The notes under the pieces: generated by a model
Seen by the model: only the letters and a program-made list of their open reading frames with translations
Database searches by the model: none
Told to the model about the DNA's origin: nothing
Position numbers and translations under genes: made by a program
In this document: positions 1 to 64,000 of the stretch, in pieces
Layout: every line of letters starts with the position of its first letter
Position numbering within the stretch: the stretch's first letter is position 1
DNA from: Camelus ferus
Lineage: Eukaryota
Assembly (NCBI RefSeq): GCF_009834535.1
Contig: NC_045720.1
Span: 992,001 to 1,056,000 of the forward strand
Direction: 5' to 3'
Length of the DNA: 64,000 nucleotides

Positions 1-900
1 ATGAAAGGTCTGAAAACTAAAGCCCTAAGCTTCCACTTTCAAAAGCTAGAGAAGAGAAGGGAAAATTAGCTCAAAGGAGAAGGAAAGAAAGAAAATGATT
101 CTACTTTCATGAAATAGACAAGAGACAATAGAGAAGATCAAGAAAAACCAAAGCTGCTGCTTTGAAAGGACTAAGGACGTGGGTAACGCTCTAGCTAGAC
201 TGATCAGAAAAACACAAGACACAGTCTCCACCAGGGAAAGAGGGGACATCATTTCAAGTATAATTAGTTAAGTAAAATGGAATGCACAAAAACAATGAAA
301 AAAACTTTAACAACTTTATGCCAACTTTATGCAATTGTATTAGATGAAATAAGTAATTCCTCGAAAGATACAAGTTACCAAAATTGGCACAAGACGAAAT
401 AGAAAAATCTGAGTAAGTGCTGTATCTGTTAGAGAAATTGAATTTGTAATTTTCCCACAAAGAACTCCCCAGGATTTCACTGGTGAAAGCTATCAAACAC
501 CTAGGGAAGAAATATTATTATGCAAACAAATTCAGAAAATAGATGTGGGGAGACTAATTCACAACTGAGAGCAATGTTACGCTGGTATCAAGACAAGGAC
601 GTCCTCTCACCGCCTCTACTGAAAACTGTACAGAAAGCCCTAGCAGTGCAATAAAGCAAAAAAAAAAAAAAAAAAAAAAAAAGGAACAAAGTCTATATAA
701 ACTGGAAAGGGAGAGGTAACATTCTTTGATTATCTACACAGAAAATGCTGAAGAATCTAGAAAAAAGCTATTGGAACCAATAAATGAATTTATCTAGGTT
801 GCAGGATATGAGGTCAATTACAAAAGTCAAATCAATTTCTACACACTGGCAATGTCAATGGGAAAAAGGCTTTTTAAAAAAACAAGCTAGAACTCAAAAA
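1..900 (+). mobile_element. Old LINE-1 (L1M-type) ORF2 fragments
   Basis: A-rich plus-strand sequence resembling decayed L1 ORF2 (e.g. gaaatagaaaatctg, aaagccctagcagtgcaataaagc, gttgcaggatatgaggtcaat); no long ORF. Confidence 0.7.
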
Positions 901-921
901 GCATAAACTATTTTAAAAATT

Positions 922-1050
922 GGGGGCGGGGGGGCGGTGAGGGTGTAGCTCAGTGGTAGAGCACATGCCTAGCATGCACAAGGTCCTGGGTTCAATCCTC
1001 AATACCTCCATCAAGAAATAAAAAAAAAACAAAAACTTAATTATCCCACC
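922..1050 (+). mobile_element. tRNA-derived SINE (camelid Vic-1-like)
   Basis: G-rich head, A box (tagctcagtggtagagc), B box (gggttcaatcc), then an A-rich tail and a ttaattatcccac end; same family as copies at 23790, 33064 and 33484. Confidence 0.8.
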
Positions 1051-1084
1051 CAATTTTTTTTTTTTTTTGGTAAATTGGACCTTT

Positions 1085-2030
1085 AAATTTTTTTAAGTTA
1101 AATCTGAAGAAAATTGAAAGGTAAGCCAAAGACTAAAAAATACTCATCACAAATATGTATTTGGAAGAGATTTTGACCCAAAATAGAAAAGACTCTTACA
1201 AGTAAATAGCAAGACAAACAGCCCAATTTTAAAGTGGGCAAAAGATGTGAACAGACACATCACAAAAGGTGAGACAGACTGGCAGCACGCACATGGAGAG
1301 ATGCTCACCATCACGGAGCAGGCGAACACAAACCAGAAGCATAAAGGTGTCACCTACGCCACTAGGTTTCAGAAGAGGGCTAATACCAAGTGTTGATAAG
1401 GACGTGGGCCACTGGAGCCCTGACAGTGGCAGAGGGTACAATGGCACAACCACTATAGAGAACTTCTGGGCTATTCCTTATAAAGTTAAAATTCATGTAT
1501 CTCATAATCCAGCAATTAAATTCCTAGGCACTTACCCAAGAGAAATAAAGAGGCATGTCCAAATAAAACACTTTTACACAAATGCTCATTGCAGTTTTAT
1601 TCATAACAGCCAAAACTGGAAACCCAAATTTCCACCAACAGGTGAATAATAAGCACTGTTTACCCCTACAATGGAACACTACTCACAAAGAGAAAGAGCT
1701 ACTGAAGCAGAAGTACTCAGCTGAGTCTTCAAAACGTGCCAAAGTGAAAGACGTCAGACACACAGGATTACATACCATGTGCATCGATTTACGTGAACCC
1801 CAGAACAGGCAAAACTAATCCACGCAGACAGAAAGTGGTTACTTGGGGCTAGCGTGGGATTAACCAGGAAAAGGCAAAAGGGACCATTTCTGGGTGAGAG
1901 AACTGTTATTTTTCTTGATTGTGATGGTGGTTACACAAGTACATGGATATGTCAAAATTCCGTACACTTAAAAATAGGTGTTCTACTGTATGGAAACTGG
2001 ACCTCAACCAAAGTTGGTTAAAATGGTCTG
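1085..2030 (+). mobile_element. LINE-1 3' ORF2/3'UTR fragment
   Basis: L1 3' end motifs (aaagtgggcaaaagatgtgaacagacac, aatccagcaattaaattcctagg, tgtgatggtggttacac). Confidence 0.75.
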
Positions 2031-3837
2031 ATAAAATCTGCTTCTATACCACCTGAAACATCTCTAGTAATGGTGAGTTTCCCAAAGGATGGAGTACTGT
2101 ATGCTCTTTTTGAATTATTTACCCCCTTAAGGCTTCTGGCATTGTGGGAATTTAAGACTGAAAATACACCCTCATGGGCAAAACATTGCTTTAAATCATT
2201 TCAAAACTGGTTGTTTTGTTAAATGTTTAGATAAAAGAAATTCAGAGGCAACAACTTAATAGTTCTGCTAGACAGTTTGCCGCCGGGTAACAGAACTTGC
2301 CTGCTTCTGACAGCCCCTCCTAGAAAGGGACCCGCCACATCTCCCATTCCGCAGGTTCCCGCTCCAGGATCACTTGCCTCTCTAGCTGACATGTTTGCTT
2401 CTCTCTGGAGGCCAGTTCAAGTGTCACCTCTTCTGCAAAGCTGTCCCAGACCCCCACGCCGAGTAAGTCAGCTCCTTACCTACGCTCCTACACGACAGGG
2501 ACGCATGTGTACTTCCACTCAGCGTGCAGTTCCCCATCAGGCTCTGGATGACTCGAGGTGGGCAGTCTTAACTGTTCCCCAGTTTTAGGGCTGGTCCTTG
2601 TAGAGCAATACATTTACAAATCAATGCCAAAGCGATCCAGAGAGCAGGGAAAGGGAAAAGAACTGGAGTCAGTCATGGAACTGCTGAGACAGGAAAAAGT
2701 CATGCAGTGCATCAGGACTGTGAGCCCTTGGAATGAATTAGGAAGATGCACACACAACTAAGTGAAGACAAGGGTCCCCTCAAAAGTGGACAGTCTTGAA
2801 TAAGCTCTGATAGCAAAAAACACAAGGGGCGCTAGTCTTAACACTGGCCTCACTGAATGAAGTGCAAGCAAAAGCCAACGGGGCTGAGAGGGAAGTCGTT
2901 TCCAGTAGACCAGAAGGCTATAGTGTTACAAAACAGAACAACAAAAAGAACATCCAAACAGGTTTTTTAAATCAGTACTACAGAGAGGACAAAGCCCAGC
3001 ACACAGCTCGGGCGCGCTCCTTCTATACCTCACCCTAGACTCCAGCGACACATAAATCCGTCAGATATGCTCACTGTTCTCCAGGAATTAACAGTGTAAT
3101 AATGGAAGAGATGGTACAGAAAACACAATGTTGACATATCAAAGGAAGTGCACTAACAGGCGAATGAACAACAAGCAACAGAAGCAGAGGCGGGGGAGCC
3201 GGCTGAGCCCAGCAAGGGGCCTGAGGCGGGTCCTGACGTGTCCGGGGAGCCAGGTGAGCAGAGAGCGACATCCAAGCGAAGACCAAGGAGGCTGGAGCGG
3301 CTTGGCTGAGTGGGGACGTCTGGCAGTTAACAGCCGCGAGTTCACCGGTGGCAGATGGGGCTCCAGGAAGTGCAGGGAGTTTGGAGTTTATCCCGAGGAC
3401 AACAGGGAACCAATCCGCAGACTTGGACAAGGAAGTACCTTTCTCCAACTTGCCTTTCTGATAGACCAAAATTTGCTAAACAATCTTCTTTTAAACTAAT
3501 AAGGTGAGATACACACTTCTGAACTTGACTGGAACAGGACTGAGCTCAGGGGCGGTTGTAACGGAGCAGTAAGATACAAGAACCTTCTCTCCCGGCCCAG
3601 CTCCTGCCCCGGCACTGTGCCAGCTCAGCCAATTGTCCAGTCGCATGGCTCCCCGGAGGGCACATGTTCCCACAGAGGAGGATGGGGGCCAGCACTGCCA
3701 CAGTGGCTGGCAGGGGTCCACTGCGGAGGCAGCCCCGCCCGTGACGTAGGGAGACGCAGACACATCCAAACTTGCGTGAACCAGGCCTCTTTGCCATGCG
3801 CTTCCAGACCCCAATCGGCAAGGTGGAGGGTCGTCAC

Positions 3838-5247
3838 TTACGAGTCCGTGTGCTCCCCCTGACCTACATACTTCTTACCCAAATGTACAGGGGTCTTACT
3901 CAAGGGAAGTCCCTCCTGGTGAACATCTTGGTTACTTTTAAAGTTTGGAGCTGAGCTGAACTCTTTCCCATACTGGCTGCATTCATAGAGTTTCTCTTCA
4001 GTGTGAATCTTCTGGTGCTGAAGGAAGTTTGACCTCTGAATAAAGCCTTTCCCACAATAACTGCACACGTAGGGCTTTTCTCCAGTGTGGACGATCTGAT
4101 GCAGCAGGAGCTTGGAGCTCTGAATGAACGCCTTCCCGCAGTCCTTGCACTCGAAGGGCCTGTGCCCCGCGTGGATCTTCTGGTGCTCTGTGAGGTGCGC
4201 CTTCTGGAGGAAAGCCTTCCCACACTCCTTGCACTCGTACACGCGCTCCCCGGTGTGGACTTTCTGGTGTCGGATGAGGTACGAGCTCAGAAAGAAGGCC
4301 TTCCCGCACTCACTGCACTGGAAGAGCTTCTGGCCAGTGTGGATGCGCTGGTGCTGGGTGAAGTTGGACGTCTGGCTGAAGCGCTTCCCGCACTGGCTGC
4401 AGACGTACGGCCGCTCCCCAGTGTGGGTGCGCTGGTGCTGAACGAGCTTGGAGCTGCGGATGAAGGCCTTCCCGCACTCGCTGCACTCGAAGGGCCGCTC
4501 CCCGGTGTGAATGCGCTGGTGCTCCACGAGGTCCGAGCGGTGGCGGAAAGCCTTCCCGCACTCCTGGCACTCGTACTGCCGCACCTCCGTGTGGGTCTGG
4601 TAGTGCCGGACCAGGCTGGAGCTGCGGATGAAGGCCTTCCCACACTCGTTGCACTCGTAGGGCCGCTCGCCTGTGTGAATCCTCTGATGTCGAATGAGCA
4701 GCGAGCTCTGGCTGAAGCCCTTCCCGCACTCTTTGCATTCAAAAGGCCTCTCGCGGGTGTGAACCCGCTGGTGCCGGACCAGGTCTGCGCTGTGACAGAA
4801 ACCCTTCCCACACTGGGTGCACCTGAACGCCTTTTCTCCCGCGTGCGTTTTCTGGTGCTCCCCAAGGCCCGCGAGGTGGACGAAGTCCTCCCCACACACG
4901 TCGCACACGTAGAGCCTCCCTCCAGTGTGAGCTCGCCGGTGCTCGGCAAGGCGGGCGCTCTGGCCAAACCCCTCCCCGTGTGTGTCGCACCTGTGCGGGT
5001 GGGCCTCCCCTTCTATAAGCTCTCTCTGAAGTATGAGGAGGTTGGAGCTCAGGACCGGGCTCCCCCCTGACCTACCACCCACCAGGGCTGCTTCTCCTGC
5101 TTGGATCTTCCAGTGGGTGACCGTCACTTGCTTGAAACCTGCCTCCTGGGAGGCACAGCTCCGCAGGCTCTGCCCTTCCAGGTTTCCCAACAGCCCCCTC
5201 AACCTGAGTTCGGGGGCCCCCCCAGATGCAGGGGCAGCAAGCTCCAT
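3838..5247 (-). CDS. ZNF623: Zinc finger protein 623 (KRAB-less C2H2), single coding exon, 469 aa from the ATG at 5247
   Basis: [11 protein letters not shown]...WKIQAGE...LQRELIEGE followed by 11 intact C2H2 fingers matching ZNF623 as recalled (e.g. [34 protein letters not shown]). The ORF-track start at 5250 is a GTG. Splice acceptor cctttctcttatttcag gives an exon start at 5336. Synteny with GFUS-PYCR3-TIGD5-EEF1D. Confidence 0.93.
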
Positions 5248-8200
5248 CACCGTGAGGGCTTCTGACGTTGCCGTCTGCAGATTTCCATGCTCAGAAATTC
5301 AGAGTCTGGGGTTGCCTTCGAGTCACCTGTCAGAACCTGAAATAAGAGAAAGGTTATCTTTCCCTTTGTTAACAGATGGGAATGTGCTGGAGCACGTAGG
5401 GGATAAAATGCAAATCCAAGGAGTGGGAGAGCAAAGTGTCCCTCTGCCCACACTCCTGACCCAGCACAGTGCTCGGCTCACCCTTGGGGCGGTTTCCCTG
5501 GGCTCCACCTCTGACCTCAGGGGCCCGACTGGCCAGGGAGCAGAGGGGAAGGAAGTGGCTTGGACTCCATTCAAAAATCCAGACCTATTTCCAAAGAAAC
5601 ACAAGTTTATCGCTCTCATCACCTGTCCACTGCCCTTCCTGCCTTCAGGTCCTCCATCCCTCCTCGCAGCATGGTCGGTCTATGGTGTCACACTCACTGC
5701 AGGCTACGTATCAGTCGTTCTCCTGCACGTGAGCCCCAGCTCCTCTACCACATGCACGAGAAAACCGCACCTCGGCCAAAACTCAGCCTGCTTCCTGACC
5801 TGGTCTGCATCCTTGCTGGCTGCATTCTCTCCATGTTTACAAGCACTTGCCTAACAGGGCCCTGAGAGTTGCCCGCAATGTCTACACCTGGGTGAGTCTC
5901 CCATAGGGCCACCTCCTGGTTCTCTCCTCACAAACGTCCAACACTTGCCCTCCCTCTCGGCTGATGACCTTGTGTCTCACTTCAGGGAGAAAACAAAAGC
6001 AATGAGGTGAGAACGTCCATTTTTCCCACTACGTTTACCAGCCACCTGTTGGTGCCCACGCCGCTCCCTCCCGCATTACATGGGTCGGTGTCCTTGTTGC
6101 AGTCTAAGGGAGACACGTCCCCTTGAGCACTACACCCACCCGTTATCTACTCAGTGACCCCAGACCTGCTCTGCAGAAGTCTGGAGTTGGAAGGTTCACG
6201 GCAGCACCACTGACGACCACCAAAATACCCATCTGCAGAGAAAAGGGTGGCCTGAGGAGTCCTCCGACAAGGGAGAAACAGACAGCGGTGAAAAAGAGCG
6301 CCCGCAGAAAAGCGCAGGCGAACCTCGCAGATGTAACATCGATTGAGAGTTCATATTGTGTGATTCCACTTACTCAAAGGTCAAAAACAGACAAAACCAG
6401 TCCATGGTAGGGAAGTTGAGGCAGGGATGGTCTCCAGGGAGCTCACGATTGGCAAGGGTGCAGGGAGGCCTGGGGGTTCTGGGATCTGCACATGGGCATG
6501 TTTGCTTTGGAAAAGCCTGGTTACTTAACCTTACATGGTCACCAGGACGTGGCACCCAGTTCCCCTCTTCAGAGCAATGCTGCCCTCCAGCTCTGGAATT
6601 CTCCACTGAGAACCGCCTTCAGGCAGGAACCTGCCAAAGCCATGGCCCCTCCCAGGAAAGGCCTCCCACTGGAAGCTGCCCGTCACTATGGAGTGATACA
6701 GAATTCACGGCAGAAACAGTGTCTATCTGCCACCTCTGTGCTGCAGGTCATAGGTCCAGCTTGGCAGGACTGGGACCCTTCTGAGTGACACAGCGTGTCA
6801 GCCAGGCTGAGGTCTCATCTGGAAGCACTTCCAAACTCAGACCATCAGCAGAATCTGGTTCCCTGCACTTGTAGAACTGTCTCAGCTACGTGCTGTGGCT
6901 CCCTGGGAAAACCTGTCTTCCTGGCAGAACAGCTCAGAGAATCCCCCCCCCCGCCGTGACTTCTCCTCTGCCACCAGTTGCCGAAAACCTCGTCTTCCCA
7001 GGGCTCCTTTTGGCAACTGACCGGGACCTTCACTACATCCCTGAAATCCCAACCTGGTGGCTGGGAGGTGCTGGACATGAGGGGCCAGGAATCTCAGAGG
7101 GCCACCTGAGAACACAGCCTACCACACCCCAGCCAGTGCCCTTGCCTCCACCTGGGGCAACTCAGAAGGGTCATACTAGCCCCCAAGATCCACTGGGATG
7201 TGCCTTGGTCACAATTTTAACCTCACTGCCCAATCCTGCCTGCCTTCCAGGCATGTCACCTGAGGGCTCTCCCCAGCTGAGTCCACTTCCCACCCGAAAT
7301 CTGCACCAGCAGGAAGCAAACTGATTGCTGTGCAGCCCCACGAAGGGATGCCATCCAAAACCCATTTGCAACGTGGCTGCCAAAGACAAGGATGTGCCTC
7401 CGAGGACAGAGTGGGGCAGAGGGCGCAGCCCAGGGAGCAGGTGTAACCAGGCTACACACGCTCTACGTCCAGGCCGGGCTTCCTTCCCACATCTTTCCCC
7501 TGCCCCTCTGCTACAGCTACATCACATGAACCCCTCTGACGAACGCCTCACATGCACCTATCTAACCACCACCATTTCTGTCACCCAAAAGGCTCCCCTC
7601 CAAGGTTAAGCATCTCTGTTATGATGGTTAAGCATCTCTGTTTTAAGTCTCATTGAAGTGGAGTCATAACAGCATGTTCTTTTGTGTCTGCTTTTTATTA
7701 ATCGTGTGCCCACTTTTTATTAAGGTACAATTCACACACCATAAAACTCATCATTTTCAAGTGCACAACTCAGAACATCCCTGAGGCCGCAGAACCTTTG
7801 CCCCTGTCTAGTTCATCCCAGAGCACTCGGGCCTGCACTGCGCCCACCCCCAGGACGTGCCCGGGAGCGCCCCTCCCTCCCGCACAGCTTCTCCGTCTGT
7901 CCGGACGTGCCACCATGCACAGCCCACTCTTCCACTCACCCGCAGCCGGGCTGCTGGCAGCTCAGGGTTACGAGCAGAACAGCTGTCAGTGGCCCTGTAC
8001 TTCTCTTTCAGTCGACGGAGGGCCTCATTTCCACTGGGTCCTGGGAACACTTCAATCAGTGGCCACTTGTTCAGACCACCTTTGCAAGTTCTACCCGGAA
8101 CCATGGCAGCTGTGGACCAGCAACTGCTGTGGGTTTGGGGTTCTCCCCCTTCCTGAGTGCATGCGTCCATGTGACCGCCCTGCTCTCTTGCTGGGTGTGG

Positions 8201-11200
8201 GGGACAGCATTTGGGGAGGCTTGATGTGGGACCAGGTGGCCAGTGGGGTAAACAGCGGCAGAGACTGAAGGCTGCCCAGCATCCTGCTTCCTTTTAGTGA
8301 CAGAAATCCCTACAGAAATTTTAGTGTTCACACGGCCACCTGCAAGTGACATTTCTTAATGGGCCCTGAAGTGAGGTGTGACTGATTCCAGCCAAGGACC
8401 CAGGAATGGAAGGAGTGTGTGCATGTCCCAGTCCCTCACCCAGCCCACAGTGACAGGTGACAACACAGCATGGCAGGCTCCCAGAGACCTTGAGGGGCGG
8501 AGCTGCCCAAGTGCCTGTGAGATGGAACATGAGAAGCCACGTTTCTTGTTGGAAACACCATTTTCGAATCTGTTACAGCAAAATTAACCCATGCTTAAAA
8601 AATGGTAATAGTCCACCTGACTATTCAGATGCAGTTCTCCCCGCGATGAAAAAGCAGCGGAACCCCGACAGCAAGAAGGGGCATCTGAACAGCAGCAGAC
8701 GGGAGGCATTTCTCTCCACGGAGACCCGCAGCCCGGCTTCCTGGAGCAGTGGCCCTCCCGGTGTGCCCTGCGCCACAGCATTTATGACCACTGCCTGGTC
8801 GCATGCGCTGAGAATGCTTTTCTGAGTTAGAGGCCCATTAACTTGGTTTAAAATCATTCTCTTGCTTACAAAAATTACTTTTAACTAGTTTCCCCCCCCA
8901 CCCAGGGTATAAAGGTAAAGTATGCTAGTTGAGAAAAACTTTAAAAATAAAAATTAAATTACCTTTAACCCCACCACTCAGATCACTACACTGACATTAC
9001 TTCTCCTCTGGCCTTTTTTCTGCCCCAATATAGTATGAAGTCAGGACCATGCTACTCAGTCTCACATCCTGTTTTGCTTTACTTTTCTATCTTGTTAGTT
9101 CTCAGCAATTACAAACATAAAATACACATTGTAGAAGTATTTCAAGAGGTAAACAAAACAGACAATGATAATCCCCAGCAATTCAACGCAAGACCACTGC
9201 CAGCTGTTTAGTTCACACGCACTCACCCAGACCTCTGCTAAAACGACTGTACATTTACTATGTACACATGCAGTTTTCAAAAATACAGGCAGGACCCAGT
9301 GCACCCATCCCTCTGCAACACTCTCCCCATCTCTAACGCACCCTGGCATTCTTGTGACCACCCACACAGACGCACTGGTGCGCCTGGCCTTGGAGCGGCG
9401 CTACTGTCAGAGGTCCTCAGGGTCCCTGCTACAGGCCAGGCGCTGGAGGGAGCCCCCATCCCTGTGCTCTGGTGTCATGAGGAAGGATGTTCCCAATGTA
9501 TTCATCCCATTTCTCTTCCCCAGAGGTGGAAGGAGTTAGTCAAATCTTCAGGAGCATAACAAGGCATGCAGCCCGACCTCTCCCACCAGGGTGCATGCTC
9601 TGCTCTGCTCCCAAGCCAGCCCAGCCCCACCCCAGGGGAGGGTGCAGCTCCCAGGGCTCCCGGCAAGCAGGCAGGCAAGTGTGTAACTGGCACTCAGCCT
9701 AAGCAGCCCCACGTCACGCCAGCAAATGCTCCGATCAGTAGTAGGGCACATTTTGCCCTTCACATGCCTCCCTGGTTCAGGCTTGGGAGAGGAGGGGCAC
9801 TGTTTACAAGGGCCCCTGGCACCCCAGCCAGGTGGGCCGCACAAGTGGCTGGTGTGGTCCCATCACACCTTCGAACCTCATGAGGCAGCTATTAGCCCTG
9901 TTATTTACTCAATTTTGCAGATGAAGAAAGAGACTGAAAGTCAATAACCCAAGGCCACCAAGTCAGTCGTGGCAGCGCTCAGGTTCAGACCCAGGTATGT
10001 CTGTCCCTTGCCCTTTACCACTATCAAAGATTTTGTTTCCCTTTCCAGGTGTGAACTTTTTACACTTTTATAGGATGTTTTGCTTAGATCAGCCGGGACT
10101 AGTATTATAAAAGTAAGCTTATGTTTTAAACCTTATTTTTCTTAAAAAAGGGGGTTAGGTTATTGGTTTGCTTTGGAGGTGATATTTGCTGATTTTTTTC
10201 ATTTAAAATGACTGTTATACCACCTGAACACAAGCCTGCATCTGTTTACACGAATACAGCTTTAAAAACGTGTATCTCTTCATGATTTTCATAATTTTTT
10301 CCTTAATTTTAGAGGAAGATTTTCAAATCAGATATACCTTGCTTTGAATTAACATTTACTGGAAAATCAGCAATCTTTCTGTTTCTGCTTAGCTCCTTTA
10401 TCTTCTGTGGATGCAAGCAAACTTAAATCGATACTCTTTCATTTAAAGAGACCTGAGTGAAATGAACAAAAGGAAATAAACACACACCAGATTCTGGTTC
10501 CAAAACATGCGAGGCTAACATAGCCCTCCTTTCTGCTGTGACACTAGAACAAGAAATCATCTAAGTACACAGCTGATGTTGAGAGAGACAGGCGATTCTC
10601 AGTGCTGGGGAAAGAGTGGGAGCTTAATCTAGGGGGTGGGGGCCTGTGAGCTGCCCGGAGTAGCTCTGAGATTGGGGGAGGAGTGGCACGCAGGCACTGG
10701 GAGCTGTTTCAGGTCCACACTGGTAAAGAGGTATTATGGCCTTGGGCTGGCAAGTTAGTCAGTCACTGCTGCTCACAGCCTAGAGACAGGACACAGGGAG
10801 GTTTGCAGACCTCCACCCTCGGGAATAATGGGAAAAGAAGGGCAAAAGGGTAACTGAGTAAGACACAGAGCAGAGCTCCAGGGGACTGCACCTCTGGGCT
10901 GCCCTGCGGCCGCCACTGCAGCTCCAGAGGGACGTGAGCACGCAGGTGTGCTCCTCCTGTTTCCTCGTGGCCTCCTCACAGCGTCCACCAGGTTCAGGGA
11001 GGTTCAGGAGCTGCTGGCTGCTCTCTCCTCCTCCCACCCCAGGCCATTTGGCTTCTGCTCCCAGGGCTCTGACCAAGGACACCAATGGTCTTCTTCTTTC
11101 CTGACGAGTTCAGTGTCCTTTCAGCAGTCATCTCCCACAACCCGAGGCAGCACTGGACATGCCCAGCAGCTCCTGGTGCTGCTTCTATGGCACCACCCTG

Positions 11201-12229
11201 TTCTGGGTCAGCTACTTCCCGGAGCGCCCTGCCACCTCTGGCCAAGAACGCTGTCTGGGCCTTCTCAGCTCGGCCCTCCCTCCCTATCACCCCCAAAACC
11301 TTTCTAGGGAAGGAGGGAATCCATCACCTTCTCTCCAGGAGAGGCTAGAGTTACGTGGTCAGGCTTGTGGAAAAAACATCAGCCCTCCCCCACCCCTCGT
11401 CTGTATCTTCCATAAGAGGGTTGTTGTCATTAGGGCCATTATTAAGATATCGTTACAAGATTACATCTACAACAGGGACAAGAGTCCCACCTCTGGACAG
11501 GAGCAAGGTTTATCGCCTTAAGATTCAATGACATTGGTATCTCTCAGATCCTAGGTGGGCAAAAGACACTTATTTCTATCTTTCATCGGGACTGGACCTC
11601 AGGTGAAGTCAGTCATGCTGCAGAGAGCACCGCACGGTGGTCATGAGCTCTACGGACAAACTGCCTTAGCTCAAAGCTGGCCTCCAGCTAGCATTCCTGG
11701 GAAACCGCAGGCATGCTACTCAGGCCCTGGGGAATCCCATGACCAGGGTGCAGCCACTGTGTGAGGGGCTAAGACGTCCGGGACATCAGCAGAGATGGCC
11801 ATTGGGACTGATAGCGACTTCCAATGAAAGAGAGCCGTCAGAGAAGAGCTAGGATAGCGCAGCCGAATCACCTCTCCCCACCTGGGAATTCTCTTTCAGG
11901 CCCAAGCGCCGGAGAGAACTCTGTCCGTGACCTGCACCCCCAGCAGGGGAGAGGTGCCGCGGCTCTGCGTCTCCTCCAGCACAAAGAGGCTCAAGCATCC
12001 CGCCACTTCCCCAGCCTCATCTGGTGAGCTCTCTTGGGCTCCAGAGAGAGGAGGCAGGCTTAGAACACGACAGCAGTGCCACCCGTACCTGTATCCCGAC
12101 CCCACCCCAGGCCACCTCAGAGGGGCTAGCGAGCTTGAGAGCTGCGACACACGCCGAAGCTGGAGGCTACACGGTTTGAGGGTGTGACCCTGGAGCTGGG
12201 GAACTGAACCAAGAGTGGAACTGGGTATT

Positions 12230-13200
12230 TACCCACACGACGTTCTTTAGGAGAGAAGCTGCGGGCCGGACTGCAGCCCGGCAGACCCGGCCGTGATGGC
12301 GCCGGGAGACCGGCTCCCCGAGGCCCACGCTCCGGGACACCCGTGCGGGGCAGGCCGCGCTCAGCCCGCCCGTCCGCCCGGAGGACCCTGCCGCTGCCCG
12401 CAGCCCGGAGCGCGCCACTCACCCGGCGCCCAGTGGCGAGAGGACGGCACGCACCCCGCACGCAGACTGGGGTCCGCCCGCCCCGCAGGCCAGCCAACAA
12501 AGCCCGCACCGCCGCCCACACGCCGCGGCCGGAAGTCGGTCCGAGGCCCCGCCCGGGGAGCTTCCGGTGCCGCTCTAGGCGCTTCGGGGCCGGGAGGCCT
12601 CTCGGTGGTGCGGGCTTCCGGCCGGCCTGCGGGGGTGGTGCGGGGAGCCGCGGGGGCGGAGCGGAGCAGCGTTCCAGCTTCTGCGCCCCCGCAGCCCCGA
12701 GCGCCGTCTGTCTCCACGCTGTGAATGGCTGTGAGGGGGTCGGTTTCCGTCGAGCTGTAAATGCCGACATCGAAGACGAGCGGAGCTCGGGGGCGCGTCC
12801 GCGCCCGTGCGGAGCGGCCCCAGGGCCCCGGACCGAGGGCCGCTTCTCTGAGAGGAGAGGCCTGTTGTGGAGGGGCCGCAGGGGCTCCCGCCCACTTCCC
12901 GCGCCTGGCAGCGATTCCCGGCGCCTCCCGCCGGTCGGTCTCCTGGTAACGCCCACTATGAGCCCCTGAGGAGGGCCTTTTAACATCTTCCTTTTACAGA
13001 CTAGGCTGAAGCTGGAAGTCAGGTCGCTTACTCGAGGACACACAGCTAGTGAGTGACCAGGTCGACCGCCTTGGCGGCCTCGCCATTGCCCTGGCTGTGC
13101 GGTTGATCGCAGGGGTGCCCCGTGGCCTCTGGGGGGTCGCGGGAAATCCCGCCATTCTCTCCCCCTCCCGGTGGAAGAGCAGGCGTCCAGTTACCAAACC
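12230..13200. promoter_or_regulatory. CpG island promoter of ZNF623 with ETS/GABP sites
   Basis: Very high GC and CpG content; CCGGAAGT at 12529-12536 plus further CTTCCGG motifs; GC boxes. Confidence 0.8.
12423..12560 (-). other. ZNF623: Probable non-coding exon 1 of ZNF623
   Basis: Minus-strand donor GG|gtgagt at 12422 inside a CpG island. The TSS end is approximate. Confidence 0.6.
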
Positions 13201-14039
13201 CAAACCCAGGGGTGATTGCACTCTGGGAGAATTGGAGAGCCCCCTGTGTCCATGGGCGGTGTTCCCTGTGGGAGAGGGCGGCCACCAGGCGCCCCTCTGT
13301 TGTCAGTCTTTATGGGCTCAGTGGCTTCATATGCTAATAAGTGTAAGGACCAGTCTGAGTAGCCTGGGGAAAGGGCTGGGATTCCCAGGAAGTTGGCCAT
13401 TTCCTACTCTTGACTTTTTGGCCAGCCTTGGGACTGTCATGGGCATGTTATTTACCATGTTAATGTATTACAATGAGCATATAATGAAGCTCAAGAAGTC
13501 AAATCCCCCACCATCTTGAGCCTCAAGGCCTACTGGGGTTTGAATCTTTTGCCATTCTGGTATTATTTGCTGTGGTATTCCTTGAATGACTGTACCTTGC
13601 CCCCTTTCCTGTCTCACACCTGCTGTGGGTACAGAGGACCCTCTGAAGGACTCCAAAAGAGAGAGTAGCAGAAAGGAGCACGACGGAAGGAGCTGGAAGC
13701 CTGCTTGAGCACAGAGTAAAGCCCCTACCAGACCCACAGGAGTGGCAGACAATGTGGGCTGACATGTTTAATACGTGGTCTCAGTCCGTACGTTCATTTT
13801 AAGCGTTTACAGCAAAAGTGCCCATCGTCTCATTGTTCTGTCAGCTATTTTCACTCAGCATTGTTTTTAAATCGTCCCATGATACAGATATCTGGTCTGG
13901 GCTACCCACTCAAACTGCAGAGTCCTACTGTACGTCTACACTGCTCTGCATTTACCCTGCCTTATTAACGAGCGCTTCAGTTTTCCTCTGCTTTCCTCTA
14001 TTGCACATACTGCAGGGAAGTAGGTCCTTGTACAGTATC

Positions 14040-14640
14040 CCCAAGTCCTGTGAGCAAGGGTATCTCTAGGAGTTATGCCTAGAGATGGGATTGAATGTGC
14101 AGATTTTAATTTTAGGTACTATCATACTGCTTTTCAGAGTGGCTGTGTACTTTATACTCCCTTTGGTGGTGTGAAGGAATTCCTGTTCCCCTACACCTTC
14201 ACCAATGCTCAGTACTACACGACTTTCTGAAATTTACTAATCTAAGGGGTGAAGAGTGGTATCTTGGTTTTTTTTATCAACTTCACTGAGATGTACTTAA
14301 AATTAAATGTGGTTATTTTTAGTAAATGAATATATTTGATAAATAAAAATCCTCCTGTGTGACTTCCACAATCCAGGCCTAGAACATCTCCATCCCCGCA
14401 AAGTGCTTCCCTGGGGCCCTTCTCCATCAGTCCCCACTCCTGCCAGGTGTTTCAGTGAGCAAACCTGATGGCCAGTCAGGCCAGCCCTCTATTTCTATCA
14501 ACCATTGGAATGTCAGTAACTCCAGTTGTCTGAAATGACCTCACCCATTTTCCCACTGGGCTGCTTGTCTTTTTCCTTATGATGTGACGGAGTTTGTTTT
14601 CTATTTGGGATACTGAGTGATTTGCCTATTACATATGTTA
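14040..14640 (-). mobile_element. Antisense old LINE-1 fragments
   Basis: Reverse-strand L1 3' ORF2-like text (cagagtggctgtgtactttatactccc, tgactgagtgatttgcctatt). Confidence 0.55.
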
Positions 14641-15055
14641 CAACAGGAGAACTTACAAACACCACCCAGGGGGACCTGCCATCCCACCTCAGAGAACCAC
14701 CCTCTGCCTTGCAGGCAGTTCTCTGCCCCCTCTTCACATTGCACAGTGGATCCCAAGTCCTTATCTGGGTTGTGAAGGCTATAACAGCCTGGCCAGCAAG
14801 GTTTCTGAAGCAAAACACAGTCTAACTGGAATTGGGGCGGGACAGCATTCACAAGCGGTGAGAGGTGAGGAGCAAGCAAGGGGATCCTTAAAGTAAGTAC
14901 CAGAGCGCGGCGCTGGGCCCCGAGGAAGTGCTCCTGCACCCCTGCACAGCAGGGAAAGCTTCCTGGAGGAGAAGGCCTGAGGGCAGAGTGCTGTCTGTCT
15001 TAAAACATGGACAAGAGCTGTACGCTTCAAATTACAAGATGCTGAAGAAAGAGAC

Positions 15056-15435
15056 TGTGAGCTGGCCTTGAGATGAGTTAAGGCTGTGGGACCCTAAGGC
15101 CACGATCAGAGCATGTTTGCAGATGCAGTAAGCAATTGCTATACACGTGCATCAATTACATAAGATTTAGAACAAAGAAAATAGAAGTACGCACATGCTA
15201 GAGATATTTTGCAAGCCTAATGAACAAAGAAACTCAGATTGTGCATGTGCTGGCAGAGAACAGATAAAAAGCAGGACAGGTGCATCATAGGTGTGCACCT
15301 TCCTATGGCAATAATGTTGTTAACCCCATAGTGTCTCTGGCTGAAGTCTGTCCGGCGGTACAGCAACTCCTCATGAATTTTTTTGTTTGGGCCCCTCACC
15401 TCCTAGAACCCCACGTCAGCCTCCCTCGGCTGACA
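15056..15435 (+). repeat. 5' LTR
   Basis: tgtgagctgg...cggctgaca; direct repeat of 20900-21279 with about 30 differences by eye; poly(A) signal mutated to AATAAT. Confidence 0.95.
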
Positions 15436-15437
15436 CT

Positions 15438-15455
15438 TGGCACTGTGAGCAGGAT
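15438..15455 (+). promoter_or_regulatory. Primer-binding site complementary to tRNA-Ser(CGA)
   Basis: TGGCACTGTGAGCAGGAT versus the expected TGGCGCTGTGAGCAGGAT (reverse complement of the tRNA-Ser(CGA) 3' end ATCCTGCTCACAGCGCCA): 17/18, with one CpG-type G>A change. Confidence 0.88.
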
Positions 15456-15479
15456 GAGGTGAGTGCCCCCTCTGAACCC

Positions 15480-16534
15480 CCTGCCCCTGACGGGGATGCT
15501 CTGATGGAAGCAAAGTGGCCCCCTACCTCTGTATGGTACCCGGTGGCAGCCTATTGGCTGACGTGGGCTCAGCCTGAAGATGGGGACACAGTGGCACCCT
15601 GGCCAGATGACATCCGGAGGGCGTTGGAACTGTTAGAAAATTATGTCCCGTTAGCCCACCGAGAGGCAGCCGGGAGGGCGGCCTGGGTGTTCTTATCTGT
15701 TTTACATCACGCTAGCCAAGACATGAGAGATTTACGGTTGCAAGTGGAGGCGTTGCAGTGCAGAGAAGAGGAGCTTAAGCGGAGACCCAGCACAGCAGAA
15801 AGGTGTCCGCATGGTCCTAGCTCCGCCACCTCTGAGAGCAGCTATGCCTGTGTAGCTCCGGTCCTACCGTCTCTGAGAGCAGTAAGCCTGGCCCCTAGCC
15901 CCATTCCACTGTGTCTATGGCCCATGGTGAGGCAATAGGTGGAACTGGAGGAGCCCATGGCTCAGGGGGGAACTCCTGCGGGACCACAGCGAGTGACACG
16001 TGAGTAAACGGACCACGTATTTGAACTTAGTGCAAGTTGTCTGAGAAATGGATGCACCAGATGATGTTTGCTTTGCTTTTCCATAGTCTGAATGATGAAC
16101 TCCTTATAGCTTGAATGAAAGATTTGATTTTGGCTAATGGCCCAACGGGAACGTTTGGGACTATGGCAGTGCTACTAGCACCGTATGTAAACCGCCCCAT
16201 ACATGAAGTAACTGAGGCTCTGGCTCATCTGGGAGACACAGAGATGCGCCGAAAGCGGGTGCATACTGCCAAGACTCAAGGTGAGTCCAAGACCCCCTCC
16301 TCCCATGCAGTGACTCAGAAAGGGAAGTCCACACAGAGGAGGAAAAAGGGGAATGCTCCAATTTTAGGAGGGCCCCAAAAACTAGATCGCCAGCAGATAT
16401 GGTGTGATTTACTGGCAGCTGGCTTGGACTGTGTAAAATTAGATGGCCAGCGATTGGAGATGCTGATGGACTTAGGGAAGAAATTACGGCCTGAGCAACA
16501 ATATACTCCATTGCCAACCTCCCATCAGGCCTGA
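15480..16534 (+). pseudogene. ERV gag remnant
   Basis: Broken frames: ...AAGRAAWVFLSVLH... and a C-terminal DRQQIWCDLLAAGLDCVKLDGQRLEMLMDL resembling ERV-L gag; no CCHC knuckle, as expected for class III. Confidence 0.7.
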
Positions 16535-16590
16535 GAGGTGGCCTTGCTGATTTCCTCCCGGAGTAGGAGGAAGGCCAAGGTGTTTGGGAC

Positions 16591-16900
16591 GTGGGGCACC
16601 CCGATGACCGGAAGCCACATGTTGAACTGACTATCCACTGGTTCCCTATGTATAAAAAGCAACTACTGGCACTAGTAGACACAGGAGCTGAAATTACATT
16701 GGTGCATGGAAAACTGGAGCATTTGGGGGGACCATGGGTTGATATAGAAGAATATGGAAACAAGCAAATGTGTGTTAAATGAGTGACTCTGATTTTGGGC
16801 ATTGGCCGTCTGTCTCCTGCTGCATATGAAGAGCATATCTCCCCAGTAGCTGAATATATTCTGGGGATAGGCATTTTGCAAGGATTGCAGATACAGACGA
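16591..16900 (+). pseudogene. ERV aspartic protease remnant
   Basis: LLALVDTGAEITLVHG active-site motif; in-frame TGA at 16780-16782. Confidence 0.85.
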
Positions 16901-19700
16901 CTCAAGGGGAATTTCACCTGAGAGTCCGCGTGGTGAAAACAGTTACATGGGGACATCTTCATCACGCACCTTTGATTTTGCCACAGGCCACACGAGTGGT
17001 GAATGTCCGGCAATATCGATTGCCCGGAGGCTGTGAGGAAATAGGACAGACTATTCTAAAGCCTGAGGAAGCCGGTATAATTTGGGCTACGCATAGCCCA
17101 TATAATTCTCCAGTGTGGCCAGTGTGGAAGCCAGATGTCTCCTGGAGGATGACAATGGACATTTGTTGTGTTGCCACAGGGATATCTGCACAGCCGCACA
17201 CTGTGCCATGGCCTGGTGGCCCAGGACCTGGCTACATGGAGCAAACCAGATACCGTTCGCTTGTTCCATTATATTGATGACATCATGCTAGCCTCTGATT
17301 CTCTTTCAGATTTGGAAACCAGTGCCACAGCGCTGCGAGAAGCCCTGGCGGGCTGGGGGTGGGCCACGAACAAGGACAAAATGCGAGGACCTGGACATTC
17401 TGTCAAATTCTTGGGTGTTGTTTGGTCGGGTAAGACAAAAGTGCTGCCTGAAGCAGTAATAGACAAAATCCAGGCATATTCCCGCCCTGAAACAGTTAAA
17501 CAGTTACAGACTTATTTAGGTCTTCTGGGATACTGGCAGGTGTTTATTCCTCATTTGGCCCAAATAGCCAAACCCCTGTATAAACTGATTAAAAAGGGAG
17601 AAATCTGAAACTGACCTGATGAGACCAAATATGCATTTGTTGGAAGTAAGAGGAAGGTGACCCAAGCGCAAGCACTGTGCACTGCAGACCCAGACCTACT
17701 TTCTGGCTGGCAGTCCGTGTGGACGATGATGGATATGGCTGGGGCTTATGGCAGAAACATGGGCAGCGGAAAGTGCCCATAGGATTCTGGTCTCAGTTAT
17801 GGAAAGGGGCTGAATGTCGTTTTTCTTTGATAGAGAAACAATTGCTAGCAACTTATGCATCCTTGATTGCCACTGAACCCCTGATGGGGAGGCAAGAGGT
17901 CCAAGTGCAGACCACATGCCCTATTGCAGGATGGGTACAGGCATGGGCAAAGCAACCCCGATCGGGAACTGCCCAAACCCCAACTCTGACGAAGTGAGGT
18001 GCTTATTTGGAACAGAGAGCCCAGTACACCGCTAGCACCTTGGCTGCAGAGTTGCAGCAGGTGTTAGGGCCTGTGAGACTTGTTGCCCCTGATGTACAGA
18101 CGCTCCCACAAGGGGTGGACCCTGTGCCCAGTCCCTTTCGTGAAGGGAAAGGGCCAACCCCAGGAAATGCTAAGTATACAGATAGATCTTGTAAGGGCAG
18201 TCTGCCCACTTGGGTTGCAGTAGCTCTGCACCCTGCCACTGCAGCCTTCTGGTATGAGACTGGAGAAGGCCAGTCCAGCCAATGGCCTGAGTTACGGGCA
18301 GTATGGATGGTGTTGATGAATGAGCCTAGCCCCTTGCAGATTTGCACGGATAGTTGGGCTGTATATCGAGGCCTTACATTGTGGATACCCCAATGGGCCC
18401 TGCAAGACTGGATGATTTGGCACCGGCCCCTATGGGGACAACAGATGTGGAAACAGTTATGGGACAAAGGCCAAGAAGGCCAATATACTGTTTACCACGT
18501 ACCAGGGCACCGCCCAGCCCTGGCACCGGGCAATGATGCTGCTGACACGCTAGCCCAACTTCGCCCTGTAGAGGCCATGGTCCCAGGACCCAACATAGGT
18601 CCCTGGTTTCATAAGAAACTTGGTCATGTTGGCTCATACACAATGAGGCAGGCAGCTGACCAGTGGGGCCTGCACCTGAGCCACAGTGAAGCCAAAGATG
18701 CCGTGCGGCAGTGTCCATGGTGTGCTAAGCACCACCCGCACCAGCGGCGATGGCCCCAACAGACGAGGAAGATTGCACGGGGAATTCAGCCATTGCAAGT
18801 ATGGCAAATAGATTACGTGGGCCCCTTTGCTCCGAGTACGGGCTTGCGGTACCTGCTGACAGCGGTAGACACCACTGCTGGCCTAGGTTTTGCTCACCAT
18901 GTGCTCCGAGCTACACAAGAGGCTACTATTAGAGCACTGGAAGTTTTACGGGCCTTCTATGGGACTCCCTTAGAAATACAAAGTGATAGAGGGACCCCTT
19001 TCACTGCCCAACAGGCCCAGGAGTGGGCCAAAGAAAATGACATTAACTGGGTATTGCATGTGCCTTACTGTCCTCAAGCAGCAGGAATGATTGAACGGTA
19101 CAATGGCCTATTAAAGGAGAAACTGAGGGCTCTCAAACCACAATGGTGAGGCTGGAACAGTGTCGTGCCGCAGGCAGTACGTCTTTTGAATGAACAACCT
19201 CGCCATACAGGTATGAGCCCACTGGAAAAGTTATTGCAAGGGACTATTCAGAGGCTCAGAGTTGGGCCCATGCAGAATACCTCTGAAGTCTCAGTAATGG
19301 GGCGTTAATATTACGCGCCCCCAGGGTGTTGAACTCGGGACAACAGGACACCTGGACATGGAAGAATCAGGTCCAGACTGAAGGCCCCTGGCTAGCCCTT
19401 TTGGCACCATGGGGCGATGGGCTAGAGAAAGCCCTGCAGGTAACCCCATGAGTGGGGGAATAGCCTTTTGATGTGCAGGTTACTCTAGGGAAAACAGGAG
19501 TGTCCCCACTTAAAGGAGCAGAAGCCCTACGGCTTTGGGCAATTCCACTGATAGCTCCTGAAGCTCTCCCAGAGTGTAACCAACCTAGTGTGGGCGGGTT
19601 GGTGTGGTACCACCACCCAGGGCGAACAGCCCTTCCTGCCACTGTACTCTCACAGGATGAGAAACTGCTTGCATCCTCCCAGAAGGGAGAGATTTGCCAA
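16900..19700 (+). pseudogene. ERV pol remnant (RT, RNase H, integrase)
   Basis: YNSPVWPV, LPQGYLHS and YIDD (RT); YTD/EL/CTDS/GNDAAD (RNase H); HHCC and D-D(35)E (integrase, within the 18007-19149 open frame); stops and frameshifts elsewhere. Confidence 0.92.
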
Positions 19701-20885
19701 TCATGGTGTTCACCTCTGCTCTGTCCTTCCATCCAGGGTAACAGCAAATACCATATTCTCCTGGGCACACACATTCGCGTGAGTCCACCACGCCTCTCAC
19801 TGTTGGGTCTGCACTGAACTTCCCGTAGACGCAGGAGATGGACTGCTGTGGCACCTCCACCCCGCGTCCAGAGCTAATTGGTACACCTTGGTTTGATGGA
19901 ATGCCAACAGGACAGCGAGATTGCCCTGGGACTTGCGGCGGCAGACTATTGAAAAGATCCTCTGACGTGAGCAGGGCAATGCCCCCCCCCCCAAATTGGA
20001 AGGACTGTATGGAATGGGTGGGGATGGATGAATAGTGTTCATGTAAAAGTGAGAAATTTTAGCCCTCTCTGTATTGAGCAGCGGTTTGAACACGAGGCTC
20101 CAAACTGCACTGTGGGGTGGCTCCCAGAAGAGCTGTGTGCCAAAATTACTTACAATGTAAATGCCTCCACCTGGTGGGATGGATGACCTCTAATTGGCAC
20201 AAAACCCACCGATTTCCTGCCACCAGGGTACCTGTGGGTATGTGGCACCCACGGATGGTCTTATCTCCTGGCTAAGTGCACATGGCGCTATACTTGGGGT
20301 AGAGCTTACTTGCCTAGACATACCCAGCCCACTTTAACAGAGCGCCCCACAAACTGGGACCCACTGCACACCCAGTGGCACAGGGGGAAGCATGCAGCTT
20401 GGTGGTTTTATCCCATGGTCCTGCTCCTACCTGGTGCTGGGCCCATCAGTGTCAAATTGCAGGTAGAAGCTTTGACTCAGCTTATCAGCTGTGCTGAATG
20501 TTACTAGAAAAGCTATGGAGGAATTGTTAGATGAGACTACCCAGATGCGAAATGTGGCCTTACAAAATAGAATGGCATTAGATATTCTCACTGCAAGCCA
20601 GGGTGGCACATGTGCTATGTTACATATTGAATGTTGTATCTATATACCAGATCACCAGGAGGAAGTAGCCAAGGCACTGCATGAAATAGATCAGGAATTG
20701 GGATCGCATAGATCATGTAACTGAAGACCCTCTTAAGAATTGGTGGTCATCCCTGATGTCCTCCTGGAGATGGAGCCTAACTGTCCTGGCTATTGTAGCT
20801 GCCTGTGTATTGGTAGGCTGCTGTACTCTGTATTGTTGTGGTCTTTGGGCACGATGCTCCACCCTGTGGGCTAGGGTCCCCACCA
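19700..20885 (+). pseudogene. ERV env remnant (gamma-type)
   Basis: SU CWVC motif at 19801-19812; GYLWVCG; degraded furin site RGKH; [15 protein letters not shown] plus CX6CC (CAMLHIECC); hydrophobic anchor near 20775-20850; frameshifted. Confidence 0.88.
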
Positions 20886-20899
20886 CCTAGGGGGTGGAA

Positions 20900-21279
20900 T
20901 GTGAGCTGGCCTTGAGATGAGTTAAGGCCATGGGACCCAAGGCCACTGATTAGAGCATGTTTGCAGATGCAGTAAATAATTGCTATACACATGCGTCAAT
21001 TATATAAGATTTAGAACAAAGAAAATAGAAGTACGCATGTGCTAGAGATATTCTGTAAGCCTAGTGAACAAAGAAACTCAGATTGTGCATGTGCTGGCAG
21101 AGAACAGATAAAAAGCAGGACAGGTGCATCATAGGCGTGCACCTTCCTGTGGCAATAAAATGTTAACCCCATGGTGTCTCTGGCTGAAGTCTGTCCGGCA
21201 GTATGGCAACTTCTCATGCATTTTTTTCACTTGGGCCACTCACCTCCTAAAACCCCACATCAGCCTCCCTCGGCTGACA
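20900..21279 (+). repeat. 3' LTR
   Basis: Direct repeat of the 5' LTR; retains AATAAA; ends in gaca followed by TSD GAGAC. Confidence 0.95.
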
Positions 21280-21720
21280 GAGACCAAAGAAGACCTTAAT
21301 AAATGGAGACATGTATCACTTTCATGGATTGGAAGACTCAATACAAATGTTAATTTTACCCAGGTTAATATAAAAATTTAATGCAATTCCTATCAAAATC
21401 CCATAAAAAAATTTTAGTAGACACGGACAAGCTTATTCTAAAATTTACATGGACAGGACAGGCCCTAGAATAGCTTTAAAAATTTCTTGAAAAAGAAGAA
21501 TGGGAGACCCACCACCCAGTAGGATACTGCCACTGTAATCAGGACAGTGTGACACTGCTGGTGGGGACAGACCCCTAGGTCTAAGCAGCAGAATAAAGAG
21601 CCCAGGCACAGATCCACACAAAGACGCCCAGCGGAGTTTTGACAAAGGTGCAAAAGTAATTCAATGGAGACTTGAGTTAGTAACAATGTGCCAGCGTTGG
21701 CTCATCAACTGTAAAACAAA
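21280..21720 (+). mobile_element. Old L1 ORF2 fragment split by the provirus (left half at about 14995-15055)
   Basis: Removing the provirus and one TSD gives ...gctgaagaaagagaccaaagaagaccttaataaatggagacat..., an L1 ORF2-like string. Confidence 0.8.
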
Positions 21721-22621
21721 CAAAAAAAGTAAAACAGCCAAACTTGGATTTTTTTCTGTTAAACTTCTATCAATGTAATAAGCAACAGCCCATCTCAAAC
21801 GCCGGTGGATGGTGCAAAGTCAGGGGTGATTTCATTTTCTCCTTGAGACCAAGATCTGCTCTTTATCTGATAATCTTGTGTTGTTTTGCTTAACTCTTAC
21901 GGTGCTTTTAGAATTTAAATAAAATCTACGTCCCTTAAAGTGTTCAATCAGCATTTCCATCACGTGTTCAAGGGCAGTTACAAGGTCAAATGGGATGTGT
22001 TTCTCCAAGACGTTTCATCTTTTGTCAGATCCAGAAAATACTGCGTATGATCTTTTGATTGTTCCAGAGAATGTCATCACGGTTAGAACAATTGAGGTCA
22101 GGTCTCCCAGAGACATGACACAGAACACAAAAAATGCTTCTAGATTTTTGGCCAAAATTTTGGCTTGTATGTCTTTTTTTTTTTTTTTTAATTCTTTATT
22201 GAAGTAGAGTCAGTTTACAGTGCTGTGTCAATGTCTGGTGTGCAGCCCCGGCTTATATGTCTTCACCTTCTCTAACCAGCGCCAGTGTCATCTCCATGCC
22301 CTTGATAATACTGAAAATTGATGCCTAAAATTGTAAGTTCCTTTTTTTCAGTCCTTTCCTTAAGCCAAATGTATGTTTCATCTAGATCTACACATATACA
22401 AATTCAAGAGAAATATGAACTAATATTGCAGAATGTTCCTCAGCCACTACTGCAAATAGCTGCATTAATTTCTGAGTCTTCCTGGAATCCTAGACTGGAA
22501 CAGGAAGAAAAGCAAGACAGATCGGATCCAGTAGTTAATTTCTCTTTCTTCCTACCTAAGTGCCTCCACATCTCAACTTGCTCTGGACAACTCACAGATC
22601 TCTGTGGCCTCCAAAGTAGTT

Positions 22622-23700
22622 TGTAAAGGGGATGAAAAGATAAGCTACAGACTGGGAGAAAGCATCTGCAAATCACATATTTGACAAAGTATTCGTATCT
22701 GGCATATATGAAGAATACTCTAAACGTAACAGTGAGAAAAAAATAATTCAATTAGGAAGTGGATAAAAGATTTAAACTGACACTTCGCCAAAAATATACA
22801 TATAGATGGCCAACAGGCACGTGAAAAGATCTTCAATACCATTAGCCGTAAAGGAAAATGCAAAGTAAACCCATAGTGAGATATCTATCAGAACACATTT
22901 CTCAGAATGGCTACGATTAAAAATAGCGACAGCACCAAATGCTGATCAGGGAGTGGACCACTCCTACTCTGCCGACGGGACTGTGAAAAAGAACTTGGGG
23001 AAACAGTTAGACAGTTGTTGTAAAGTTATACCCTTGCCATATGACCCAGCAATTGCATTTCCTGGGTATTTATCCTACAAAAATAAACACGTATGTTCAC
23101 ACAAAAGCCTACACCTGAATGTTCATAGCAGCTTTATTCACAACTGCCTAACATCCTTCAGCAGGTGAATGAATAGCAAACCTGCAAGCCAAAGGAACAA
23201 ACCTGATGCAACATGGATGGGTCACAGGGCATTACAGAGGGAAAAAGCCAATCTGGAAACACTGCATCCTGCATGGTTCCAGTTATGTGACAGTGTCACG
23301 GTGACGACATGGTACTGCCAGAGACCCAAGGGTCAGAGCCGTGGGGAGGAGTGGCCATACAGGAGCAGCACAAAGGCATTTCTTTGTGATGATGGTGCAG
23401 GGCTGCATCCTGTGACAGTGGTTACAAGGATCTGTGTATGTGATAAAATTTCAAAGAACTATACACCTCCTCCCAAAATAAAGAGTGCATGCCAAACTTA
23501 CGAAATCTGGATAAGGTCTGTACATGACTTGATAGTATTTTACCATCATCAGGTTCCTATTTTTGACAATATTAGATGTTTTTATTGGGAAATGCTGGGG
23601 GAAGAGAACATGGGACCTGTCTGTACTATTTTGCACATTGTTGTGAGTCTAAAATTATTTCAAAATAAAAAGTTGAAGTTAAAAACCAAAACATAAGTTA
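22622..23700 (+). mobile_element. LINE-1 3' region fragment
   Basis: agctacagactgggagaaa, aatcacatatttgacaaag, catatgacccagcaattgca and other L1 3'-end motifs. Confidence 0.75.
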
Positions 23701-23789
23701 TTGTTAATGAGTATAAAGATGTAAAATGAAAACTTAAATAAATGAAAAAGTGCTCAATATTTAATTATGACTATTCTAAAAATTTTTTT

Positions 23790-23920
23790 GAGAATTTTTT
23801 TTGGGGGGAGATAATTAGGTTTACTTACTTGCTTTATTTTTAGAAGAGGTGCTGGGGATTGGACCCAGGACCCTGTGCATGTTAAGCATGTGCTCTACCA
23901 CTTGAACTACATCCTCCTCC
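23790..23920 (-). mobile_element. tRNA-derived SINE (camelid-type), antisense
   Basis: Reverse complement of the 922 family (ctggggattggacccaggacc, catgtgctctaccacttgaactac); similar flanks tattctaaaaattttt and tattttaaataattttt. Confidence 0.8.
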
Positions 23921-24055
23921 TATTTTAAATAATTTTTAATAATACATTTGAAAAAATTGTACAGTGAGCACTTACAGATCCACTATCTAGTTTCTCCATT
24001 TACTATTCTGCTACATTTATCATGCATTTATTCATCTGTCTATTCTGTCTACTAC

Positions 24056-24559
24056 TGCGACCAGCGCAGCTCAGGACCACACGTGTCTGAGGACGGGCAA
24101 CACAAGACTTAAGAAACAAAGAGACAAAGTATAAAGGGCAAAGATGGGACCAGGGGCCTCAAGGTCTCGCAGAGCTAGAGCCCAGAAAGCCTGGTGGACA
24201 TCGTATTTATTAGGAGTAGCAGCTCAGAAAAAAATGCGATCAAAGAGGTGGGGCTTTAGATATTTCGTGCAATAAGCACTAAGTTCTGCTTGCTGGTTAA
24301 CTGATCGATTTCAGGCCCTATCCCTTCCAGGAACAATCACCCTCCTCGGGGTATGCACATTTTCTAAATCTATCCTGCTATTGCCTCCGGGACATCTCGA
24401 GATAGCAAATACTTCCCCTGGGTTCAACAGCAGCTTTCCTGCCAGAACCAAGTTCTGTTCATGGACGATCTGGCTTTCCAGGACCGTCCATTGCTTCACC
24501 CTAAGGAAATAATCTGCCCTCCTTCGTGCCCTTATGGTCAACGTCAGGATTGCTCACCA
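24056..24559 (-). mobile_element. Solo LTR, ERV2/betaretrovirus-like, unrelated to the provirus LTRs
   Basis: Minus strand reads TGGTGAGC...GGTCGCA; AATAAA near 24206-24211; pyrimidine-rich U5-like tract; CpGs retained in an AT-rich background. No clean TSD found. Confidence 0.65.
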
Positions 24560-26057
24560 CTAATTTCATCTACTGTGTAAAACATTAAAACAAAGCAAGC
24601 ATGTGCATTTTAAGCAAGTAAATGTGAATACAATATTTTAAGCTCATGGAAATTTAAGAGTGGCTTCTTTTCTAGATGCTTGTTGTCCAGCAACTTGTTT
24701 TCCAGCAGCTTGTTTCCCAGGCATCTACCCATTCATCTTATTTTTTGGTGCATTTCAAAGTAAGTTGTAGCCATTAGTACAACTCCTAAATAGTGCAGCA
24801 TGCAAATCACTAACTAGAATTCAATATATTTACAGAAAATATTTTTAGGTAAAATTAACAGGCAGTGAAATGCATGTCTTAAATGTACTCTCATATGAAC
24901 TTTGACATCTGCAGACTCTTGTATTACTCGAGTCCGTACAAAGACAAGGAACATCACTATCAACCCACAAAATTCCCTCCCAGCCCCTGAAGACACAAAT
25001 ACTGCTCTGATTATTTTAACCTGCTCTTAAACTTTATTTTAAATTGTTAATTAATTAAAATTAAATTAATAAATTAAAATAATTTTATTAAATTAAATTA
25101 TTTAATAGTCAACAGAATGCAATAATCCAATCATAAAGGACAGTTGAATGTGCTTACACATATTCATGCTCTTGAACTTTAAAGCTGAAATGTTGAAATT
25201 TAATTTTTTGAAAATGTAAGTGAATGTAATTAAATACGCTTATAAAAATACAATATTTGCAATTGGAGGGTCTAATGTCTATCTCGTTGCCACGGTTAAA
25301 AATCAGTATCAGGCTGCATGCATGCAACATCTTGACCTACAAATAAATACACAAGCTTGAGAGGAATATGAATGACCTGATAATGCAAAATGTACAGATA
25401 CTGTGAATACCACAGCAATCTGTGAGGATCTCTGCAGCCAGGAACTGCAGCTTGAAGATGTAGTAGTGTGACTGCAGTCTTAGTTCTTTGAGTGCTGGCA
25501 GCTGTTAAGCCTCACCTGTCCCTCTTCCCTTTGCCCCACATCTGGGAAACCAGACACCAAAGCCTGGGTGCCCCCTCCAAGTACCTGACTGCGAGTAGGA
25601 ACCGTCACTTCGGCCCACCCTCTAACCATGGTCAAACCGAAATCTTCTTTGCCAGCTCTCTCAAACCATCTTCAGAGGTCTGCCCTGCCGTGCCCAGAGA
25701 AGCACACCTAGCAGTAAATCTTTGCGAACCCCCCTGGATGTGTATGTCGTTATAATTCACGTCACAACCAAATCTTGGGTGGGGTCTGCCCTGCCCCTGC
25801 ATGCAGTGTGGTTAATACAGAAGAGAAGAAAGAGTAGGGGCCCTCACTACTCCGAACCGCTGCTTCCTTCTGCGGGATGAACTGTATGGAAGGATCTGAC
25901 AAGTAACCCACCTGTCCTTCCTCTCACCTAGGCGGCAGCTCCACTGCTCCAACCCTCCTTGCACCTGGAAACATCATGTTTCCACACTGGCTGGTCACAG
26001 CCACGAACTTTCCTAGACCAGTCGCCTATTTCTTTTCCTTTTTAAATTCAGAGGTGT

Positions 26058-26121
26058 GGGTGTGTGTGTGTGTGTGTGTGTGTGTGAGACTAGCAGCTTG
26101 TGTGTGTGTGTGACTAGCAGC

Positions 26122-26179
<58 letters not shown>

Positions 26180-26186
26180 CTAGCAG
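26058..26186. repeat. Compound (TG)n microsatellite with three ACTAGCAGC spacers
   Basis: (TG)n-agactagcagcttg-(TG)n-actagcagcttg-(TG)n-actagcagc. Confidence 0.95.
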
Positions 26187-26907
26187 CCCCTCCAAGGTCG
26201 GGGCCCAGGGCAGCGCTGGCCAGGACGCGGACTATCCTAGGAACAGGAGGGGCGGGGCCAGGTTCCTAAGCCTGCCTTCGACAGAGGATCCAGGAGAACT
26301 TGCTCAAGTTGACTCCCAAGTCCATTCAGACCCACAGAACCAGAACTCCCACAGCAAGGGCCCGCCAACTGAGCCCTCCACGGGCATCCCAGTTACTCCA
26401 GGGCAGGGACCCAAAAGCGGCAGGGCCCGAGCGCGCACGCGCGGGAGGCGGGGCAGAGGGGCGGCAGGGGCGGGGGCCCGTGGAGACAAAGAGGGGGAGG
26501 AGCCTGGCGGGGTCCGCCCCCCGCGCCGGCCGGGTCCCCGCGGCTCAGGGCTTGGGCCTCAGGGGTTCGCAGCGGGCACGCGGCTCCCGGACGGCTGCGG
26601 GGCCCGCGCTGCGCCCGCTGGACTGCGGAACCGGGGAGCGGCCGCCTCGCCCTAGGTAGGCCGGGCGGGGCAGTGGGCTTCTCCTGCCTGGCCCTCGCGG
26701 CGCCCACCCCGCAAGCCCGGCTTTGTTAACGGGTTGACCCGCTCGCCCCGGTACTCGCTTTAACGCAGCGCGTCGGCGTCCGGGAGAGGCTCCAGTCCCC
26801 CGCCAGCCTCGTAGCTGGGACCCCGGGCCCACCGCCCTCCTCTGCCCGCTCTACTCTCCGCAGCCCGCCCCGCCGCCCTGCCGCCGCCACTGCCCTCGTC
26901 CCGGAGC

Positions 26908-31754
<4,847 letters not shown>

Positions 31755-33063
31755 GCTCTGGAAGCAGCCGCTGGAGGGGAGAAGCTGGGGCTTCTAGGGA
31801 AATGAAGGGCTGATGTTCCAGGTTGGGCCCCACGGAAGGGTGTCTCCGGGCCAGGGGAGCGGCGCCAGAGTGAGCCCGACAGGACGGACCGGGTTGTTCC
31901 CCACTCGTGATTGGTGTGTGCATTTCAGGTCCTACGACAGGAGGGGCCCAAGCCAGCCCACCCGGGCCAACAGCACCTGGTCGCTTGCTGGATTTGGCAT
32001 GGCTGTGGCACTTCCCTGGAGAAAGTGGTGCTTTGAAAGTTACTATTTTCAAGTGCGTCCAGATTTTATTTTTGAAACTGAAAACGTAGGTCTTTGCCTT
32101 TATTTGCAACATAGGTGGATTCTAAGCGCCATTGCGATCCAGACAGGCTGTAGGTCTCTCCTCACCCCGCAGCCCTGAGCACCTGGCCAAGGGCCAGGAC
32201 AGGTCACATAACCCTTATCACCTTTCGTTCTGGCTGGTTACTTTCCGATGCCAGTTGGTTGCAACAGGATGTGACTGTTCATCTTGGGCAGCCCAGCCCT
32301 GGCGCTGCTCCGCTTGACTGGCTCAGCTTCACGGTCCTGTGCTGACCTTCTGCGTCAGGCAGGCAATATGAAACATTAAGAGTGTGCCTTTCATTTGAAC
32401 TGTTCTGTTTTTCATCCAGTTCTTCCATACAGAATGAGTTTGCGTGGTATGAATGTTCTCTGTACAATAATCACTTTCCAAAAACTGTTCAAACGTGGAG
32501 GAACTAAGATAAAATGTATAAAATAAACCAGTGGTTGTGAAACACGTAAGATCGATGTCACAACTAGTTGGCAAATGGTGCCCAGGCATCAGGGTCAGGG
32601 GGACAGCTGTGCCTTTGTGCAGTGTGATCACGCTCTGAACTCCCGGCGTTCCTGGTAGATCCCACTAGCACTTCGAGGCTACTGTCACCATGCTGAGTGA
32701 CACTCTGAACGTGCTCAGCTATTTTCTTACAGACGTTAAATAACTGAATTACAGAAGCAATACATGATCATTTGAAGAAATATAAATATATATAAAATAA
32801 AATATAACATGAAGTTTGAGTCATCTTATTTTGTGTCTTTAGGAACTCTTATGCCACAGGTAAATTGACAGTGAAAAGGGGGGATTTGGGTGTTGGCCAC
32901 AGCGTTTCAGCCAAACTAGATTCAAAGCTATAACAGAAGAAAACTTTCCTGAACGAAAGGAATATCCACTCTCCAAACTGAAAGACCACATCGTGCACCG
33001 AAAAAAAAATAGAGAACACAAAGGCTAATGAAATTACTGATCCTGAAAGAGAAAACACTATGA

Positions 33064-33195
33064 GGGGAGTGGGGGAGGGGATAGCTCAGAGGGAGAGGCT
33101 TGCTTAGCGTGCATGAGGTCCTGGGTTCAATACCCAGTATCTCCATTAAAATAAATAAGTAAGTAAATAAACCCAATTACCTCCCTCCCAAACAA
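33064..33195 (+). mobile_element. tRNA-derived SINE (camelid-type) within L1 fragments
   Basis: ggggatagctcagaggg...gggttcaatacccag...aataaataagtaagtaaataaacccaattacctccc. Confidence 0.8.
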
Positions 33196-33483
33196 AACAA
33201 AAATGCTATACAAACATCCAGGAAAAAAAAAGATCACTCACAGAGGAAAAAAGTCAGTTTGCCTCAGGACTCTAACAAAAGCCATAGCTCTTTCTGTATG
33301 TATTTCCTTGAGGAGTCACTAAGTTGTATTATAGTCATATTTAAAAGTTTATTTCCTTTCTCTTTCCTTTACCCCTTTCCTACGAAGGTGTGATAGCAAT
33401 AGTTAAATTCAAGTTAAGTTTATAAGAAGCAAAAAATAGAATCTTGCCAGAAATAAAGGAGAAGACATGGCTCAGAAACACCA

Positions 33484-33545
33484 GGTGTGGGCGGGAGGAG
33501 GGTGGAGCTCAGTGGGAGAGCGGACGCTTAGCACGCTTGAGGTCT
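33484..33545 (+). mobile_element. 3'-truncated copy of the same SINE
   Basis: ggagggtggagctcagtgggagagcggacgcttagcacgcttgaggtc; B box and tail absent. Confidence 0.6.
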
Positions 33546-34076
33546 TCAAATCAGCTGATTGACGATGTTTGGTTGAATCACTGGGTGCGACAGCCTGGCC
33601 AAGTTAACACATAACACCAACCATCACACCAGGCATCACGCCTGACTTCCTCCCCTTAACGTGCATAGCGAATGAAGCACAGGTCCTGTTAATTCAGTCA
33701 GTAAACCTCTCTTGAGTCCTGTTACCTGAACTACAGCGACAGCCCCCAAGTGGTCTCCTGCTTTGCAATAATCTCCAGAAATTTGTTTTTAATGTATTTA
33801 GTGAAATATATTTTATACACTGCTCCCTCAGAGTGCCGAATATAGTAATAGAGTTGCAACTTTCTCACAAATCCAAAATTTTTGCCCTAGGAAAGCAATG
33901 AGGGGTTGTGGCTCCTCTATTTTTAGAATGGTCGCTGGCGATGCCGCCCTCCTCCCTGCAGAGCTTGCGGGGTTGCGGCGACGTGCATCCTCTCCCAGTA
34001 GGTTCCCCCACGCTCCCCAGTGTCTGGCTGGGTTAAGAAGGACCGAGCGCCGCCTCTGGGAAGGGGAGCCGGAAAG

Positions 34077-34166
34077 AACTACACTTCCCAGGATGCTGCG
34101 CAGTCCTGGACTCCACTTCCCAGCATTGCCCGGGGCGCCTTGCGAGGACTCCATTTCCCAGAGCGC
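34077..34166 (+). promoter_or_regulatory. Three tandem ZNF143/THAP11 (SBS) motifs in the GFUS CpG-island promoter
   Basis: aactacacttcccaggatgc, gactccacttcccagcattgc and gactccatttcccagagc versus the consensus ACTACANNTCCCAGNATGC. Confidence 0.7.
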
Positions 34167-35194
34167 CGCGGGAGGGCCCGACCTGGTCCCGCCCCCTCCA
34201 CCTGGCCCGGCCCTGCCCGAGACTCCGCCGGCGCCGGAAGCAGCTCTCTGTGCGTCGGACAGGTGGGCTACGGCGCAGGTGAGCCTGCGCGCGGCACCGA
34301 GGGGACCCGGGGGGGGGGGGCTTGGCGTGGCGAGCCGGGGCCTGGGCCTTGGGTGTCCTGTGACAGCCAGAGAGGCCTGAGGGGTGCTGGCAGCCGGGTG
34401 CGTGGGACGGGGGCTCGTGGGCGCAGGCCGTGAGTGGGGCCTGGGAAATTCTGGGGGGTGCCCAGCTGCAAGATGCTAGTAGACATGGAGGTGGCCCCGG
34501 GAGAGGATCCGGGAGCGTGGGAAGCGCCCGGCGGCATGAAAGGGGGCCGACCGTGGTACCTGCTGCTGGACTGCCCGCGTAGTCTGGAGCAGCCGGATGT
34601 CTGGGCAGGGTCCTCTCCTGTCGGGACTGCCTGTGGGGCCCTACAGTGGGGTCAGAGCCGTCCTGTAGGGGCCTAAGCAGATTTCTAGCCTCCAAGATAA
34701 GGTCCCCAGAGGCGGTGGTGCCTCGAGGCCTCTCCATATCTGAACCAGAAGGAACCAGGCTCTAGAAGCCTTGCTGGGACCAGCTGGCCCCAGGTGGGCA
34801 CTGGGCTACAAACACAGGCACTGCCTCTTCCCGGTCTGTAGCATATGGACTTTGGCTGGGAGCAGCCCTAAAGATCTGGGCCAAGAGCCTCCAGCCCCAG
34901 GGTTGGCTGTCTCCTCTCTTGTCAGCTAGAAGGGAGAAAGCGGTCCCTTTCTTGGTCTAGTAGGGGTCAGAGTTGGGCCTGCAGGGCGCAGCCTGGCTCT
35001 CCTGGCTGAGTGGCAGCCTCAGGGCTCCTGTGTGGCTCTAGGAAGAGAGCTCCCTGGGGAATGGGGGTGGGAGGAGGGGATGACTCAGGCTAGTTGGGTC
35101 TATCTGGTCTCCAGCGGGCAGTGTCTACTCCTTGGGGACCTCATCCTGTGCCAGTTGTCCCAGGGAGCCCCAGGTCAGCCCTTGGAAGTCATAG

Positions 35195-38794
<3,600 letters not shown>

Positions 38795-41228
38795 AGTGGG
38801 GCAGAGGGAGCGGTGCCGCCTTCTCCAGGCACCCAGCTCAGCCGGCAGAGCCCAGTGGCAACCACCCTCAACCTGCCAGGAGTTGAGGGCACTGCCCTCG
38901 TCAGGGAGCCCGGGCTCCACCCTCTCTGCCTGGGCAGCTCTGGGTAACTGTCCAGTGGGCCCACCATTCACATCCATCCTCAGGGAAACCAAGGCCTGGC
39001 CAGGCCTGGCACCACTCCCCGTGTCGGTCCCTGAATGTGTCCACTTCTGGTCCTGTTCTTCCGCTCCCCAGGAACCAATAAAGTGCATTTTCACAGGCCT
39101 GGCCCCAGCCACTCTGTACCAGCCCTCCCCTCCCCACCCACAGGCACAGCCTCCCTGAGCCTGGGCAGCCCCCAAACCCACCATCCCCCACTGACTGCTC
39201 AGCCCCCAAAAGCTGCCAGGCCACAGTGGCCGGCTGTCGCCACATGAAGGCCTTGGAAACTGGCACTCTTCCCGGAGCCCCCTCATCCCTGGCACTTTGG
39301 GGAAAGAGGCTGGGTCTGGATTCGGACAGGCAGAGTGGGCACACGGATGGCTCAGAGGAGAGAGTGGTGACTGCATGGCTCAGATGCCCCTTGGACTCCA
39401 GAAGAGTGTAGGACCAGACCTGAACCTTCATCTCCCCAGCCCTCGGGTGGCTGCTTGGGTGCCAGGGCCTGGCCTGCCCTTCTCCCGTGGACAGTTAACA
39501 GGTGACATGCAGAGTGGGCCTGGTGGGCAGGAAGGTGAACGGCCTGGGCCGCCCCGTCCTCAACGGGGAAATCTGGACAGTTTGACTGACCGGTCCACTG
39601 GCCAGCCAGCTAGTGCTGGGTGTGGACCTAGGGGTGCCCAGTTCCCAAGCCTTCAGGCCAGAGTCCACAGACCACCTCACACAGGACCCAGGCACCTTCC
39701 CCGGCTCTCCTGGTCTTCGTGCCAGTGACCCCCAACTTTCCTCTGGCCTCAAGTGTGTCAGCTGCTTTCATGACTAACTCTGTTTATCCAGGCGGCACTG
39801 GCTGTCTTCCCTGTGCCCGGCACGCAGTCCCAACCTCTATCCCTGTGCCCAACTGACCATGCATGGCTCCCGTCACTGCCCCCTTTCTCTCTGGCTTAGC
39901 CACGTTTTATGTCTCGACTGAAGTGGTTCTCCCTCTCCGAGGCCCACCCTACCTGTTTGCTTCTCTGGTGATACCTGTCCTTCCCCCAGGGACTTGGAGC
40001 TCCAGGACCAGGTATCCCCTGGTGCCAGCCCTTGGTGAATGAAGGGTCTGCCCATGCGGGGATTGAGGGGGAGGGGCAGTACCTGAGTTGAGCTCAGATC
40101 AGCGAGGTGAGAACGGTGGGCAGGAGGCCCGGCACAGAGCAGAGGCCAGACATGCGTGACAGGACACCAAAAGTGGTTCTGTGTCCTGGGTTGTCCTGTG
40201 TGTGTGTGTGTGTGTGTGTTTATTGAGGAGGGGCTGTCCCCCAAGCCAGAATGCAGATCTGCAGGGTAGGGGTTTGGCTGTCCATTCCGCTGCTGTGTGG
40301 CTTTTATTCCCGGCCCAGAGCAGGCCCCATGCTGCAGGGGCAGTTGCTGAAAGAACTTAGAACAAGTCAAAGTAAGAGTTTAAAGAAGATAGCTAAATGT
40401 CTTTAAAATGCAGTTTTAACTACAGTCTTAGATCTCCAGACCTTATTTTTCCCACGTCAAGCAAAAATTACAAGCAAAGCCCACACCCACAGCCCACACC
40501 CCTGTCAGTCTCTAAGGTGGTCCCTGGCCGCAGCCAAGCACTCTGTCTTCCTCAGGGCCAACAAGCCGGCTAGGTCTCTGCTGGGAACCAAGGCCTCAGG
40601 AAGGTCTTTCCTGCTTCCTCCCCTCAGCGCCCTGGGAGGCCTGTGGAAACCACTTAAACACAGAAATGCAACAGACCCCTGCTCGCACATTTCCCTGGCT
40701 TGCTGGACCCACTGCGGCTTGGAAAAGAGCTGTCCACAAGCCCTGACCAGGTAGCCTTGTACAACAGGCCCGAGTCCACTCTTAGCTCCAAACAGAAAAC
40801 CAGGGCGCTGAGAATGCTGCTCCCACCCAGCGTGAGCAGGGTCCCACTCTCCAGCCCCTGGCCTGTCTGGATGATCGGCTGGAGTCCACATTCCGGCTGC
40901 CAGGTTTTCATCAGCGGCTGGTCAGATGCCCCTCTTGGAAGCTCAGCTGCCCAGTGACCGCCATCACTGGTGTTCCAGGCTCTGCAGCATCCCCGAGAGG
41001 GACCCCCACCTGGAGGGCTGCAGGGCACCGACTTCTAGGATAAGGTCAGAGTAGCCCCCACCGGTTGGGACCCTTCGCCTTTGAATGGCCTCTCTCGAGC
41101 TGCACTTGAGAAATCACACAAGCGCTCGCAATCCTATCAAGGCTCGCTCGCCGGGGTCCTCAGAACAGAACTCATGTCCTCAGTCGGACCGAAACGTCCG
41201 CGCGGAACTGCGCCGGTGCTGCCCCCTG

Positions 41229-41298
41229 CGGCGCCCCGCCCCCTCGGCGTCGGCGCCCCGCCCCCTCGGCGTCGGCGCCCCGCCCCCTCGGCGTCGGC
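41229..41298. repeat. 22-bp tandem repeat (3 perfect copies plus 4 nt) in the PYCR3 promoter
   Basis: Unit cggcgccccgccccctcggcgt at 41229, 41251 and 41273; each copy contains a GC box. Confidence 0.92.
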
Positions 41299-41488
41299 TC
41301 CCCGCGTCTAGAGCTCTCCAGCCAACGAGCCGCCAGGGGGCGAGACCAACTACTAAGCGGGCGGCAGAGCGCCGAGCCGGGACGGGAGGGGACGAGGCGT
41401 GAGGGTCTGGCGGCGGGTGGACGAGGGCAGGTGCGGGGCAGCGCAGCCCATTGGCCCGGCCGAGGGCGGGGTGCGGCGCGGTGGTGAG

Positions 41489-44400
41489 ATGGCGGCGGAG
41501 GCGGCGGAGTCCCTCCCTCGGCGCGTGGGCTTCGTGGGCGCCGGACGCATGGCGGAGGCCGTCGCGCAAGGCCTCATCCGAGCAGGTGGGGCGCCGCGGA
41601 CGTGGGGTGTGTAGGGTCCCCTTGCCGGGGGTGGCGGGCATGCGACACCGGCGCGGCCTGGGAGGGCGAGGCTCACCTGCCCGGAAGGATGAATCCGGCG
41701 TAGTCCCCGGCAGCACTGGGCCCTCCGCGCAGGGTTCCAGGGTGGAGCAGGGCCGGGCGGCCGTGGGCGGGGGCGGAGCGCCGACCTGCCCCTCGGGACT
41801 GCTTCCCTGGGAGCGCAGCCCGAGGGGGATGTGGAGAGGCTCAGAGCCCGCCGTCCCCCCGTGGGACTCGAGCCACACGTGAAATTGAGATGTGCGGCGA
41901 GTGCATGGAGTATAGTATACGCAGAATTTGGAAGATCTAGCTCACAAAGTAACGTATCTTAGCCATTTTTAACATTGAGTACGTGTATATTTTGGCTATA
42001 TTTGGTTAAAAAATGCAGTGCAATTCAACTTTTCCTGCTTCTTCCTGCTTGCTTACTCTGACTACTGGAAAATGTAAAGTTAACGCGTGTGGCTCTTGTG
42101 ATGCTTCTCTTGGGCCGCCCAGGCTGGCCTAGAGCCTGGATCCCCCGGGACTCCCCAACCTCCTACCTTGGTGGAGTCGCCTGACCCGTCGAGCCTCGGA
42201 CTCTTTCTTTCTGTTTGTGTCCCAGCTGCACTCCTGGCCGTTCTGCAGAATTTCTCAGTCTCAGCACTGTGCACGTTTGGAGCTGGAGAATTCTCCATCC
42301 TTCGTATTGTAGGGTGTTTTGCCCTCTCCGTGGCCTCCGCTACATGTCAAGGTCCAGAGAGGTCAAAATCATCGGAAGACAGTTTACTGCAGGTCTCAGG
42401 TGTCTTACCTGTAACACCTGAGAGCTGGCCTGCCTCCTGGTGGGTAGAGTCCACATGGATCACAGTCCCGGCACGTGTAGGCAGCACACAGTGGCGGTCA
42501 CTGTTCAGGCTGGGGCTGCACTTCTGCCATTCTATTAGACCGCACAGAAATCTGAGCTTCCCAACCACGAACCCACAAAACTAGATGATTTCTACCAAAT
42601 GGGCAGTTAGCCTCTGCTTGGATGTCCCAGCGCAGATGCACCCCGTCCCAGGGACGTTTGGGCCCCACCCCACCCCCAGGCCTCCCCACCCACCACACCC
42701 CCTCCTCCCCAGGCAGCGGTCCGAGGGATATGTGTCTTCACGAGACGAGGCAAGCTCCTGGCCCCTGTGTCTGGCAGGGCATCTGGACTCAGCAGCAGGC
42801 AGGTGGCAATGACTGCTGAGTAAAATCGAATGTGTCCAATGCTGTGGCCCCATCTCTGCTTCCAGGAGAGTCTTGGGATGGCCCAGGTGTGGCTGAGCCT
42901 GAGAGACTCTTCAGGAAGGGGCCTGCCAGGCTGGCTCTTCCTCCTCCTTCTTCTCCCCAACTCCTCACTGACACCCCCAACCCTGCCCCACCTTTGCCTT
43001 TCTCTCCAGGAAAAGTGGAAGCTCAGCACGTGCTGGCCAGTGCGCCCACTGACAGGAACCTCTGCCACTTCCGGGTGAGTGGGCTGGAGTGGAGGCTCCC
43101 CCGGGGCCCAGGGTGGCTATTGGCTCCTGTCCTTCTGAGATGCTCCTTGGGGCCAGGAAAGTGCTGCTTACTTAACTAAAGTTTTGAGGCAGGCTGGGTT
43201 GGGGAAGGGAAGGTCAAAGGCCACAAGGAAGGTCAAGGTTGTGGAGGGCCAGGGCTGGGTACGGAGTGTGTGAGTGTGGACATGTGTGTGTTGGATGGGC
43301 AGGGGTGGTCGTGGGCACTCACTGGGGTTGGAGGGCTGGAGGAGGAGCTGACACTCAGGGGCATCTGGGCGATCTTGGACACCGGGAGCAGGGCAGGCGT
43401 TTGCAGCGAGAGAGACCCATGAGGACCCAGAGCGGCCTCCAGCAGGGAGGGCTGCGGTTCGGGAGGGCGCCTCGCTGACCTGGGGCTGGTCCGGCCTCCC
43501 TGCTGCAGGCCCTGGGCTGCCAGACCACCCACTCCAACCTGGAGGTGCTGCAGGGCTGCTCCCTCGTCTTCTTTGCCACCAAGCCCCATGTCCTGCCGGC
43601 CGTCCTGGCAGAGGTGGCCCCTGTGGTCACCGCAGAGCATATCTTGGTGTCTGTGGCTGCTGGGGTCTCTCTAAGCACCCTGGAGGAGGTGAGTGGCCCG
43701 TGGGGTTAGGTGGGGCTGAGGTTCTGACCCCAGGGTGGGCTCTGCTGGCCAGACTCAGCGTCCCAGCCCTGGCCACCCCAGACCAGCTGTGCCTGGGCCC
43801 AGGATGGGTTGCTGCAGAGGTGGCCGGGTGGCTGAGGGGCCAGGGTTCAGGTTTCTCCTGCTGGGGGAAGCAGGGAGGGGAGCCTGTGCTGGCAGAGGTG
43901 GTGCCTGCCCAGTAGGCCCGATCCTACGGACTCCCTGACTGTAGCCTCACTGGACAGCTGCTGCCCCCAACTGCACGAGTGCTGCGGGTCTCGCCCAACC
44001 TGCCCTGCGTGGTCCAGGAGGGGGCCTTGGTGATGGCGCGGGGCCGCCATGCCGGCAGCAGCGAGGTTGAGCTCCTGAGGACCCTGCTAGAGGCCTGCGG
44101 GCAATGCGAGGAGGTGCCCGAAGCCCATGTGGACGTCCACACTGGCCTCAGTGGCAGTGGTGTGGCCTTTGTGAGTGTTGTTGGGTCCCCATGCTCCCAC
44201 CCCCGCCCTCACAGGATGGCCCTTGGCAGAGTGGGGCCTTTCTGAGCCCCTGCCACTGTGGCTGGGTCCCTGGGCTGCCCACGAGCACCACCCTCCCTAT
44301 ATCGGTGCCTTCCTGGGCCTTTGAGGCCGGCCTCTGGGCAGACCCCTGGGTTCAGGCCTCCACTCTGGTGACTAGTGTGCCGGGCTGTGTTCCTGAAGGT

Positions 44401-44950
44401 TCCCATCCTTCTCCAGGCGGGTGCTGGGTCCAGGGGAGAGCTGGCTCTGACCCCGCCCCTGCTGCTACAGGTGTGCGCCTTTTCAGAGGCCCTGGCTGAA
44501 GGTGCCATCAAGATGGGCATGCCCAGCGGCCTGGCCCACCGCATTACTGCCCAGACCTTGCTGGTGAGACCTTGCTGCCTGGCCCCAGAGGAGTGTGTGG
44601 ACAGGATGGGTCAGCATGCCTCCTGGGAGCAGTGGGATGGGAGACAGCTGGCCTGGGCAGCCTGGGCTGAGATGGGCAGGGTGGGGGGTGCATGAGAAGT
44701 CAGGGCTGAGCTGGAGAAGGGGCTGCCGGCCTCCCCCAAGTCACCCCAATCCTCACCCTCCCTGCAGGGGACAGCCAAGATGCTTCTGCAGGAGGGGCAG
44801 CACCCGGCCCAGCTGCGGACGGACGTGTGCACGCCGGGTGGCACCACCATCTATGGGCTGCACGCGCTGGAGCGGGGTGGGCTGCGTGCAGCCGCCATGA
44901 GCGCCGTGGAGGCTGCCACCTGCCGGGCCAAGGAGATCAGCCGGAAATAG
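41489..44950 (+). CDS. PYCR3: Pyrroline-5-carboxylate reductase 3, 276 aa
   Basis: Exons 41489-41585, 43010-43074, 43509-43688, 43958-44170, 44471-44563 and 44768-44950 (831 nt); [19 protein letters not shown] and VCTPGGTTI motifs; AATAAA at 45639. Confidence 0.97.
41870..42105. mobile_element. Probable hAT MITE fragment (MER33/MER3-like)
   Basis: gagccacacgtg at the left and aaagttaacgcgtgtggctc at the right form inverted-repeat-like ends around an AT-rich core. Confidence 0.45.
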
Positions 44951-47900
44951 GGCACATGGGCGCTGGACTTGGCCACAGCCCCGAGTGCCGCCCCTCCCTT
45001 CCTCTCTCCCTGGCCCCTTCCGAAGACTCTGTAGGCCAGTGAAGGAGCTGCTTGAGGTCTGAGGGTAGCTGGAGGACGGGGCCTGGCCAGCCGTGAACAT
45101 GGCTGGTCCTGGGCCCCTCCCCAGACCCTAAGCTCCTGGCAAGTGGCGGATGGAGCTGGCCTTGACCCTTCCCTGCTTGGAGAGTCCTGAGAGTCCCGTG
45201 GCCTGGCCTTCGACTGCAGGATTTGGGTCTGTAGCATGTCTGCGAACGGGCCAGCAGGGCAGGAGCCAGGAACATGGGGCCTGAAGCAAGGACATGGAGC
45301 CTTTGGGGGGGGGCTGCCTGCAGCTCTCTGCTGTGCTACCCCCAGGGCTCTCTGGGGGCTCCCCACATGACAGAGCCCCCCCCCCCAGGCGGAGGCGCCA
45401 GTTCTTGTTGCAGCCTGACAGCTGAGACTGGAGGCAGAGGGTCCTCCTGCCTGTAAGATGGGGTGAGGCACCTGGGTGGCAGCCTCTCCTTCACTCCCTG
45501 CTGCCCTGCCACCCTGCCACCCTGGGGGAGCCCCCATTCCAGCCTTCACCAGCCGCTGCCCATCTGATCTTGACCCTCACTCATTAGAGGGTCGGCCTGA
45601 GTCCGTTTCCGCACCTGCTTTCTGTACCTGTAAATGGAAATAAAGACGCCACCTAGCAGCACAGAGACCAAGGTTTAATGGGAGGCCAATGAAACCAAAT
45701 CCCGGTCTGGAACCGTGTCTCTGCCAAGGCCTGGGACATTTGGCACAGAGAGGTTTGGGGCAGGTGGATGAGGTGGTGTGGGGACAGGGTTTCTGCAAGG
45801 ATGGGCTCACTGGGCCCCCCACCAACTCTGACCTCACCCCCAGCGCTATGTCTGTGGGGCCCAGTGATGCATCTTCCAGCAGGATCCCTGGGGACCAGGA
45901 TGGGCTCAACTTGGGGAGCAGAAAATGCACCTCTGCCCAGCCTGAACTGAGCAGGCCACTTCCTGCATGAGAGGTGCCCTGGTGATCCCCCAGCCCAGCT
46001 GGTGACAGACCGTGACAAGGCATGCTCGTTGAGGAGGGACCAGCCCAAGAAGGGCAGCTGGTGGGATGGGGGCAGGGTCACAGATCAATTCCTTGCTGGC
46101 CATTTCTTTACTTTCTACTGTAAGATTGAAATTACTTTTCCAAGAAGTTGGTGGACGTGAGCTTTCATCAATGTCCCATTTCTGTATCCTCCCTACTTCT
46201 TCAAATTATGTGTTCAGGATCAAGTTAACAAAAATTAGGCTAGAACAGGGATATGCGTGAGGTTGACACATTCAGCCTTTATTATAAAGCACACGGGGCC
46301 CAGCTGGCCAGTAAACTCTATCAGTGAGGCTGATGTGAAAGGGGCCCAGAAAGAACACGCACCCTGCGCCCACCCTAGGACCTGCCACTGGAGCTGAGCC
46401 TCACCCTGCCTGGGCTCCCTGTTCGCAGGCTCCCCCTGGCAACCCTGACCTCCTCTCAGGCCAACTGGAGGACTGACCCCTCAGCCTGAGGGCGCTCCCC
46501 TTCCGCACCCCTAAGCACACACTCAGCCCATCAGGCAAGGCTGGCCTCAGACAGGCTTCCTCTGACCTGCCGCCTGGCCTCGCCCTCCCAACCCCACAGG
46601 TCAGGGTGCTTTCAGCAGGAGCCTGCGAGCTCACCTTTCCATCTGCAGGGTTTCCCTTGCATGCCCACTGCCAAACCCTCTGGGGGCCCTAACGGTGACT
46701 CTGACCCAGAGCCACTTTTTGGAAGGTGACCTTCACTGCCTCAAGGCATCGTTACAGCACTGTGAACAGCAGGAGGGGAGGCTGGTGGCTGTGTCCCTGA
46801 GCACCTCCCTGGCTGTGGGTGTCCCCGCCCCACCAGGGAAACATGTCCCCCTCCAGGGCAAGAAAGCTTGTTTCCGGCGTGGTGCCCAGTGCTGCAGGTG
46901 ATGGCTGCTGAAGACACTAGCAGCGCCAACTCCAACCTCCCCCTTGGTGCCATCAACCACCTCTCTCTCCTTACTGTGCACCAGGGTGGCAAACTCAAAG
47001 GCCTGGGGCCCAGCAGGCCAACAGCAGGGAGGCCACCCAGCTGGGGTCCACTTTGGCTATTCTCCTGCAGAGACAGCCTCTAGCGTCCCCCGTGGGAAGC
47101 TCTGACCAGGCTGTCCCATGGTTTCACACTGAGAGGAGCCCAGGGAGGGAGTGACAGCCACCAGAGCTGGGGTGGGGCCCCAGGTGCCCGCCCACCACCC
47201 ACACACTGCTGCAGGCCCCCGGCTTGGAGGACCCATGTCTGAGGCCACCCTCAGGGGCAGAGCCACCCCCTTCGTGTGCAGGGCTCAGTGCCCATGGCTT
47301 CTGCCTCACAGCACCAACACCTCCATTTTTGAGAGGATACCTTTAGAGGAGGTCCTGGCCCAGCAGAGAGAAAGAGCTCTCAGACCCACCCTGATGGCCA
47401 CCTGGGATCTCCAAGGCCCCAGGCCATCCTGTGCTGTGCCTCGTTCACTCAGGGCACACCCAGGGCCATGGGGACTTGCCAGAGCCACCTCCTAGGGTGC
47501 AGCCTTGGCTCCCTAGAGGGGACGAGACTGGTGGGACGTGAGGAGAGGGAGGCAGGAGGTTCTGTCCTGACACTGGTTCCCAATACTAACTGCAGCCTCC
47601 CCACCCAGGCCCATGGGGAGAAGAGGGAGACTCAGCAAGAGGTGGGGCGCTGATGGCGGCTGCAGGGCACTGCTGAGGCCGCCCTCACCCACTGCCCACG
47701 TGGGGCTTGAGGTCTCTGTCTCCACACACCCCTGCAGACAGGCCCAGCAGAGCAGAGGCCCAGCAGACCGGCTATTGTGACCAGGAGCCCCAGGCTGGGT
47801 CCCTACCAGCCAGAGAGGCAGATGGAGTAACATGCAAGCTGTCCTGAAGCCTGATGCCAGCTGCTTGGCTAGATCCAGGTCCAGCTGCAGTCTGCCTCCT

Positions 47901-49435
47901 GCAGGTGTGTGGACCTGAGACAGCTGGCAGCGGATGTGCCAGCTGGGCCCCAGCAGGTGGGGCCTGGCCAGCCAAGCCTCCCTTCTCTTGCTCCCAAATC
48001 CTCCACACCTTCCCATAGCTTTCAGATTTGACATATACACATTCTCAAATACACTTTTTTGACCAGGGATGGTTCCAAGGAACAGTTCACGTCCTTGCTC
48101 CAAGGGTGCCCCAGCTGCCTCCCCACAGCGCACAGCCATTCCCTACCACGAACATCACCTCTGCAGCCTCTGCAGTCTTGGACCCCCAGACAGATGAGGC
48201 AGTTGATGAGGGGAGAGTGCCAATATGCACGCAGCCCCTCAAATCCAGGCCCCCTGCCCCTCACAAGGGCTCTGGACATCTCTGCAGAGCAGCCTCTGGG
48301 AGATCTGGATATCTCGGCCTCAGGTCACCAGCAGGAATCCTGAATCTAGAGCTGGAGCAGAATGAGAGCTGGACAGGAACACAGGAGCCCTTCCCTTCTC
48401 CTTTCAAAATGTGCAACCCAGACGCCAAATCCCCGGGCTGTGGGCCACACCCTCAGCAATGCCAAGACAGGGGTGGAGGAAGCCTGGGGGGGGGGGGTGA
48501 GCTGGGCAGGAGGAGCCCTGGAGGGAGCAAAGGCACAAGGATTGTCCTGTGTGTGGCTGTCAGTGCCACGGGGCAGCTCCCTGGAGCCAGACGAAGTGGA
48601 CCGTGGCTGGTCCACTCACTGGTCTGGTCACCAGGGCCCAGGTCTAGTGCTCGCCAGCCCCACAGAATGAGAGCTGCTCAGGATGGAATTTTCTTAAGGA
48701 AAATTGAAAATCCGAGTGGACCACAAACCTGCACCCCTTGCTGCGTCCGGAGCCTCAGGAGGCCCCGCTCTCCCTTCCAGCCCACGTAGCTGCCCGCCCT
48801 CCGAGATGGCCCGGGCTAGGGAGTGACACCCCTCCCTCTGGGTTCCTGGAGAGTATCCGTAAAAATGGACTTAATACACTAAAACCAGAAATGACTGCTG
48901 TGCTTCCCGCTGAGACGACCGGCGGCTATGGTGTGGGAATCACGCAGCATCAGAGCCCAGTCAGAGGGGTGTGCCGGCCCCTGTCCAGTGTAAGTGCTGG
49001 GCCCTGGAGGCAGGGGTCAGGGAGTAGGAGGTGTGGGCAGGAGTGGGGCTGGAGGCCTCAGCCCCACAGGGGCCAGGGTGGGAACACAGCAAACTGCTCT
49101 GTAAAGTGCTGTGGTGTGTGTGTGTCTGCTAGGCCTGCGTGGGGGGAGCCCTGGCTAAGAGCACAGACCCAACATGTGTGCTTGCCCAGGAAGGAGGGGC
49201 AGGAGCCCGGGGCCTCTTCTAGCTACCCCTACATGAGTCAGGGGGACCAGTGGAGGGGATGACCCTTCACCTACAGAGCTCCTCAGAGCCAGGCTGGGCT
49301 GGGATCCTGCAACTCCTGAGCCATGGGCTGGGCCACCCCAAGGGAGGGAGGAGGTGGAAAGGGGAGATGATGTGTCCCCTCCCTCCAAGTGCAGCAGGAG
49401 AAAGGCCACTGGGGGGGCTGCTCGGGCTGGCTGGG

Positions 49436-52250
<2,815 letters not shown>

Positions 52251-55200
52251 TTCGGGAAACCTTGACAGCTCGTGAATGCAGGAAATAAGGACGTGATTGC
52301 TGAGTGACTAGAAAGAAACACACAGCGTTCTCTGAGAGTGACCGAAGGCCTTGACTTGGATAAGGTGGTCCGGGCAGGAAGCGGTGTCAAGCCAGTGTCT
52401 GAAGGGGAGAGTGTCGCCTTCCTGGAAAACGGGCTCTTTAAATGGAACGAAGAAGGGAAAGCCAAGGGGGTGGCAGGGGTGGGGACTCGATGGAGGCAGC
52501 ACCGCAGGGTTTGCAGAATCAAGGGCTACCCTAGAGCAAGAGAGTTATTTGTATGGCTAAATTTGGGGTGGTCCCTGCCTGTTGCGGGAGCACCTCTTAC
52601 ATTGACCCTGGCAGGTAACCCGCTAGGGAGTAGGCCTGGTCTGGGTCAGGGAAGGATGCCTGGTGTTACCTCAGAAGCGGCCCTGACAGCCCGACCTCCT
52701 CTGGGCGCCATCAGCCGGTAAGTGGGCTGGTTCAGATGTGACTCAGTTGTTCCTGAGCCCCTTGTGCCCAGCTCTGTTGGCAGCTGTTCCCTGAAAAAGC
52801 TCCTTGCAGAGTGCCTGGCACACAAACTGCAAGGAGCAGGTGCTCTGCCATCTCTGCAGGGCAGTCAGCCCTGGGCCTCATGGGAGCCTGGGCAGAGTGG
52901 TGTCTTCTCGTGGTCAGTGGGGTGACTGCCCTCTGGAGGAGGCTGGTGCAGGACCAGCCTCCTTGGCTCCACTGCTGGGGAGCTGGGTGAGGCTGCAGGG
53001 TTCAGCAAAGGTGGGCAGACGTGCTTGATCAGTGTTTGTGAGTGGAGGTTTCTTGAAGGTGGTGTTTTAAAAAAGATCACGTTGTGAATATCTCCAACGT
53101 ATTGTGCTCTGGTGTCAGCTTTTTAGGGGGCAAGCAAGAAATGCTGGTCTGAGCCCTGGCCCTGTGCTGATGTTTTAAGATTACATGTGTAAATTCAAAG
53201 TGGACAGCAGTGTGACATTGGCATGAAGTACAGGCACCAGTGAGACACAGATTGCCAGGTCCTCACCTCACCTGGAGCTACGGTTTCCCGAACTCCTGTT
53301 TCCCAGCTGTGAGGCTTGGAGGCATACATGAGAAATCAGGTGTACACAGGATGGTTAACAAAGCAGGTGCAGTGTTGGAGTTGCCCACAGGGAAGGGCGT
53401 AGAGGTGCCTGGCAGTCAGGGTAGATAGACCAGGGCAGCACCAACTGAGACAAATAGAACTGAAGGCCATGGCACTGCAGCACAGACAGCAGGGCAGGTT
53501 GGCATTTCTGGGTGGTGCTGGACTGTCCAGGAGTCAGAGGTAGGAAAGCATCTGACTAGGAATTTGGGGCATGGCATTACCGCCTAAGGAAAAGCAGAGG
53601 GCATCACTCCCACACAGTAGCCCCACTGTGTCACTGTTCTCATCGCCTGAAACATGGCCAGTGCCCACCACTGCCCTCCCGGACACCGCCCGTGGGGAAG
53701 CTCTATTGTGCAGCAGTGGTCTAGACCGCAACAGCGGGGGGGGGGGGACCCCACCCCTGTCTGCCTGCAGTTCACACCCATTCTCACTTCCTGTGGAAGG
53801 TGGAGAGAGCTTTGATTCCCTGGGTGGATGATGCGGGAGTCCTTCTTTGTGTGCGACTGAGATGAGATGATGTGAGCACGGGGATACCTGGGGCAGTGTT
53901 TGGGAAATGGGAAGGTGCAGAAGGCAGAGCCAGGGGAGGGGACAACCCCCACCCCTCCCAGAAACCTTCCTCATTCACCCAGCCTCCTGGGGCCTCTGGG
54001 CTCCCTGGCACCTTGGTGTGGCTCTGCCAGTCTGTGTCCTCGCTTTACTTCAAGACTTTCCAGCCAGGAGTATCCAGGGTGGGGGCTGCTGCTAGGTTCC
54101 CTGTCTTGGCACTGCAAGAACTGCCCTTCCAGGACAGAGGCCAAGAAGGGCCCTGAGTCCCAGCACAGGCTTTGGAGAACGTGTCTGTCTTGGCACAGCC
54201 GTGGGTGCTTTCTGCACTGGGTGCTGAGCTGGGAGGGTTGCAGAGGAACTGCTGCATCGCTGCTTCCACCACAGGTCCTCGTGGCCAGGTCGGGTGCAGT
54301 GCCTCCAGGGCCTCCCACCACCTCACTGCCCCCTCTCGTGGGAACGGTCTTAATGCACCTTATGGACCAGGGGTTGGGCCTTAGCGGCGGGCCGGTGAGT
54401 GGGAGGGACCCCTGAGGCTAGTTGCCTGGCGTCTGGGAGCTCTCTTCCCGGGGCTCCGCTCTGTTCTGGCTGGGGGAAGTGCAGCAGAGCAGGGCCCGCT
54501 GTCCTGTAGGCACACGGCATCCTGACTTTAGGGCTCTAGGCTGAGGTGTCTGTCCTCGAGAGGAAGTGTTCAAACTCAGACTTGCTTTTCTCCAGGAAGA
54601 GATGGGTCTCATGGAACCTGGAGGCACTCAGGGACAGGGAGTGGAGGTGGGCTTTTGCATCTGATGCTAGGGGGCTGTGTCACCTGTCCTGGGAGACCCA
54701 GCAGCAAGGCAGGGGACTCTGAGAGCTGCCTATCCCCCCACCCGTGGAGTCTTTCTGGGTGCTCTTGGCTTCACGCCAGGAGGCACTCCACTGTGTGTGG
54801 CTAGCCTTCAGGTGATGCTCTCCTGTGGTGTCTGGAGAGCCCTCCTTCACCCAGTGCTTGGCCACATCCTCCCCCTGGGAACCTCATCACCTGAGAAGCC
54901 CCAGCGGTGGGTGTCTGCAAGGAGCCTACCATGACCTCCTGTGCACTTCCACCTGCTGATGTCCTGTGTTCACCCTGCTCCCGCAGGGCACGTTGTATAT
55001 CCCTGTCCAGTGGTGGCTGATGCAGGCGCTCCAGCGCTGGCTGCAGTGTGGGGTAGACGGGAGGGCAGGGGCATGGGTGGCAGGGCTCCTATGGGAGGAG
55101 GGACAGATCCTCAGGTCTCTAGTCACTGGGCAGCTGGGGGCCCCTGGGACAGAGCGGGACAGATCCGCTGCTGATGTGTGTGGTTCCCCCAGCTCCTGGG

Positions 55201-55806
55201 CTGCTGCCTCCTACGGATTCGGGTGGGGCACCTAGTGTCTCCCCACCTGTCCTTTTGTGCACACCAGGAAGGCATTGTGTCCCTGAGAGTGCTTTGGTGG
55301 GAGCCTGCGGGGACAGTGGCACCCTGCCCACCTAGCCTCTCACCCTGCCCCAGCAGTGGCCCTGCTGAAGGAGAAGGCACTGGGGCTTGGTGGCTGCTGA
55401 GACCTTCAACAAGGTCATCTTGGGCCTGGTCCAGCGGTCTGGACCCAGTGGCTGTGCAGAGAGGGGGATCCCCTCCACAGCCACGGCTCCAGGTGGACAG
55501 TGGGGACGCCTAGTGCTGGCTCCCCTCTCCCACGTTGGCTCAGCTTGGTGGGGAGCGGTGGGAGGGGCACTCAGATGGTGCCCCCCAGGATCTGCCCATT
55601 TCACATGAGGATGGAGCAGTGCTGCCCTGAGCAGTGGACCCAGCCACCTCCTGGGATTTTGGTGGTGGGTCTCGCCCTGTGTCTTCTCCATCACCCTCGC
55701 CTCCACGCTACCTCACCGAGCAGCGTCTGAAAAGGCCCTCCAGCCTGCTCAGGCCGCCCTGTCTGACTGCCTCTAACCTTGCTGCTTTCTCTTCATGCTG
55801 TCCTAG

Positions 55807-55821
55807 GAGATCAAAGTGAAA
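55807..55821 (+). other. EEF1D: Candidate 15-nt 5'UTR micro-exon of EEF1D
   Basis: Polypyrimidine tract plus tcctag acceptor, exon gagatcaaagtgaaa, and a perfect donor gtaagt. Confidence 0.55.
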
Positions 55822-57265
55822 GTAAGTAGCCCGCTGTGTTCCCTTCACCTGAGCCCAGAGACCCCCAGACTGGCCCTCAACCTGCCCGCCGTCCTCACAT
55901 ACCTGTGGGGCCAGGCTGCAGGCCTCAGTTTCCTTGTCTGGAGCAGAGTCCGATCCTGTCGGTGTGGGCTCGGCTTTCCTGGGCTGAGCCAGTTCCTGCC
56001 TGTGAGTTGGGTGGGCATCCCCTGAGCACCGTCTGTAGGCATGGCTTGGAGCTGCAGCCTTGCCAGCCCCCGGTCCCAGACCCTGTCCCTGGCTCACGGG
56101 CATCTTGAGCTGCGGCCTCAGCTCTGAGCAGAGCCTAGTCTGATGTCAGGAGCAAGGACAATGTTTAAGTCAGTAGATTTATGTGGGACTCTGGCGCTGG
56201 GGGCTCAGCCTGGTGGGCAGGGCTGAAGGGACTGGACCAGCCCAGACCTGCCCTGGTGAGGGGTCAGCCAGGAGCTTGCTGTCAGAGGGCAGTGGGTGAT
56301 GTCACAATGCCCCCCCTCCTGGGCACACTTACCACCTCCCACCACTGCCTCTGCCGTCAGCCTGGCCTTGGTAAGTGCTGCCTCCAGCCTAAGGAGGAAG
56401 GCTCAAGCCCGCGGGCCCACACTGGAGCAGGGCCTCTCCCTCAGGAGGGACTTCTCTGAGCCTGGGGCCTCAGTCCCTGCCATAAGAGGCCTGCGGCATG
56501 TGCTGTTAGAGGGCCCCCCAGCGTGCCCCTTCAGAGCACGAGGGGGGATCTCCCTGAAGTCCAGGGCAGGGGTGGGACTTAGCCCCCATGTCCCACAGAG
56601 TAATAGGAACTGGGTTTTCGTTTTGTTAGGGGGTGTTAGGAAGGGGGCGTAGACCCTGGACTGAGTGGTGGGAAGAGTTTGCCATCTGGGGTGAAGGTAG
56701 CGTGAGGCAGAGTCAGGGCCTCTGGGGCAGCGGATGACACAGGTCCCTCTAAGCTGAGGCTTGCCCACCCGCCCCAGTAGCGGGTGGGGTGCAAAGCCCC
56801 ACTCCCTTCTCCCACTGTCCCAGTGACAGAGCCCTTACACCAGAAGTGCTGATGAGAGGAGGGTCCCTGCATCCGAGGACAGTACTTGGAGGTTCCCACG
56901 TGGCCCCTTTTAGTTCGGGTGCACCCACACATGTGAGCTGATTGCCTCCTGATCGGGGAGCAGCTGCCACTGACCAGGGAAACTGGTCCTCACTCCCTGC
57001 CTGAGCTCCTCTCCTTTGAGATGGTCACTTCCTGGTGTCTCTCCTGATGTGACCTTGTGGGGTTGGGCACTACACCCTCTGCTCCCAGCTGCCCACTGGG
57101 AGGTTGCCCCTCGTCTCAGACCCTCACAGCTCCTCTCGGGATATGCCCTGCTCAGGATGGCGGGGTGGCCATGCGGGTGTGGGGGACTCAGGCCCGGGCA
57201 CCGTGAGGGGCCATCTTCCAAGACCACCAAGTGCATGTCTATAAAACAGAAACCCCAGTGCCTCT

Positions 57266-57442
57266 GGGAGGTGGCCAGACTTAGCAAAAACACAGGACGT
57301 CCAGTTAAAATTTCAGATGAACAGCGAATAACGTTTCAGTATAAGAGTCTCAGATGTCTCACGGGACATATTCATTCTAAAAGTCATTTGCCATTGATGT
57401 GAGAATCAAGTGAGTGCGTCCTGTATTTTATCTGGCTGCCCT
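57266..57442. mobile_element. MER53-like palindromic hAT MITE
   Basis: gccagacttagcaaaaacacaggacgtccagtt...gcgtcctgtattttatctggc inverted ends. Confidence 0.7.
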
Positions 57443-57813
57443 CCTTGGAGGTTCATAGGAAAGGCTTCTGTAGCCAAAGATGTTTGGGAAGTGTTCCCCA
57501 GACCCCTCTGGAGAGCCTGGGTGCCCTGCCCGTTGGATCAGAAAAGACAAGCTTTGCAGTTGGGAGGATGCATGCACACACGGCACACACAGCACACGCA
57601 TGTGTACGTGTGTGTCAGTCGCTTCACGGGGTTGCCTGTGCACTCCACTCCGGGTCTTTGCCTGTTGCCTCACAGAACCCCCAGGCACCTCCGCAGCGGG
57701 CGTCCCCCGCAGCCCCGCCAGTCAGGCTGAGCAGGGGGGTGGGGGCGCCGTCTGCAGACGGCTCGCGGTGTTGCAACTGCCTTCTCCTGCTTGCTTTTTA
57801 ACGCTGCGTGAAG

Positions 57814-58884
57814 ATGAGGAGCGGGAAGGCCTCCTGTGCCCTGGAGACCGTCTGGGAGGACAAGCAGAAGTATGAGGAAGCCGAGGGGCCCTTCCACGAG
57901 CACGAGGCTGTGCGAGCCACCGCCCCCGCCACCGCCCAGCAGCTCCTGGCCGCAGCCCCGGCTGTGAACGGGCCAGGCGGGGAGGATGTGGAGGAGGCAG
58001 ACGCCCCCGACGGCAGCAGGAGCGACCGCGGGAAGAGCCCCAACGGGAAGAAGCCCCTGCAGAAGAAGAGGAAGCGCTCCCCGAAGGGCTGGCTCAGCCA
58101 GGCGGACCTGGCCCTCGTGGGCCTCTCAGCCGACCACGTCTGGCTGGACAAGCCACTTTTTGACCAGGCAGAGAGTTCCTACCACCAGAGGCTGGCAGAC
58201 GTGGCTGCCCAGGCCCCCTGGGGTCCCTGCACCCATGGAAGCCAGGTTGCCTGCCACCACGTGACCTGGGGCATCTGGGTCAACAAGTCTTCCTTTGACC
58301 AGGCAGAGCGGGCGTTCGTGGAATGGTCTCAGGCATTGCTGCTGGCTGTAGAGGGGGGCGGCCAGCAGGCAGCTCCCGACACAGGCCAGCAGGCAGCCGC
58401 CCCGGACCTGCACCTCATCCGCCAGCCCAGCCCTCCGGCCAACAACCAGCCCCCACTGGGCAGCCTGCAGGCGCTCGTGCAGGGGGTGTGGCTCGAGAAG
58501 CCGCGGTACGACGCAGCCGAGAGGGGCTTCTACGAGGCCATGTTTGACGGCCACCCTCCTGGGAAGGTGCGCCTGCGGGAGCGGGCCGGCCAGGCTGAGG
58601 GCGCCAGGCGGGGCCGCAAAGACCGGCGGGGCCGCAGCGCAGTGGGAGGCAAGCGGCTGGAGCAGCGACGGGCCAACGGGGAGGCCCCCTCCAGCCCTGC
58701 CCTACTGGTACTTCCTGCACAAGGATGCCGAGGCCCCCTGGCTCAGCAAGCCCACCTACGACAGCGCTGAGTGCCGCCACCATGCTGCTGAGGCCCTGCG
58801 CACGGCCTGGCGCCTCGAAGCCGCATCCCTGGCCCGCCAACCCAGCGCCTGGTCTGGCCCTTCCGTGTCCAGCCTGAGATCCAA
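57814..58884 (+). CDS. EEF1D: EEF1D long-isoform (eEF1BdeltaL) exon, frameshifted near 58693
   Basis: MRSGKASCALETVWEDK..., NLS KKRKR. The homologous C-terminal part (ALPYWYFLHKDAEAPWLSKP...VSSLRS) lies in the +1 frame. The exon is 1071 nt where 1070 is needed to join the next exon in frame. Confidence 0.88.
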
Positions 58885-60616
58885 GTAGGAGAAACATGTT
58901 GGGTGGATGCCTAGGCTTCTGGGCTGAGGCCAGCATGGTCCCCTTCCTACCTCCACCCCGGCGGGCCTCTTCCTGATTCCTGGACCCCACTGAGTTGGAT
59001 GCTGGAGCGGGTTGGGCAGGGGTGGCTCTCTCCTCCTGGGGCATTGCGGTCTCCAGGATCACCCTTGGGGGTCACTGAGTTCTGGTCACCCCCACCGAGT
59101 TGGTGGAGGGAAGGGCTGAGTTTGTCCTGGGCAGGGTTTCCCTTTTGGCCTGGCAACTATAGGCCTGGCAGAGGGAGCAATGAAGCCTGGCCCGAGCCTC
59201 ACTGGGCCTGCCTGGGAATTCTGTCTACCCTGTAACCACCTCTGAGGGGAGGTGGGCATCTCGGGTGCACCAGCACATGCCAGTGGCCTGAGTCTGGAGG
59301 ACACCCACTGACGAGGCCAACTGGCCTTCAGCCTGTGTACTCAGGGGTCTTGGAGGAGAGGGGAGGGGTGGGCAAGGCCAGTGTCTGGCTGTGGAAGGGG
59401 CCCCTTAGCCAGCTGGGCTCAGGGGAGAGGACTGGATTGGAGGCGCAGCAGTGGGGAGAGAGCCTGTGGTGCAGGCGGGGTCAGCAGGGAGTTAGGCCTC
59501 CCTGGGCGTGACTCCCAGCAAAAGCCCCTTTGCTCCTCAGTGGGGAGCTGGTTTGAGAGGATCTGGGCCCTGGTGTGAGGGGCCAGGACATGGGGGGTTG
59601 GGGGTGTTCCCTGTTGGGAGTATGGGGGCAGATCATGGAACTAAAGCTGGATTCATGGTGGCGCCTCATGGGGGCGGGGCACAGAGGGGAGCTCTTGTCA
59701 CCAAGGGGCACTTGGCGAGGTCCGGTGATGGCCTGGGGTCCTCGGCACAGAGAGCTGGTGGGATTGGGTCCTTTTCTGTCACACTCAGTGAGGGACAGGA
59801 CAGTCCTGTGGCATCAGGGTTGTCGTGAAGGGCCAGAGGGAGAAGAGGATGGACCCTGTGCTTGGGTCTGGGGCAGCTCCCCTGTCTTGCTGCGACGTGC
59901 CAGTGCTCCAGTTTGCCAAAACAGATGGTGGCTGCGCCCGCCTCTCAGGCCAGAGTTCGCCAGCCATTCTCAGACTTGCTGGTCTCAGGATGCCAGAGCT
60001 TTCTACCATGGATTTCTACCATGTTGGTGATAAAACACAGGAGGTTATTTGTTGGAAAATAATAAGGTCGTTATTTGTTAACATATTTCTGCAGAAATAG
60101 TTTCCTTGTAACAAAAAGATCTAGGAAATAGGGTGGCCTTGTTTTACATTTTTGCAAATTTCTTGTGTCTGGCTTAATAGAAGGCAGCTGGATCCCTGCA
60201 CCTGCTTGTGCATTCAGTCTGCTGGTGTACGTTGTCTGATCGACAAATTCAGCCTTGAACAAATGTGTGATTGGAAAAGGGAGGATCTTGGGAACCCCTG
60301 GAGGTTCATGGCTGTACTTTGAGAGCTGCTGGCCTTGGGGATAGGCCCGGGGACCATGGGCCTTAGAACGGAAGGAAGTCCAAGGTGGGGGGCAGGGGTA
60401 GGGGCTTATGGGCTCACTGTGGTCTGTGCCAGGAACCGCTGGTGCTCTGCTCGGGGCCTGGAGCCCTTGTCACCCAAGGATGGGACAGCCTGCCTGGCAC
60501 CCTTGAGGTCTGGGCTGTCGGAAAGGGCGCTCGTGCAGGCCCGCCCTGGGGCCTGCGAGGAAGCACCCTCTCCCAGCCAGGCTGTCTTAGTCTCTCCTCC
60601 CCTTCCTGACAGGAAA

Positions 60617-61123
60617 ATGGCCACAAACTTCCTTGTGCACGAGAAGATCTGGTTCGACAAGTTCAAGTACGACGATGCAGAAAGGAGGTTCTACGAGCAG
60701 ATGAACGGGCCCGTGGCCGGCTCCTCACGCCAGGTAGGGACTCTGCGCAGCCGCTGCTGGCGGGCCGGAGGAGGGCGGTCTGGCTGGTTCCCGGGGAGCT
60801 GGAGCTGCCCTCATCTCTGCGCAGGGCGCTCCCAGGGGCCCACGGGACCCGGCCCGGCCGGGCCTGCAGAGCCCGCGCCGCGGGCCCCGTCTTTGCGGCC
60901 CAGGACTCTGTTCTCGTCTGTCCTCTGGCCCCTTGAGCGCATCCTGTGCAGCAGTTCCCTGCTCTCCTCACATGAGTCTGGGTTTTTTTTGAGTTTTTTT
61001 TAAATTTAAAAAAGAAAAAGAGAGACTGGTGTTTTTCTGCACTGTCTGCAGGAGAACGGCGCCAGTGTGATCCTCCGTGACATCGCGAGAGCCAGAGAAA
61101 ACATCCAGAAGTCCCTCGCTGGG
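60617..61123 (+). CDS. EEF1D: Elongation factor 1-delta, short-isoform N-terminal exons (partial; the gene continues beyond the window)
   Basis: Exon 60613-60733 (ATG at 60617; [39 protein letters not shown]) and exon 61052-61123 ([24 protein letters not shown]). Confidence 0.96.
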
Positions 61124-62124
61124 GTGCGTACCGCAGGCCGCCGCCCCCCCTCCCCGCGCCCCTGCTCCTCCCCCGCGCTGCTGACTACTTTGGCCTCTTG
61201 GAGCAGTTAGCGTAGGGTGTGCAGGGCTGTGTTCCCACACCGCCAGAGAAGATGTTCTTCCTCTTGTGTCCTTGCTGAGCTGGCTGGCGGTCACCTGGGA
61301 TGCCCCACCTTGCCTTGGCCACTCCTGTGGGGCCAGTGTGGGCCCCCTCATCCTGCAGGGTGCACCCCAAGGCACAGACCCGGAGACCTCTTGCTTTGGG
61401 CTTGCTCTCCCGGCTCAGGAACGCAGGAGAGGGTGGCACATGCCATGGTTCAGAGAGTTGCCCCCGTTCCTTGGCCCGTGGCTTCTGACGTCAGTTTCTG
61501 CCACATTTCTGGCTCTTATGTGGACCTTTGTGATGACCCTGGCCTCCCCGGTGGACACCGGGTGATCTCCCTACGCCCAGAGCCTCAGCTTCATCACATC
61601 TGCAAAGTCCCTTTTGCCACGAGGTCACCTTTTTACAGGGTTCGGGGATTGGTATGGGGCCAGGTTTTAGAACCTTCTGCTGGCCACAGCTGGTTCAGGA
61701 GGTCCTGGCTGTAGGTTGGGCAGACCTGGGTGAGTGTCCCCAGGAAGTGGTGCCCAGCAGACCGTGCTCTGTGCTTGGCTCCTGCCTTGTCTTCCATCCA
61801 GCAGCCCCAAGTCCCACCCGCCACCCTCTGCTTTGCTCAACACAGTTCAGGCCAGGCAGACGTGGGATCGAGGTGGCACAAGGTCTTTGCACTCAGGCCA
61901 GGTGCGTCAGGCTCCTGTGCCCAGGAGGCCAGTGCTGGGGGCTCAGCAACTCTGGGGGCTGTGGCCCTGGAGCTTCCTGGGCTGCGGACCTCTTCCCCCA
62001 CCGGGCCTTGGGGCCTTGGCCACTGGGGTCAGTGGCAGGGTCTTGGTCTTTGGGGGAAGCACGTGGGTGCTTGCTTGGGCCTGGGGGCAGGTCTGCTTGG
62101 GCTGCTGTGTGAAGCCCCGCGGAC

Positions 62125-62420
62125 CAGGTGGCAGGAGGAACAGACACTTACCTTCTCGTGATGTGGAGGGTCAGCTTCCGAGATGAAGGTGTGCGGGGGT
62201 TGGTGCCTTCCAAGGCCTCTCTCCTTGGCGTGTAGAAGGCTGTTTTCCTCCTGTGTCTCTGTCACATCTGTGTCCACATTTTTTCTTATGACGACACCAG
62301 TTACGGGATTAGGACCACTTAACGACTCCTCATGATTAATTACTGTTTCCGAGTAAGCCCCCACTCTGAGGCCCTAGTGGTGGGGCCCCCACGTGAACTT
62401 CAGGGGAGCATCATTCAGCT
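62125..62420. mobile_element. MLT1 (ERVL-MaLR) LTR fragment
   Basis: ggcctctctccttggcgtgtag, cttatgacgacaccagtt, gattaggaccac and catcattcagc resemble MLT1. Confidence 0.65.
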
Positions 62421-63934
62421 GCCAAGGAACCCAGGAGGGATGCTGCGGCCCAGCCCCGTGCTTGGACTTGGGTGGGGTGGGGCTCAGCACCTGCCGTCTC
62501 CGGAGGTTCCCACAAACTGCGAGGTGACAGGCACAGGGCTAGAGGCAGGAGTGGAGGGTCCTGGATTCAAAACCTTAGTGTGGGTCTGCCCTTGAGGCTG
62601 CCAGGTGGCTGCCTATTGTATCATGGTCTGCGACTGGACCGGGTGGCCTGGGCCCGCCTCACTGAGCTGCCAGACTTTCTGCCCCGAGTAGCAGTGGGCA
62701 GGGTGGCCCTCAGGCACAGAAGCCATGCAGTGACTACGGGCTTGTGGGCTGGGCAGTGGTGACCCAGTGGCCCCCAGTCCGGTCTCTGCCCCGCCACTTC
62801 CTCTTGGCCTTGCAGCAGGTGGGGCCTTGCCCGGAGCCTGCATCCTCAACCGTCGGTTCCCACTCAGTGCTGTCACCAGGGCTGTGTTGGGAGGTCCCCG
62901 GGGCTGGGCCGACATGCCGGGCAGCAGGCTCCAGCCTGCCGCCAGACCCTGGTGCATTTGCTTGGCAGGTGAGCCTGCTGAGAGGGGTCCGGGCCGGAGC
63001 GTGCAGGCTGGTGGAGCAGGAAGGGTGGTCAGGGCCTTGCAGGGAACAGGTGGTTCTGGATTTCATCCCTGTGCGGTGGGGCTGCTGGAGGGTTTTGGTG
63101 GGAGTGGTATTGGGAGCTGAGTGCTGTGGGAAGCAGGCTGGAGAGGCTGGGTGCTCTGTGGCAGTGGCGAGGGCGGTCAACTGGCAGGTGGATGCTGTTG
63201 GCATTTGCTAACCAGAGTAGGAGGTTATGGGGACAAGTTGGGGATGGACATGTAGGTTGATCTAAAAGGAGGGGAATGGAGTGAGCAGAGCCCACCCCGG
63301 TCCTAGGGCCTGGTCAGCACTGCTTCCCCAGCAGCACGGCGCCACTTGGCCAGCTCTCACGAGATTTCGATGCAGTAGGAGCTGGTGGGTCACAGGAGAC
63401 AGTGTCGGCCTAGTACCGCCCCAGGTCCGTGGGCAGGGAGCCAGGTGCTGTCAGTGTGTCCTCTGTTGGCAGTGGCCTGGGGGTGTGCAGATCAGAGGAG
63501 GAGGCCACATGGCTTGCTCTGTGGCTGCCTGGTGGGTGGGCGGGCCCCAGGCTCAAGGTCTTCACTGTCGTTGGACACTGGAGAAGGGCAGTGGCCATGG
63601 GAAAGGGCCCAGTGACCATGCTTTGTCGTTGGAGCCGTTCCACTGCAGTGTGGTGGTGCTGAGTGGCCTGCTTGTAGGCCCCAGGGGGTAATTTGAGCCA
63701 TGACACCTGGGGGGTGAGCTCCCTGGGCCCCGCTGTTGGGTCAGATGACAGGGCTCCCAGTCAGGGAGGAACCAGAGGAGGCTGGTGGCCAGGCCAGGGT
63801 CCCTGGTCACTCGGAGCTTTTGAGGGAGGCAGGGTGTGGCGCTGGCTGCTGCAAGGTGGCTGCCCCCTGCTCTGGCATGCTCCTTCCTCCTGCTCCCAGT
63901 GGGCCCCTCAACTGCCATCCCCTCCTGTTTCCAG

Positions 63935-63991
63935 CTCAAGGCTGTGCTGCCCAGTCCTCATGAGGCTCTGGGCCAGGCTGACCCAAGGGCT
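63935..63991 (+). pseudogene. EEF1D: Relict 57-nt in-frame EEF1D cassette exon (LKAVLPSPHEALGQADPRA) with a non-functional TT donor
   Basis: Good acceptor cctcctgtttccag; 19 open codons; followed by ttaagt instead of gtaagt. Confidence 0.55.
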
Positions 63992-64000
63992 TTAAGTCCT

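Follow-up and report, generated by a model that had tools for sequence, protein, structure and literature searches.

The long isoform of elongation factor 1-delta, eEF1BdeltaL, is specific to brain and testis and responds to heat shock (PMC6176097, PMC4346937), and variants of its gene, EEF1D, are among those found in neurodevelopmental disorders (PMC10767685, PMC13685516). These reports agree with what an earlier note on the DNA considered here had stated about the isoform, yet they have no bearing on whether one particular base, an A at position 58693, is real. The DNA is a stretch of 64,000 nucleotides (the window) of the Camelus ferus assembly BCGSAC_Cfer_1.0 (GCA_009834535.1, record CM020792.1; PMC8069558, PMC7924851), in which the A, at position 1050693 of the record, shifts the reading frame of the exon that encodes the N-terminal extension of eEF1BdeltaL. 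From this frameshift the earlier note had concluded that the long isoform is disabled, and it had offered two readings, a lineage- or individual-specific loss of a heat-stress regulator or an assembly error. If the frameshift were real, a desert-adapted mammal would be without a heat-shock-responsive transcription regulator, which would be a striking claim. The comparison with other camels indicates that the frameshift exists as text but almost certainly not as biology.

Reading frames of the EEF1D long exon

The identity of the exon is well supported by homology. The 318-amino-acid open reading frame that runs through the shift matches mammalian EEF1D long-exon reading frames and annotated elongation factor 1-delta proteins with E-values of about 1e-141, and the extension beginning MRSGKAS is orthologous to the annotated EEF1D long isoforms, which bears out the gene and exon named in the earlier note. 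A search against Pfam assigned no curated domain to this exon. The features of the exon and the sites at which the C. ferus gene differs from its nearest relative are collected in Table 1.

Table 1. Features of the EEF1D long exon and differences between the C. ferus and C. bactrianus genes (window coordinates unless stated otherwise)
Feature	Position	Strand	Basis or location
EEF1D long-isoform (eEF1BdeltaL) exon, coding part, ATG to exon end	57814..58884	+	orthologues named elongation factor 1-delta
Piece 1, 293 codons in the start frame (MRSGKAS...ANGEAPS)	57814..58692	+	identical to residues 1-293 of P0147, P0220 and P0223
Extra A, CTCC[A]GCCC, private to the C. ferus assembly	58693..58693	+	absent from L006, L007, L008 and L009-L012
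Piece 2, conserved tail, +1 frame (ALPYWYFLHKDAEAPWLSKP...SSLRS plus AA of a split codon)	58694..58884	+	identical to residues 294-356 of P0147, P0220 and P0223
TGA that ends the shifted start frame, with 114 nt of exon left	58768..58770	+	sequence
GT splice donor of the long exon (CCAA/gtagga)	58885..58886	+	junction inferred from camel protein ...SLRSKKMATNF and the next exon
Next EEF1D exon, with canonical ATG 60617-60619	60613..60733	+	tblastn and sequence
C. ferus vs C. bactrianus, difference 1: +A	58693		coding, long exon
C. ferus vs C. bactrianus, difference 2: T vs G	60818		intron
C. ferus vs C. bactrianus, difference 3: +G	L005 position 7347		constitutive coding exon

From its ATG the start frame reads MRSGKASCALETVWEDK...RRANGEAPS and continues past the extra base as SPALLVLPAQGCRGPLAQQAHLRQR (SPALLVLPAQG...) until it meets the TGA, exactly as the earlier note had described. 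The +1 frame that opens at 58694 reads ALPYWYFLHKDAEAPWLSKPTYDSAECRHHAAEALRTAWRLEAASLARQPSAWSGPSVSSLRS; it begins ALPYWYFLHKDAEAPWLSKPTYDSAECRHHAAEAL, ends ...SSLRS and leaves AA ahead of the donor at 58884/58885. In an alignment with the orthologous exons of Nannospalax and Mastomys and with an exon reading frame from ENA, piece 1 ends GEAPS and piece 2 begins ALPYWYF with 0 residues missing, and because the two pieces abut without the loss of a residue, exactly one base is surplus.

Splicing phase leads to the same count. The next exon, bounded by an acceptor AG at 60611-60612 and a donor GT at 60734-60735, opens G AAA ATG and thus requires 3n+2 bases from the long-exon ATG. This phase is given by the 1070 nt found in three other camel assemblies but not by the 1071 nt of the window, the one-base discrepancy already pointed out in the earlier note; the +1 tail frame, ending AA, joins the G AAA ATG at 60613, as in the camel junction protein SLRS-K-KMATNF. 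Only in the C. ferus assembly does the start frame miss the required phase by one base. Across this junction (window 60605-60620) camelids carry ...SLRS-K-KMATNF where rodents and guinea-pig carry ...SLRP-NR-KMATNF, and a NAGNAG-like displacement of the acceptor by 3 nt from one lineage to another is suggested by this difference of a single residue.

The exon in other camels and in alpaca

Profile searches revealed long isoforms of 638 amino acids in C. dromedarius (P0147, XP_010997807.2) and in alpaca (P0160; Vicugna pacos XP_072805987.1). The cluster that holds the camel proteins lists a further one of 638 amino acids, P0220, under the name 'LOW QUALITY PROTEIN: elongation factor 1-delta [Camelus ferus]' (XP_032323564.1), together with an older C. 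bactrianus model and P0223, a 357-amino-acid exon reading frame encoded by 10 read-assembled Logan contigs. The sequence of P0220 is identical to that of C. bactrianus XP_010959454.3, and the NCBI product for C. ferus is pieces 1 and 2 of the window joined without a gap; the C. ferus case is already flagged in public annotation. In P0147, P0220 and P0223 alike the two pieces lie exactly end to end, and an intact 638-amino-acid long isoform is predicted for the dromedary (two assemblies), the domestic Bactrian camel and alpaca.

The frameshifted product itself, by contrast, left no trace. An exact look-up of the 318-amino-acid sequence across the assemblies and read sets of the collection returned no record. 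Protein searches with the same reading frame gave no match above 78% identity and none from the same species, and a 100-amino-acid piece across the break gave a sole match, at 50% identity and from another species; the camel exon reading frames sit in a 90% cluster whose 638-amino-acid representative fell outside the length ranges of both searches, and were reached only through a profile with a longer first sequence and through the cluster listing. The shifted tail was covered by none of the matches of either query. The sole match of the shorter query (P0101) was set aside as uninformative, since this contig was assembled from reads of another species and changes frame several times.

We compared the EEF1D locus, with 300-base flanks, among C. 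ferus (L005), C. bactrianus (L006, from GCA_048773025.1, in which the C. bactrianus protein XP_010959454.3 is encoded) and two C. dromedarius assemblies, mCamDro1.pat (L007, GCA_036321535.1) and CamDro3 (L008, GCA_000803125.3) (PMC13603154). L005, taken from CM020792.1, is identical to window positions 57514-64000. Where the window reads GGCCCCCTCCAGCCCTG, the other three assemblies and Logan contigs from four sequencing runs (L009-L012) read GGCCCCCTCCGCCCTG, that is, GGCCCCCTCC-GCCCTG without the A. These four contigs belong to the 10 that encode the intact 357-amino-acid exon product. At positions 57837 and 58155 three of them (L009, L011 and L012) carry Bactrian-type alleles and L010 carries the dromedary type; the Bactrian-type contigs may come from wild or domestic camel, as no site of the exon tells C. 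ferus from C. bactrianus. One uninterrupted frame from ATG to donor is thus broken at 58693 in the C. ferus assembly and intact in L006-L013. Independent assemblies without the extra base were, by the earlier note, grounds for refuting its reading, and the three compared here do lack the base that it had placed at about 58693; this comparison locates it as the A.

Over the 8.17-kb gene, the four-way alignment shows C. ferus and C. bactrianus to differ at three sites only (Table 1), and within the long exon their DNA is identical apart from the extra A. The frameshift is no chance pattern but one base within DNA that otherwise matches completely. An inactivating change of the kind expected for a unitary pseudogene or for exon loss is not found in any of the three other Camelus assemblies, in alpaca or in the fetched read-based contigs; the A is private to one assembly whose flanks match the nearest relative.

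The exon also carries the mark of selection in camelids. Camel and alpaca differ at 29-31 nucleotides and 14 amino acids in its 357 codons (dN 0.018, dS 0.060-0.068, dN/dS 0.26-0.29) and by 0 indels in 1071 nt, while the adjacent 1.6 kb of intron shows 4.1% mismatches and 52 gap columns. All 14 of the protein differences between camel and alpaca fall in the long exon and 0 in the canonical 281 residues. Relaxed constraint, under which dN/dS would lie near 1 and indels accumulate, is not what the camelid exon displays; with a dN/dS of 0.26-0.29 and no indels it is maintained, fast-evolving yet under purifying selection. Compared with rodents, primates and other mammals, camel and alpaca both lack seven residues through an in-frame deletion (window 58230-58245, AAQ/APWGPC), and both have AEGPFHEHEA in place of the AERRFYEHEA of orthologues.

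A probable assembly error and its alternatives

The C. ferus gene carries a second private insertion, a G at about 1056860 in CM020792.1 (860 bases after the window ends), which is absent from C. bactrianus and from both dromedary assemblies. The exon that it interrupts encodes ...QYAEKK/KKPALV... ([T/A] then KKPALVAKSSILLDVKP) and is included in all EEF1D isoforms; after the G the C. ferus frame reads ...QYAEKKDQKACPGGQVLHPPG, so that every isoform is shifted before the EF1_GNE domain. Were the G real, the exchange domain would be lost from a housekeeping factor, and it cannot plausibly be real biology. The two private insertions fully account for the length of the gene, 7567 nt in C. ferus against 7565 nt in C. 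bactrianus, and for the low-quality label. Private insertions outnumber private substitutions in the gene by 2:1, and both insertions fall in coding exons; two insertions against one substitution, with one of the insertions in an indispensable domain, are the pattern that consensus errors leave and evolution does not.

A wider sample was taken near ZNF623, for which the window holds a single-exon reading frame (3841-5247, minus strand) with ten C2H2 fingers that four NCBI assemblies encode without difference; over 2410 bases of this locus the window matches GCA_009834535.1 alone at 100% identity. Over 21.4 kb around it, C. ferus has 1 private one-base insertion outside homopolymers and 4 private substitutions, whereas C. 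bactrianus has only differences in homopolymer length and 7 substitutions. These counts point in the same direction as those from EEF1D, though they are small; in all, about 29.6 kb of C. ferus sequence contains 3 private insertions and 5 private substitutions. The ZNF623-region insertion (CACA[C]TAGT, L014, alignment column 16192) lies beyond the window start in non-coding DNA. In the same comparison mCamDro1.pat has 1 private one-base indel and 1 private substitution and CamDro3 (L016) has 31 private substitutions and 14 private one-base indels, of which 9 add a base and 5 remove one; CamDro3 also seems to bear many small consensus errors.

Two further observations concern the window between ZNF623 and EEF1D. 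A reading frame of 380 amino acids (18007-19146, plus strand) with RNase H and integrase core domains is a pol remnant of a retroviral or LTR element, situated between the ZNF623-like reading frame and a KRAB-ZNF region. A run of 300 N (50937-51236) lies inside overlapping long reading frames (49436-51799) where TIGD5 would be expected; TIGD5 was not used as an anchor, and the fetched loci, with flanks that were small or anchored far off, end short of this stretch.

An A private to one assembly, accompanied by a second insertion that breaks an indispensable exon, makes it almost certain that an assembly error, and not gene loss, is the explanation. We put the probability that the extra A is an insertion error of the assembly, and not the loss of a heat-stress regulator, at about 0.9. 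The base at 58693 would then be a single-base error in the BCGSAC_Cfer_1.0 consensus rather than a camel mutation; the true camel exon would measure 1070 nt from ATG to end, encode an intact N-terminal extension of 357 residues and join the canonical EEF1D exons in phase to yield the 638-amino-acid eEF1BdeltaL. A possible cause would be, for example, residual insertion errors of long reads that polishing did not remove from a region with about 70% G+C. Two points speak against such an error. The inserted A lies outside a homopolymer and is thus not the commonest kind of polishing error, and both of the 2 private indels in the gene fall within the 23% that is coding, which would happen with a probability of about 0.05 if they were placed at random, unless errors cluster in G+C-rich exons.

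It is very unlikely that the sequenced animal, a wild Bactrian camel, instead carries the insertion as a genuine allele, on one chromosome or on both, that is either its own alone or rare in C. ferus. Such an allele would amount to a natural loss of function confined to the long isoform, with the short translation factor spared. The base does stand in the deposited sequence, it does not change the length of a homopolymer, and such an allele could be tolerated, as mice deprived of the long isoform only are viable (PMC6176097). A real allele sits badly, however, with the implausible second insertion of the same kind in a constitutive EEF1D exon of the same assembly, and with a ratio of private indels to substitutions (2:1 in the gene, 3:5 over the larger sample) far above that of normal variation; NCBI, moreover, flags the product as of low quality, and the shifted product occurs in no read-based contig. 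That the A is real in the sequenced wild camel and merely happens to stand next to an unrelated assembly error in EEF1D would be a coincidence of very low probability. A real A would constitute a natural knockout of the heat-shock-responsive, brain- and testis-enriched EEF1D long isoform in a desert mammal.

A loss of eEF1BdeltaL throughout a lineage, whether C. ferus or camels generally, and tied to adaptation to heat or desert, could draw on the frameshift itself and on the camelid-specific changes in the exon, namely the seven-residue deletion and the AEGPFHEHEA motif. The deletion, though, preserves the frame and occurs in alpaca as well, the 638-amino-acid isoform is intact in both dromedary assemblies, in domestic Bactrian camel and in alpaca, the exons of C. 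ferus and C. bactrianus are otherwise identical, and the camel-alpaca comparison yields the low dN/dS and the absence of indels given above. We therefore consider such a loss extremely improbable; of the readings offered by the earlier note, the assembly error is the one favoured by the three Camelus assemblies and the read-based contigs without the A. It is scarcely conceivable that a new acceptor created by the extra A (ccccctccAG/CC) is joined to a donor further 5' in the exon and rescues the frame in the transcript. The pyrimidine-rich string followed by AG which the earlier note had remarked on is indeed present at 58684-58693 (ccccctccag), but its use would delete conserved residues, and the site is moot if, as is most likely, the base is not real. 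The claim that the long isoform is disabled gives way before a private A, a private companion insertion, the low-quality flag and the purifying selection on the exon.

A loss of the long isoform should not be claimed for this camel, given an exon that is intact and constrained in camelids and a break that is almost certainly an artefact of one assembly. Single-base frameshifts in BCGSAC_Cfer_1.0, notably one-base insertions in G+C-rich exons, call for a comparison of Camelus assemblies before losses are inferred from them.

Comparison with known systems

The locus resembles the mammalian eEF1BdeltaL in its place downstream of ZNF623 and ahead of the canonical-ATG exon, as well as in its splice phase. 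It departs from it in that the frame of the exon is split by a single extra A, in one assembly only. Described examples of the isoform are XP_010997807.2 of C. dromedarius and XP_072805987.1 of alpaca, and both pieces of the window exon are 100% identical to the dromedary protein of 638 amino acids.

As a gene model, it falls in with the 'LOW QUALITY PROTEIN' entries of NCBI, in which the pipeline corrects frameshifts suspected to be genome errors. XP_032323564.1 is so labelled, it equals the C. bactrianus protein, and the span of its gene is two bases longer, which fits two private insertions. If the A were real, the exon would be comparable to the loss-of-function alleles of the long exon in human and mouse, with a premature stop, likely nonsense-mediated decay and an effect on the long isoform only. 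Those alleles, unlike the one in the window, which rests on the consensus of a single assembly, have been verified and have phenotypes.
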